A stretch of DNA of 64,000 nt from an uncultured Candidatus Micrarchaeota archaeon (GTDB lineage: Archaea > Micrarchaeota > Micrarchaeia > Burarchaeales > Fermentimicrarchaeaceae): NCBI GenBank assembly GCA_963760615.1, contig CAVXDX010000003.1:1-64000 (forward strand), read 5' to 3'. Position 1 is the stretch's first letter. Every line of letters starts with the position of its first letter. Below, piece by piece: positions 1 through 64,000 of the stretch. The notes below the pieces were generated by a model that was given only the letters and a program-made list of their open reading frames with translations, did no database searches and was not told where the DNA came from. The translations under genes and the position numbers were made by a program.

Positions 1-3712
<3,712 letters not shown>

Positions 3713-6700
3713 GCGCCTGTAACGCGGTACCTCACTGGGTATCAACTTACACACACATTCACCGCTATCGGAAACTACTCATGGTATTGCAACGGAACTG
3801 ACCCCAACTTGAAATATGCACCCGCCAATGCGTCACCAGAAAACTATGAGATAAAAGTATTATACTGCAACATGCGCTGGGTCGCCTCCCCAGCCGCCCC
3901 AACAGATTTCAAAACAATCCCAACAAACCACTACGCGCATGTGGTTAACCAGTCAGTGGCAGTCGCTTTATTGGTCACAGATGCCTCGGGAGCCCGCATG
4001 CCGGGTATTAGCGTTAACATAACAGCTTGGGGTTTGCCCGGCTCTCCAAGCGCGGTGGTGCTTTCAGATGCTAGTGGAGTTGCCAATGCATCATTTCTTC
4101 TCCCGCTAAACATCGGCATGTATACTCCACTCAATGCAACCCCTCCGATATGCCCTGGTGGGGTAGCCACCGCACCTGCAGAACCATCAACATATATAAA
4201 TGCCTTCCACGATGTTCCCTACTCCATAAACGTCACTACTCCAAAAACCCTGTTGCTGGACGTTGGAGATCCTTACATCATATCTATTGAGATTGAGGAC
4301 AAGTACGGGAATATATGCAACAGCTCATTTGACGGTCCACCGTACAAAACTTCCGGTGCATTCCCCAATTACGATAAAACTATAGCAATAACCCAAACCC
4401 TCAGGAATTCTACCGATACATGGGTCTATTCGCCAGGAGTGTGCACCATAATCTCCCCCAGCCCATGCTATGCGATTTTCAATGCATCGATGGAGGGTAA
4501 GTACACCTTCAACTTCCAGGCCTACACATGGAATGCAACAGTAACCATTGACAACATAACCAACTACATAGAGGAGGTCACACTGGCTTATGACACTAAC
4601 CCTATTAACCCTCCGTGGCATCAAGGTATCGCGACATCAACTTTCACTCCCACCAATGGGTTGAAAACAGATTCAGTTTTTGTAAAATACAAAAAGCCCA
4701 TAGGACCACTGCCAATTATCAAAGTCATCGCAAACCCGCACCAGATAAGCGTTAATGATTCATTCAATTTAACCGTGCAGGTAGTCCTCTCCAATGGGAC
4801 AGTAGATACTAGCAACAATCACATGGTTGAGATAGACAGACTTGCGCGTCTTGACGTCCCCCAGATCACATGGGCAGTGATAAACGGTAGCGTCCAGCTA
4901 ACCAATGGAGAGTCGACGTTCAATATCACCTCGACCAAATCATTCGATTTCTTCAATATAACAGGCATATACAGGTTATACGCCAAGGATCTAGCAGACC
5001 CTACGATAAACGGCGCCGGCACGCTGATTGTTGGCGCATCAGGAATAGACCACGTGAATGTCTACGTCGACCACCAGGGAGTTTTCAAGACTCTGCCCTT
5101 CTATGTTTACGTTACCGTGCAGGATGTGGCGAACAATACCGTGACAAACTTCACAGGAGAGGTGAACATAACCTGCCCGCCTCTAGCGACCTACCCGACA
5201 TTCGAGACGGCATACCTGTTGCCGGTCGATATGGGTACGACCAATTTCACATTCACTGCGAACCAGAGCGGCACAATCTGGTGCAATGTTTCTGTTTATG
5301 ACTCGGTCAACAAAAGACTAATAGAAGATAATTTCAGCGTGCTCGTTTTGGAACCAGACATGTGTACTTCCTATGCCATACCCCCAGTGGCTACGCTAAC
5401 CCCGCCTTTTGATATACAAGTCGGCTCAAACACCACCCCACCAATCACAGATATAATGAATCACAATTACCAGATAGGCTCCCAGCTGATAGGATACGAC
5501 TCCGCAACTGGACAGATGAAGGGTAACTATAGCATATGCCTTGAGAGCTATCACAGCGGCAGGATGTGTGTCAACTCTACAGACATACAGTTTGACAAGG
5601 CGCCAATCTCCGTCTGCGTCAAGGAGTTCGTCTACAACCCCGAATCCGATGGCCGCATCTCTGACCACATCCATTACAATGGAACTGCTGATCTCGAGGA
5701 AACTTTCAAACACCCAGAAATTGTCTGGGGCTGGGGTTATAATGCCTCCAGCGGCACACTCTCAAACTGCTCCATGACTGGGAATGACAAATATGCAGTA
5801 ACCATGACGCCTGGTCCGCTTTATACGGATTACTTCAATGTGACTGTCAACCTGCCTCTGGGAGTGCTCCAACCCTACAACATAACCAATGATTCGGTGC
5901 TCAACCCCCAAGAGCTGCGAGCTCCGGAAGCTCTTCTTGTGGCGGACCAGAGAAATAACGGCAGACTCGCAAAGTTCACTTTAACCCCTCCGGCAAAATG
6001 GCTTGAGGACTACACCCCAAACATTGTCGGAGCCAATGCCCAGGCGCTTGCCTATGACAACAGGGGAAACATATTCGTGGCGCTTTCAAACACGTCAAAA
6101 ATACTCGTCGTGAGAATGACCCGCTCGTACCCACCTACAATTAGTTTTGTGAAGGAGATAGATACCATAACGCCAAATGGAATGGTCTTCCGACCTTATG
6201 GATTGGACACAGACACCTGGGGCAACCTCTATGTAGTAGGCAACACAAACCCAGACCAGCCGGATAACCGAATGTGCATAAACAAGTACAACAGGACATT
6301 TAGTTTAAACGACAGCAACAACTGCTGCGGTCCTCTTGATGCAGATGGCAACTGCACGGAGAAGTACTATGGAACTGTGCCGAGCATAACCGTGGATGAG
6401 GCCGGCAGTGAAATCTTCATTGTAAGGGACAAGAAGTGGACCTGTAGCTGGGGATTATGCTACTGGATAGGGAACCCCCTCATCTACGAGTATAACGCCT
6501 CAAATGTCAGCCAGAACGTTGGGAACAAAAGCATATTTGGAGACGGCGGTTCGGGCTTCACACTGTGGGGCAACAACCCCAATGAGAATATAACCGATGG
6601 CGTCTGCCTAAGCTTTGCGAACGACCCTGCCAATCCCACACTCGGTCCTGAATACGACAACGCTGACCATCACTTCCTGAGAGGAGTAAAGATGAGGAAA

Positions 6701-9700
6701 GGCTACCTGTACGTTCTTGATTATATGACGCTTCCCCACAGAGAATGGACTGACATGCTAGGTCCTTCAATAGCAGGCAGCTGCCTGGCATGTCCACCAT
6801 GGGCGATTGTTCCTTGCTGCGAAGGGTGCGCGTTACCTCTCAGTCTAGCGTACCCCGATGAATGCAACAACTGCAAGGATGCTGCTTACATAGAGAACCA
6901 GGTGACCAGGCTCCTAGTATTCGATATAGCAGACAACCCTGATGGACATTACAGAGCAAGAATAACTGTTGAGCCAAACACAACAGTCATGACGCAAGGC
7001 ACCAAGGATTTCTTAACCGGCTGGGTAATGCCCCCCACCCATCCGGGCCTTCAGACCTGTGATAGTCTTGGGGGTATCTGTACAGGGCTGACATACTTCA
7101 CACACGGGATGGATGTTGATGGGAACTTCAATGTATACATAGCGCTGAAAGGCAAGAACAATGCCATTGTTCACTACAAACTTAACATAATGCAAGCAGA
7201 CCCCTCTCTAAACTACCCCGGCGGTTCCTACTCATTTGATGTAATAAATGGCTGGCTGCCGGACATGTCAAACCCTGCCGACATTTATAAAACAAGAACT
7301 CTGGGAAGCTGGACTGACGCTTCGCACCCCTATGGTAGTGTGACTGACAATGTCACAAGACCTGACGGCGTGATAGGCTATGCTGACATGATAAAAACAT
7401 CCATGATGGCGGGAGTCTCCTGTGAGGGATGCTCACTGCAGGGTTCTGTCGAGCCGAGCGTATGCACAACGCAGATTTCGCAGACAAACGCCAGCCAATC
7501 ACAGAACATAAACGCATCACTGGCGGCAAGTAACATCGTTCCCGGAACCCCTGTCATAAATGTTCCACCCGGGCAGCCGGCAGTTTACAGGAGAAATTCC
7601 ATATCCACAAACATAACGGCGTTCCTGAGGTTTGATTACCAATTTAAAATAGACCAGTATGCCAATAATATCGATTGCGGAGGAGGCTCAAGTGCATTGA
7701 CTGGCACTCAAACAGTAAATAAACAACTCAATGTCACAAGCTACAGCAATAACCTGGAGCGGCTGGTTGAGGGGGGCGGGCAGTTCTTAGCGCTCACAAC
7801 GCCCAACTACCCTGAGAAGCCTGTCAGACCACCAGATACTCTGCCCTACCTGGCATATAACTACTACACAAACAGGTTCTTCTACAAGCACTACGCCATG
7901 ATGGATAATACATCAAGTGGATCCGGCAACCTGAATGTGATGGGCCCGCCTCCTAACAATTTCTGGCAGTCGCCTGGTCCTCTAGCCTACCCTGGTGCAT
8001 GGTGCGCTTTATTCCCAGATGCATGCGCCAGTCCCGATACAAAGGAGTGGATACTGAATGCAAGCTACAGGAAAACATTCCAGATATTTCAGAATGAATA
8101 CTACAGCTACCAGTACCTCTCCACAACTCCAACAGTGGGAGAATACCAAGAGCAGACTCCCCTCTATGGACTGAAAGCGTCATGGGATGCTGTAAGGGGC
8201 TGGCTTGACGACCCCAATGCGGCACGATACTTCAACCCAGACATAATCAGCACCTACGCACCTGGCACGATACCCCTCAACAACACCATAAACTGGACGT
8301 ACCCATTCGCCTATGTGTTTACTCCAGTAAACCTTGTTCCCAACCCACTTCCATTCACACCCCAACCTGCCGCTGACCATATCTTTATTGCATCAACGAA
8401 TGTTTCCCTGCTCCAGCTCTCCATAATGTGCAAAGATAGTGCAGCGAACGTTCGTACATATGTTGTAACCGTCACCAATCTCAGCTGGGTCTCCCTGGGG
8501 AGCTGTGAGGAAATAGATGGTATAGCAATCAGCGGAGCATCGGATGAAGCCTCACTCTTCATTAAGCCACAGGATCTGCCAGATAGCGAGGGCATATGCT
8601 TTGAAAAAATGGGTGGGTATAACAGCACGCTCTGCAGCACCACAAGAGCATGGTTCAAGCAGTCAATACAGCCCAATACAGTAATCTCCTACATAAGCAA
8701 TCAAAATGATATATCCATGTCAACACGCTACCCGCTTTTGAACGAGCCCGACACCCCTTGGCCGGCATCTCTAAAGCTTGTGCCGGTAAACATGAGCGGT
8801 CCAACAGTTCTAACACTCCATGGGGTGAATAACACCATTATGCCAAATGGCCAATTTGGTCAGATATCTGCTACTGCAAATCTTGGTGTCAGGGAACTCT
8901 ACAATCCACTACCGTTTAACCTGACTGACCACTCAATATACTTCAAATCTGATGCTGATGTCTCAATGGCCTTACTAGGATGGGATCCCATGGCGGGAGC
9001 GTGGAATACCAACGTAAACTACCAAACAAGTTCCGGGTGGTTGCTTATAGCAGGAATAGGAACACCTTACAATGTAGGCGAAATGTATAGTATACGCAAT
9101 ATAAAATGCTCAGATCCGCTAGGCTGTCTCTTCCAGTTCGCAAATGACTCTGCAGGGCAAAAAATCATAGGCGAAGCCTACATTGCTCCGAATCACGATT
9201 ATATTAGTTCTTCCCTTGACGGAATCTATAGATACCCCCAGACCACCTACTCTGTATCAAAAGGTGAGGTGCAGTTCTCTCCAGATGACCCCATGAACAG
9301 AGATTTTAGGGAGATACTATCCATCAGCGGCAAAGGATACCTGGGAGACAGGTTCAATGTCTATACAGACCCGGATGCACTCATACGCATAGATAACCTC
9401 TCTGCCGGAGCATGCATAACTTGCGCCACTGATGCTGACTGCCCCATGGGCATAACCTGTGTGGCTGGGCTGTGCAAAATAGATACCTGCAGAGTAGCAA
9501 TGCATCCCTCAGGGCCACCCTGCCCCCCATCATTCGTTTGCCCAAGGATAGACACATCCGCACTCAACGAAACACTTGAAGTTAGTTCGACTAAGGACCA
9601 CAGCGTGAATGCAACAACTGTAACAATTGTCGGTACAAGAGCAAACGATCCCAACTTTGGTCTCATCAGTGATTCTGCAACCCTCACTGTAGGGCCTAAC

Positions 9701-11974
9701 ACTCCTGTAAGCTTTGGAAATGATAAATTCAGCGGCGTGTATATAATAAAAGTTGTCGATGGTCTAAAAGGAGAAACTCTCACCTTCACAACTGGCCAAA
9801 CCCTTACCGATGTTGCAACGCTGTACCTTCCAACAAGCAACTATACCACCAAATCATCCATAGGTAGCATAGAGCCTCAGCCGAGGAGGCTGATGATAAC
9901 CTCGGACAACCCCACAGCAGGCAGAGTCATACACTACAAAATAAAGGGCATGAAAGGCGATACCCAAGTTGTCGAAGAGGAAAATAGTAAGGCAACTCAA
10001 GTGAGCTGCTCCCTCACCGGCCCTGCGCCAGTTAACCCCGATCCTGCACTCTCTGGATGCACACTCAACTTTTCAACCATAGGAAACCAGGCTGTTGGCG
10101 TTCCCTTCAAAGTAAGGATAACTGCCGTGTCAACAGGTCCGCCTCCTCCGCCTCAGCCAAATGGGTGCGCATCCAACAACCCCGCCTGTCCGGCACCCTA
10201 TGTATGCATAGGCAACACCTGCCAGAACCCGCCACCAACTCTGCAGCCTGTTTCCTACCCATGGACCCAAACAGGATCAGTAGGTGGCACTTGCGGAGGC
10301 AGTAATGCGCCATTCCGTCTCCTAGGACCACCAGACGCCTTTGGAATGTGTGTAGCTTGGCAGTCACTTGTAATCCCTCAGCATTTGGATTCATTTATAG
10401 TAGCGGACAACACCATTGACATTGGAGGAGTCAATACCACTATGCGTTCATGGGATCAGCTAGGCCACACCCTCATAATCAAAGTGTCAAATGACCCCAA
10501 CTGCCGAACTGACAGTAGCCTTTCCACATTCACAGAATACGGCAGATTCACCCCATCCACAATAGCTCAGACTCCTAAAGACTATGTTGTTTACAATGGG
10601 GTTGCCAATGTCAAATGCATAAGCTACGACATCTCTCCTCACACCAGCGGAGAATACTACGTTGATGCAATAGGAGTGTTCCAAATAACACCACAACTTC
10701 CAGTTCCCGCAGGATGTACCTACAGCAACCCAGTATGCCCAGTGGGAACGACATGCGTGGCCAACACCTGCCAAGCCGCAGGACCTCCAGCAGCAAACTG
10801 CAACAGTTTTAACGGGGCTGTCCGGCTCTGGGACTCACTCGGAATGATGTGCCCGCAATCGGCAGGTCCATTCTACCACGGAGTATGGAGCGGCAGTGTC
10901 ATTGTGCCTGCCGCAGGCAATGACAGGATAACCGCCTTTAACCCCGAGGGTGCTGGGGTGAGCGGGCAGAGCAATCAATTCTTAGTTTCCGCAGTAACCG
11001 GTGCATCGTCTGCCTCCCTTATAACAAACGAACAATTCACCCATGTGCTCTCCATAGAGATAGGAGGGAACGGCGACGATACACAGGAGAATGAGCATTT
11101 CAACATAACCACCGCCCCGCTCTCTATTGACTACCCAGGTACTACAGACCAGGTGCCCGAGCAGATAGGGGTGATAGACGTTGTGCCCAACGATTTCACT
11201 GTTGGTTCCCACCAGAACAAATCAGGCACCTACCTGTACTCGCAGCAGGATTCGATAAATCTGAACATACCAGACAACAACTCCCTTGGGCTGCACAACT
11301 TCCAGTTCAGGTTCTACGATAGGTTCAACAACACTTTCATAGTGCCATACACCATATGGCTGAGACAGCCAACTTCAATCCTCCTCACAATAACCACCCA
11401 AAGAAACGCCGTGGATCTGGACAGGACGGATGTGACAGTAGATGCGCAGTTGCTCTACCAGAGGTTCGACAAGCCAGAGGAGAAACCCAACACTCCAATA
11501 GGAGCTGGCTACAACATCTCGCTCTACGTGCAGAACTCGAGCGACTCAGCATATGACCCCACTGGCTGCCACCCACTTACTGCAGTGTGTCCTATTGCCC
11601 CGGAGATTAGCAACTGCTCCTGCCCGGACTGGATAGACGACCCCAGTAGCCCTGGGGACTGCATACCCTTTGTTCCCCAGTGCAGGCAGTTTGGCTGGCT
11701 GCCCAATGCCACTGGCGGGAGCATATTCCCCACAGATGCCAACGGCATGGTTCACACATCATTCTCAATCTGGGGCTTTGGGAGAAGAATGATGTTCGCA
11801 GTGTTCAACGGAACTAGGGAATACGCGCCAGCAATTCAGATACAGCCCTTCTACGCTGGAGGGATGAACATAGGAATGGGCAAGTTCTCAGTGCTGGAGC
11901 CTCTCCTGCTTGTAGCAGCCGCCCTGGGCCTACTGGCAGTCAAACGAAAGTTTAATAAGCAAAAAAATGAGTAA
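3713..11974 (+). CDS. Giant secreted/surface protein (>2,700 aa, 5'-truncated): Ig-like domains, NHL/beta-propeller-like repeats, Cys-rich modules, C-terminal TM anchor
   Basis: 2,721-aa ORF from TTG 3809, but the frame stays open upstream through the fold-back loop (APVTRYLTGYQLTHTFTAIGNYSWYC). It has no signal peptide, so the N-terminus is missing. Many N-x-S/T sequons; propeller-like blades (ALAYDNRGNIFVA, GLDTDTWGNLYVVG, GMDVDGNFNVYIA); C-terminal hydrophobic helix plus KRKFNKQK. Confidence 0.85.
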   Translation, partial: APVTRYLTGYQLTHTFTAIGNYSWYCNGTDPNLKYAPANASPENYEIKVLYCNMRWVASPAAPTDFKTIPTNHYAHVVNQSVAVALLVTDASGARMPGISVNITAWGLPGSPSAVVLSDASGVANASFLLPLNIGMYTPLNATPPICPGGVATAPAEPSTYINAFHDVPYSINVTTPKTLLLDVGDPYIISIEIEDKYGNICNSSFDGPPYKTSGAFPNYDKTIAITQTLRNSTDTWVYSPGVCTIISPSPCYAIFNASMEGKYTFNFQAYTWNATVTIDNITNYIEEVTLAYDTNPINPPWHQGIATSTFTPTNGLKTDSVFVKYKKPIGPLPIIKVIANPHQISVNDSFNLTVQVVLSNGTVDTSNNHMVEIDRLARLDVPQITWAVINGSVQLTNGESTFNITSTKSFDFFNITGIYRLYAKDLADPTINGAGTLIVGASGIDHVNVYVDHQGVFKTLPFYVYVTVQDVANNTVTNFTGEVNITCPPLATYPTFETAYLLPVDMGTTNFTFTANQSGTIWCNVSVYDSVNKRLIEDNFSVLVLEPDMCTSYAIPPVATLTPPFDIQVGSNTTPPITDIMNHNYQIGSQLIGYDSATGQMKGNYSICLESYHSGRMCVNSTDIQFDKAPISVCVKEFVYNPESDGRISDHIHYNGTADLEETFKHPEIVWGWGYNASSGTLSNCSMTGNDKYAVTMTPGPLYTDYFNVTVNLPLGVLQPYNITNDSVLNPQELRAPEALLVADQRNNGRLAKFTLTPPAKWLEDYTPNIVGANAQALAYDNRGNIFVALSNTSKILVVRMTRSYPPTISFVKEIDTITPNGMVFRPYGLDTDTWGNLYVVGNTNPDQPDNRMCINKYNRTFSLNDSNNCCGPLDADGNCTEKYYGTVPSITVDEAGSEIFIVRDKKWTCSWGLCYWIGNPLIYEYNASNVSQNVGNKSIFGDGGSGFTLWGNNPNENITDGVCLSFANDPANPTLGPEYDNADHHFLRGVKMRKGYLYVLDYMTLPHREWTDMLGPSIAGSCLACPPWAIVPCCEGCALPLSLAYPDECNNCKDAAYIENQVTRLLVFDIADNPDGHYRARITVEPNTTVMTQGTKDFLTGWVMPPTHPGLQTCDSLGGICTGLTYFTHGMDVDGNFNVYIALKGKNNAIVHYKLNIMQADPSLNYPGGSYSFDVINGWLPDMSNPADIYKTRTLGSWTDASHPYGSVTDNVTRPDGVIGYADMIKTSMMAGVSCEGCSLQGSVEPSVCTTQISQTNASQSQNINASLAASNIVPGTPVINVPPGQPAVYRRNSISTNITAFLRFDYQFKIDQYANNIDCGGGSSALTGTQTVNKQLNVTSYSNNLERLVEGGGQFLALTTPNYPEKPVRPPDTLPYLAYNYYTNRFFYKHYAMMDNTSSGSGNLNVMGPPPNNFWQSPGPLAYPGAWCALFPDACASPDTKEWILNASYRKTFQIFQNEYYSYQYLSTTPTVGEYQEQTPLYGLKASWDAVRGWLDDPNAARYFNPDIISTYAPGTIPLNNTINWTYPFAYVFTPVNLVPNPLPFTPQPAADHIFIASTNVSLLQLSIMCKDSAANVRTYVVTVTNLSWVSLGSCEEIDGIAISGASDEASLFIKPQDLPDSEGICFEKMGGYNSTLCSTTRAWFKQSIQPNTVISYISNQNDISMSTRYPLLNEPDTPWPASLKLVPVNMSGPTVLTLHGVNNTIMPNGQFGQISATANLGVRELYNPLPFNLTDHSIYFKSDADVSMALLGWDPMAGAWNTNVNYQTSSGWLLIAGIGTPYNVGEMYSIRNIKCSDPLGCLFQFANDSAGQKIIGEAYIAPNHDYISSSLDGIYRYPQTTYSVSKGEVQFSPDDPMNRDFREILSISGKGYLGDRFNVYTDPDALIRIDNLSAGACITCATDADCPMGITCVAGLCKIDTCRVAMHPSGPPCPPSFVCPRIDTSALNETLEVSSTKDHSVNATTVTIVGTRANDPNFGLISDSATLTVGPNTPVSFGNDKFSGVYIIKVVDGLKGETLTFTTGQTLTDVATLYLPTSNYTTKSSIGSIEPQPRRLMITSDNPTAGRVIHYKIKGMKGDTQVVEEENSKATQVSCSLTGPAPVNPDPALSGCTLNFSTIGNQAVGVPFKVRITAVSTGPPPPPQPNGCASNNPACPAPYVCIGNTCQNPPPTLQPVSYPWTQTGSVGGTCGGSNAPFRLLGPPDAFGMCVAWQSLVIPQHLDSFIVADNTIDIGGVNTTMRSWDQLGHTLIIKVSNDPNCRTDSSLSTFTEYGRFTPSTIAQTPKDYVVYNGVANVKCISYDISPHTSGEYYVDAIGVFQITPQLPVPAGCTYSNPVCPVGTTCVANTCQAAGPPAANCNSFNGAVRLWDSLGMMCPQSAGPFYHGVWSGSVIVPAAGNDRITAFNPEGAGVSGQSNQFLVSAVTGASSASLITNEQFTHVLSIEIGGNGDDTQENEHFNITTAPLSIDYPGTTDQVPEQIGVIDVVPNDFTVGSHQNKSGTYLYSQQDSINLNIPDNNSLGLHNFQFRFYDRFNNTFIVPYTIWLRQPTSILLTITTQRNAVDLDRTDVTVDAQLLYQRFDKPEEKPNTPIGAGYNISLYVQNSSDSAYDPTGCHPLTAVCPIAPEISNCSCPDWIDDPSSPGDCIPFVPQCRQFGWLPNATGGSIFPTDANGMVHTSFSIWGFGRRMMFAVFNGTREYAPAIQIQPFYAGGMNIGMGKFSVLEPLLLVAAALGLLAVKRKFNKQKNE

Positions 11975-14900
11975 TATATACATGAAGCTTAATCGACTGC
12001 TATTTATTATTCTGCCACTTCTTCTTCTCACTACTCCTTCTTTTGCCAGCATGGGCGACATCACAATATGCTTCCCGTTCTTCCTGCTCCTTGCCTTACT
12101 CATGGCTGCCATGCTAGCCCAGGGGAAAAGCCCCCTTGTGGGCTTTGATATATCCATAACCAAGCCGCCAGCAGAAATCAGCTCAACATCCTACAAGGTC
12201 AAATCCTACACTTCGGGCGGCTTCGACACTGTCTCAAAGGGTAGAGATATGGAGGGAGGAGGCACCCACTTGAGCAGGGGAATCGGCTGGGTTGCCAATA
12301 AGTTTACCCAGGGCGCAGGAAAGGTTGCGGAGAAGGCAACACAGGGTCAACACGGAACCAACTGGGCGAAAGGAGGCTCTGGGTTTACAAAAGCAATGTC
12401 CCAGAGAGGCTTTAAGTATGCAGTTACCTCGGGCTCAACGAAGGTTCAGACTGCAGTGAAGGGCATTGCAACCGTGACCAAACATGTCCCAATACTGAAC
12501 AGGCGTCTGGGGGAGAATGCTGCAAGGACGGGCATTGTCGGAGGGGGCGCTCTGACGAATATTGAGATTGCAAAACAGGAAAAGAAGGAGAACGTCAAGA
12601 GCCTCAGGCAGACGCTGGGCTTGGCGTTACTGGGAACGGCAGGTGTGGGCGGCGTTCTGTTAGCTAAGGACAAGATAAAGCAAAAACAGGGGGAGATAGA
12701 TAAGTTAAAGGCGAAGGGAAAGCTGAGCGAGGAGGAGAAGAGACAACTAAAAATTCTAAAAATCCAAGTCAAGGAGGCGAAAAACATAGCGAGCATACGG
12801 GAGGAGCATACGAGACTCTCGGTGAAGAAGGCAAAGGGGGAGGCGTCAAAATCCGAAATCAAGGAACTTAAAAGTTTAACGAAGGAGCTTCTGAGCATGC
12901 GGGATAAATACGCGAAGGAGGGGGGCAAGCAGGCAAAGGCCGATAATCTGTTCAAAAATATGACCACAGAGAGCAGGTGGGCCCGCAAGCTGGCAGTTGA
13001 CGAGAGAAGGAAGAAGGTTCAGATAAAAGCGCTAGATACAGTTGGCAGCGTTAAGGGCAGAGTAACGATGATGGCAGCACCTGGTGCGTTTTTAGTCTCA
13101 GGAGCAGGCATGGGGCTGCGGCATGCAGTCAAATCCCACGCCACCAAGAAAGAGAGGGAGGAACTTAAAAAGACGATTGAAAGTAACAAGACTCCTGACG
13201 GCAAGAAGATGAATGCTGACGCGCCCATGACATGGAAAGAGAAAAAAGAACTTGAGAATTTGAGGGAAAAATCCAAGAAAGATAAGGCAGAAAGCGACAG
13301 GCTTAAACTACTCGCTGCGAGGGAAAGATACCTTGAGCTGAGGGACAGGCCGAAGATGCTGTCGGCCATATTCAACCCCATGGGACTAGACAGGGGAGAC
13401 CTCTTTAAACTCTACCTGAAAGCAAACTTTACTGGAGCCAAATCTGCCGTTAAGGATATACTTCCAATCTATTATTTATCAAATACAAGAGATTGGGCTA
13501 AAGCACGTTCTGAAGATCGTAAGGAAAAGGTTGTAACAAAGACTGCGCCTGAACTCATAAATGCAATAAATGGCAATCTCGCAAAACTAACAACAACCAA
13601 CGACCAAGAAAAGTACAAACTTCTCAAGGATGTGGATAAACAAGTCGGGCAGCTAGTGAATATAATGTACATAAATGAAAAACCCACCCCAGGAGTAGCA
13701 AAGCATTTGGGGCCTGAGCTAGCTAAGAGGCTGTTATCGGAGGACTCCCAGAAGATACTTGCTGCAGCTAATGCTATAACGCTGACAACAAAGGAGCTTA
13801 GAGATAAGAATATTAGCGCTAAGCGTAAAGAAGATCTTGAGAAAGGTTTGACGCAAAAAACAAATAACCTGGCTTTGCTTCTTTTTGGACCTCTGGGGCC
13901 TGAGACACTTGAAAAGGAAAAAAAGATCAAACCGCAAGTAACTACGATCAAAACACAAATAGCTACACCAGCAGAAGTAAAACTAATAAAAAAAGAGCTC
14001 GAAGATAAAGAAAAGGAGTTTGATAAGCAAATTGAAGATAAAAATGATGAGAAGAGGAAAATTAACAAAGAGATAGACGAGATAATCATAGACCAGAGGA
14101 AGGTGAAGGGAGATAAGGACGGAGTAAGAGATAAATATCTAAAAAGGGCCAACAAAGAGCTTGATAGAATACAAGAAGAACAGAGGCAAGCGAGGGCAAA
14201 ACAAGATAGGGAAGGAGTTGAATCTTTAGAAACCAAAATTCAAGAGAAAGAAGCAGAAATTAGGAGCATAAACAAAGATGTAACCAAGTATCTACAAGGG
14301 GAGAAGAGAAACAGGGAAAAAGAAAAAGACAAGGTATTCAAAGATCTTGATAGGATTGATGTAGAGCGACTTGAAGAGCAGGAAAAGATTGTGAGGGACA
14401 GAACCGGAGGGAGGACAGGGGCTTACGGTCTTGGCCTCATGGAAGAGGTTGAGCTGGCAAAGACCAAGGATTTAAAGAAAGAGAAAGATAAAAGAAAAGT
14501 TTTCAATTCCTACTATGTAAGTCCAGAACAGCAGAGGGTAGCCACGACTAACGTAAAATACCTGAAAGACATGTATGACTCCTCAGTCGAGTCCGGAAGC
14601 CCGATTGCCAGGTTGTTCAGGTTCTCCCTTAGACCGTTTGCCGCAACCCAGGAGCTGAGGCATGTACATTCAATCATAGAAAACATCTCATCGCCAATGT
14701 GGGCCGAGTTGCAGAGACAACGGCGCGCTCAAGCGGATCTTCTAAGAGAGCTCAACCAAAGTGAGGAAGCCCAGTCAAGAAGTAATAAACTCCTTGAAAG
14801 GATATTCCCTATGGAAGGTGGGAAGGAAAACCTGTACGATAAGGAAAAAAGGCTCACCAGTGAGATTGCAGATCTGAAGGACAAGATTGGAAAGGACAGG

Positions 14901-23758: not shown

Positions 23759-23983
23759 TTACTTCTCCCAAATTCTCCTTTTCTTTGTCTTCTTTACTAT
23801 CTCTTCATCACTCACTTCGTATTCTTGCTCTTCCTCCCACAACTCATCATCCCAGTTGTCATCATACTGGTCGTCTGCTGCGGAATACTCCATCTCCTCT
23901 TCATCCTCTCCGAGCTGTGCATCCTTCATGTCCTGCCACTGCTCCCACAGCTTCTCATCCTCTTCATCCATGCTTCTTTCCAT
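23759..23983 (-). CDS. Small highly acidic protein with basic C-terminal tip (74 aa)
   Basis: RBS-like GGTGGGAGG directly before the ATG. D/E-rich with Trp/Tyr, ending KKTKKRRIWEK. Confidence 0.65.
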   Translation of the reverse strand: MERSMDEEDEKLWEQWQDMKDAQLGEDEEEMEYSAADDQYDDNWDDELWEEEQEYEVSDEEIVKKTKKRRIWEK

Positions 23984-24109
23984 CCTCCCACCTTTTTTCC
24001 TCTCAGCTGTTCATAGAACAGTCTGAAAATAGGGCGACCCTCATCGCACACGCTCAGGCCTTCCCTGAGCATGACTTACGCTAGGGAATTTTAGCTCGCA
24101 AGAATCGGC

Positions 24110-24421
24110 TTAGTTAAACGCGAATTGCTCTCCCCAAGCGCCCATGCCCTTTCTCGCGGAGCGCTCGCTCAAAAGCAGGAAGCAGGACTCACAGTACTCA
24201 TTTCCGTCCAAAAAGACCCTGCCTTCCCAGCTCTCAAGCTTCCTGAAGCATCCGGCGCATCTCCTGCCTGCTTCATTGTCGTAGTAGCACTCGCTGCATA
24301 TTCTCATGCCGCTGAACCATGCAGTTTCATAGCCAGCTACATACCTTCCGCACCTGATGCAATGAAAGCCCTCAGCCTGCGCCATCAACTTCGCTCCGCA
24401 TTCCGGTTTGTCATTACCCAT
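24110..24421 (-). CDS. Cys-rich zinc-binding protein, LIM/double zinc-ribbon-like (103 aa)
   Basis: Four CxxC pairs (CIRC, CSEC, CAGC, CESC) spaced like two zinc fingers; GGGGGTGG RBS-like element upstream. Confidence 0.7.
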   Translation of the reverse strand: MGNDKPECGAKLMAQAEGFHCIRCGRYVAGYETAWFSGMRICSECYYDNEAGRRCAGCFRKLESWEGRVFLDGNEYCESCFLLLSERSARKGMGAWGEQFAFN

Positions 24422-24519
24422 TTAACCCACCCCCGGCTATGCGGAAAAAATCCGCTGGAAAAAAATCAAATGGCGCTAAAACCTCGCAGAAAAAGATGCA
24501 TAAAATATGACTCTTGGCA

Positions 24520-24679
24520 TAGAATAAGACATACCAGCTACGCTATACGAAAATAGCTTCCAAACCCACCTTACGGCGGTTTCACCCACTCTGCGCTGCA
24601 TTCATCCACGGGCAATGACTCCCGGAGATAAGCCCAGCGCGGGCTTAAGTCTGCCTTGCGACAGATTCGATTTATTCTA
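24520..24679 (-). ncRNA. Candidate structured non-coding RNA (~160 nt, multibranched, pseudoknot)
   Basis: Terminal stem TAGAATAA/TTATTCTA; hairpins capped by GCAA and GTAA with G-U pairs valid only on the minus strand; loop GCGCT complementary to downstream AGCGC; TTTATATA box at 24712-24705. Confidence 0.65.
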
Positions 24680-24704
24680 AGTGATAAGAACTAGCCAAAG
24701 GTGG

Positions 24705-24712
24705 TATATAAA
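24705..24712 (-). promoter_or_regulatory. TATA box upstream of the candidate ncRNA
   Basis: Minus-strand TTTATATA ~25 nt before the 5' arm of the terminal stem. Confidence 0.55.
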
Positions 24713-24770
24713 ACTAACGTCCTGAGAACAAGACTGTCAGAGAAAACGTATAAAAACAAAGAAACCTAGA

Positions 24771-24851
24771 CTACTCTTCCTCCTCATCTTCCTCGTCTAG
24801 GTCTTCTTCATCCCACTCCTCATCTTCATCATCCTCTTCATCCTCGTCCAA
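24771..24851 (-). CDS. Ultra-acidic micro-protein (26 aa, MDEDEEDDEDEEWDEEDLDEEDEEEE); alternative GTG start at 24860
   Basis: Not in the ORF track. GGGGTGAT RBS precedes the TTG; GAAAGGTATATAAA BRE/TATA lies at ~24903-24916 (minus); a T-rich stretch follows the TAG. Confidence 0.55.
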   Translation of the reverse strand: MDEDEEDDEDEEWDEEDLDEEDEEEE

Positions 24852-24927
24852 GCAAATCACCCCGTGGGCTGAAATATTGCTTGTTGATTACCTAATAAAG
24901 GTTTATATACCTTTCGCATATTCCTCT

Positions 24928-25461
24928 CTACGCTACTGCCTTCCTAAGCTCCCTACCCCAGCTCACCCAGCCTGCCCTTAACTTCTCACCCTTTCCATTC
25001 ACAATTTTCATTATCTCCTCAACATTTTTCTTCACGCTCTTGCCTGTCTCAACTTCATAAACTTTCTTGTAATTATCCAAGCTCCTGATTGTGCAGTAAT
25101 CGAGCAGCTCGCACAGCAGGTTTCCATTCAGCTTCTTCTCAGGGTAGCCCCTCTCTCTCAGTCTCTTCTCAAGAATCTCAGGCTTAGTCCTGCAGACTAT
25201 GGCAACATCACATTTCAGCTTCATCTCGCACGCCAAGTGGCCATCCACAATGCAATCCTTTCTGCTTCTGAGAAGCCCGTTTGCCTCTTGCTCCAGCTTT
25301 TTAAGTTTGACAACCCTGCTCCCGAACTCATCAACCACAGACCACAGTTTTTTCCTCTCAACAATTTCATTCAGGGATATCACTTCGAAGCCTTCCTTCC
25401 CCAGAGCATAGGCAATTGCCGTTTTCCCAGTGCCGGGCACACCGGTGAGGGCTATTTTCAT
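24928..25461 (-). CDS. Adenylate kinase AK6/Fap7 (hCINAP) family
   Basis: MKIALTGVPGTGKT P-loop, VDGHL motif, RGYPEKK..N..CE. Start moved to ATG at 25461 (track ORF is over-extended). Confidence 0.9.
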   Translation of the reverse strand: MKIALTGVPGTGKTAIAYALGKEGFEVISLNEIVERKKLWSVVDEFGSRVVKLKKLEQEANGLLRSRKDCIVDGHLACEMKLKCDVAIVCRTKPEILEKRLRERGYPEKKLNGNLLCELLDYCTIRSLDNYKKVYEVETGKSVKKNVEEIMKIVNGKGEKLRAGWVSWGRELRKAVA

Positions 25462-25554
25462 AAAGAGAATATGAAGAATGATAAATAAATACCTGTAGAG
25501 TGTGAAATAACTCACTTTTTTATATGAAGACTTCGCAATGATATAGGTGGAAAA

Positions 25555-26967
25555 TTGTCCAATGGAGTAGTCAAGGAAGGGCAGCCGATGAGCGAGGCTG
25601 TTAAGCATCTGAGACTTGATACTGAGCATTCCAAGGGCGAAAGAAAAATCAACTTCTTATACGATGGCTGGAATGCCACAATAGGAACTGCATCCCATAC
25701 ACAACTTGGAAAAGTGGAGCGGGAGCACATCCAGATACATGATAAAGATGGACTGGTTTCAGAAGTTCATGGACAAGTGTCATTTGAGAATGGAAGGATA
25801 TACTATACGCATCTCACCGACAAGCCAACGTTTCTAGTTAACGCAGACGGAAAGCCTGCCCTCACCATAATGGAAAAAAATCAAAAAATCGCAATCGATC
25901 CATCTCAGACTCTCATCCTTCCGGATCACAGCAAGATATCATTCATGTTCGGAGTAGATGTAAGAGTAAGCGAGCCAGAGCAGGCTAAAGCACCAAAGAC
26001 ACGGCAAGTCACCTTGGAGGAAATGATAGAGACAGTTGAAAGTAGAAACGCAAGCGTGCTGAAGACATTCCTGAATAATATCTCTGAGATGCTAGAAAAG
26101 GAGAGAGAGGCAGGGAAACATGGAATGGGAATTGACTACAATATGCATCAGATTAGAAGTGGAATGTGGGTTGAGGGTTCGCTCGTTCATGTGCAAAAGG
26201 GGAAAGGAGTGCTGTACATTGTTGGTGACCTGCACAGTAGCCCTGAGTGCCTAGAGCGCATCCTCAAGGAAACTGATTTTGTTAATAGGGCAAGTAAGGG
26301 GGAGAATGTCTATATGGTCTTCATGGGTGACTATGCCGATAGAAATGAGAAAGTGGGGGACGGGGATAAAGTTGCCCAGATGGTTGTGAGCTTGAAGTGG
26401 CGATTCCCTGACAAGGTTTCTGCTCTGGCAGGCAACCATGAGCTTCAACAGCCAAGTACAAGACCGCATGAGTTTCCTTCAGAGCTTGAGAGCAAATATA
26501 GAGAAGAGGGGCCGGCGGTTTATCTGGCATATAGAAAACTTTTCGAGAATATGCCGATTGCCGTGAAAACAGAGAATGGAGTTTTTATAACCCATGCAGG
26601 TGCAGCCAGCACTGTCAGGAGTCTGTCCGATGTAATAAACCCTAGCAGACAAACTAAGATACAGATGACCTGGAATGACCCAAATCAATATACCTCGGGC
26701 TATGCAATAAACAGCGCAAGAGGGTTTGAGGAGTTGGATGAGGACAAGGCATTTGTTTTTGGCGAGGATGCTCTGAACTCTTTCCTAGGCGCTGTTGGCT
26801 CAAGAGTTATGGTGAGAGCCCACGAGCAGAGAGTCAGCCACGAACTCAACGGCAAATGCTTGACCTTAAACTCAACCAGTTACAAGAACAAAGAGAAGGC
26901 ATATGCAGTTGTTGATTTATCAAAAGATGTCTATAACACGAATCAGATAGAAATACACCACTTCTAA
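25555..26967 (+). CDS. PPP-family Ser/Thr metallophosphatase with N-terminal degenerate FHA-like domain
   Basis: GDLHS, GDYADRN, GNHE, THAG, WNDP, RAHE motifs. N-terminal IG...VSEVHGQVSFENGRIYYTHL...VN resembles an FHA domain. Confidence 0.85.
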   Translation: MSNGVVKEGQPMSEAVKHLRLDTEHSKGERKINFLYDGWNATIGTASHTQLGKVEREHIQIHDKDGLVSEVHGQVSFENGRIYYTHLTDKPTFLVNADGKPALTIMEKNQKIAIDPSQTLILPDHSKISFMFGVDVRVSEPEQAKAPKTRQVTLEEMIETVESRNASVLKTFLNNISEMLEKEREAGKHGMGIDYNMHQIRSGMWVEGSLVHVQKGKGVLYIVGDLHSSPECLERILKETDFVNRASKGENVYMVFMGDYADRNEKVGDGDKVAQMVVSLKWRFPDKVSALAGNHELQQPSTRPHEFPSELESKYREEGPAVYLAYRKLFENMPIAVKTENGVFITHAGAASTVRSLSDVINPSRQTKIQMTWNDPNQYTSGYAINSARGFEELDEDKAFVFGEDALNSFLGAVGSRVMVRAHEQRVSHELNGKCLTLNSTSYKNKEKAYAVVDLSKDVYNTNQIEIHHF

Positions 26968-27012
26968 TCTACGCAATTAATTTATAACTTGTGAAATTAT
27001 ATAGGTGTCTTT

Positions 27013-27843
27013 ATGCGCTATCCCGCAGTTGCAGGTGCATTCTACCATTCTGGAGCCGAGCAGCTAAAGAAGGATGTCGAGGAGTGCTTCAGGAAAGGGG
27101 CCGGCATGCCCAAACCCGGAGCTGGAAAGAAGCTTCTTGCAGTAGTTTCCCCCCACGCCGGGTATGTCTACTCCGGCTGGGTTGCTTCTTTTGCTTACAG
27201 TGAGATATTCCAAAATTATTCACAGCCCCCAACTTTTGTGATATTGGGACCAAACCACACGGGAAGAGGGAGCGGAGTTGCCCTCTCACAGGAGGACTGG
27301 GAAACGCCACTGGGTCTTGTCAGCAATGATGAAGAGCTGGGGAAGCTCATTCAGAAGAATTCAAAAATAGTTGATTTTGATGAGGAGGCGCATGCGAGGG
27401 AGCATTCAGTTGAAGTACAGCTGCCGTTCCTGCAGTTTCTCTACAATGATCTCAAATTCGTACCAATATGCATCGGGCTAGGGGATTATGAAACCGCAGA
27501 GGATATTGCGAATGCGGTTTTCAAAGCATCGAAAGAAGTTAAGAGAGATATTCTTGTAATAGCCAGCTCTGACTTCACCCATTTTGAGGATGCACAGAGC
27601 GCAAAGAGGAAGGATGAATCTGCACTGAAACATGTTGAGAAACTGGATGCTAAAGGTTTTTTCAATGAGGTGACATCCAATGATATCTCAATATGCGGCT
27701 ATATGCCGATAACGGTTGCAATCCTCTATTCAAGGCTGAGGGGAGGGAAGGAGGCGAAGATTCTGAAGTATGCTAATTCCGGTGATGTCACAAGGGACTA
27801 CCACGAGGTCGTTGCCTATTGCTCAATTGCATTTTCCAAGTAG
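27013..27843 (+). CDS. MEMO1 family protein (AmmeMemoRadiSam protein B)
   Basis: RYPAVAGAFY, PHAGYVYSG, GPNHTG, EHSVEVQLPFLQ, SSDFTH, SICG motifs. Confidence 0.95.
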   Translation: MRYPAVAGAFYHSGAEQLKKDVEECFRKGAGMPKPGAGKKLLAVVSPHAGYVYSGWVASFAYSEIFQNYSQPPTFVILGPNHTGRGSGVALSQEDWETPLGLVSNDEELGKLIQKNSKIVDFDEEAHAREHSVEVQLPFLQFLYNDLKFVPICIGLGDYETAEDIANAVFKASKEVKRDILVIASSDFTHFEDAQSAKRKDESALKHVEKLDAKGFFNEVTSNDISICGYMPITVAILYSRLRGGKEAKILKYANSGDVTRDYHEVVAYCSIAFSK

Positions 27844-27874
27844 CTATAAAAAGAGGAAAGTCCAAAACTAATTC

Positions 27875-28531
27875 ATGGCACTGAGAATAGTACCCGCCGA
27901 ATATACATCACTGGGTTCTGCAATGAGCGATAGAATCAATCAGTCTGAAAGAGTTAAAAATATACAGATTATGTTAAAGACACAAGAGAGGCTAATGGGC
28001 GATTTGGAGAGCGACGGCTGGCTCACAATAAAAGATTTCACTCTTATTTACAACAGTACGATTAAGAATCTCAAGGATTTTGACTACATAACCAAAAACA
28101 GGATATGCGCTCTACCAACGGACAAGGAATTTGTGAAAATGCTTGCCGAGGATATAGCTATTTTCATGAGGGAGACAACAGAATACGTGTGGGATGCAAC
28201 TCCGGATCTAAAGGAACGCGGTTCAAAAAATGTGGAAGAGATGAATGAATTCGTAACTCACCTACTCAAAAGACCGGAGCTGTGCAATACTCCCTCCTCT
28301 CAGATGAAAAGGGATAAGCATAACCGCGTTGGATTGTTAAGTGAGAGCGGAAATATCTCAGACCCGACGCAAAAAATCTTCGAGGCGGTGAAGAAATATT
28401 ATGAGGAGAATCTCGAAGGGGTCAGGATACCAATACGTGACCTTCTGATTATCCGTGACACGATAGAGTTGACTTGGGAGGTCGACTCCTCTTTTAACAA
28501 GAAACCATCAAGACTTCGTTATGAGGCGTAA
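27875..28531 (+). CDS. Hypothetical protein (218 aa)
   Basis: Well-sized ORF between MEMO1 and ubiX on the same strand; no recognisable motif. Confidence 0.7.
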   Translation: MALRIVPAEYTSLGSAMSDRINQSERVKNIQIMLKTQERLMGDLESDGWLTIKDFTLIYNSTIKNLKDFDYITKNRICALPTDKEFVKMLAEDIAIFMRETTEYVWDATPDLKERGSKNVEEMNEFVTHLLKRPELCNTPSSQMKRDKHNRVGLLSESGNISDPTQKIFEAVKKYYEENLEGVRIPIRDLLIIRDTIELTWEVDSSFNKKPSRLRYEA

Positions 28532-28575
28532 ATGCCAAGCTAACCTATAAAAATGCCTGCAGCTCAATCTAAACC

Positions 28576-29130
28576 ATGAAACTGATTCTCGCCTTGACAG
28601 GAGCTTCAGGAATCCAGATCGGCATAAGGCTAGCCGAAACTCTGAAGGAGCATGAGCTGAGCATAGTTGTGAGCGAGAACGCAAGGAAAGTTATCGAGCA
28701 TGAAGTTGGAGACTCGAAAAAGGTTGTGGCAGAGTTAAGGCAGTACGGAAAGCTGTACGATGAATCAGAGATAGGCGCCCCTCCTGCGTCCGGCTCCTCC
28801 CTTTTCGATGCCATGGTGGTATGCCCGTGCTCCATGAAAACGCTCTCCGCAATTGCGAATGGTTACTGCTGCAATCTAATAACCAGGAGCGCTGATGTGA
28901 TGCTCAAGGAGGGCAGGAAGCTCATACTCGTCCCGAGGGAAACCCCTGTCAGCGCCGTTCACCTTGAGAACATGCTGAAGCTCTCCAGGCTGGGAGTCGT
29001 CATACTTCCCGCTTCACCTGCATTTTACCACAAGCCAAAGAAGCTTGAGGACATGGTTGATTTCATAGTGGGCAAGATTCTGGATTCACTGAGGATTGAG
29101 AATAAGCTCTACAAGAGGTGGAGTGTGTAA
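28576..29130 (+). CDS. ubiX: Flavin prenyltransferase UbiX
   Basis: LTGASG, ASGSS, PCSMKTLSAIA, RSADVMLKEGRKLILVPRETP, PASPAFYHKP. Confidence 0.95.
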   Translation: MKLILALTGASGIQIGIRLAETLKEHELSIVVSENARKVIEHEVGDSKKVVAELRQYGKLYDESEIGAPPASGSSLFDAMVVCPCSMKTLSAIANGYCCNLITRSADVMLKEGRKLILVPRETPVSAVHLENMLKLSRLGVVILPASPAFYHKPKKLEDMVDFIVGKILDSLRIENKLYKRWSV

Positions 29131-29492
29131 TGAAAATCACCGTTGGCGTAATATTCCTTGTTATGGGTGCACTCCTTGTTTCTCTGGGGTTGGCAGTCCC
29201 ATCACAAAACCACCTGAGCTTGGAGCTGGTGGACATCGTAACAATGCTTCTTCTGTGGCTCTTCTCACTGTCAATCTTCATGTTCCACGAGAAAATTTTC
29301 CGCAAGGACAGGATTCTGCTTGTTGTCCTGCCTGTGCTTGCCCTCAGCTTTGCCTGGCTTCTGCTCAACCTCGGTTATCTTCTGTCCTTTGGCATACAGG
29401 ATTTCAATCTCTACGCAGTTCTGCTGGGCTGGTGTTTCTTCAACTCCGGTTTATACTATGATACGCGAGAAGTTTTGAAAGCTGTGAGGTGA
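29130..29492 (+). CDS. Small polytopic membrane protein (~4 TM)
   Basis: ATG overlaps the ubiX stop (TAATG); hydrophobic throughout. Confidence 0.7.
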   Translation: MKITVGVIFLVMGALLVSLGLAVPSQNHLSLELVDIVTMLLLWLFSLSIFMFHEKIFRKDRILLVVLPVLALSFAWLLLNLGYLLSFGIQDFNLYAVLLGWCFFNSGLYYDTREVLKAVR

Positions 29493-29496
29493 GAGT

Positions 29497-29574
29497 ATGA
29501 TAGGAGAGCTGTTATTTGGTGCGATTGGTTTGAAGAAAATGCTGGAGCCTTTCAAGTCCGACCCGCCGCTTTGA
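29497..29574 (+). CDS. Candidate 25-aa micro-protein (MIGELLFGAIGLKKMLEPFKSDPPL)
   Basis: GAGGTGA RBS upstream of the ATG; its TGA overlaps the GAGGTGA RBS of the ubiD-like gene; it fills the gap in a tightly packed operon. Confidence 0.4.
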   Translation: MIGELLFGAIGLKKMLEPFKSDPPL

Positions 29575-29583
29575 GGTGATGGC

Positions 29584-30876
29584 ATGCTCAGGGATTTCAT
29601 AAAAAGGCTCAAGCTTTCAAAGGAGCTTGTTGTCATAAAGAAGCCAGTAAGCAAGAAGTTCATTGCAGCGGGCATACTGAAAGAGCTGGATGGGAGGCCG
29701 GTGCTTTTTGAGAGAATAAAAGAGAGCAAATTCCAGGTCATCGGGAATGTTTTCTCAAGCAGGGAGCTCATTGCGAAATCTCTTGGAGTAAAGAAGAAGA
29801 AACTGATTTTCAAGATTGCCAATGCCATCGACAACCCGAGCGAGCCTCAACTTGTTGAAAAAGCCCAGTGCCATGAGGTTGTTGAGGAAGGGGTTGACCT
29901 GAACAGACTTCCAATAATGACCCACTGCGAGAAGGACGGAGGCCCTTATGTGGCTTCAGGCGTTGTCGTTGCAAAGGATCCTGAGCTGGGGAGAAATATC
30001 TCCTTCCACCGGCTGATGCAGCTTGACAACAGAAGATTTGCAATCAGGATACTCCCGAGGCACTTGAACGAATTCCTGAAAAGGAGCGGAGGGGAGCTTG
30101 ACGTTGCAGTATGCATAGGCAACTCTGTAAACTTCCTTCTCGGAGCGGCAACTTCTGTTGAGCTGGGCTTTGATGAGATGAAAATAGCAAATGCTTTGGA
30201 AAAGCTGCCAATTGCCAGGTGCAAGACAGTGGATGTTGAGGTTCCTGCTCACAGCGAGTTTGTGCTTGAGGGCAGAATCACAAAGGAGATTGTTCCAGAG
30301 GGTCCTTTTGTTGATTTGACTGAAACCTATGATGTCATCAGGGAGCAGAATGTTCTTGAGATAAGAAAAATAACCCACAGGAAGGATGCATTATATCATG
30401 CGCTTCTTCCAGGCTGTAATGAGCATAAACTTCTCATGGGTATGCCCAAAGAACCGACAATTTTCAGGGAGGTTAACAAGGTTTGCAAATGCAAGGATGT
30501 CAACCTCACTCTCGGAGGTTGCTCCTGGCTGCATGCAATTGTTAGGATAAGCAAGAGAGATGAGGATGACGGCAGAAAAGCTATTGAGGCGGCTTTCAAA
30601 GGGCATGCCTCCCTCAAGCACGTGCTCATTGTGGATGATGATATAGACATACACAACCCGCTTGATGTGGAATGGGCAATCGCCACAAGATTCCAGGCTA
30701 AGGATGGGCTTGTCGTCAAGCCTAAGGAGAAAGGCTCCTCCCTGGACCCGTCTGCGAATCCATACACCAGAGACACAAGCAAAATGGGGCTGGATGTGAC
30801 CAAGCCTCTAAAGAATTATCTGAAGGATTTCAAGAAGGCGCCGTTTCCGAAAGTCAAGCTCTGGAGGTATCTCTGA
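29584..30876 (+). CDS. UbiD-family decarboxylase, probable anhydromevalonate phosphate decarboxylase
   Basis: UbiD motifs (RNISFHR, EGPFVDLTETYD, KHVLIVDDDIDI, LDPS). Clustered with ubiX, AcnX, ipk and fni. Confidence 0.9.
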   Translation: MLRDFIKRLKLSKELVVIKKPVSKKFIAAGILKELDGRPVLFERIKESKFQVIGNVFSSRELIAKSLGVKKKKLIFKIANAIDNPSEPQLVEKAQCHEVVEEGVDLNRLPIMTHCEKDGGPYVASGVVVAKDPELGRNISFHRLMQLDNRRFAIRILPRHLNEFLKRSGGELDVAVCIGNSVNFLLGAATSVELGFDEMKIANALEKLPIARCKTVDVEVPAHSEFVLEGRITKEIVPEGPFVDLTETYDVIREQNVLEIRKITHRKDALYHALLPGCNEHKLLMGMPKEPTIFREVNKVCKCKDVNLTLGGCSWLHAIVRISKRDEDDGRKAIEAAFKGHASLKHVLIVDDDIDIHNPLDVEWAIATRFQAKDGLVVKPKEKGSSLDPSANPYTRDTSKMGLDVTKPLKNYLKDFKKAPFPKVKLWRYL

Positions 30877-32042
30877 TGCACCTTACAAGGGAAGAGGAGA
30901 ATATACTTAACGGGGAGAATGGAGCTTCGGCAGCCAAGGCTATGGAGATACTGGCTGCCCTTGGGAGAATTTTCAACGCGGAGAGGCTCATCCCGGTGAC
31001 CTCTGCACAGATATCAGGTGTGAGCTACAAGACCATAGGGGATGGGGGGCTGGAGTTTCTGGAGAGCTTCGCAAAGGATGGAAAGGTCAGAATACCAAGC
31101 TACCTCAATCCGGCTGGAATGGACCTGGAGGAATGGGAATCCTTGGGCTTTCCAAAGGAGTTTGCGAGGAAGCAGATGAGGATAATACGTGCATACCAGA
31201 AGATGGGAGTTGAGGCAACATGCACCTGCACGCCATACCTCATAGGAATCCTCCCGAAGAGGGGAGAGCACATAGCATGGAGCGAGAGCTCTGCAGTAGT
31301 CTTTGCCAATTCCGCCTTGGGGGCAAGGACGAACAGGGAGAGCGGCATTAGCGCCCTCGCCTCTGCGATTACTGGAAAGACTCCATACTTTGGCTACCAC
31401 CTGGATGAGCACAGGGTTGCGGAAGTGCTTGTTGATGTGAAGGCGAAACTTGAGGACCTTTCCGATTTTGGGGCGCTTGGGATATACGCAGGAGCAGTGG
31501 CAAAGCAGAGGGTTGTCGCATTTGAAGGAATTGACACAGTGACCGTTGATGAGGTCAAAACTCTTGGGGCTGCTCTTGCCGCATCCGGAGCTGTTGCGTT
31601 GTTCTTCATAAAAGGCATCACCGACGAGTGGAGGGTTGTCAGCAAGCCCGAGCGTGTGGAGTTTGGCGCCAGAGAGCTCAGGGCAGCCAGGGAAAACCTC
31701 GTCTCCTCAAAGGATGCAGAGCTTGTGGCAATTGGATGCCCCCACTGCTCTCTTGAGGAAATACGCGAGATAGCTGAGAGAGTAAGAGGGAGGAAGCTTA
31801 AGAGAAAGCTGTGGGTGTGCACTGCAAGAAAAATCAAGAGCAAAGCTGACAAGCTCGGTTTGACAAAAATAATCGAGGAGGCGGGTGGAAAGGTTGTGAG
31901 CGACACGTGCATGGTGGTATGCCCGCTTGAGGAGATGGGCTTTGAACGCACTGCTGTCAACTCCGGAAAGGCGGCTCACTACCTCCCGAGCTTCTGCAAG
32001 CAGAAGGTTCTTTTCGGCTCAATTAGGGATATACTGAAGTGA
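30876..32042 (+). CDS. Aconitase X catalytic subunit, probable phosphomevalonate dehydratase large subunit
   Basis: TCTCTPY, WSESSAV, ARTNRE, IGCPHCS, DTCMVV motifs; coupled to the ubiD-like gene. Confidence 0.9.
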
Positions 32043-32046
32043 TGCT

Positions 32047-32448
32047 ATGAAAATAAAAGGAAGAGCAATTTCAAAAGGAAAAGCAGAGGGAGAAGCTCTT
32101 GTCAGCAGGGAAGCAATAAGCTTCCTTGGAGAGCTTGACACGAAGACAGGGGTTGTGGTCAACTCAAAGCACCCCCTCTTCAACAAATGCATAGCGGGCA
32201 AAATTCTGGTCTTCCCTAGGGGCAGGGGCTCAACTGTAGGTTCGTACGCAATGTACCAGCTCAAGAAAAATGGAAAGGCCCCCAAGGCAATCATCAATGA
32301 AGAGGCCGAGGTGATTGTCGCAGTAGGTGCAATCATTTCTGAAATTCCCATGGTTGACAAGCTGGAGAGGAAAGGATTCAAGCTTATAAAGAATGGAAGC
32401 AAAGTTGTTGTGGATGGAAATAAAGGTATTGTCGAGGTATCAAAATGA
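32047..32448 (+). CDS. Aconitase X swivel subunit (DUF126), probable phosphomevalonate dehydratase small subunit
   Basis: [34 protein letters not shown]. Confidence 0.9.
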
Positions 32449-33242
32449 GCGAATTGGTGTTTGCCAAGCTCGGCGGAAGCCTCATAACTGACAAGACTAG
32501 GCCTTTCACTGCAAGGATGGACGTCATAAAGAGGCTTTCAAAGGAGATTCACGAAGCAGAGGGAGAGGGAAAGCTCAAGCTCCTGGTTGGGCATGGCGGT
32601 GGTTCATTCCCTCATGTCCCCGCCAAGAAATATCAGGTGCACAAGGGAGTCATAAACCCGGAAACCTACAGGGGCATCGCAGAGGTGCAGGATGCTGCAT
32701 CAAAGCTGAACAGGATAGTTGTTGAAAGCCTGATTGAGGCTGGGGAGAATGCAGTTTCTGTGCAGCCCTCAGCCTGTGCACTTGCGAGCGAGGGCAGAAT
32801 AGTCCATTTTGATGTGCGACCTCTGAAAAAAATGTTGTCTCAAAATCTCCTGCCAGTCCCTTACGGTGACGTTGTTGTGGATTTGAAGAGGGGCTGCTCA
32901 ATACTATCCACAGAGATGATTTTCGACTACCTGGCAAGGAAGCTCAAGCCGAGCAGGATTATCCTTGCTGGCGTAACCGATGGTGTTTTCACCTCAGACC
33001 CGCAGCTTGACAAGAAGGCAGAGAGGATTCCTGAGATAACGCCTGCCAATTTTGATAGCATAAAAGCCTCTCTCACAGGCTCCCATGGCATAGATGTAAC
33101 TGGAGGGATGCTGCACAAGGTTGAGATACTTCTGGGGCTTGCCGAGCTTGGAATTCCCAGCAATATAATAAATGGACTGGAGGAAGGGAACCTGAGGAAT
33201 GCTCTGCTTGGAAAAAAAATCGGGACCTTTATCCACAAGTGA
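32445..33242 (+). CDS. ipk: Isopentenyl phosphate kinase
   Basis: [32 protein letters not shown]; amino-acid-kinase fold within a mevalonate cluster. Confidence 0.9.
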
Positions 33243-33275
33243 TGCTCTAAATTTATAAACCTGCTACAAATATAT

Positions 33276-34367
33276 ATGGCAAAATCCGCTATCCAGGATA
33301 GGAAATCTTCGCATATGAAGATATGCTCCACGGAGAGTGTTGAATTCAATGAAAAGACCACGGGCTTGGAAGATATAGATTTTGTGCACAAGGCGCTTCC
33401 GGAGTTGGACTTAAGGAAGATAGACATATCCTGCGACATGTTTGGGAAGAAGCTCTCTGCCCCTTTCCTCATTGAATCAATCACTGGGGGGTCTGCAGAG
33501 GCAAAGAAGATAAACCAGTCCCTGGCAAAAGCAGCAGAGCAGGCAGGAGTTGCCATGGGGCTTGGCTCTCTGCGAGCAATGATCGAAAACCCTTCTCTGA
33601 TGGATACATACTGGGTGAGGGATGTGGCGCCGGGCATATTCCTGCTTGGCAACATAGGTATAGCGCAGCTTATGGAGTATGATGTCAGCAGGATAGCTGA
33701 AGCCCTTATGCAGTTGAAAGCAGATGCACTCTTCGTACATCTCAATTCCCTTCAGGAGGCAATTCAGCCCGAGGGGAATAAGAATTTTGAGGGATGTCTT
33801 TCCCTCCTTGGAAAGCTCACATCCCAGCTCAAAATGCCTGTAATAATAAAAGAAACTGGCGCAGGCATCTCCAGGGAGGTCGCCATTGAACTCAAGAATG
33901 CAGGTGTGAAGGGAATAGACGTCGGAGGGGCAGGCGGAACCTCATGGGGTGGTGTTGAGCTTCTCAGGAATTCAAACGGCCATAAATCTTTCTGGGAGTG
34001 GGGCATCCCCACTGCGCTCTCTGTAGTCGAGGTGGCAAGCGTGTGCAAGCTTCCTCTCATTGCAAGCGGGGGAATCCGCTCCGGATGCGATGCTGCAAAG
34101 GCAATTGCACTGGGAGCAGACTACGCAGGGGCAGCACTTCCCTTCTTCAAGAGCGCCGAGAAGGGGGAGGATGCAGTTGCTGAGGAGTTGGGGAGATGGA
34201 AGGAGCAGCTCAAAACCTGCATGTTCCTGACAGGTTCCAAAAACCTGAAGGCATTGAAGAATGCTCAGCTCATAATAACTGGGCGGACTGCAGAGCTATT
34301 TAGATTAAGAGGGGTGAGCCCAGAGGGGTTTGCCAACAGGAGAGAGCATTCCAAAGCCATACTCTAG
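33276..34367 (+). CDS. fni: Type 2 isopentenyl-diphosphate delta-isomerase
   Basis: RKSSH, ITGGS, HLNSLQE..QPEG, KETGAG, GAGGTSW, ASGGIR. Confidence 0.95.
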   Translation: MAKSAIQDRKSSHMKICSTESVEFNEKTTGLEDIDFVHKALPELDLRKIDISCDMFGKKLSAPFLIESITGGSAEAKKINQSLAKAAEQAGVAMGLGSLRAMIENPSLMDTYWVRDVAPGIFLLGNIGIAQLMEYDVSRIAEALMQLKADALFVHLNSLQEAIQPEGNKNFEGCLSLLGKLTSQLKMPVIIKETGAGISREVAIELKNAGVKGIDVGGAGGTSWGGVELLRNSNGHKSFWEWGIPTALSVVEVASVCKLPLIASGGIRSGCDAAKAIALGADYAGAALPFFKSAEKGEDAVAEELGRWKEQLKTCMFLTGSKNLKALKNAQLIITGRTAELFRLRGVSPEGFANRREHSKAIL

Positions 34368-34440
34368 AAATGTTTATATACACCCGATTACCTATACAAT
34401 ACCTAGTATATTTAAAAAATATTAAAAGGAGGCGGTATCT

Positions 34441-34998
34441 ATGGGTGGAAAAAGGATTTTGTATGCGTTGATATTGCTTGCACTCATTGGGATGGTGCAG
34501 GCAGACATCATAACATATTTGGGTCAGTATGTATACCCCACAAGTGGGACACAGTACGGTTCTGCCACTCCGACTTTTACATGCGATTACTTCTATTACT
34601 TAAATTCTACTCTCTCTCGTGTGCAAGGCGCATATGTACTGGTGATGTTAGATGGTATAAATCATACAGCAACTTACTCAGGCACTGGCTACAGCTTCTC
34701 AGGAGCGACTATCTCCGCAGGCGCTCATAACTGGTATTGCATTGCTTCCGCGCCAGGATACCCGTACAAGATAGGCCCAACTCAGACATACACAGTGCTG
34801 CAACAAACTGGCGGCGGCGGAGGTGGCGGAGGTGGCGGTCGCCACTACATGATGGAGCCAACAGAGCAGATAACCATGGGAAGCCCATGGGCTCTGGCAG
34901 TGGTGGCCATAGCAATAATAGGTATAGTTATTGGCTACTTCATCTTGAGGGAAGCACTAACAGTGGCTGTTGCAAAACCAAGGAAGAAAACAAAATAA
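34441..34998 (+). CDS. Secreted Ig-like protein with poly-Gly linker and C-terminal membrane anchor
   Basis: Signal peptide, beta-rich Tyr/Thr domain, 10-Gly linker, then WALAVVAIAIIGIVIGYFILREA and a basic tail. Confidence 0.8.
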   Translation: MGGKRILYALILLALIGMVQADIITYLGQYVYPTSGTQYGSATPTFTCDYFYYLNSTLSRVQGAYVLVMLDGINHTATYSGTGYSFSGATISAGAHNWYCIASAPGYPYKIGPTQTYTVLQQTGGGGGGGGGGRHYMMEPTEQITMGSPWALAVVAIAIIGIVIGYFILREALTVAVAKPRKKTK

Positions 34999-35000
34999 CA

Positions 35001-35519
35001 TCAGCCCAGGGCAAACTCCAGCTCAAGCTTGGGGTTTGCCACTATCCATTTATACAGAAGCGGGCTCAGGAAGTACGCCATAGGCAAATTCCCTAGCAGA
35101 TGATAGAGGGTAAAAGGGATCTGCCCAATCAATGTCACTTCCAAACTCTGGCCGAACTGCATTCCAAAAGCCAGCGCAGTCACGGCATCGTAGAATATGG
35201 TTGCAAAGAATGCAAATGCAAGGTAATCTTTTCCTTTTGCTTCCTTTTTATTTGACAGCCACCACCATGCAGCGTAGCCAACCACTCCGTATGCAACTGA
35301 AGTATACACAGTCCAGTAGCCCACTCTGCCAACAACAACATCCAGTGCAATGACTGAAAGAGCAGCAAATAGGAAGCCTGCATACCCGCCGAATTCCTTG
35401 GCAAATGGCATTGATGCAGTCATTACAGGCTCAACATTCGGAGGTCTTGGAAGGACCCTCACAAAAACACAGAAAATGAATGCCAGGATGCATTTTGCAG
35501 AGTTCCTGAGCTCTTTCAT
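35001..35519 (-). CDS. ECF transporter S component, CbrT/DUF6580-like (putative cobalamin uptake)
   Basis: Multi-TM protein with a PNVEPV motif; adjacent to a DUF4430 protein. Confidence 0.7.
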   Translation of the reverse strand: MKELRNSAKCILAFIFCVFVRVLPRPPNVEPVMTASMPFAKEFGGYAGFLFAALSVIALDVVVGRVGYWTVYTSVAYGVVGYAAWWWLSNKKEAKGKDYLAFAFFATIFYDAVTALAFGMQFGQSLEVTLIGQIPFTLYHLLGNLPMAYFLSPLLYKWIVANPKLELEFALG

Positions 35520-36334
35520 TCCATCACCCTCTGTATAAAATACAAAAGCAGCAGGACCAGAACCACACCTGCCCCGAGAATCTCAGGTGAAACTCCTGCA
35601 GCTGCCATCCCAACAGATGCGGGCTTCTCTTCTGAAGTAGCGGGACTCTCCAGCGAAACCTCAGCTGACTTCATAACATTTGTTACTCTGGGCAGGCTTA
35701 CGGAATATTTTGGAGAGCTGTAGCTGTAGACTCCCACTTCACTGGCGTTGAAGGTTGCCTCCCCGCTCTCATTTGTTACAAGTTCCTTCCTGCCTTTTGG
35801 AGAATCAACAATTATGCTCTCATAAGCCAGAGGGTTGCCATCCCCAGAAACCATCTTCACAATAACAGTCCCGCCTGCGGTTGTTGTATCTGGAGCGATA
35901 ATCTCAGCCTCCCCGCTCTTCTCATTGCACACCTCGCTGAAAGATTTAAGCGCTGGTTCATCTCCGTACGCCCCCCATCTGAAACCAAGAACGTCGCCAT
36001 CTCTAACGTAATACTTGCTCACACCAACAGGGGAATACGACCAACTGCCATTCTCAACATAATAGAAACCCCAGTAACTGGATTGGCAGAAGCAGTTATC
36101 CAAGTCGCAGCCAGTATCCTCCATTTTGCATAGGGCTGCCCCAAGAGTGCTTCCATAATCCTTTGTGACCACCTGCACTCCTGAACTTTTGAGGACATCC
36201 AATGCGCTGTTTCCGCTTTGGAATTCAACGCATTTCATTATAGAGCTTGAATTGCCGTACTGAATCACCACACCCGCTTTCTCAGCAAAAACAAGAGTGG
36301 ACAACACAAGAAATGCGAGAATGAATTTCCTCAA
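35516..36334 (-). CDS. DUF4430 (transcobalamin-like C-terminal domain) surface protein with C-terminal TM
   Basis: SALDVL, YWGFY...W.YSPVG...Y.V.DGDVLGFRW. Likely TTG start at 36334 after GGTGGT; signal peptide present. Confidence 0.8.
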   Translation of the reverse strand: MRKFILAFLVLSTLVFAEKAGVVIQYGNSSSIMKCVEFQSGNSALDVLKSSGVQVVTKDYGSTLGAALCKMEDTGCDLDNCFCQSSYWGFYYVENGSWSYSPVGVSKYYVRDGDVLGFRWGAYGDEPALKSFSEVCNEKSGEAEIIAPDTTTAGGTVIVKMVSGDGNPLAYESIIVDSPKGRKELVTNESGEATFNASEVGVYSYSSPKYSVSLPRVTNVMKSAEVSLESPATSEEKPASVGMAAAGVSPEILGAGVVLVLLLLYFIQRVME

Positions 36335-36361
36335 GAGACCACCTTGCAAATATTGCTCAAT

Positions 36362-36380
36362 ACAACTATATATAAGTTGT
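36362..36380. promoter_or_regulatory. Palindrome ACAACT-N7-AGTTGT bracketing a TATA box upstream of the DUF4430/ECF genes
   Basis: ACAACT ATATATA AGTTGT read directly from the sequence. Confidence 0.5.
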
Positions 36381-36383
36381 GAG

Positions 36384-36803
36384 TCATCCAAGTCTCTCAA
36401 GTGGAATCAATGCGTTCTCGCAAATTTCTGAGATGTGAACTCTTCTCCTTCCGTTCCTGATGATATGTTTTGATGTCTTGGGCTTCATAAGCCTGCCGCT
36501 CAGGCCGGCCTTCAGCACTTCATCTTTTGTCATCTCCCCGCCATCCCACTTCTCAACATGTATATCTTCCGAAGTATAATCAACGAACTTCACTGCAACT
36601 TTGGAGCAGTCGAGCTTCTTCAGCGCATCGCACCTGCAGTGCCCATCCAGTATCACCATAGTGTTCCTGTCAACCACTATGGGTTTGATGAGCACCCCTC
36701 TCCTCCTCATGTCATCCTTAAGCTCTTCAACTCTGCTCTCAAGAGGCAGCTCATGAGCCCTCAGCTCAGAGAGAAGAATGATGCTGAATCTCATAGGCAT
36801 CAC
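36384..36803 (-). CDS. ParB/Sulfiredoxin-domain protein, minimal SerK/SbnI-like
   Basis: [18 protein letters not shown]...V.KW, TKDEVL...G.L.KPKTSKH; start overlaps the TrpB2 stop. Confidence 0.8.
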
Positions 36804-38100
36804 CTCTGGACTTCATAGCTGCTCAAGTCAAGCAGGCCGTGCCCCGAGAAGTTGAATGCAATTATCCTTTCCTCAGAGCACTTTCTTGCTTCATCTATAA
36901 CTGCCTTTATTGCATGCGCTGTCTCTGGCGCAGGCACAATACCCTCGGTTCTTACGAATATCCGCGCAGCATCAAAAACCTCTTCCTGCCCGTAGGCAAC
37001 GGAGCTTACAACTCCCTCTTTTATGAGCAGGCTGAGAGAAGGAGCCTTCCCGTGATACCTCAAACCAGCTGCATGTATCGGAGGCGGGATGAACTTGTGC
37101 CCAAGAGTATACATCTCAATGAGAGGAGTCATTTCTGCTGTATCTCCATAGTCATACCTGTACTGACCTTTGGTTGTTGATGGAACCGCGGTAGGCTCCA
37201 CGGCGAGAAACTTCGTTTCAATTTTTCCCTGCAACCTATCCCTCACAAACGGGTAGCAGAAGCCAGAGAAGTTGCTCCCACCCCCTATGCAGCCCACCAT
37301 GAGGTCAGGCACGACATCAATCTGCTTGAACTGCAGCATAGTCTCTTCCCCAATCACTGTTTGGTGGAGCAGCACATGGTTTAGAACACTTCCCAGAGAA
37401 TACTTGGTATTCTTTGATTTTAGTGTGAATTCAATCGCCTCGCTTATTGCAACCCCCAAGCTTCCAGGGTGGTCAGGCATCTCTTTTAGGCATGCCCTTC
37501 CGCTCTCAGTTATGCTACTAGGGGATGGATGCACCTTACCTCCAAAGAGTTGCATAAGCGTTTTTCTGTAAGGCTTGCTATCATAGCTGCTCCTTGTCAT
37601 GAAAACCTCGCATTCCAGACCAAATAGCATGCATGCATAGCTTAGAGCAGTGCCCCACTGCCCCGCGCCAGTCTCCGTAGCCAGCTTCTCCACCCCTTCC
37701 TTGGATGCATAATACGTCTGGGCTATTGCAGTATTCGGCTTGTGTGAGCCGCAGGGGTTGGTATCCTCCCTTTTATAGTAGATTCTCGCCTTTGTTTTCA
37801 GATATTTCTCAAGCCTCGTAGCCCTATACAGCGGTGTTGGCCTGCCCAGTCTAAGATACGCCTCCCTAACTTCCTCAGGAATCCTCACTCTCTCCTCCAT
37901 GCACATCTCCTGCCTCACTCCCTCCCTTGTGAAGATTCTCATCAGATCCTCTGGAGCTACAGGTTTCATGGTTGCAGGGTTAAGAGGCGGATTCAAAGGC
38001 CTTGGCAAAAAAGGCAGTATGTTGCAGTAATAGCGCGGCAGCTCTTCCTGCTCAAGAATCAGCTTTATCTCCCCAAAGACAATCCCTTTTCATTTTTCAT
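36800..38100 (-). CDS. trpB2: TrpB2 (TrpB-like PLP enzyme); 5' end interrupted by an apparent 1-nt deletion at ~38071-38074
   Basis: GSHKPNTA (PLP Lys), [37 protein letters not shown]. The TrpB2-like N-terminus ([16 protein letters not shown]) continues upstream of the track start and joins the RBS-led ATG at 38100 if one G is added to GGGG. Confidence 0.9.
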
Positions 38101-38167
38101 CACCTCGCAAGTGGGAAGGATTGGAACAATACACACTTTTAAGCTTTTCTGAACAAAAATATACATT

Positions 38168-38668
38168 ATGTACAGAATGCTCGAGAAAGCCTTTGCCGAG
38201 TCTCCAGGGAAGAGAAAGGTTGTGGAAGCACTGTTGAGGTACGGTTTAAGGGTTGATGATAAAGGCAGAATATTCTGCTCAGAGATAGAGCTCTCCCCTG
38301 CCAAGATGGCCCGGGCTCTTGGAGTTGACAGGAGAGTGGTCATAGAAACTGGGAGGATGCTCGCACAGGATGACGAGCTTTATGGCATATTCTCACAGCT
38401 GCTTCCAACCGCGTTCATAGGAAAAGCAGCGCACAAGCTCGGCTTTGAGAGCATAGAGATAAGGGCTGAGCCTCATGAGAAAGGCATAGTTGCCAAGGTT
38501 GCAACTGTGGTATCAGAGAGAGGCATAGTTATACGGCAGATAGTGGCGGATGACCCTGACATATATCCTGAGCCAAAGCTCACTCTCATACTTGAGAAGA
38601 GGCTTGACGGTGCAACAATAGACAGACTGAGGAGAATAAAAGGAGTAAATGAAATTGTAATAAGATGA
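38168..38668 (+). CDS. ACT-domain predicted regulator of amino-acid metabolism (COG2150-like)
   Basis: LLRYGLRV, ALGVDRRVV, GIVIRQIVADDP; divergent from trpB2. Confidence 0.85.
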   Translation: MYRMLEKAFAESPGKRKVVEALLRYGLRVDDKGRIFCSEIELSPAKMARALGVDRRVVIETGRMLAQDDELYGIFSQLLPTAFIGKAAHKLGFESIEIRAEPHEKGIVAKVATVVSERGIVIRQIVADDPDIYPEPKLTLILEKRLDGATIDRLRRIKGVNEIVIR

Positions 38669-38677
38669 AATGATGGT

Positions 38678-39973
38678 GTGCACATGGAACTAGATTTCCT
38701 TTCCAGGCTTGTGGAGCTTGACACGAACTCTGACTCAAAAAGCAACTATAAAAGATGTACAGAACTTGTGAAAAGCAAGGCAGAATCCGTTGGGTTACAC
38801 GCAGAAATTTACAATGCGCCAGCAAAAGGAGAAAAACAGTACCCCAATGTTCTAATTGAGCTTGAAGCAGCTGCAGAGCAGACTCTGCTTCTTGCAACCC
38901 ACTATGACGTAGTCGCAGCAGGGGAGGGGTGGAAGCGCCAGCCCTTCAAACTTACAATTGAAGGAAACAGGGCATACGGAAGAGGTGCTGCAGATGACAA
39001 GGGAGGCATCATTTCTGCTCTCTCAGCAATGGAAACCCTCAAGAAAAAGAGCTCTTCGAAAGTGAATGTAAAGCTTCTTGTAACATGCGACGAGGAGGTT
39101 GGCGGTGAAAAGGGGCTCGGATTTCTTATGGCTATTAAAAAGCAAGGCAGTTTTCTCATTGACGGCGATGCAGCCGTACTGATTGACTCCGGCCCGAGAG
39201 TTCACATAGGCTCAAGCGGAAGGGCTGCCGGCAGAATACAAGCAACAGGCCCGCTCCCCGGGCTTATAACGCTTCTGTCCGGGGTAATAGACTACTCAAA
39301 AAACAGGGAGAAAGTCCTCTCAAACCTTACAAGCACATCAGCTGGAAGAAGAGTCTGGGGCAGGATTTCCGTGACAATGCTCGAGCTGAGCGGGGGTGCT
39401 GTTGAATACGCAAAAGCAGGAGTTAAGTCCAATGTAATACCGGGAGAATGCCGCTTAAAGCTGAAAGGAGAGGAGGAGAGGTTGATTCTTGGAAAGCAGG
39501 GCCATGCTGGCTATCCTCATCTTGTGAAGAATGCCATAAACCTGTCTCTGCCGTTGCTGAAGAAGGCCGCAGAGCTGTCCGATGCCAAAGGAAAATGCGA
39601 GTTAGTTTTTGACCTTAGGACAATCCCCGAGGAGAATCTCGATTCTGCCATTTCTGATTTTGAAAAGTACATACGGTTAATAAACCCAAAAATTGAGCTT
39701 AGAATAGAAGAGAGAACCGATGGATATGCTTTGCCCGAATCCGACCATTTTGTTAATATGATGAAGAATGCGACTGGGGAGAAACATGCTTACGGAGAGC
39801 TGGGAGGGACAGACGCCCAGTTTTTCGTCAGGAAGAACATACCTTCAATCTGCTTCGGACCAATTTCAGATAAGAGCAATATACACGGCAAGGATGAATT
39901 TGTTAGACTGGAGGATTTGGAGTTTGTCTCCACCTCACTTGTGAAATTGTGTGAGAATTGGAGGAATCTATAA
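38678..39973 (+). CDS. M20-family metallopeptidase/deacylase (ArgE/DapE/PepV-like)
   Basis: HYDVV, GRGAADDKG, DEEVGG, GGTDA, HGKDE. Confidence 0.9.
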   Translation: MHMELDFLSRLVELDTNSDSKSNYKRCTELVKSKAESVGLHAEIYNAPAKGEKQYPNVLIELEAAAEQTLLLATHYDVVAAGEGWKRQPFKLTIEGNRAYGRGAADDKGGIISALSAMETLKKKSSSKVNVKLLVTCDEEVGGEKGLGFLMAIKKQGSFLIDGDAAVLIDSGPRVHIGSSGRAAGRIQATGPLPGLITLLSGVIDYSKNREKVLSNLTSTSAGRRVWGRISVTMLELSGGAVEYAKAGVKSNVIPGECRLKLKGEEERLILGKQGHAGYPHLVKNAINLSLPLLKKAAELSDAKGKCELVFDLRTIPEENLDSAISDFEKYIRLINPKIELRIEERTDGYALPESDHFVNMMKNATGEKHAYGELGGTDAQFFVRKNIPSICFGPISDKSNIHGKDEFVRLEDLEFVSTSLVKLCENWRNL

Positions 39974-39993
39974 TCTAAGAGGCGCGCAGGAGT

Positions 39994-40209
39994 CTATCGC
40001 TTCCTTTTTCTCCCCTTTACTTTGGCATTTATGTTCGCTGCTGCTTCCCCAGTTACAACATCGCGGTTCCTAGCCTCCTCCATAGCCTGTCTTGCAATAT
40101 TACTACTTATGCTCTCAGCAGCTATCACAGCAAATGACGAAAGACTCTCGATACTCCCTTCCTTTCCTTCGTGCAATCCCAACTCTCCCCTTCTCTGCCT
40201 CAATGCCAT
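39994..40209 (-). CDS. Possible small hypothetical protein (71 aa)
   Basis: ORF with upstream TTTATATA box and basic C-terminus; no motif. Confidence 0.4.
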   Translation of the reverse strand: MALRQRRGELGLHEGKEGSIESLSSFAVIAAESISSNIARQAMEEARNRDVVTGEAAANINAKVKGRKRKR

Positions 40210-40293
40210 GAAAACCGATTACTCTATGCCGTTCCGACTATATAAATATTCCCGCGCGTCATCAATATTAATATTCGTTGCATAATCTATCCC

Positions 40294-41283
40294 ATGGCAT
40301 CAGCTCCTGGTAGTCTGAAGCTTTTCGGGGAGCATGCAGTCGTCTACAACAGGCTGGGTCTCTCAGCAGCTTTCAGCAAGAGGGCATTCTCTGAAATAAA
40401 AAAGGCAGAGGACGGAATAGCTGTCAATCTACTCGATTTCGGAAAGAGGGAGAAATTCAGCTTCAAGGATATAACTTCCTCGCACCTAAAAATCAAGGAA
40501 ATGATCGGGAAGGGAGACATGGAAGGGCTCAGAAGGGAGAGGAAGGACATATTCTCTCCGTACAAGCTGATTCTTGGAGAGTTCTTCTCTGAGTTCGGCT
40601 TCTCTCCAGTTGAAATCTCAATACACTCAGAAGTGCCGCGCAACTCCGGGCTCGGCTCCAGCGCAGCAGTTTTCTGCTCCCTCGCAGGCGGGCTCAACAA
40701 CTTCTTCCAAACCGCGCTGAGCAAGAATCAAGTTGCAGAGCTAGCAAACCTCGGGGACAAGGTTGTCCATGGAAACCCCAGTGGGCTTGATGCCAGCACC
40801 TGCACCTTTGGAGGCTACATCTCCTTCAGGAGGAGCGAGGGAGTCAGGCTGCTGCAGATAAAAACAGAAGTCCCACTGCTTGTTGTGAATACAGGCTCTC
40901 AGAAGGATACCGGTGATATGATAAGCCGAGTTGCTGAAATGTACAAGAGCAAAAGAAAGAAGGTTGATGAAATCTTCGACAGGATGGAGGAAACTGCAGC
41001 TGAAGGCATAAAGGCTTTGAAAGAGTCAGATTTCCAAAAATTCGGGGAGAACATGAACATTGCGCAGAAATGCTTTGGCGAGCTAGGGCTGTCCACTCCA
41101 CAGATAGATGGAATAATCGATACTGCATTGAAAAATGGCGCTTTGGGGGCAAAGATAACTGGTGCAGGTGGAGGCGGTTGCATAACAATTCTCTCAAGAA
41201 AACCGAGAGAGTTGATTCCAATCTATAACAAGATGGGTTATGAATCTTTTGAGACAGTGCTTGGTGCCAAAGGAGTCGAATAA
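40294..41283 (+). CDS. mvk: Mevalonate kinase
   Basis: APGSLKLFGEHAVVY, PRNSGLGSSAA, HGNPSGLD, KITGAGGGG (GHMP kinase). Confidence 0.92.
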   Translation: MASAPGSLKLFGEHAVVYNRLGLSAAFSKRAFSEIKKAEDGIAVNLLDFGKREKFSFKDITSSHLKIKEMIGKGDMEGLRRERKDIFSPYKLILGEFFSEFGFSPVEISIHSEVPRNSGLGSSAAVFCSLAGGLNNFFQTALSKNQVAELANLGDKVVHGNPSGLDASTCTFGGYISFRRSEGVRLLQIKTEVPLLVVNTGSQKDTGDMISRVAEMYKSKRKKVDEIFDRMEETAAEGIKALKESDFQKFGENMNIAQKCFGELGLSTPQIDGIIDTALKNGALGAKITGAGGGGCITILSRKPRELIPIYNKMGYESFETVLGAKGVE

Positions 41284-41308
41284 TTAAATATGCGCAATTT
41301 GATGTATT

Positions 41309-43006
41309 ATGGGTGGAAAATTGGACGCTGAGAAGGTTGCATACAAATACGCGCTGAAGAATGCCTGCGAGTACGGCAGAGCCCAGCCCGGGGCAGTTGT
41401 GGGTAAGGTTATAGCTGAAGTCCCAGATGCAAAAAAGGACATGAAGGGCACAATGCAGCTCATAACAAATGTTGTCGAGAAAGTCAACAAAATGAAGAAG
41501 GAGCAGGTTGAGAAGGAGCTTTCCAAATTTACTTTTGAGGAGAAGAGGGAAGAGGAGAGAAAAATCACTCTTGAGGATGGAGAGAAGGGCAGGGTTGTCA
41601 CAAGATTCCTGCCCGAGCCGAACGGCTTCCTGCACCTGGGGCATGCCAAGGCTGCATTACTCTCATACGAGGCTGCCAGAGAATATGAAGGGAAATGCCT
41701 TCTGCGCTTCGATGACACAAATCCTGAGAAGGAGAGAGCAGAGTTTGTCAGCTCGATAAAAGAGGATTTGGGATGGCTTGGGATGAAGTTTGAGAAAGAG
41801 ATATACTCATCTGACAAGATGCCTGAGTTCTATAAATTTGCAAGGCAGCTCATCATGCAAGGAGATGCCTACATCTGCAACTGCGAGAAGGAGAAGGTGA
41901 ACGAGCTCAGGGCGAATGGCAAGGCGTGCGAGTGCAGGTCCAACGCAATTGAGAGCAGTCTGGATGCATGGGATGACATGCTTGCAGGCAAATGCAAGAA
42001 AGGGGATGCCATACTCAGGCTGATGGCAGAGCCTGATGCAGCCAATACAGTGATGCGCGACCCCACTCTTTTCAGAATAAACACCGCAGAGCACTACAGG
42101 CAGGGTAGGAAATATACTGTCTGGCCTACCTATGATTTTGAGGTGAGTATTGCAGACTCGCTTGATGGAGTGACGCATGCTTTGAGGAGCAAGGAGTATG
42201 AGCTGAGGGATGAGCTGTACTACAGGATAATAGAGAAGCTGGGGTTGAGGAAGCCCATTGTCTACGATTTCTCAAGGCTCACCCTGAAAGGCTTTCCTCT
42301 GAGCAAGAGGCTTCTGAAGCCTCTGATTGACGAGAAGAAAGTTTCTGGGTGGGATGACCCCAGAATGCCAACCATACAGGGTTTGAAGAGAAGAGGAATT
42401 CTGCCGGATGCAATAAGGAATTTCGTCCTCAGCTTTGGCTTGAGCAAGGTGGAGAGCGAGCCATCAATAGATGCGCTGCTCACCGAGAACAGGAAGCTGC
42501 TTGACCCGAAAGCTGCAAGGTATTTCTTTGTTGCCGAGCCTGTCGAACTTGTGGTTGATGGCGTGCCGAAAGGCGAGGTAAGGCTTAAAAAACACCCAAC
42601 TGAAAACCTCGGGGATAGGACTCTTGAAATAACCGGTAAGTTCTTCATAAGCAAATCCGATGCAGAGAAGCTGAAGAAGGGGGACAGCTTCCGACTGCTG
42701 GATTTTTGCAACGTCAAGCTCCTTGAGAAAGGTAAAATGCTCAAGGCTCAATTCACTGGCAACGAGGGCATGGAGGAGAAGAAGCTGCAGTGGGTGACAG
42801 ACAAACACGTTAAGGCGGAAGTGCTTGTTCCCTCGGAGCTGTTTATAAATGAAAAATTCAACAAGGAAAGCCTGAGAGTTGATGAGGGCTACTGTGAATC
42901 CGAATGCAAGAATCTGAAAAAAGGAGACATCATCCAGTTTGTCCGCTATGGCTTCTGCATACTTGACGATGAAAAAAAGATGCATTTCATCCTGACAAGC
43001 CAATGA
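41309..43006 (+). CDS. gltX: Glutamate--tRNA ligase (archaeal type)
   Basis: Archaeal N-terminal domain, RFLPEPNGFLHLGH, RFDDTNP, MRDP, WPTYDF, LSKR, GWDDPR. Confidence 0.95.
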   Translation: MGGKLDAEKVAYKYALKNACEYGRAQPGAVVGKVIAEVPDAKKDMKGTMQLITNVVEKVNKMKKEQVEKELSKFTFEEKREEERKITLEDGEKGRVVTRFLPEPNGFLHLGHAKAALLSYEAAREYEGKCLLRFDDTNPEKERAEFVSSIKEDLGWLGMKFEKEIYSSDKMPEFYKFARQLIMQGDAYICNCEKEKVNELRANGKACECRSNAIESSLDAWDDMLAGKCKKGDAILRLMAEPDAANTVMRDPTLFRINTAEHYRQGRKYTVWPTYDFEVSIADSLDGVTHALRSKEYELRDELYYRIIEKLGLRKPIVYDFSRLTLKGFPLSKRLLKPLIDEKKVSGWDDPRMPTIQGLKRRGILPDAIRNFVLSFGLSKVESEPSIDALLTENRKLLDPKAARYFFVAEPVELVVDGVPKGEVRLKKHPTENLGDRTLEITGKFFISKSDAEKLKKGDSFRLLDFCNVKLLEKGKMLKAQFTGNEGMEEKKLQWVTDKHVKAEVLVPSELFINEKFNKESLRVDEGYCESECKNLKKGDIIQFVRYGFCILDDEKKMHFILTSQ

Positions 43007-43054
43007 ACCGATATATTCTAATACTCGGAACGGCATATTCTTTTGGTGGTTTTA

Positions 43055-45706
43055 ATGAACAAACTTGCTCTGCTGCTGGCAATTTTATTTGTCATCAACA
43101 TTGTCTCTGCCCTGCCCAACCCTGCTGCTGTTTACTGCACGCAGATGGGCTACACCTACAACATCATAAAAACACCCAAAGGTGAAAGTGGCCAGTGTGC
43201 GTTTCCTGATAACAGCAAGTGCGATGAGTGGGACTTCTTCAAGGGAAAGTGCGGAAATACTTACTCCTACTGCGTTAAAAACGGGTATGACATCAAAACA
43301 ATGAGTGATGGAAATAATTCTTATTCTCCTGAATATGCTGTCTGTGTTCCTAAAAAAAAGGGACAGGTGCAAATATCTGTTACTGATGTTTTAAAAAATA
43401 CAATGAATATCCGCGAAAATCTAACTATCAATGCTTCTGAAAATAAAACAATCTCCGTTAACAATCTAGTACCCAACACTGGTGGTGGAGGTATAAAAAT
43501 AAATATGATTACTTCTACAGGAACAGAAATATTTCAATCAGCCACTGGAATAGAAACTTGCTCAGACGCCTTTGAAGGCCAAACAATAACGCTTGCTTGC
43601 AGAAACGGTTATGTCATCACAAGAGTTTGGTACACACTATATCTTATCAATGAGAGCAGTACTACCTGCAACTACCCCTTTGCATCGAATCATGAGGATG
43701 GTTATGCGGATGGAAATGACTATCTAATTATAGGACATCAGAGGTCATGCACATATAATTATAATAGTAATTGTGTAGGCAGAAACTCATGCTCATTTAC
43801 AGCTAGCAATACCAATTGTGGCGGAGATCCGGACCCTAACAAGCCAAAAAGATTAGTTGCTATTTATGAATGTAGCTCTTCTCTTCTTCCTTCTACATTT
43901 GACTGGAGAAATGTCAATGCTTCCAACTGGATGACTCCTGTTAAAGATCAAGGAAAATGCGGGAGCTGTTGGGCATTTGCCGCTGTGGGAGCTGTGGAAG
44001 CACAGAAAAAAATAGAATATAACACTCCTACTACCAATTCAGACTTGTCTGAACAAGATCTTGTTTCTTGTAGCGGTCCCTATATTGGTGATTGTAACGG
44101 CGGATTTCCAGAATATGCATTAGATTATATGGAAGGACCTGGTGTGGTAGATGAGGCTTGTTTTCCTTATACTGGATGTAAAAACTATACATACGACAAT
44201 TCTACAAAATATTATAACTGTAATGAGGAATACGCCTGTGCCAGATGCTCTGGCTGGCAAAACAAACTGCAAAAAATTGGCGGATATAATGCTAGTCCAT
44301 ATCCTTATTATGTTGTTATTTCTGAAAATGACCCTAACATTAATTATACTTACAAAGGAATAGTACTCTTTTCTCCGAATCCAGAAAAGTATATATCAGA
44401 AAACGGCCCTGTGTTAGCATTAATTGATATGAGGAGTGGTCATTTTGTTAACGGAGTTTATACCGGGTGCGATTATAGCGGTTATGATCATGCAGTAGTG
44501 CTTGTAGGCTATAACCGTACAGGCAATTACTGGATAGCAAAAAACAGCTGGGGCAGCACTTGGAATGGTGATGGCTACTTTAAAATAGATTATAACGCCC
44601 AGGGTTCTTGCTGGCTCTTCCCGGTTTTTAATATTTATGCAAAACCTGATACTTGTGTAGACACTAATCCATACGCAAACACTCCAGGGTGGAGTGCGAC
44701 ACTAGTAAAGTCAAATATAAGTGGATTGCTGCATGAAGCTCCATATTTCTATTCTGATTACTGTCTTAATTCTACAACTGTAATAGATTATTGGTGTAAT
44801 TGGTACGCTTATGTGTTTTTCCCCGGACAACTTTCTATTGGCACGTCGACTTATGATTGTACATATCTTGGTTCCTTTTCTTGTTCAGATGGAGCATGCA
44901 GACCGCAACCTGCGGCAGCTCTCAAAGGAGGCCCAAATGGTCAGCTATACGTTCCAAACTTGACCGCCGGCCTAGCTCCCTATGAGTACCTTTCATACAA
45001 CTATTATCTCAAGGTAGATTTATGGTGCAACATGAGCGATACAAACTGCCAATCCGGGAAATGCGGTTGCACCCGTATGTGGTGCGACCAGGCAGGAGGT
45101 AAAAGCCCCTACCCAACAATAAAATTCTGGCCTGATGGGAACGTGGATGGGACAGACAGCATCCTCATAAACCGCAAGTTTGGAACATGGGAGGGAAGCA
45201 CAGGATGGGATTACATGGCAGACTGCGTTCTGGACAGGAATGTTGACGGAACGGATGGTATCACGGCAGCCAGAAATTTCGGGCAGGGTCCATTCAACTA
45301 TTCAACTGATTTGGCAAACATCAACGTATTATTCGATACTGGCGATGTCGGCTACCCGGATGCAAATGGCTACATAAAAATTCCTTCAGAATCAATGAAT
45401 TTAGGCCTAGCAGAGAACTTCACTGTCTACAACGGCTCCAAGCCTGTAATGGCGCTGGTGACATTCTACAACAGCTCAATCTTATACCAACTCGCACCTG
45501 CAACCAAACCAAGCACTCAAGTCCAGACAACAGCTCTTATGGCACCAACCGTTGAGATGCCGGTAGGAAACACATGGACGATGGCAGTGGTTCTCATAGC
45601 AATAATAGGCTTGGTAATTGGCTACTTCGTTGTAAGGGAAGCAATGTTCTCAACTGCAACAAGAAAATCAAAGAAGAAGCAGCTTAACAATCGGCCAAGA
45701 CCATAA
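43055..45706 (+). CDS. Surface papain-family (C1A) cysteine protease: SP-2xDUF333-SUEL-like lectin-C1A-dockerin-like-TM anchor
   Basis: PNPAAVYC..MGY (DUF333); CVGRNSC.F.A.N...GGDP.P..PKRL...YEC (SUEL lectin); FDWR, QGKCGSCWAF, DHAVVLVGY, KNSWG (Cys-His-Asn triad); two DxNVDGTD repeats. Confidence 0.88.
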   Translation: MNKLALLLAILFVINIVSALPNPAAVYCTQMGYTYNIIKTPKGESGQCAFPDNSKCDEWDFFKGKCGNTYSYCVKNGYDIKTMSDGNNSYSPEYAVCVPKKKGQVQISVTDVLKNTMNIRENLTINASENKTISVNNLVPNTGGGGIKINMITSTGTEIFQSATGIETCSDAFEGQTITLACRNGYVITRVWYTLYLINESSTTCNYPFASNHEDGYADGNDYLIIGHQRSCTYNYNSNCVGRNSCSFTASNTNCGGDPDPNKPKRLVAIYECSSSLLPSTFDWRNVNASNWMTPVKDQGKCGSCWAFAAVGAVEAQKKIEYNTPTTNSDLSEQDLVSCSGPYIGDCNGGFPEYALDYMEGPGVVDEACFPYTGCKNYTYDNSTKYYNCNEEYACARCSGWQNKLQKIGGYNASPYPYYVVISENDPNINYTYKGIVLFSPNPEKYISENGPVLALIDMRSGHFVNGVYTGCDYSGYDHAVVLVGYNRTGNYWIAKNSWGSTWNGDGYFKIDYNAQGSCWLFPVFNIYAKPDTCVDTNPYANTPGWSATLVKSNISGLLHEAPYFYSDYCLNSTTVIDYWCNWYAYVFFPGQLSIGTSTYDCTYLGSFSCSDGACRPQPAAALKGGPNGQLYVPNLTAGLAPYEYLSYNYYLKVDLWCNMSDTNCQSGKCGCTRMWCDQAGGKSPYPTIKFWPDGNVDGTDSILINRKFGTWEGSTGWDYMADCVLDRNVDGTDGITAARNFGQGPFNYSTDLANINVLFDTGDVGYPDANGYIKIPSESMNLGLAENFTVYNGSKPVMALVTFYNSSILYQLAPATKPSTQVQTTALMAPTVEMPVGNTWTMAVVLIAIIGLVIGYFVVREAMFSTATRKSKKKQLNNRPRP

Positions 45707-45717
45707 GCCTTTGCTGC

Positions 45718-48156
45718 TCACCCTACCTTCTCCCTGCTTGCCTTACCAGAGAGCTCAAGCTCAACCTGTAAAGAGCCTTCCTTGCTTGCAGTAACCTTTC
45801 TCTGTTCACTCCTAAACCCCTTCTTTGAAACCTTGAGCTCGTACTCCTCTCCATCCATTGCATCAACATAGGCATTTCCAGCAATACCCGGCTCAAGCTT
45901 GCCGCTTACATAATTAATGCCATCCAGTGTCTCGCCAAAGCTCAGAGTAGTGCCGCAGAGCAACAGCTCCACATTTGCATTGGGAATTCCTCTTCCATCC
46001 TCCTTTGAAATCACCCTCACCTTCAACTTCACCTTACCCGGCATTGAAATTCCACTCTTTACCATGTACCTCTCAACCCTCTTCTCTATCTCCTTTTCGC
46101 TCAGGTTCTCATCCTCGTGATGGATGGTTTTTATAAAGAACGGGCCAACCTCAATCCTCTCGCCTTTCTCAATATGCACTGTTCTGCACGCAGCGACACC
46201 TGTGGGAAGAGAGAGTAGCTTGGCAGATGCGCCCATCCACAACTTCTCCTCACTTGGGTTGAACTTCAAGTCCTTCAATGCACTTTCAAGGGATTCTGAA
46301 TCCTGCTTGAAGTAGAAATGCGTTTGGGCGTGCCTCCTCACAACCTCGCTGAGCTGATCCGCAAAATGTGTTATGAGCATCATTCCCACTCCTCTCTTGC
46401 CAAACATGCCCAGCTTCCTCTCCAAATCTGCAGTTGCTGTTGCCTCAATATTCACTCCTTCCCTGCCCTGCCTCCTGAATATCATGTGCGCCTCCTCAAG
46501 GACAAGCAGGAAGCGCAGCTCCTTGTCGCCTTTCTCATCAAAGTTGCTCAGTACATAGCTGTACACCTGAGCAAGGATGAATGCATATAACAAAGCTCTC
46601 TCAAGCTCGCTGCAGCCGCTCAGGTCAAAAACAGCACCGTCTCTTATACAATCCTCAACTCTTATCCCTTCCTTCACTCGGAACTGCTCCTTGAGCATTA
46701 TCTGCCTGAGGTTCTCCAGAGAGGCACGGATGTTCTGCCCGAACTTTCCGAAGCTCTTTCCCTCCTCATTGGAGTAGAACTCCACAATAGAGGAGTGCAC
46801 TCCATCATAGATGTCAGTTATGCCTGGCTCTTTATTCCTTGCGTATAGTGAGGTGAATGAATTGAGCATGACATTCCTTATGGGGTTGGTGTAAGGGCCT
46901 GCTCCCATCGCATTTGCAAGCAGCAGCGCAAGGTTCTGGTAGAACTGCTCCTTTCTCACTCCACGAGGACACCTCACTAAGTTGAAGGGCACCCTCTCCG
47001 AAAGTTTTACCACAAGCATCTCCTTTCTTGCTCTGGCAAGCGAGGACCACTCGGAGCTTGGCGAGAAGACAATCACCCCAGCTCCTTCGCTTGCGGCATG
47101 CCTTGCGATGTTCTTGGCAAGAAGAGTCTTGCCCATTCTCTGCTGCCCAACAATCAGCATGTTGGTGTTATAGCTCATCTTATCTAGGTACAGTTTTCTA
47201 TGCTTCTTCACCCCTTTCAGAAGCTCCTCCCCCACTTCGATGCTTGCTCCTCCCCCTGAGAGGAACTCCCTGGGAACCTCGCCTATGTCAAGGGCTGTTT
47301 CCTCCCTAGCAAACTCCGGAGCAAAATTAACAAATAGAGAGGCATACTCGCCGCTCAGTATCTCCCCTCCTGCAACTGGCATGCAGCTCTTGAGCTCATC
47401 ACTTGCCTTGACCCTTTCGTAAATGCCCCAGTACTTCCCCCTCAGATGCTGCCTGAGGAGCTCCGCCTTCTCCCCCCACCCAATAAGGCTAACGCTGTAT
47501 ACCGCATCGCTGTGCAGCAATGCATTATTACACATGGCGAGCAGCTCTGCTGCAACCATGGCAACATCTGTTTCCTCATAGTTGGTCCTCTCGCTGAAAT
47601 GACTGCGCTGCATCCCCTCATAGCCCTGGAGTGAAACGCCTTCCCTGCTGACAGGAGTCAGTTTGCTGAGCTCCTTCTCCCACTGTCTCTTCACCTCGTT
47701 AAGTGCCTCCCTCTTCTCTGGGACAAAGGAGACGAGCATGTAGCAGTCGCTATCCCTGAAAGCCATAGGCAGGTCAGCAAGCAGGCTCTTCTCCGCCTTC
47801 ATTGGATCCTCTCTGTGCGTTGCGAATGGCTCATGGACTGTTGCCGTCTGCTTGAATGGAATTCCGTCATAGCGGAAGGAATTCTTGAACTCGCCAAAGG
47901 TTACTCCATCCTCCAACTTTCTGAACTCCAAGCCTGCCACGCTCGCAGCTATGGACTCAACAAGCCCTTCAGGGAAATCAACTGTTATAAGCAACAGTCT
48001 CATTTTTTTGAAATCATAGAGAATTGAGAAAGCCAGCCCCTTCAGCTTCTTAATAAAAAGTGAGTGGTTGTCAAACTCCTCGCTGGGTATGCTTTTGAGT
48101 TCCCACACCTCGCACTTGCTGCCCCTCCTTAATAAAAAGCCCAATCTCCCAAACAC
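45718..48156 (-). CDS. HerA/VirB4-like ATPase with C-terminal carboxypeptidase-regulatory/PEGA-like beta domain (812 aa)
   Basis: Walker A GQQRMGKT, Walker B LLVLEEAH; C-terminus DGRGIPNANVEL...YELKVSKKGFRS. Confidence 0.8.
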   Translation of the reverse strand: MFGRLGFLLRRGSKCEVWELKSIPSEEFDNHSLFIKKLKGLAFSILYDFKKMRLLLITVDFPEGLVESIAASVAGLEFRKLEDGVTFGEFKNSFRYDGIPFKQTATVHEPFATHREDPMKAEKSLLADLPMAFRDSDCYMLVSFVPEKREALNEVKRQWEKELSKLTPVSREGVSLQGYEGMQRSHFSERTNYEETDVAMVAAELLAMCNNALLHSDAVYSVSLIGWGEKAELLRQHLRGKYWGIYERVKASDELKSCMPVAGGEILSGEYASLFVNFAPEFAREETALDIGEVPREFLSGGGASIEVGEELLKGVKKHRKLYLDKMSYNTNMLIVGQQRMGKTLLAKNIARHAASEGAGVIVFSPSSEWSSLARARKEMLVVKLSERVPFNLVRCPRGVRKEQFYQNLALLLANAMGAGPYTNPIRNVMLNSFTSLYARNKEPGITDIYDGVHSSIVEFYSNEEGKSFGKFGQNIRASLENLRQIMLKEQFRVKEGIRVEDCIRDGAVFDLSGCSELERALLYAFILAQVYSYVLSNFDEKGDKELRFLLVLEEAHMIFRRQGREGVNIEATATADLERKLGMFGKRGVGMMLITHFADQLSEVVRRHAQTHFYFKQDSESLESALKDLKFNPSEEKLWMGASAKLLSLPTGVAACRTVHIEKGERIEVGPFFIKTIHHEDENLSEKEIEKRVERYMVKSGISMPGKVKLKVRVISKEDGRGIPNANVELLLCGTTLSFGETLDGINYVSGKLEPGIAGNAYVDAMDGEEYELKVSKKGFRSEQRKVTASKEGSLQVELELSGKASREKVG

Positions 48157-48263
48157 AGCTCCACCACCCAGTAAATATTTAGGAAAAAGGATATTTAATT
48201 ATGTCTGTCCAGAACCAGCCGTGCTATCTCTTCCTGCCTTATACAACATCAGCTTTACATATA

Positions 48264-48962
48264 CTATTTTGTTATGTAAAGCTTCCCATCCTTCACTTCA
48301 AGGGCAACCTCATCCCCTTTCTCAAGCTTTCCCCTCATGCTCTCGGGTATACGGATCCAAAAGCGAGCCCCACCCTCTCTCTCAAATTTCGTAATTTTTG
48401 CGATATTGCGCGTCCCTCCCACTTCCAGCCAGAGTGATTTATTGAGCCCGTCATCCTCGAATGTCCAGAACCCATACTGCCCCGGCTCAAGATGCGCTTT
48501 CTCAGTTATTTCTGCTGGAATCTTGGTCCCTGCCACGATACCTCTTTCGCCAATCCACTGGATTTTCCTTGCGTACGGCCCAGCCCCCTCGGATTTCCTG
48601 ACTGACAGCCGCCCTCCCTCCTCCTCCTTCCACCGCGCATAGTCGCCAACCTTCAGCCCGCCGGCAAGCAACATATTCGCGGGAATCCCAACTATCAACG
48701 AAGCATATTGTGGTGAGGTACGGCTAAGCCGAATTTTCATCGGCATTTCTGTTTCCTTGAGAGGAGCCAGCGTCAAAGAGTTCCCCTCCCAGTTAAGCTT
48801 GCATGACATTCCGCCTTCCAACCCCATAAAACTGGCTATCCTTACGGGAATAGTTATGGACCACTCATCTGTGATTTTCCCAAAATGAGATTCTTCACCC
48901 ATCATGCGCCTGAAGAACTCCCACCCTCTATCCCCCATCTCGCCCTCAAGCGTCTTATGCAT
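48264..48962 (-). CDS. Protein with four tandem AbrB/MazE/SpoVT-like repeats
   Basis: ITIPVRIASFMGL, VGIPANMLLAGGLKVGD, TKIPAEITEKAHLEPG, IRIPESMRGKLEKGD. Confidence 0.7.
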   Translation of the reverse strand: MHKTLEGEMGDRGWEFFRRMMGEESHFGKITDEWSITIPVRIASFMGLEGGMSCKLNWEGNSLTLAPLKETEMPMKIRLSRTSPQYASLIVGIPANMLLAGGLKVGDYARWKEEEGGRLSVRKSEGAGPYARKIQWIGERGIVAGTKIPAEITEKAHLEPGQYGFWTFEDDGLNKSLWLEVGGTRNIAKITKFEREGGARFWIRIPESMRGKLEKGDEVALEVKDGKLYITK

Positions 48963-49010
48963 ACTTAAATTAGCTCATTTTCAATATTTAAGCTTGCTTT
49001 GACTCGAGAG

Positions 49011-49592
49011 CTACTTCCCCAGGAGCTTTGATACTTTCCTCCTCACCCACTCGGGGCATCTTTTCAGATATCGGCCCATCTTCTCCTCATCCATCCTCCT
49101 CTTAATTTCCCTGAGGGTTGACTCATCAAGCGGCTCATTGAAATACGCGAAGTCCACCAGCGTCTTCTCGACATCGGAAACCGATATCCATACATCATGA
49201 TACCTGATGCTCTCAAACCCGAAGAACATGCCTCTTCCTATCCTCCTGACAAGAACATTGCCGCCGAGCATCGTTCTCATCCCGCTCCGCACCCTCCGAG
49301 GGGTTATGATTATGGTGTTCGTCTCCTGCTCCCATAGGTTATGCAGGGAGAGCGCATCCTGCAGCCCGTGATAGGAGGGAGAAAATGCAAAGCCAGCGAG
49401 CATCGGGTCCTCCCTGAAGGTGTAGACTCCTCTCTTCAATTTCTTTATTCTCCCGCTCCTGAGCAGGTTCGTTATGAGCATGTAGACATATCCCTGGCTG
49501 GCGCCGCGCGCTGTCAGGAAAAGCCTCGCATCGGAAATCGTGAATACCGGAAAGGAGGAGAAATGTTCAATGAGATTTTTCATGTATTTCAT
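49011..49592 (-). CDS. Type IV TA antitoxin, AbiEi-like
   Basis: N-terminal wHTH (VFTISD...GRIKKLKRGVY), SYHGLQDALSLHNL, SDVEKTLVD. Confidence 0.85.
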   Translation of the reverse strand: MKYMKNLIEHFSSFPVFTISDARLFLTARGASQGYVYMLITNLLRSGRIKKLKRGVYTFREDPMLAGFAFSPSYHGLQDALSLHNLWEQETNTIIITPRRVRSGMRTMLGGNVLVRRIGRGMFFGFESIRYHDVWISVSDVEKTLVDFAYFNEPLDESTLREIKRRMDEEKMGRYLKRCPEWVRRKVSKLLGK

Positions 49593-50230
49593 TGGGAAAA
49601 CCTCGAGGAAAGAACTTCGACCATCTGCCTGAATGAGGGCGCAACCCCACTGTATACGACTGCTCTGAGGTTCTTCTCGTCAAGAGGCGGCGTCATTCTC
49701 TGCAGGAATTCCCTCATGCCCAGCACATTTGCAGCATGCCTGCTCAGGTGGTATATGTCGTAAATGTCCCTGATAAGCCTCCTCCCCCTGTAGGCTGCCA
49801 TCTTCTCTTCAATGAGGGCTTCAGGGGAGAGTGTGTAAATATCCATTCTGCTCCCGTCGACCTTCTCGTACTCGCCAACAACTTTTTCAACTCTCTTTCT
49901 GATGTTTATCTCAAGCCTGACCTCAACCGAGCCGTTTGAAACCTTTGTGAAGACCAGGTTTGCAGTCTGCTTGTATTTTGTCACCTCAAGGCTTCTTGCT
50001 GCTGCTTCCCTTAAGAACAGCTCCCTGAAACCCTTCCCTGTATTTGCATAGAAATCCAAATCCTCCGAGAACCTGTTCCCCTGGTAGCACCTCCAGATTG
50101 CGGTTCCGCCATGGAGCACCGGCTTTTCCTGCTGGAATGCGCCGTACAGCATCTCCACCAGCTCATCCTGCAGCAGGGCGACCTCCCGGTGGGTTCTCTT
50201 CCTGAGCCTTTTCGAGAGCGGTATTTCCAT
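49589..50230 (-). CDS. Type IV TA toxin, AbiEii-like nucleotidyltransferase
   Basis: LHGGTAI...RFSEDLDF, EKMAA..R...RD.YD; 4-nt overlap with the antitoxin gene. Confidence 0.88.
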   Translation of the reverse strand: MEIPLSKRLRKRTHREVALLQDELVEMLYGAFQQEKPVLHGGTAIWRCYQGNRFSEDLDFYANTGKGFRELFLREAAARSLEVTKYKQTANLVFTKVSNGSVEVRLEINIRKRVEKVVGEYEKVDGSRMDIYTLSPEALIEEKMAAYRGRRLIRDIYDIYHLSRHAANVLGMREFLQRMTPPLDEKNLRAVVYSGVAPSFRQMVEVLSSRFSQ

Positions 50231-50249
50231 GTTTTATATTAATGAACGT

Positions 50250-50271
50250 AACATATAAAAAAGTATATGTT
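50250..50271. promoter_or_regulatory. Perfect inverted repeat AACATATA-N6-TATATGTT over the AbiE promoter (putative operator)
   Basis: The palindrome overlaps a minus-strand TTTTATAT box ~22 nt before the toxin ATG. Confidence 0.6.
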
Positions 50272-50287
50272 TGGTTAATTATATGGG

Positions 50288-50392
50288 TTAATCACTACGC
50301 CAGGTCTTTGTAACCATAGTTACATACTCTCCAAAGCTGCGTTTCTGCTCCTCTGCTGGTTGCTCAACTGGTTTTTTCTGCTTTTCCGGCAT
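50288..50392 (-). CDS. Candidate 34-aa leaderless small protein (MPEKQKKPVEQPAEEQKRSFGEYVTMVTKTWRSD)
   Basis: TTTAAATA box 23 nt upstream of the ATG; fills the intergenic gap. Confidence 0.45.
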   Translation of the reverse strand: MPEKQKKPVEQPAEEQKRSFGEYVTMVTKTWRSD

Positions 50393-50488
50393 GGTTAAAT
50401 TATGCCTCTTTCGATATTTAAACCCTTAAGAAACCGAGTCTTTTCCATCTTGTAAACTTTTGGGAAAACTTTAATCAAAAACAACAGC

Positions 50489-51208
50489 TTATCTCTTCCT
50501 GCCTTTCCTCTTAACTTTCCTCATTTTCCTTTTTACCGGCCTTTTCTTCATAACTCTCCTTGCCTTCCTTTTTATCAGTCTCTTCTTGATTTTCCTTGCA
50601 GCTACTTTTGCTTTCTTCCTTGGCTTCCTCTTCCCCACCTTTTTCTTTTGCTTCTTTGCAATTTTTTTCTTAGGTTTCTTCTTTGCAACTTTTTTGGGTT
50701 TCTTCATATCACTAATTCTTTTCGTGAGATTCTCAATTTTCTTCGTGAGTTTCTCAATATCCTTCATCGCCCTGTCCTTCTCCTTCAAGACGAGCTTCAT
50801 CTTCTTTTCAGCAGCATTAAGAGATTCTTTTCCGCTCTTTTCCATGCTCTCAATCTTCTCAGCCATCACCTTGATTTTATTCTCCAGTATCCTGACATTG
50901 CCTTCTAGCTCCTTCCCAATCTTGCTGGCCTTTCTCTCGCTGTTCTTCAGCATCTCATAAGCTTTGACTTTCTCCTCGTTTATCTTGGAGAGCTCCCCGG
51001 ACAGATTGCTGGCATCGTTCTCAAGCTTCCTATTCTGCCTGTTGAGTTCCGCAACCTGCTCCTCCAGCTCCCTTATCATGGCGTTCTTCTCAGCCTCAAC
51101 CCTGGCAACATATGTTCTCTCATCCTTCAATGTCCTCTGGAGCTTGTCAAACTCTCTCTCAGTAACATAACCGACGCCCTTCATTATACCTTCAAACATT
51201 GTAAACAC
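50489..51208 (-). CDS. Coiled-coil protein with histone-H1-like Lys/Arg-rich C-terminal tail
   Basis: Heptad-rich N-terminal ~165 aa followed by ~70 aa dominated by K/R (KKPKKVAKKKPKKK...RKVKRKGRKR). Confidence 0.75.
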   Translation of the reverse strand: MFTMFEGIMKGVGYVTEREFDKLQRTLKDERTYVARVEAEKNAMIRELEEQVAELNRQNRKLENDASNLSGELSKINEEKVKAYEMLKNSERKASKIGKELEGNVRILENKIKVMAEKIESMEKSGKESLNAAEKKMKLVLKEKDRAMKDIEKLTKKIENLTKRISDMKKPKKVAKKKPKKKIAKKQKKKVGKRKPRKKAKVAARKIKKRLIKRKARRVMKKRPVKRKMRKVKRKGRKR

Positions 51209-51249
51209 CCATCACTCTATTGCTTTTCTCTCTTATAAATTTATCCCTT

Positions 51250-51295
51250 GTGACATGCTCCACCCCTAAAGGGTGTGGGTTTCCCGCTCACCATG
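51250..51295 (-). mobile_element. Short IS200/IS605-type end relic (PATE-like), copy 1
   Basis: Minus strand GAGCGGGAAACCCACACCC-TTTA-GGGGTGGAGCATGTCAC: subterminal hairpin followed by a terminal TCAC, typical of tnpB-element right ends. Confidence 0.65.
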
Positions 51296-51364
51296 TTAAC
51301 TTAGAGATATCTTTATAAACACTGAAATTACATCTCATTCAAAGGTGAACTTTGAGGTGGTAGA

Positions 51365-51787
51365 ATGGATTTTAAGAAGATAATTACTGCAGCAATGATA
51401 CCGACAATTGTGCTGATTGTCCTGGGAGTGATAAATGCTTTGCTGAACTTCGTCATAACAAAGTATCTGCCGTTACTATGCTTCCTACCAGCGCTTCTGA
51501 CTCTCCCGATATACGTTATCGATCTCGTAGTGCTGGGTTACGCAGGATACTCTGCAGCTAAAAAATACCAGCTCGATTTGGTTGGTGCAGCTCTGACAGG
51601 CGCTTTGGCAGGATTTATGTCCAGCGTGATATCCCAAATAGTGTCAGTAGTGCTCGCAGCAGCTACTGGAACTCTGAACATCCTGGGATGGGTCATCGTG
51701 TCAGTAGTTCTAGTTGTTGCAGCTGTAATGTTCGGGTTACTGCTAGGCGCAATAGGTGGGTTCCTAGGCCAGGGCAAGAAGAAGTGA
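51365..51787 (+). CDS. Small polytopic membrane protein (4 TM, DUF5518-like)
   Basis: Hydrophobic Gly/Ala-rich helices, GAIGGFLG, basic tail; GAGGTGG RBS. Confidence 0.75.
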   Translation: MDFKKIITAAMIPTIVLIVLGVINALLNFVITKYLPLLCFLPALLTLPIYVIDLVVLGYAGYSAAKKYQLDLVGAALTGALAGFMSSVISQIVSVVLAAATGTLNILGWVIVSVVLVVAAVMFGLLLGAIGGFLGQGKKK

Positions 51788-51931
51788 ATTACATCCCTTT
51801 TTTCCAATTTTTTTTCTTCGCTAGCATATTTTCAGTTATCTCGCACTGATAGCTGTAGATAGCCATTAGCGTTCTCTCATCCATACCGGTCGCCTCTTTC
51901 TAAGGACTCAAGAACTTGGAATAACTTATAT

Positions 51932-52645
51932 TTAAACATTACGTTTGGTTGGCGACACCCTAAAAACTACGACTATGCGAATAGGGTAAAAAGATGGAAT
52001 GCCCGATACCTTCTCAATTCTAAGCTCCTTTGGAGTAATCCTCTTCAGCATCTCAAGGCTGAACGAGTGAAGATGCCAGTCCTGCTTCTCGGGAACAGTG
52101 GGCAGGAGAAAACTGAACAAACCGATGCTCATAGCTGAGGCTTTCACGCTCTCAATGTTCCTCTCATTGGGAACAGTGACAACAACCTTCCCACCAGGCT
52201 TGGTGACCCTTGCTGCCTCTTTCAATATCTTTCCAGGCTCGGGGTTATGCTCAATTACTTCAGAGCATACTGCCGCATCAAACGAGCTGTCCCTGAAGGG
52301 AAGTTTCTGCGCGTCTCCAAGCACAAGCTTTGCCCGTGGCAGCCTGCCCCTTGCCTTCCTCAATGCCTCTTTTGAGAGATCCAGACCCACCGCTCTGTCT
52401 GCTCCAATCTTCTCAAGAATCACACCCTCACCGCAACCTATGTCGAGCACCTTCCTCTCTGAGGCAACCTCAGCGACTACCTGCCTCGCCCTCTCATTCT
52501 CGATCCAAGCTATAAAGGGGTTGGGATTGTAGTAAGCCTTCTCATTGCCGAATCTTAGGAACATGGTCTCATTCCAGTCCCTGAATTCTTTTCGCGAGGA
52601 AAATTTTCTCATTGTCCCCTTTCTCCTAACCATCTGAAGTGTCAT
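51932..52645 (-). CDS. Class I SAM-dependent methyltransferase
   Basis: VLDIGCGEG, GLDLS, GDAQKLPF, CSEVIEH. Confidence 0.9.
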   Translation of the reverse strand: MTLQMVRRKGTMRKFSSRKEFRDWNETMFLRFGNEKAYYNPNPFIAWIENERARQVVAEVASERKVLDIGCGEGVILEKIGADRAVGLDLSKEALRKARGRLPRAKLVLGDAQKLPFRDSSFDAAVCSEVIEHNPEPGKILKEAARVTKPGGKVVVTVPNERNIESVKASAMSIGLFSFLLPTVPEKQDWHLHSFSLEMLKRITPKELRIEKVSGIPSFYPIRIVVVFRVSPTKRNV

Positions 52646-52679
52646 GATAAAGAAAAGCTTTCAGTTTGATTAATCTCAT

Positions 52680-53147
52680 CTAAGCTTTTCGGGATGAGCC
52701 GCTTAACCTCCTCACCCTCTCAGTATACTTCTTATAGGAACTTGTTATAAGCTCTCTGTCCTCGTCCTTCAGCTCTCTCACAACCTTTGCTGGAGTTCCA
52801 AGCACGAGAGTGTTTGGTTTTATCTTCATCCCCGGGGTAACAACCGCTCCCGCCCCTACTATAACCCAATCTCCTATTTCAGCTTCATCCAATATTATGG
52901 AGCCTATCCCAACCAGCGCATTGCTTCCAATCTTCGCTCCATGCACAACTGATGAATGCCCCAGAGTGACATTATCGCCAATCTCAACTCCCTCACCATG
53001 CAACACGCAGTGCTCCTGTATGTTAGTATTCCTTCCAATGCTTATCCTTCCCTCATCCCCTCTTATTACTGCAAAAGCCCATACGGATGAATTCTCACCC
53101 ATGGAAATATCCCCTACAACTTCCGCTTTCGGGTGGATGTATTTCAT
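52680..53147 (-). CDS. Gamma carbonic anhydrase family protein
   Basis: Hexapeptide repeats, VIRGD, NIQEHCVLH, TLGH, VHGA. Confidence 0.92.
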   Translation of the reverse strand: MKYIHPKAEVVGDISMGENSSVWAFAVIRGDEGRISIGRNTNIQEHCVLHGEGVEIGDNVTLGHSSVVHGAKIGSNALVGIGSIILDEAEIGDWVIVGAGAVVTPGMKIKPNTLVLGTPAKVVRELKDEDRELITSSYKKYTERVRRLSGSSRKA

Positions 53148-53161
53148 AAAACCAACTCCCT

Positions 53162-54385
53162 CTATTTGATAAAGCCAAGTACGGAATCCATTTTCATAAG
53201 AGTTTCAAGTGCTTTCTCAGCATTTTTCTTTCCAAACTTTTTCTTCTTTATAAGCTCCTGCAACGAGCAGACAAAGTAGCAGAACATCTCAGCTGCTTCA
53301 GGTATCTGAAAATCATCCTCAACATATCTTCTGAACTTGGAGAGGGTTTCTCTGCAAAGCTCATCCGCCTCGGAGTTCTCCTCCCAGAATTTTCTGTGGC
53401 ACAAAACCTTCGCGCAGTTCTTGCACCTTCTTATCTCAATGGCCGTCCTCCGCAGACTACTGAATGTGAAGTTGAGCCTCTTCCTGTAGTGCTCCTTCAG
53501 GAGGTGCGCCCGTATAACGTCATAGCCGTAACCCATCTTATGTATGTCATCCACAGTGTAAAAATTCCCAAGGGACTTGCTCATCTTCCTACCCTCTATA
53601 ATCAGGTGCCTCACGTAAAACCAGTAGTTTGCAGGCATCCTGCCCGTTGCTCCCTCGCTCTGAGCTATCTCATTCTCATGATGGGCGAATATGTTGTCAA
53701 TTCCTCCCATGTGTATATCAAACGGAATACCGAGGTATTCTGAGCTCATCGCACTGCACTCTATATGCCACCCTGGCCTCCCCCTCCCAAGCTCGGTGTC
53801 CCAGTAAACATCCCCATCGCAGCTTTTCCATGCTTTCCATAGCAGGAAATCCCCCGCCTCCCTCTGATAGTAGTCATCCTTGTAGACTCTCCTGTCCAAT
53901 GAATTCTTGAATTTCGAGCGGGACAACCTCCCATACTCGGGGAAGCGCGAGACATCAAAGAAGATGTTGCCTTCTCCGTCTTTGTAAGCCCATCCCCTCC
54001 TTATAATCCTCTTTATCATTGCAACCATTGCAGGTATGTTCTCAGATGCTCGGGGGTAACAATCCGCAGGAAGCATGTTAAGCTCGTGTGAATTCTTCAT
54101 GAATATCTCTTCATTTCTCCTTGTTATGTTTCTCAGCCTTCTCATATTCCCTGCGGCAGCTTTCACCGCCTTGTCCTCAACATCAGTTATATTCATCACA
54201 TGCTTCACTCTGTAGCCTTCAAACAGCAGGACTCTCTTCACAACATCCTCAAACACATATGTGCGGAAGTTGCCCAGGTGTGGCTGGGAGTATACGCTGG
54301 GACCGCAGGTGTAAAGCCTGACCACTCTGCCTATTGGTTTAAACTCCTCCTTTTTCCTAGTAAGAGTGTTGAAGACCTTCAGCAT
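53162..54385 (-). CDS. cysS: Cysteine--tRNA ligase
   Basis: CGPSVY, HLGN, PGWHIECS, DIHMGG.D..F.HHENE, KMSKS. Start moved to ATG at 54385. Confidence 0.95.
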   Translation of the reverse strand: MLKVFNTLTRKKEEFKPIGRVVRLYTCGPSVYSQPHLGNFRTYVFEDVVKRVLLFEGYRVKHVMNITDVEDKAVKAAAGNMRRLRNITRRNEEIFMKNSHELNMLPADCYPRASENIPAMVAMIKRIIRRGWAYKDGEGNIFFDVSRFPEYGRLSRSKFKNSLDRRVYKDDYYQREAGDFLLWKAWKSCDGDVYWDTELGRGRPGWHIECSAMSSEYLGIPFDIHMGGIDNIFAHHENEIAQSEGATGRMPANYWFYVRHLIIEGRKMSKSLGNFYTVDDIHKMGYGYDVIRAHLLKEHYRKRLNFTFSSLRRTAIEIRRCKNCAKVLCHRKFWEENSEADELCRETLSKFRRYVEDDFQIPEAAEMFCYFVCSLQELIKKKKFGKKNAEKALETLMKMDSVLGFIK

Positions 54386-54389
54386 AGAC

Positions 54390-55160
54390 TCACTTTGATT
54401 GCTGCATTCTGCCAAAGCTTATCGTCCCAATCCACATCATTATAACTGAGAAAGCTATGAGGACTGAAAAATCCTTCAACGTTGAAAATTCCTGAACTCC
54501 AAGTATGGCGCCTCTGAGCAAATCTACTCCATAGGTTAGAGGATTTATCTGCGTAATTATCAACAGCCATGAGGGCAGGTTTGACACTGGGAAAAGAGCT
54601 CCGCTGAAAAAGAAGAGCGGCCATACCACGAAATTCATAACCAACCCGAATGCTTCCTGGTTGGTTAGGTTTGAACCCATTACGAGGCCTAGGCTTACCA
54701 TTGCCACAGAAATTACAAATAATATCAGCAAGGAATACAGGAATACCAGAGGCGTTATCGGCATGCCTATCAGAATTCCCAGTATGAGCAGAATTATAGA
54801 CTGCAGCATAACATCTGTGCAGCCCCCAAGCATCTTACCAAGAAAGACGCTTGACCTGGAAACGGGAGCAACTAGAACCTCCTTGAGGAAATCCAGCTTC
54901 CTATCCCAAATTATGTAGACTCCGTAGAAAATTGAAGTCATGAGAAGGGACATGCTAAGCACGCCGGGATAGATGAAAGCCTGGTAGCCAATACCCTTGT
55001 AAATCGGATCCTGGAGGGATACGCTCGCCCCAACTCCTGAGCCGAATGCAACCAGCCAGAGTATTGGGGATATGAAGGAAGAGATGACCCTCTCCTTTTC
55101 CCTCAGGTAAACCTTAAATTCCCTCAGCCACACTGCGTATACCGCTTCAAGCTCGCTCAT
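54390..55160 (-). CDS. ABC-2 type transporter permease
   Basis: Six TM; LKEVLVAPVSR, FFSGALFP, INPLTY. Confidence 0.92.
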   Translation of the reverse strand: MSELEAVYAVWLREFKVYLREKERVISSFISPILWLVAFGSGVGASVSLQDPIYKGIGYQAFIYPGVLSMSLLMTSIFYGVYIIWDRKLDFLKEVLVAPVSRSSVFLGKMLGGCTDVMLQSIILLILGILIGMPITPLVFLYSLLILFVISVAMVSLGLVMGSNLTNQEAFGLVMNFVVWPLFFFSGALFPVSNLPSWLLIITQINPLTYGVDLLRGAILGVQEFSTLKDFSVLIAFSVIMMWIGTISFGRMQQSK

Positions 55161-56125
55161 CTGCTCACCGATGACTGCATCATCCTCTCCCAGAAGCCGC
55201 CTTCCTCCTCATCGCTCCTTATCTCCTTGCCCGTATAATGCAGGAAAACATCATTCAAGCTCACTGGTCTCACCTCAACAGAGCTTATCTTGCCCACCTC
55301 GCAGAGCAGTTTCTGGAGATTCTTGTTCACATCTTTAATAACAACCTGCACATCGCCATCCTTCAGCTCGGCACTTTTCACAAAGTTCAGCTTCCTGATT
55401 TTTTCAAGATTGGGCTTATCCATCTTAATCACGACTATGTCCCCGCCGACTCTCTTTTTCAGGTTTGATGAATTGTCCATAACAACAATCTTGCCAGCAT
55501 CCATTATTGCAATTCTCTTGCAGAGCATATCCGCCTCTTCCATGTAGTGAGTTGTGAGCACCATTGTCATCTCCTCTTCCCTTGAAAGCTTCTTTATGTA
55601 TTCCCAGATATGCTCCCTTGTCTGCGGGTCCAATCCGAGAGTCGGCTCATCCAGGAAAAGCACCTTGGGGTGATGCATGAGGCCTCGCGCCAGCTCCAGC
55701 CTCCTTCTCATTCCACCAGAGTAAACTTTGGTTATGTCGTTTTCCCTATCCTCTAAACCAACTAAATGAATAACTTCGTCAATTCTTTTTTTCCTTATCT
55801 CTTTTGGTATCCCATACAGCATTGCATGCATCTCTAGATTTTCTCTCCCAGTAAGCAGGTCATCAACGCTGGGCTCCTGGAAAACTATCCCAATTGACGA
55901 GCGGACATTGCTTGGCTGTGCCCTGATATCGAATCCATTCACCTTTGCTGTCCCGGAGGTTGGCTTCAAGATGGTGCAAAGCATGGAAATGGTTGTAGTC
56001 TTGCCAGCCCCGTTCGGCCCGAGAAGGCCGAACACCTCCCCCTCCTCGATATCAATTGAGAGGTTGTCCACTGCGGTTAACTTGCCATAGCACTTCGTGA
56101 GATTCTTTGTGCTAATAATAGCCAT
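55157..56125 (-). CDS. ABC transporter ATP-binding protein (DrrA-like)
   Basis: GPNGAGKTT, YSGGMRRR, LDEPT, TTHYMEEA. Confidence 0.95.
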   Translation of the reverse strand: MAIISTKNLTKCYGKLTAVDNLSIDIEEGEVFGLLGPNGAGKTTTISMLCTILKPTSGTAKVNGFDIRAQPSNVRSSIGIVFQEPSVDDLLTGRENLEMHAMLYGIPKEIRKKRIDEVIHLVGLEDRENDITKVYSGGMRRRLELARGLMHHPKVLFLDEPTLGLDPQTREHIWEYIKKLSREEEMTMVLTTHYMEEADMLCKRIAIMDAGKIVVMDNSSNLKKRVGGDIVVIKMDKPNLEKIRKLNFVKSAELKDGDVQVVIKDVNKNLQKLLCEVGKISSVEVRPVSLNDVFLHYTGKEIRSDEEEGGFWERMMQSSVSR

Positions 56126-56206
56126 GGAAATACATTGAATATGAAACTTTATAATCCTTGACTCACTGAGGCTTTGCGCATAAATTCACTTTCACTGGAA
56201 AGTTAC

Positions 56207-56255
56207 CACAATATAGCGGGAAAGTCCACACCATTTATGGGTGGGAGCATGTCAC
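56207..56255 (+). mobile_element. Short IS200/IS605-type end relic (PATE-like), copy 2
   Basis: AGCGGGAAAGTCCACACCA-TTTA-TGGGTGGGAGCATGTCAC, near-identical to 51250-51295; its TCAC overlaps the ZIP gene stop. Confidence 0.65.
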
Positions 56256-56977
56256 ATTATTGAAGTGAGTATTAAAATTAGAACGATACCCAGTGCCATC
56301 GAAAGATTCATTTTCCATGGATCATGCTTGCGTGTTTCCGGCAATAGGTTAGCCGCCCCGAGGTATATAAACTCCCCTACAAATGCTGCCAGTATCAAGG
56401 CGAGAATCATCTGGCTTATGCTGACTAAAGTTGCAAACAAGACCCCCAGAACAGGAGCTACTGCATCCATAAGTAAAAACAATTCCGCATTTTTAACAGG
56501 GTGCTTGTTCTTTAACATTAACGTAACCGTGTTCGCCCCATCTGTAAAATCATGAAATATAACTGCCAAGGCAACTATCAAACCAGTTGAGGAATTAACC
56601 TGGTATGCAGTTCCTATAGCGACCCCATCCAAGAAGCTGTGCACAACCAACCCCCCTGCTCCCACAGGACCCATAATATGTCCGTGCTCCCTTCCTTCAT
56701 CTTCGTGGTAGTGGTGGGTCAAGAAGTATTTTTCAAGAAGGCTGTAAAAGAAAAATGATGCCACGGCAGTTATCATCACATACTTTACTGGCAAATCGAT
56801 TGATTTTGAAATCTCCAAGCTCTCCGGCAATATGTCAAAGAACGATACTGCAATCAAGCTTCCCGAAGCAAATGCGAAAAAGTACGGTAGAACCTTTCTG
56901 AACCTTATGGTGACTGCACCGCCCATAAGTGTTGACAGGAACGTTACAAAGGCCATGCCTACAATGACAGGATTCAT
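56252..56977 (-). CDS. ZIP family metal transporter
   Basis: HSFLDG, HDFTDG, His-rich loop HHYHEDEGREHGH. Confidence 0.92.
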   Translation of the reverse strand: MNPVIVGMAFVTFLSTLMGGAVTIRFRKVLPYFFAFASGSLIAVSFFDILPESLEISKSIDLPVKYVMITAVASFFFYSLLEKYFLTHHYHEDEGREHGHIMGPVGAGGLVVHSFLDGVAIGTAYQVNSSTGLIVALAVIFHDFTDGANTVTLMLKNKHPVKNAELFLLMDAVAPVLGVLFATLVSISQMILALILAAFVGEFIYLGAANLLPETRKHDPWKMNLSMALGIVLILILTSIM

Positions 56978-57014
56978 AACTCCACCAGTCTAGACTTTCT
57001 AGACAGAAGCACCA

Positions 57015-57087
57015 CGCCCTGGCCGGGATTTGAACCCGGGTCACGGACTCGACAGGCCCGGATGCTGGACCACTACACTACCAGGGC
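57015..57087 (-). tRNA. tRNA-Asp (GTC)
   Basis: GCCCTGG/CCAGGGC acceptor stem, CGGGC-CTGTCGA-GTCCG anticodon arm, GGTTCAAATCC T arm; CCA not encoded. Confidence 0.95.
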
Positions 57088-57089
57088 AA

Positions 57090-57192
57090 TCCCGCCAGGG
57101 TGATTTGAACACCCAACCATCCGGTTTCTGCTGGAAGAAAACCAGCAAAGCAAGCTACAGCCGGATGCTCTACCAAATTGAGCTATGGCGGG
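57090..57192 (-). tRNA. tRNA-Tyr (GTA) with 29-nt intron at 37/38 (57126-57154)
   Basis: C1:G72 acceptor CCCGCCA/TGGCGGG, A73, TCCGG-CTGTAG^intron^A-CCGGA; BHB-like central helix CTGT/GCAG with 3-nt bulges. Confidence 0.93.
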
Positions 57193-57747
57193 AGCGCATA
57201 TCTTTTTCACATTCATACATTTAAAAGTATTTGGGTTCGGATTAGAAGTGTTTGTAAACTCAATAGATTTTTACTGGATCCTTCTCAAACTTCTCGAAAT
57301 TCTTTTTTCTTCTTCATCATTCAAGATGTTCTGCCCTAACTCCTTTGACGCTTCTCCTCTTCTCGCTGTGTCTTCTGCTGATTCTTCTATGAGCCCTCTC
57401 TTATATCCAAAGCAACGACCTAACCTGCACCGCCTCACCATTATCTAGCAACTATCGTCTAAAATTGCCCTCTATTCTCGTCTGCATATCAAATAATTCT
57501 TACCTAGTTGTCTTTTAAACGCAATATTCAGTCCTGTGGTTCTATATGCCAAACCAACTTTCCAATTGATATCAAACCAATTTTTCCATATAATTTTGAA
57601 TTGTTTCAAAAATGCCCAAATTCTCAGACGTTATAAATTTTAAAAATTCCCTACTCATTTTCAAGCAATACACTTTATAAATCTTTGCTTACTAATCATA
57701 ATCAGTCATTAGTCTATAATTTAGGGGTGGATGTAAGAGGTGAACTT

Positions 57748-58884
57748 GTGCGCATAGCAATGCTAGGATGGGAATTCCCCCCTTTCAAGAGCGGGGGGCT
57801 TGGAGTCCACTGTTATGAGCTCACAAGCGCCTTCGCACGTAAGGGCATTGAAGTAGACTTTTACATGCCGCGCACAGAGTTCGAGATGAAAGGAACTACA
57901 CCGAGACTGATTCAGGTTATGCCAGTCCACTTTGGCCCGTATACGGCGAGAGAGGCTTATGGTTTCGATTTCATGGGCCGCGTGCTGCAATACAACATGA
58001 GGTGCGCTGAGGAAGTGGAGAAGAACAACAGAGAGAAGCCCTATGATTTGATTCACAACCATGACTGGCTCACTGTGAGAGCGGCAGTGCTTGCAAAACA
58101 GAAGATAAGGAAACCGCATGTTTTCACCGTGCACTCCACAGAGTACGACCGTTCAGGCATGGGCCCGAACCAGCAGATTCTCGAAGTAGAGAGAATGGGA
58201 GTGCATTCTGCGGACAGGGTCATAACAGTCAGCCATATGATGAAGAAACAACTTACTGATAAATTCGGCGTGGATTGCAGCAAGATAAGAGTTATTTACA
58301 ATGGAGTTGACCCTGACAAATTCAAGAAGAAGTGGGAGGTAAAGAAATACTCAAAAGAGAGGGTGGTGCTTTTCCTCGGTAGGATGGCAGAGCAGAAAGG
58401 GCCTGTGCAATTCCTCCAGGCAGCCCAGAAGGTTCTCTCGGTTGTGAAGAATGCGAGGTTCGTCATGGCAGGCGGAGGGGACATGCTTCCCTACCTTATA
58501 AACTACTCAATACAACTTGGCATAAGCGACAGGGTTACCTTCCTCGGTTACCTTCCTGAAAGCCAGCTTCATGAAGCATACGCAAAGAGCGATGTCTATG
58601 TTCTGCCAAGCGTCTCTGAGCCATTCGGCATAACTGCCCTTGAGGCAATGGCAAGCGGCACCCCTATAATACTCTCAAAGACATCCGGTGTGAGTGAGAT
58701 AACTCCTCATTGTTTGAAGGTTGATTTCTGGGATGTGAACAAGATGGCAGAGTACATCATAGCGTTGCTCAAGTACAGGGTGCTCAACCATGAAATGGGA
58801 ATGAATGAGGTTGAGGATGCAAGGAAATTCAGCTGGGACAGGGCAGCAGATGAAACTCTAGGTGTTTACAGGGAGCTGGTTTAA
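57748..58884 (+). CDS. GT4 glycosyltransferase (glycogen/alpha-glucan synthesis type)
   Basis: MRIAMLGWEFPPFKSGGLG, HNHDWLT, EPFGITALEAM; GTG start at 57748 after GAGGTGA. Confidence 0.9.
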   Translation: MRIAMLGWEFPPFKSGGLGVHCYELTSAFARKGIEVDFYMPRTEFEMKGTTPRLIQVMPVHFGPYTAREAYGFDFMGRVLQYNMRCAEEVEKNNREKPYDLIHNHDWLTVRAAVLAKQKIRKPHVFTVHSTEYDRSGMGPNQQILEVERMGVHSADRVITVSHMMKKQLTDKFGVDCSKIRVIYNGVDPDKFKKKWEVKKYSKERVVLFLGRMAEQKGPVQFLQAAQKVLSVVKNARFVMAGGGDMLPYLINYSIQLGISDRVTFLGYLPESQLHEAYAKSDVYVLPSVSEPFGITALEAMASGTPIILSKTSGVSEITPHCLKVDFWDVNKMAEYIIALLKYRVLNHEMGMNEVEDARKFSWDRAADETLGVYRELV

Positions 58885-60093
58885 ATGCCGTCAATATGTT
58901 TTTACTTCCAGGTGCACCAGCCTCTCAGGATGAGGCGCTTCTCTATTTTTGAGGATAACAATGGCGATGCATACAAGCTGTACTTCAACGATAAGCTGAA
59001 CAGGGAAGTGTTTGAGAAGGTTGCCAGGAAATGCTACCTGCCTACAAATTCAATCATGCTTGATCTGATAAACAGGTTCGATGGAAAATTCAGGATATCC
59101 TACAGCCTCACAGGAGTTTTCCTAGACCAGTGCAACGAGTTCAATCCAAAGGTGCTGGAGTCATTCGAGGAGCTGGCAAAGACTGGATGTGTTGATTTTC
59201 TCGATGAGACCTACAACCACTCGCTTTGCAGTCTGTTCCAGGATAAGACAGAATTCAAGGAACAGGTTGAGTTGCACACAAAAGCGCTTAAAACATATCT
59301 CAAATGCAGACCGGTTGTTTTCAGAAACACAGAGGCTCTTTTCACAAACGATATAGCGAAGCTTGTGGAGGGCATGGGATACAAGGGTATGGTCACTGAG
59401 GGGTTTGAAAGAATCCTTGGCTGGAGGAGCCCCAACTACCTCTACAGGGTGAAGGGATGCAGCTCAATCAAGGCATTCCTCAGGAATTACAGGTTGAGTG
59501 ATGATGTCGCCTACAGGTTCTCAGCCCGCTGGTGGAGCGAGTACCCACTCAAGGCAGATAAGTATGCGGCATGGCTAAGCAGATCTGAAGGTCCTCTTGT
59601 GAACATATTCATGGATTACGAAACATTTGGTGAGCACCAGTGGGAAGACACTGGCATATTTGAATTCCTGAAGAGGATGCCCGAGGAAATACTGAGGTAC
59701 GGTAACCTGAATTTCAAAACCCCCAGCGAACTGGTTGCCCTTGAGCCTGTAGGTGAAATTGACGTGCCAACCCCGCTTTCATGGGCGGATATGGAGCGGG
59801 ATGCTTCAGCCTGGCTTGGCAACGAGATGCAGAGGGTCTGCTTCAGGATGCTTGAGGGACTGGAGCCCATGGTGAGGGAAGCAAAGGATGATGAGCTCAT
59901 GAGAATCTGGAGGATGCTGCAGAACAGTGACCAGCTGTACTACCTCTGCACGAAATCATGGGCAGATGGGGACGTGCACAAGTACTTCTCCCCATTTGAT
60001 ACACCCTATGACGGTTTTATAAATTTCATGAATGTGCTTCAGGACCTGAGACATAGACTGAAGCAAAAATTAAAGATGGAGGATATGAGGTGA
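58885..60093 (+). CDS. Glycoside hydrolase family 57 (alpha-amylase/amylopullulanase-like)
   Basis: FQVHQP, ETYNHSL, FRNTE, MDYETFGEHQW, WAD.ERD.SAW.GN, SD.LYY. Confidence 0.92.
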   Translation: MPSICFYFQVHQPLRMRRFSIFEDNNGDAYKLYFNDKLNREVFEKVARKCYLPTNSIMLDLINRFDGKFRISYSLTGVFLDQCNEFNPKVLESFEELAKTGCVDFLDETYNHSLCSLFQDKTEFKEQVELHTKALKTYLKCRPVVFRNTEALFTNDIAKLVEGMGYKGMVTEGFERILGWRSPNYLYRVKGCSSIKAFLRNYRLSDDVAYRFSARWWSEYPLKADKYAAWLSRSEGPLVNIFMDYETFGEHQWEDTGIFEFLKRMPEEILRYGNLNFKTPSELVALEPVGEIDVPTPLSWADMERDASAWLGNEMQRVCFRMLEGLEPMVREAKDDELMRIWRMLQNSDQLYYLCTKSWADGDVHKYFSPFDTPYDGFINFMNVLQDLRHRLKQKLKMEDMR

Positions 60094-60097
60094 GTGA

Positions 60098-60382
60098 ATG
60101 GCGAGATACAAACCTAAGCCATACTCCACTGCGCCCTGTCCGCCCGGCAGCGAGTTCATATTCAGAATGCCGGATGGGAGGGAGGTGGGGAAGGCAAAGA
60201 GCGTGGCGGATTTTGTGAGGATAGTGAAAATAGCTCCGCTTTCCTCTGTGCTCAACCACGCAAACGGCGGGCATCTCTCCCCATGGCTTGAGATGATGGG
60301 CGAGAAAGAGCTTGCGGATAGAATAAGGGGTATAAAAGGGAATGACGAATCTGTGAGAAAAAAGATTGTGCAGGCGTTGTGA
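60098..60382 (+). CDS. DUF5752-family protein
   Basis: F.F...G...G.A.S...F...........V.NH...GH.S.WL....EKELAD.I; typical neighbour of GH57/GT4. Confidence 0.75.
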   Translation: MARYKPKPYSTAPCPPGSEFIFRMPDGREVGKAKSVADFVRIVKIAPLSSVLNHANGGHLSPWLEMMGEKELADRIRGIKGNDESVRKKIVQAL

Positions 60383-60940
60383 TCATACAAGGGAGCGTCC
60401 TAAGTATGCCAGCGCAACGCACTTCAATATCTTGCCTGCAAGGCATGCGAGTAGAAACTTCCATGCAGGGTATTCCAATGCTCCAGCGGCAAGTCCTGCA
60501 ACATCAAAGAATGGATTCGGGATAGCTGCGAATATGAAGATTGTCAGAAAGCCATTCCTCCTCATCCATCTTTTTACAGTTTTGTAAATTCTTGTTTTAT
60601 TTTTTTCAATTGCTAGCCTACCGCCGCAGCCTGCAAAATAACCGCTGAGCTCGCCCAGCGCGCTTCCTATACCTGCTACAATTCCAACACGGAGAGGGTT
60701 GAGGAACATGCCTGCAATTGGAACTCCGACAAGCCCAGGAGCGGGCAGGAGAATTGTGGCGCTTGAGATGAACATCAGGAGAAAAACTCCGAGGTAACCC
60801 AGCGTATACAGCCTTTTCATTAAAAACTCTGTTGGGTTTGCTACATAAATCAGAGCTATTAGAACTATGGCAAGTACCGAAGCGACCAGCTCCCACCTGA
60901 AAACTTTTTTCTCAGTTTTTTTCAAACTACCACTTATCAC
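60383..60940 (-). CDS. VTT/DedA (SNARE-associated) membrane protein
   Basis: GSALGELSGYFAG, FAAIPNPFFDVAGLAAG. Confidence 0.88.
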   Translation of the reverse strand: MISGSLKKTEKKVFRWELVASVLAIVLIALIYVANPTEFLMKRLYTLGYLGVFLLMFISSATILLPAPGLVGVPIAGMFLNPLRVGIVAGIGSALGELSGYFAGCGGRLAIEKNKTRIYKTVKRWMRRNGFLTIFIFAAIPNPFFDVAGLAAGALEYPAWKFLLACLAGKILKCVALAYLGRSLV

Positions 60941-60993
60941 TAAGACAACTACAACTATTTATATAAGACCTATTAATTATTATTACTGGTTTC

Positions 60994-63804
60994 ATGCCCA
61001 CGAAAATGCTTGAGAAGGAAACTCCCAAGGAAGTTGTCAAGGGCGACCTTGAGTCTTTGCTGAGCAAGCTGACCGAGGAAACGAAGAAGACGACCAAACT
61101 CAAATCCCTCAAGGACCTCAGATTAAAGGCAGCTCTCAAGGAAGTTGAGGCGAATACCGCATTCGCGAATGCACTGCTAGTCATGGCAGGCTGTCTCTTC
61201 CTGCTCATTACGTTCCCACTCTACCCAATCTGGCTCATCCCGTTCATAGTCATCCTAGTCGGCTTCGTAGCATACCACCACGCTCCTCTTGGGACAATGA
61301 TGAGCACATTCGTCGCATTCCCGGCAGTTGCGTACCAGTCGCCGCTCTTCGCCTGGTTCTTCACAATGGTAATATCGATAACTCTCATAGCGTCATTCAC
61401 CTACTGGCAGGTCATCTGCCTGCTGTTCATAACAGTGTTTGCACCCTTCAACTCGCTCGGGTTCTTCATTCCAACACTCCTGACATTCGCAGCCCTCTAC
61501 CTTGGCTCTAAGAGGGGTTCCGTAATAACCCTCATAACAGTTCTGCTTGTCCTCATAATATCCATAATGTGGGGCGTGAACGAAACAGGCACTGTCAACA
61601 GCGCGTTCATCATCTACAACCCCCAAAAGCTTTCAGAGCTGTACACGCGAGGAGGGGGGGAGTTCTCCGCACTTTCAAAGCATACGCCCGCACCAGATGT
61701 GTCTCTGCTTGGGGATGATATCATAGCGGCTTTTGCGAACCTCTACAAATGGGATAGCATGCAGTATGTGGGCACCTCAATAAATGCAATACTGGATGCG
61801 CTGCTCATACTCTTCATATCAGATTCGGCATCCATCCAGCTAATCTGCTGGATTGTTGCGGCATTCCTCACAGGCTCCATAGCTGGTGTGCTCAACAGCA
61901 GATACAAAAGCTCAGTTGCCGCCTTCTCTTTCCTTATTATTCCCATAGGCTACTGGCTTTCATGCGCGATATCCAGCCAGCCATTCAACCCGTTCATCTT
62001 TCCAAGCGTGCTGCTGGGAGTAGCAATGGTCTTCTTCCTCGAACAAAATGGAATAGACATCTCAAGGGAGGTTACTGTAACAAAGATGGAGAAGGCTGGC
62101 AAGTTCAGGAAGTTCGGAATCCAGGATCTGAGCCTTGCGCCAGGAGTCGAATCCCTTGATGATATAGGCGATTACGAAGAGACTAAAAAGGAGCTTGTGG
62201 AGGCAATCCTCTGGCCGCTCACCAAGAAGGAGCTCTCCACTGCCTACGGGCTAAAGCCCCCGAGAGGTATACTGCTCTTTGGACCGCCGGGTACAGGCAA
62301 AACCATGATAATGCGGGCCATGTCACGGGAGATGAAGATAGGCTTCTATTACGTGAAGTGCAGCGACCTGCTCTCCGAGTGGTACGGGGAAAGCGAGAGG
62401 AATCTGAGCGAGCTTTTCAGGATAGCGAGGTCATCGGCCCCCTGCGTGCTTTTCTTTGATGAGATAGACTCCATAGGCAGAAAGAGGGAGAAATATTCAT
62501 CAGATGACGTTGCCCCTAGGCTTTTGGCGCTGTTCCTCTCTGAGCTGGATGGGTTCAAATCGACAAAGAACGTAATAATCGTAGGTGCAACAAACGTGCC
62601 GGAGGAGCTGGACAAGGCGCTGCTGAGGCCTGGGAGGTTCGACAAGATAATATACATGCCACTCCCGGACAAGGCAGGCAGGAAGCAGATATTCAAGCTG
62701 CACACAAGAAACTTTCCCCTTGCAGATGATGTTGACTTTGACAGGCTGGCCGAGAAGACGGAGAGGTACTCGGGAGCCGACATACAGAATATATGCATGG
62801 AGGCAGCAAGGAAGGTCGCCAAGATGGCAAGCGAGACAAATGAGGTTATACCAGTCTCCGTGGAACATTTCCTATCGGTTCTTGAGACTGTCAAGCCCAG
62901 CGTATCAATCGCAGACCTGCAGGATTATGAGAAGTTCAGGCTGGACTTCGAGAGGCGCACAGCTACGCCAAAGGTGAGGAATAAGGCAGAAAAGACCAGG
63001 TGGGAGGATGTTGTGGGGCTTGACGATGTGCGCCAGCTCCTCATTGAAGCTGTGGAGCTACCACTACTGCACGAGGATTTGCTGAAAGAATACAATGTGA
63101 CCCCAATCAAAGGTATACTGCTCTTTGGACCGCCAGGATGCGGGAAGACAATGATAGTCAAAGCTGCTTCCAATGAACTCAATGTAGCGTTCATACACAT
63201 AAGTGGTGCGGATCTCACGAAAGCAGGCTATATGGGGGCTGTGAACATCATAAAGGAGAGCTTCAACAGGGCAAGGGAGCGAGCACCTGCATTGATTTTC
63301 ATAGATGAGATAGATGCCATCGCCCCGAGCAGGGATCATTACTCATCCCCAGAGAACGAGAAGCTTGTGGCCCAGCTCCTTGATGAAATGGACGGGGTAA
63401 GCGATCTGAGGCAGGTCATGTTTGTGGCAGCAACAAACAAGCCTGAGAGGATAGACCCTGCGCTGCTGAGGCCCGGAAGGCTTGACAAGATAATACTTGT
63501 GCCGCCTCCTCTATTTGAGAACAGGAAGAGCATCTTCCAGCTCAACCTCGCAGGAATTCCTCTTGACAAGGACTTCAACTTCGAAACACTTGCGGCCAGA
63601 ACAGAGGGTTTCACAGGTGCAGATATAGCCTCAGTTTGCCAGGAAGCGAAGATGGAGCTTGTGAGGAAGAGGATAGGCGGAAAGAGAACAACGCTTTCCA
63701 TGGATGCAATGGACAGGATACTTTCAAAGAGAAGGCCGTCTGTTACGCTGCAGCATCTCCAAGTGTACATAAAGTTCCTGGAAGAGTATGGAGAAAGGAA
63801 GTAG
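60994..63804 (+). CDS. Polytopic-membrane protein fused to two Cdc48/VAT-like AAA+ domains (936 aa)
   Basis: About 10 hydrophobic segments in the first ~350 aa. D1: GPPGTGKT/FFDEID/ATN...D.ALLRPGRFD. D2: GPPGCGKT/FIDEID/ATN...RPGRLD. Confidence 0.9.
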   Translation: MPTKMLEKETPKEVVKGDLESLLSKLTEETKKTTKLKSLKDLRLKAALKEVEANTAFANALLVMAGCLFLLITFPLYPIWLIPFIVILVGFVAYHHAPLGTMMSTFVAFPAVAYQSPLFAWFFTMVISITLIASFTYWQVICLLFITVFAPFNSLGFFIPTLLTFAALYLGSKRGSVITLITVLLVLIISIMWGVNETGTVNSAFIIYNPQKLSELYTRGGGEFSALSKHTPAPDVSLLGDDIIAAFANLYKWDSMQYVGTSINAILDALLILFISDSASIQLICWIVAAFLTGSIAGVLNSRYKSSVAAFSFLIIPIGYWLSCAISSQPFNPFIFPSVLLGVAMVFFLEQNGIDISREVTVTKMEKAGKFRKFGIQDLSLAPGVESLDDIGDYEETKKELVEAILWPLTKKELSTAYGLKPPRGILLFGPPGTGKTMIMRAMSREMKIGFYYVKCSDLLSEWYGESERNLSELFRIARSSAPCVLFFDEIDSIGRKREKYSSDDVAPRLLALFLSELDGFKSTKNVIIVGATNVPEELDKALLRPGRFDKIIYMPLPDKAGRKQIFKLHTRNFPLADDVDFDRLAEKTERYSGADIQNICMEAARKVAKMASETNEVIPVSVEHFLSVLETVKPSVSIADLQDYEKFRLDFERRTATPKVRNKAEKTRWEDVVGLDDVRQLLIEAVELPLLHEDLLKEYNVTPIKGILLFGPPGCGKTMIVKAASNELNVAFIHISGADLTKAGYMGAVNIIKESFNRARERAPALIFIDEIDAIAPSRDHYSSPENEKLVAQLLDEMDGVSDLRQVMFVAATNKPERIDPALLRPGRLDKIILVPPPLFENRKSIFQLNLAGIPLDKDFNFETLAARTEGFTGADIASVCQEAKMELVRKRIGGKRTTLSMDAMDRILSKRRPSVTLQHLQVYIKFLEEYGERK

Positions 63805-63885
63805 AACCGCCGTCGTAAAATCGAAGTCTGTATTAGACAGATGACGTAACTTAATATTTAATTTATAAATTAAAATTGCTATATA

Positions 63886-63902
63886 TCCGAAACCTTTAAA
63901 TA
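63886..63902 (+). promoter_or_regulatory. BRE/TATA promoter for a unit running off the window end
   Basis: CCGAAAC followed by CTTTAAATAG in AT-rich DNA. Confidence 0.45.
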
Positions 63903-64000
63903 GCCTATAAAGTTAATCAACTATGATCACCATTATTGATGTGTGCCGAGTAGGCTCTTGGCAGCATATGAGATAAGGGTGTGTGGGCAAGTGTCGCCGG

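Follow-up and report, generated by a model that had tools for sequence, protein, structure and literature searches.

This locus raises the question of what kind of element occupies positions 24520–24679 of the window (the whole 64,000-nucleotide stretch of DNA that was analysed), and what it does there. A preliminary description had placed an unrecognised RNA of about 160 nt on the minus strand, with five hairpins enclosed by an 8-bp closing helix, two GNRA loops, a pseudoknot between a GCGCU loop and a downstream AGCGC, and a promoter of its own. All of these elements (hairpins 1–5, the closing arms, the loop and its partner, and the TATA box) lie at the minus-strand coordinates given for them. 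The guess that the DNA came from a DPANN archaeon was also right, the organism being a member of the Micrarchaeota: the host genome, 16 contigs totalling 1.14 Mb, falls in the same genus as Candidatus Fermentimicrarchaeum limneticum.

No known family was found to account for the element. At the gathering threshold, the 4227 models of Rfam 15 matched the window only at two tRNAs (57015–57192), and even at E ≤ 10 the hits were chance ones in other places and nothing overlapped the RNA on its own strand, either in 24300–24900 or at four homologous loci. ARAGORN reported only the tRNA-Asp at 57014–57088 and gave no tRNA or tmRNA at the RNA. Beside this tRNA-Asp, at 57090–57192 on the minus strand, is a tRNA gene with a 32-nt insertion (an intron), which Rfam finds and ARAGORN misses. 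Like the housekeeping RNAs of archaea (RNase P, SRP, 5S, C/D and H/ACA), the element is small and structured, and it shares its promoter geometry with the RNase P and SRP RNA genes of the genome. Unlike them, it has no Rfam match, and identity with archaeal RNase P RNA (RF00373) or SRP RNA (RF01857) was rejected because the genome's copies lie elsewhere, at C12:33575–33816 (86.3 bits) and C8:193692–193992 (86.5 bits), respectively. A full-text literature search found no paper describing the RNA and a look-alike search of the atlas returned nothing specific. The description of the RNA as unrecognised therefore stands.

With z-scores of −2.1 (minus strand) and −2.0 (plus strand), the folding energy of the region does not stand out. 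The case for an RNA therefore rests on comparison with related sequences. Thirteen distinct homologues were obtained from genomes and metagenomes of Fermentimicrarchaeum-like Micrarchaeota (DPANN), through BLAST searches, a scan for a DNA pattern and the sequence preceding homologues of a zinc-finger protein encoded downstream. Helices were scored on a MAFFT alignment of these homologues that was not fitted to any structure. The model of the preliminary description pairs 90.3% of the cells, compared to 34–46% when the 3′ partners are slid, and 11 pairs show compensatory change, compared to 6.0 ± 1.6 in shuffles. The description had proposed both an Rfam search and a covariation check among homologues; the latter upholds the RNA, with compensatory changes in three of the hairpins and in the loop pairing. 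The claim that the G–U wobbles work on one strand only is borne out across the alignment, where ∼39 G–U cells fit the minus strand and are mismatches on the other. The plus strand scores 3.8 bits with a covariance model that gives the minus strand 121 bits.

Were there no functional RNA here, the conservation would have to reflect a DNA-level element or a short coding frame. The modest folding z-scores on both strands would fit such a reading, as would a 41-aa ORF that overlaps the RNA in the window, but this ORF is not conserved: its start codon is lost in L002 and one of the hairpins (P4 below) is an indel of 18–20 nt. Furthermore, the substitutions are compensatory and not three-periodic, and the G–U pairs are strand-specific. 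We consider this reading scarcely credible. On the comparison of the homologous sequences, the RNA is real, lies on the minus strand, is ∼100–220 nt long, is conserved and matches no known family. It and its immediate surroundings comprise the following features.

24705–24719, minus strand: BRE-like purine stretch and TATA box (TATA 24712–24705)
24680–24684, minus strand: start motif TCACT
24650–24665, minus strand: P1 hairpin, 6 bp, GCAA tetraloop, with covariation
24630–24646, minus strand: S1 hairpin, 6 bp, whose 5-nt loop (24640–24636) is the first strand of the putative pseudoknot
24604–24629, minus strand: P3 hairpin, with an internal mismatch and an 8-nt loop (24620–24613)
24593–24597, minus strand: 3′ strand of S2, partner of the S1 loop, ∼40 nt downstream of it
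24581–24592, minus strand: purine-rich junction after the pseudoknot, near-invariant
24562–24582, minus strand: P4 hairpin, optional, with covariation
24520–24561, minus strand: variable 3′ domain, with a 9-nt conserved box (24545–24537), hairpin 5 and the 3′ closing arm
24441–24494, minus strand: spacer with the U-tracts U5 (24494–24490), U7 (24465–24459) and U6 (24450–24445)

Within the core, P1 is paired in 98.7% of cells and shows compensatory change in four of its six pairs among the 13 homologues, with the GCAA loop present in 12 of them. P3, which sits inside the pseudoknot, is 87% paired, with compensatory change in four pairs and a near-invariant 8-nt loop. The purine-rich junction is kept in 10 of the 13 homologues, altered in L068 and L070 and absent in L073. 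The last of these (L073:1246–1339) is the minimal natural form, ∼95 nt in length and consisting of P1, S1/S2 and P3 together with a 5′ hairpin, P0. The stems vary while the loops and junctions are nearly invariant, as in RNAs that have a specific tertiary fold or a binding pocket.

The S1 and S2 helices define the topology of the core. S1 is 100% paired in all 13 homologues; since five of its six pairs never vary, however, its pairing says nothing either way. S2 (GCGC/GCGC) is 98% paired, with G–U pairs in four sequences and one compensatory event (GCAC/GUGC in L002 and L017), so both stems of an H-type pseudoknot are kept across the homologues. RNAalifold instead prefers a nested fold, in which the 5′ strand of S1 pairs with a GGGU downstream, in the purine-rich junction. 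This nested helix is 95.8% paired, but it is broken in L072 and L068 and missing in L073, whereas S1 is intact in all. We therefore favour the pseudoknot. It is favoured and not proven, because the invariance of S1 leaves no covariation to decide between the folds. The GCGCU/AGCGC pairing of the preliminary description is thus well supported as a pairing, and its topology is the likelier of two.

The remainder of the original model was less robust. Of the five hairpins, 1, 3 and 4 (P1, P3 and P4) covary and hairpin 2 (S1) is invariant; hairpin 5 (24557–24542) is paired in only 60% of cells, no better than shuffles, and was dropped. P4 is found in eight of the 13 homologues, where it is 100% paired with two compensatory pairs, and is absent from L004, L005, L070, L072 and L073. 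Its loop varies and is often not GNRA, so that only the first of the two GNRA loops is a conserved feature. The closing helix (24679–24672/24527–24520) was compared, using RNAduplex, with 300 composition-matched shuffles per sequence. It is at chance level in the window (−6.7 kcal/mol, against a shuffle mean of −7.0 kcal/mol) and in 11 of the 13 homologues, improving on shuffles only in L018 and L074. We treat it as composition-driven, reflecting an A-rich 5′ end that faces a U-rich 3′ end. Two further helices were rejected on the same grounds of doing no better than shuffles: an alternative 3′ helix (74% paired) and P0 (66% paired), which is restricted to homologues outside the clade of the window. 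We regard P4 and the 3′ domain as variable add-ons to the core.

The claim of a separate promoter is well founded, although transcription is predicted. The BRE/TATA element is conserved in 13 of 13 homologues, with the TATA box 17–21 nt before the start motif, and the same promoter geometry is seen in the genome's RNase P RNA, SRP RNA and tRNA genes. The TCACT start motif is intact in 11 of the 13 homologues and has a single base changed in the other two. From the TATA-to-start spacing of 22–23 nt that is usual in archaea, transcription is predicted to begin at ∼24682, slightly upstream of the 24679 given in the preliminary description, which had put the TATA box at the distance expected from the 5′ end. 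Taking these elements together, we hold with high confidence that there is a minus-strand RNA with its own strong BRE/TATA, a start at ∼24682 and a core of ∼95 nt comprising P1, the S1/S2 pseudoknot and P3.

As for the 3′ end, it is probably at a U-tract beyond 24520. There are three such tracts within 55 nt. U7 is invariant in all 13 homologues, and U6 sits in the loop of a small hairpin (24455–24441) that is missing in L018 and L074. T7 runs are rare in the genome (0.15 per kb per strand). Counted from the zinc-finger start codon, U7 is at −45 to −41, and in none of the other 738 genes is a T7 run so placed. Genome-wide, T-runs after stop codons are not enriched over A-runs, and this statistic is no help in calling terminators. 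A pyrimidine-UAGCG motif recurs on the minus strand at 24537–24545, at 24452–24457 and at ∼24078–24083, in the IG1 spacer described below, and is conserved in most homologues; with ∼0.7 occurrences expected per 700 nt, the motif may have arisen by chance or may be where a protein binds.

Downstream of the RNA, on the same strand, are three genes and two structured spacers.

24110–24434, minus strand: LIM-like double zinc-finger gene, 103 aa, with its Shine–Dalgarno sequence (24434–24428)
23984–24109, minus strand: IG1, the spacer between the zinc-finger and acidic genes, conserved and with no canonical TATA box
23759–23983, minus strand: acidic D/E/W-rich protein, 74 aa, with a basic tail
23662–23748, minus strand: IG2, with a three-segment hairpin (23748–23689), U-runs and the ATPase TATA box (23669–23662)
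22430–23632, minus strand: HerA/FtsK/VirB4-type ATPase (DUF87), ∼400 aa, by its match to Pfam DUF87

The zinc-finger protein matches Pfam LIM (E = 1.2e-5), has five conserved Cys groups and is 93–104 aa long across the loci. Its structural model (pLDDT 64) gives weak LIM-domain fold matches and no functional lead. In one genome the gene (G001:C58:32779–33077; L022/L032) is interrupted by a TGA and matches in two pieces, whereas L017, a near-identical metagenome copy, is intact. The acidic protein is conserved in all loci (62–96 aa) and has no family match. IG1 is conserved in 13 of 13 loci. Its fold comprises three hairpins, the first with compensatory changes, the second with a loop that varies and the third short, and it may act as a further functional RNA element within the transcript that carries the RNA. 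A covariance model gave no match that would indicate paralogy between IG1 and the RNA. The long hairpin of IG2 is conserved in 12 loci; together with its U-runs it has the look of a terminator of the hairpin type, an unusual feature in archaea.

Matches of the ATPase to CedB/CedD, HerA, DndH, mad8 and a phage terminase family are weak; they place it among the DNA translocases. It is a shortened member of a family that is common in Micrarchaeia, whose other members are 520–630 aa long. Compared with relatives P0035–P0037, P0039 and P0053, it lacks a C-terminal extension of ∼150–200 aa, which, when read by eye, holds a winged-helix-like stretch and a PD...E.K nuclease-like motif. The gene of a closer relative, P0037, follows genes for a zinc ribbon and a small membrane protein and lies beside an AbiE pair. 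No such RNA was seen at the loci of P0037 or of the distant relatives of 520–630 aa; the unpublished genome G098 enters only the tally of these distant relatives.

The order of RNA, zinc-finger gene, acidic gene and ATPase gene, all on one strand, is the same in every homologue. The RNA lies 100–160 nt upstream of the zinc-finger gene, with zero insertions between them in 13 lineages. On the upstream flank, in comparison, insertions of 1–2.6 kb split the RNA from the gene for a Fap7-like kinase in three lineages. In only one of these lineages, L016 (G006), the insertion carries an IS200/605-type TnpB gene (350 aa), which extends from ∼1.2 kb to 55 nt upstream of the RNA start. The RNA and strong orthologues of the zinc-finger gene co-occur in five of five genomes, and both are absent from the other 24 genomes of the order. 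A sister genome, L076 (G004:C37), has a clean deletion of ∼2.1 kb corresponding to window 22625–24753, which runs from the RNA promoter to ATPase residue ∼337 and leaves a 64-residue ATPase remnant with a stop codon. The RNA and cassette are thus accessory and lost as a block. A 26-aa ORF made almost entirely of D and E, with its own TATA box and Shine–Dalgarno sequence, lies at window 24771–24851 on the minus strand and is called as a gene of 29–35 aa in most homologous loci. It survives the L076 deletion and so is not part of the lost unit. These neighbours were not seen in the preliminary description: the RNA is welded to its downstream genes and may be a leader rather than a free RNA.

The distribution of the RNA is narrow. 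Two covariance models place it in five of 29 genomes of the order and five of 151 sampled Micrarchaeia genomes, the second model adding none to the original five across the 151. All five belong to one family and two genera, with a single copy in each. Two genomes of the same genus, 96% and 91% complete, were searched and the RNA was not found. Since it was found neither in 24 of the 29 genomes of the order nor in these two congeners, we regard the RNA as accessory and not housekeeping. In viral contigs, a loose pattern gave chance matches only, none of which was confirmed by the covariance model.

Across the genome, TTTAAA/TATAAA-type TATA boxes are most frequent between −44 and −37 relative to the start codon. 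The ATPase gene (∼−37) and the acidic micro-ORF upstream of the RNA have such a TATA box; the zinc-finger and acidic genes do not. The simplest reading of the locus is a single unit of RNA, zinc-finger gene and acidic gene that would be transcribed from the RNA promoter, with the U-tracts internal to it and possibly acting as a conditional stop. Our best reading, which we put forward tentatively and at somewhat short of an even chance, is that the RNA is a cis-acting leader gating read-through. The RNA would be the 5′ part of the zinc-finger and acidic gene transcription unit. Polymerase would either stop at the U-tracts, above all at U7, producing a short stable RNA of ∼190–225 nt, or continue into these two genes. 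Which of the two happens would depend on the folded core, either by itself or with a factor bound to it; the factor could be a cassette protein or a small ligand. The hairpin and U-runs in IG2 would end the unit just before the ATPase promoter.

A leader is consistent with the position and strand of the RNA, with its constant linkage to the genes and with the absence of a canonical TATA box ahead of the zinc-finger gene, yet U7 occupies the usual TATA position. Because it lies where TATA boxes peak, U7 could be an odd TATA box that gives the zinc-finger gene a promoter of its own, although poly-T is a poor TBP site. Fluoride (crcB) riboswitches are one of the few riboswitch classes in archaea. 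Like their leaders and other riboswitch or attenuator leaders, the RNA is a structured element with a pseudoknot between a promoter and co-oriented genes, and has covarying stems, invariant junction bases and U-tracts after it. Unlike riboswitch leaders, it has no Rfam match, and its core is more than 100 nt from both the Shine–Dalgarno sequence and the start codon, across a poorly conserved linker that does not resemble known riboswitch expression platforms. No conserved alternative pairing of the core with the U7/Shine–Dalgarno region was found, RNAalifold offering only a 4-bp contact. A pairing of the start motif with the Shine–Dalgarno sequence was rejected, as it amounts to these 4 bp and part of it may precede the transcription start. 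Three points also weigh against a leader: the zinc-finger and acidic genes suggest no ligand, three consecutive U-tracts could simply end an independent RNA gene, and the promoter geometry is that of stable RNA genes. The more specific proposal, of a novel class of regulatory leader in a DPANN archaeon, with a pseudoknotted sensor that binds a ligand or protein and so decides between stopping at U7 and read-through, whether riboswitch-like or by processive antitermination, is one that we consider doubtful. The known processive antitermination RNAs (HK022 put, and EAR of the eps operons of Bacillales) are from bacteria and phage and act on bacterial RNA polymerase. From general knowledge of these systems, the locus is like them in that a folded RNA heads a unit in which termination signals must be read through; it has no similarity to them in sequence or structure.

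Several of the same observations would suit a stand-alone small RNA that ends at the U-tracts and acts in trans as an RNP subunit or cofactor of the cassette proteins (the zinc-finger protein, the acidic protein and possibly the HerA/FtsK-type ATPase), with the zinc-finger gene expressed from a weak U7-box promoter. The stable-RNA promoter geometry, the strong serial termination signals after the RNA and the location of U7 at the usual TATA position are as expected of such an RNA, and RNP or tertiary-folded RNAs typically have such a compact core, with its conserved tetraloop and its invariant loops and junctions. The RNA also co-occurs, and is lost, with the whole cassette, including the separately promoted ATPase. 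Conversely, a run of seven Ts makes a poor TBP site and is not used at that place by 738 other genes. LIM-like fingers are known for binding proteins and not RNA, members of the ATPase family act on DNA wherever their role is known, and no such RNA accompanies those relatives of the ATPase that have zinc-ribbon and small-protein partners. We judge an RNP partner somewhat unlikely, though it stays close to the leader. The phi29 pRNA is also a structured RNA (120–170 nt) with loop-based pairings of pseudoknot type and a functional tie to an ATPase of the FtsK/HerA superfamily. The present case differs: the covariation is that of a pairing within one molecule, the locus belongs to a cell, and the ATPase gene is preceded by a putative terminator and then by a promoter of its own. 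A phi29-like pRNA (RF00044) was rejected, with no Rfam match and no match in viral contigs. Omega RNAs of TnpB/IscB are likewise pseudoknotted and ∼150–200 nt long, and a TnpB gene ends 55 nt upstream of the RNA in L016. This identity was discarded, as 12 of the 13 loci have no TnpB nearby. In contrast to an omega RNA, the RNA has its own TATA box, which in L016 is located after the TnpB stop codon, and the near-identical RNA of L070 occurs without TnpB.

Two other roles appear still less probable. A trans-acting regulatory RNA would pair with transcripts through conserved loops such as the 8-nt loop of P3, its cassette neighbourhood being incidental or limited to regulation of the cassette mRNA. 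The invariance of the single-stranded stretches, the separate promoter and the U-tract terminators would all suit it, but strict synteny and co-loss with the cassette would not, and the conserved bases lie in a pseudoknotted core rather than in an open seed region; we consider such a regulator improbable. A new class of small self-cleaving or otherwise catalytic RNA is more improbable again. The pseudoknot, embedded hairpins and invariant junction bases do resemble small ribozymes in outline, but no ribozyme family in Rfam matches even at E ≤ 10, the topology (as read from the sequence) lacks the P3 element of HDV-like ribozymes, and the RNA occurs once in each genome, showing no association with repeats or mobile elements. 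The leader remains our preferred reading, with the RNP partner next to it.

The RNA is the first example of a new family of structured non-coding RNAs that is restricted to one lineage, the Fermentimicrarchaeum-like Micrarchaeota. Its narrow range (two genera and their environmental relatives) limits its general reach. To our knowledge, very few structured non-coding RNAs are known from DPANN archaea, and few cis-regulatory RNAs are documented in archaea as a whole. Here, a well-delimited RNA with covariation, a small core and riboswitch-like conservation is tied to an accessory cassette. If the RNA does gate read-through, it would offer a way to study how termination by the archaeal polymerase is regulated; if it instead partners a protein, it would define a new RNP.
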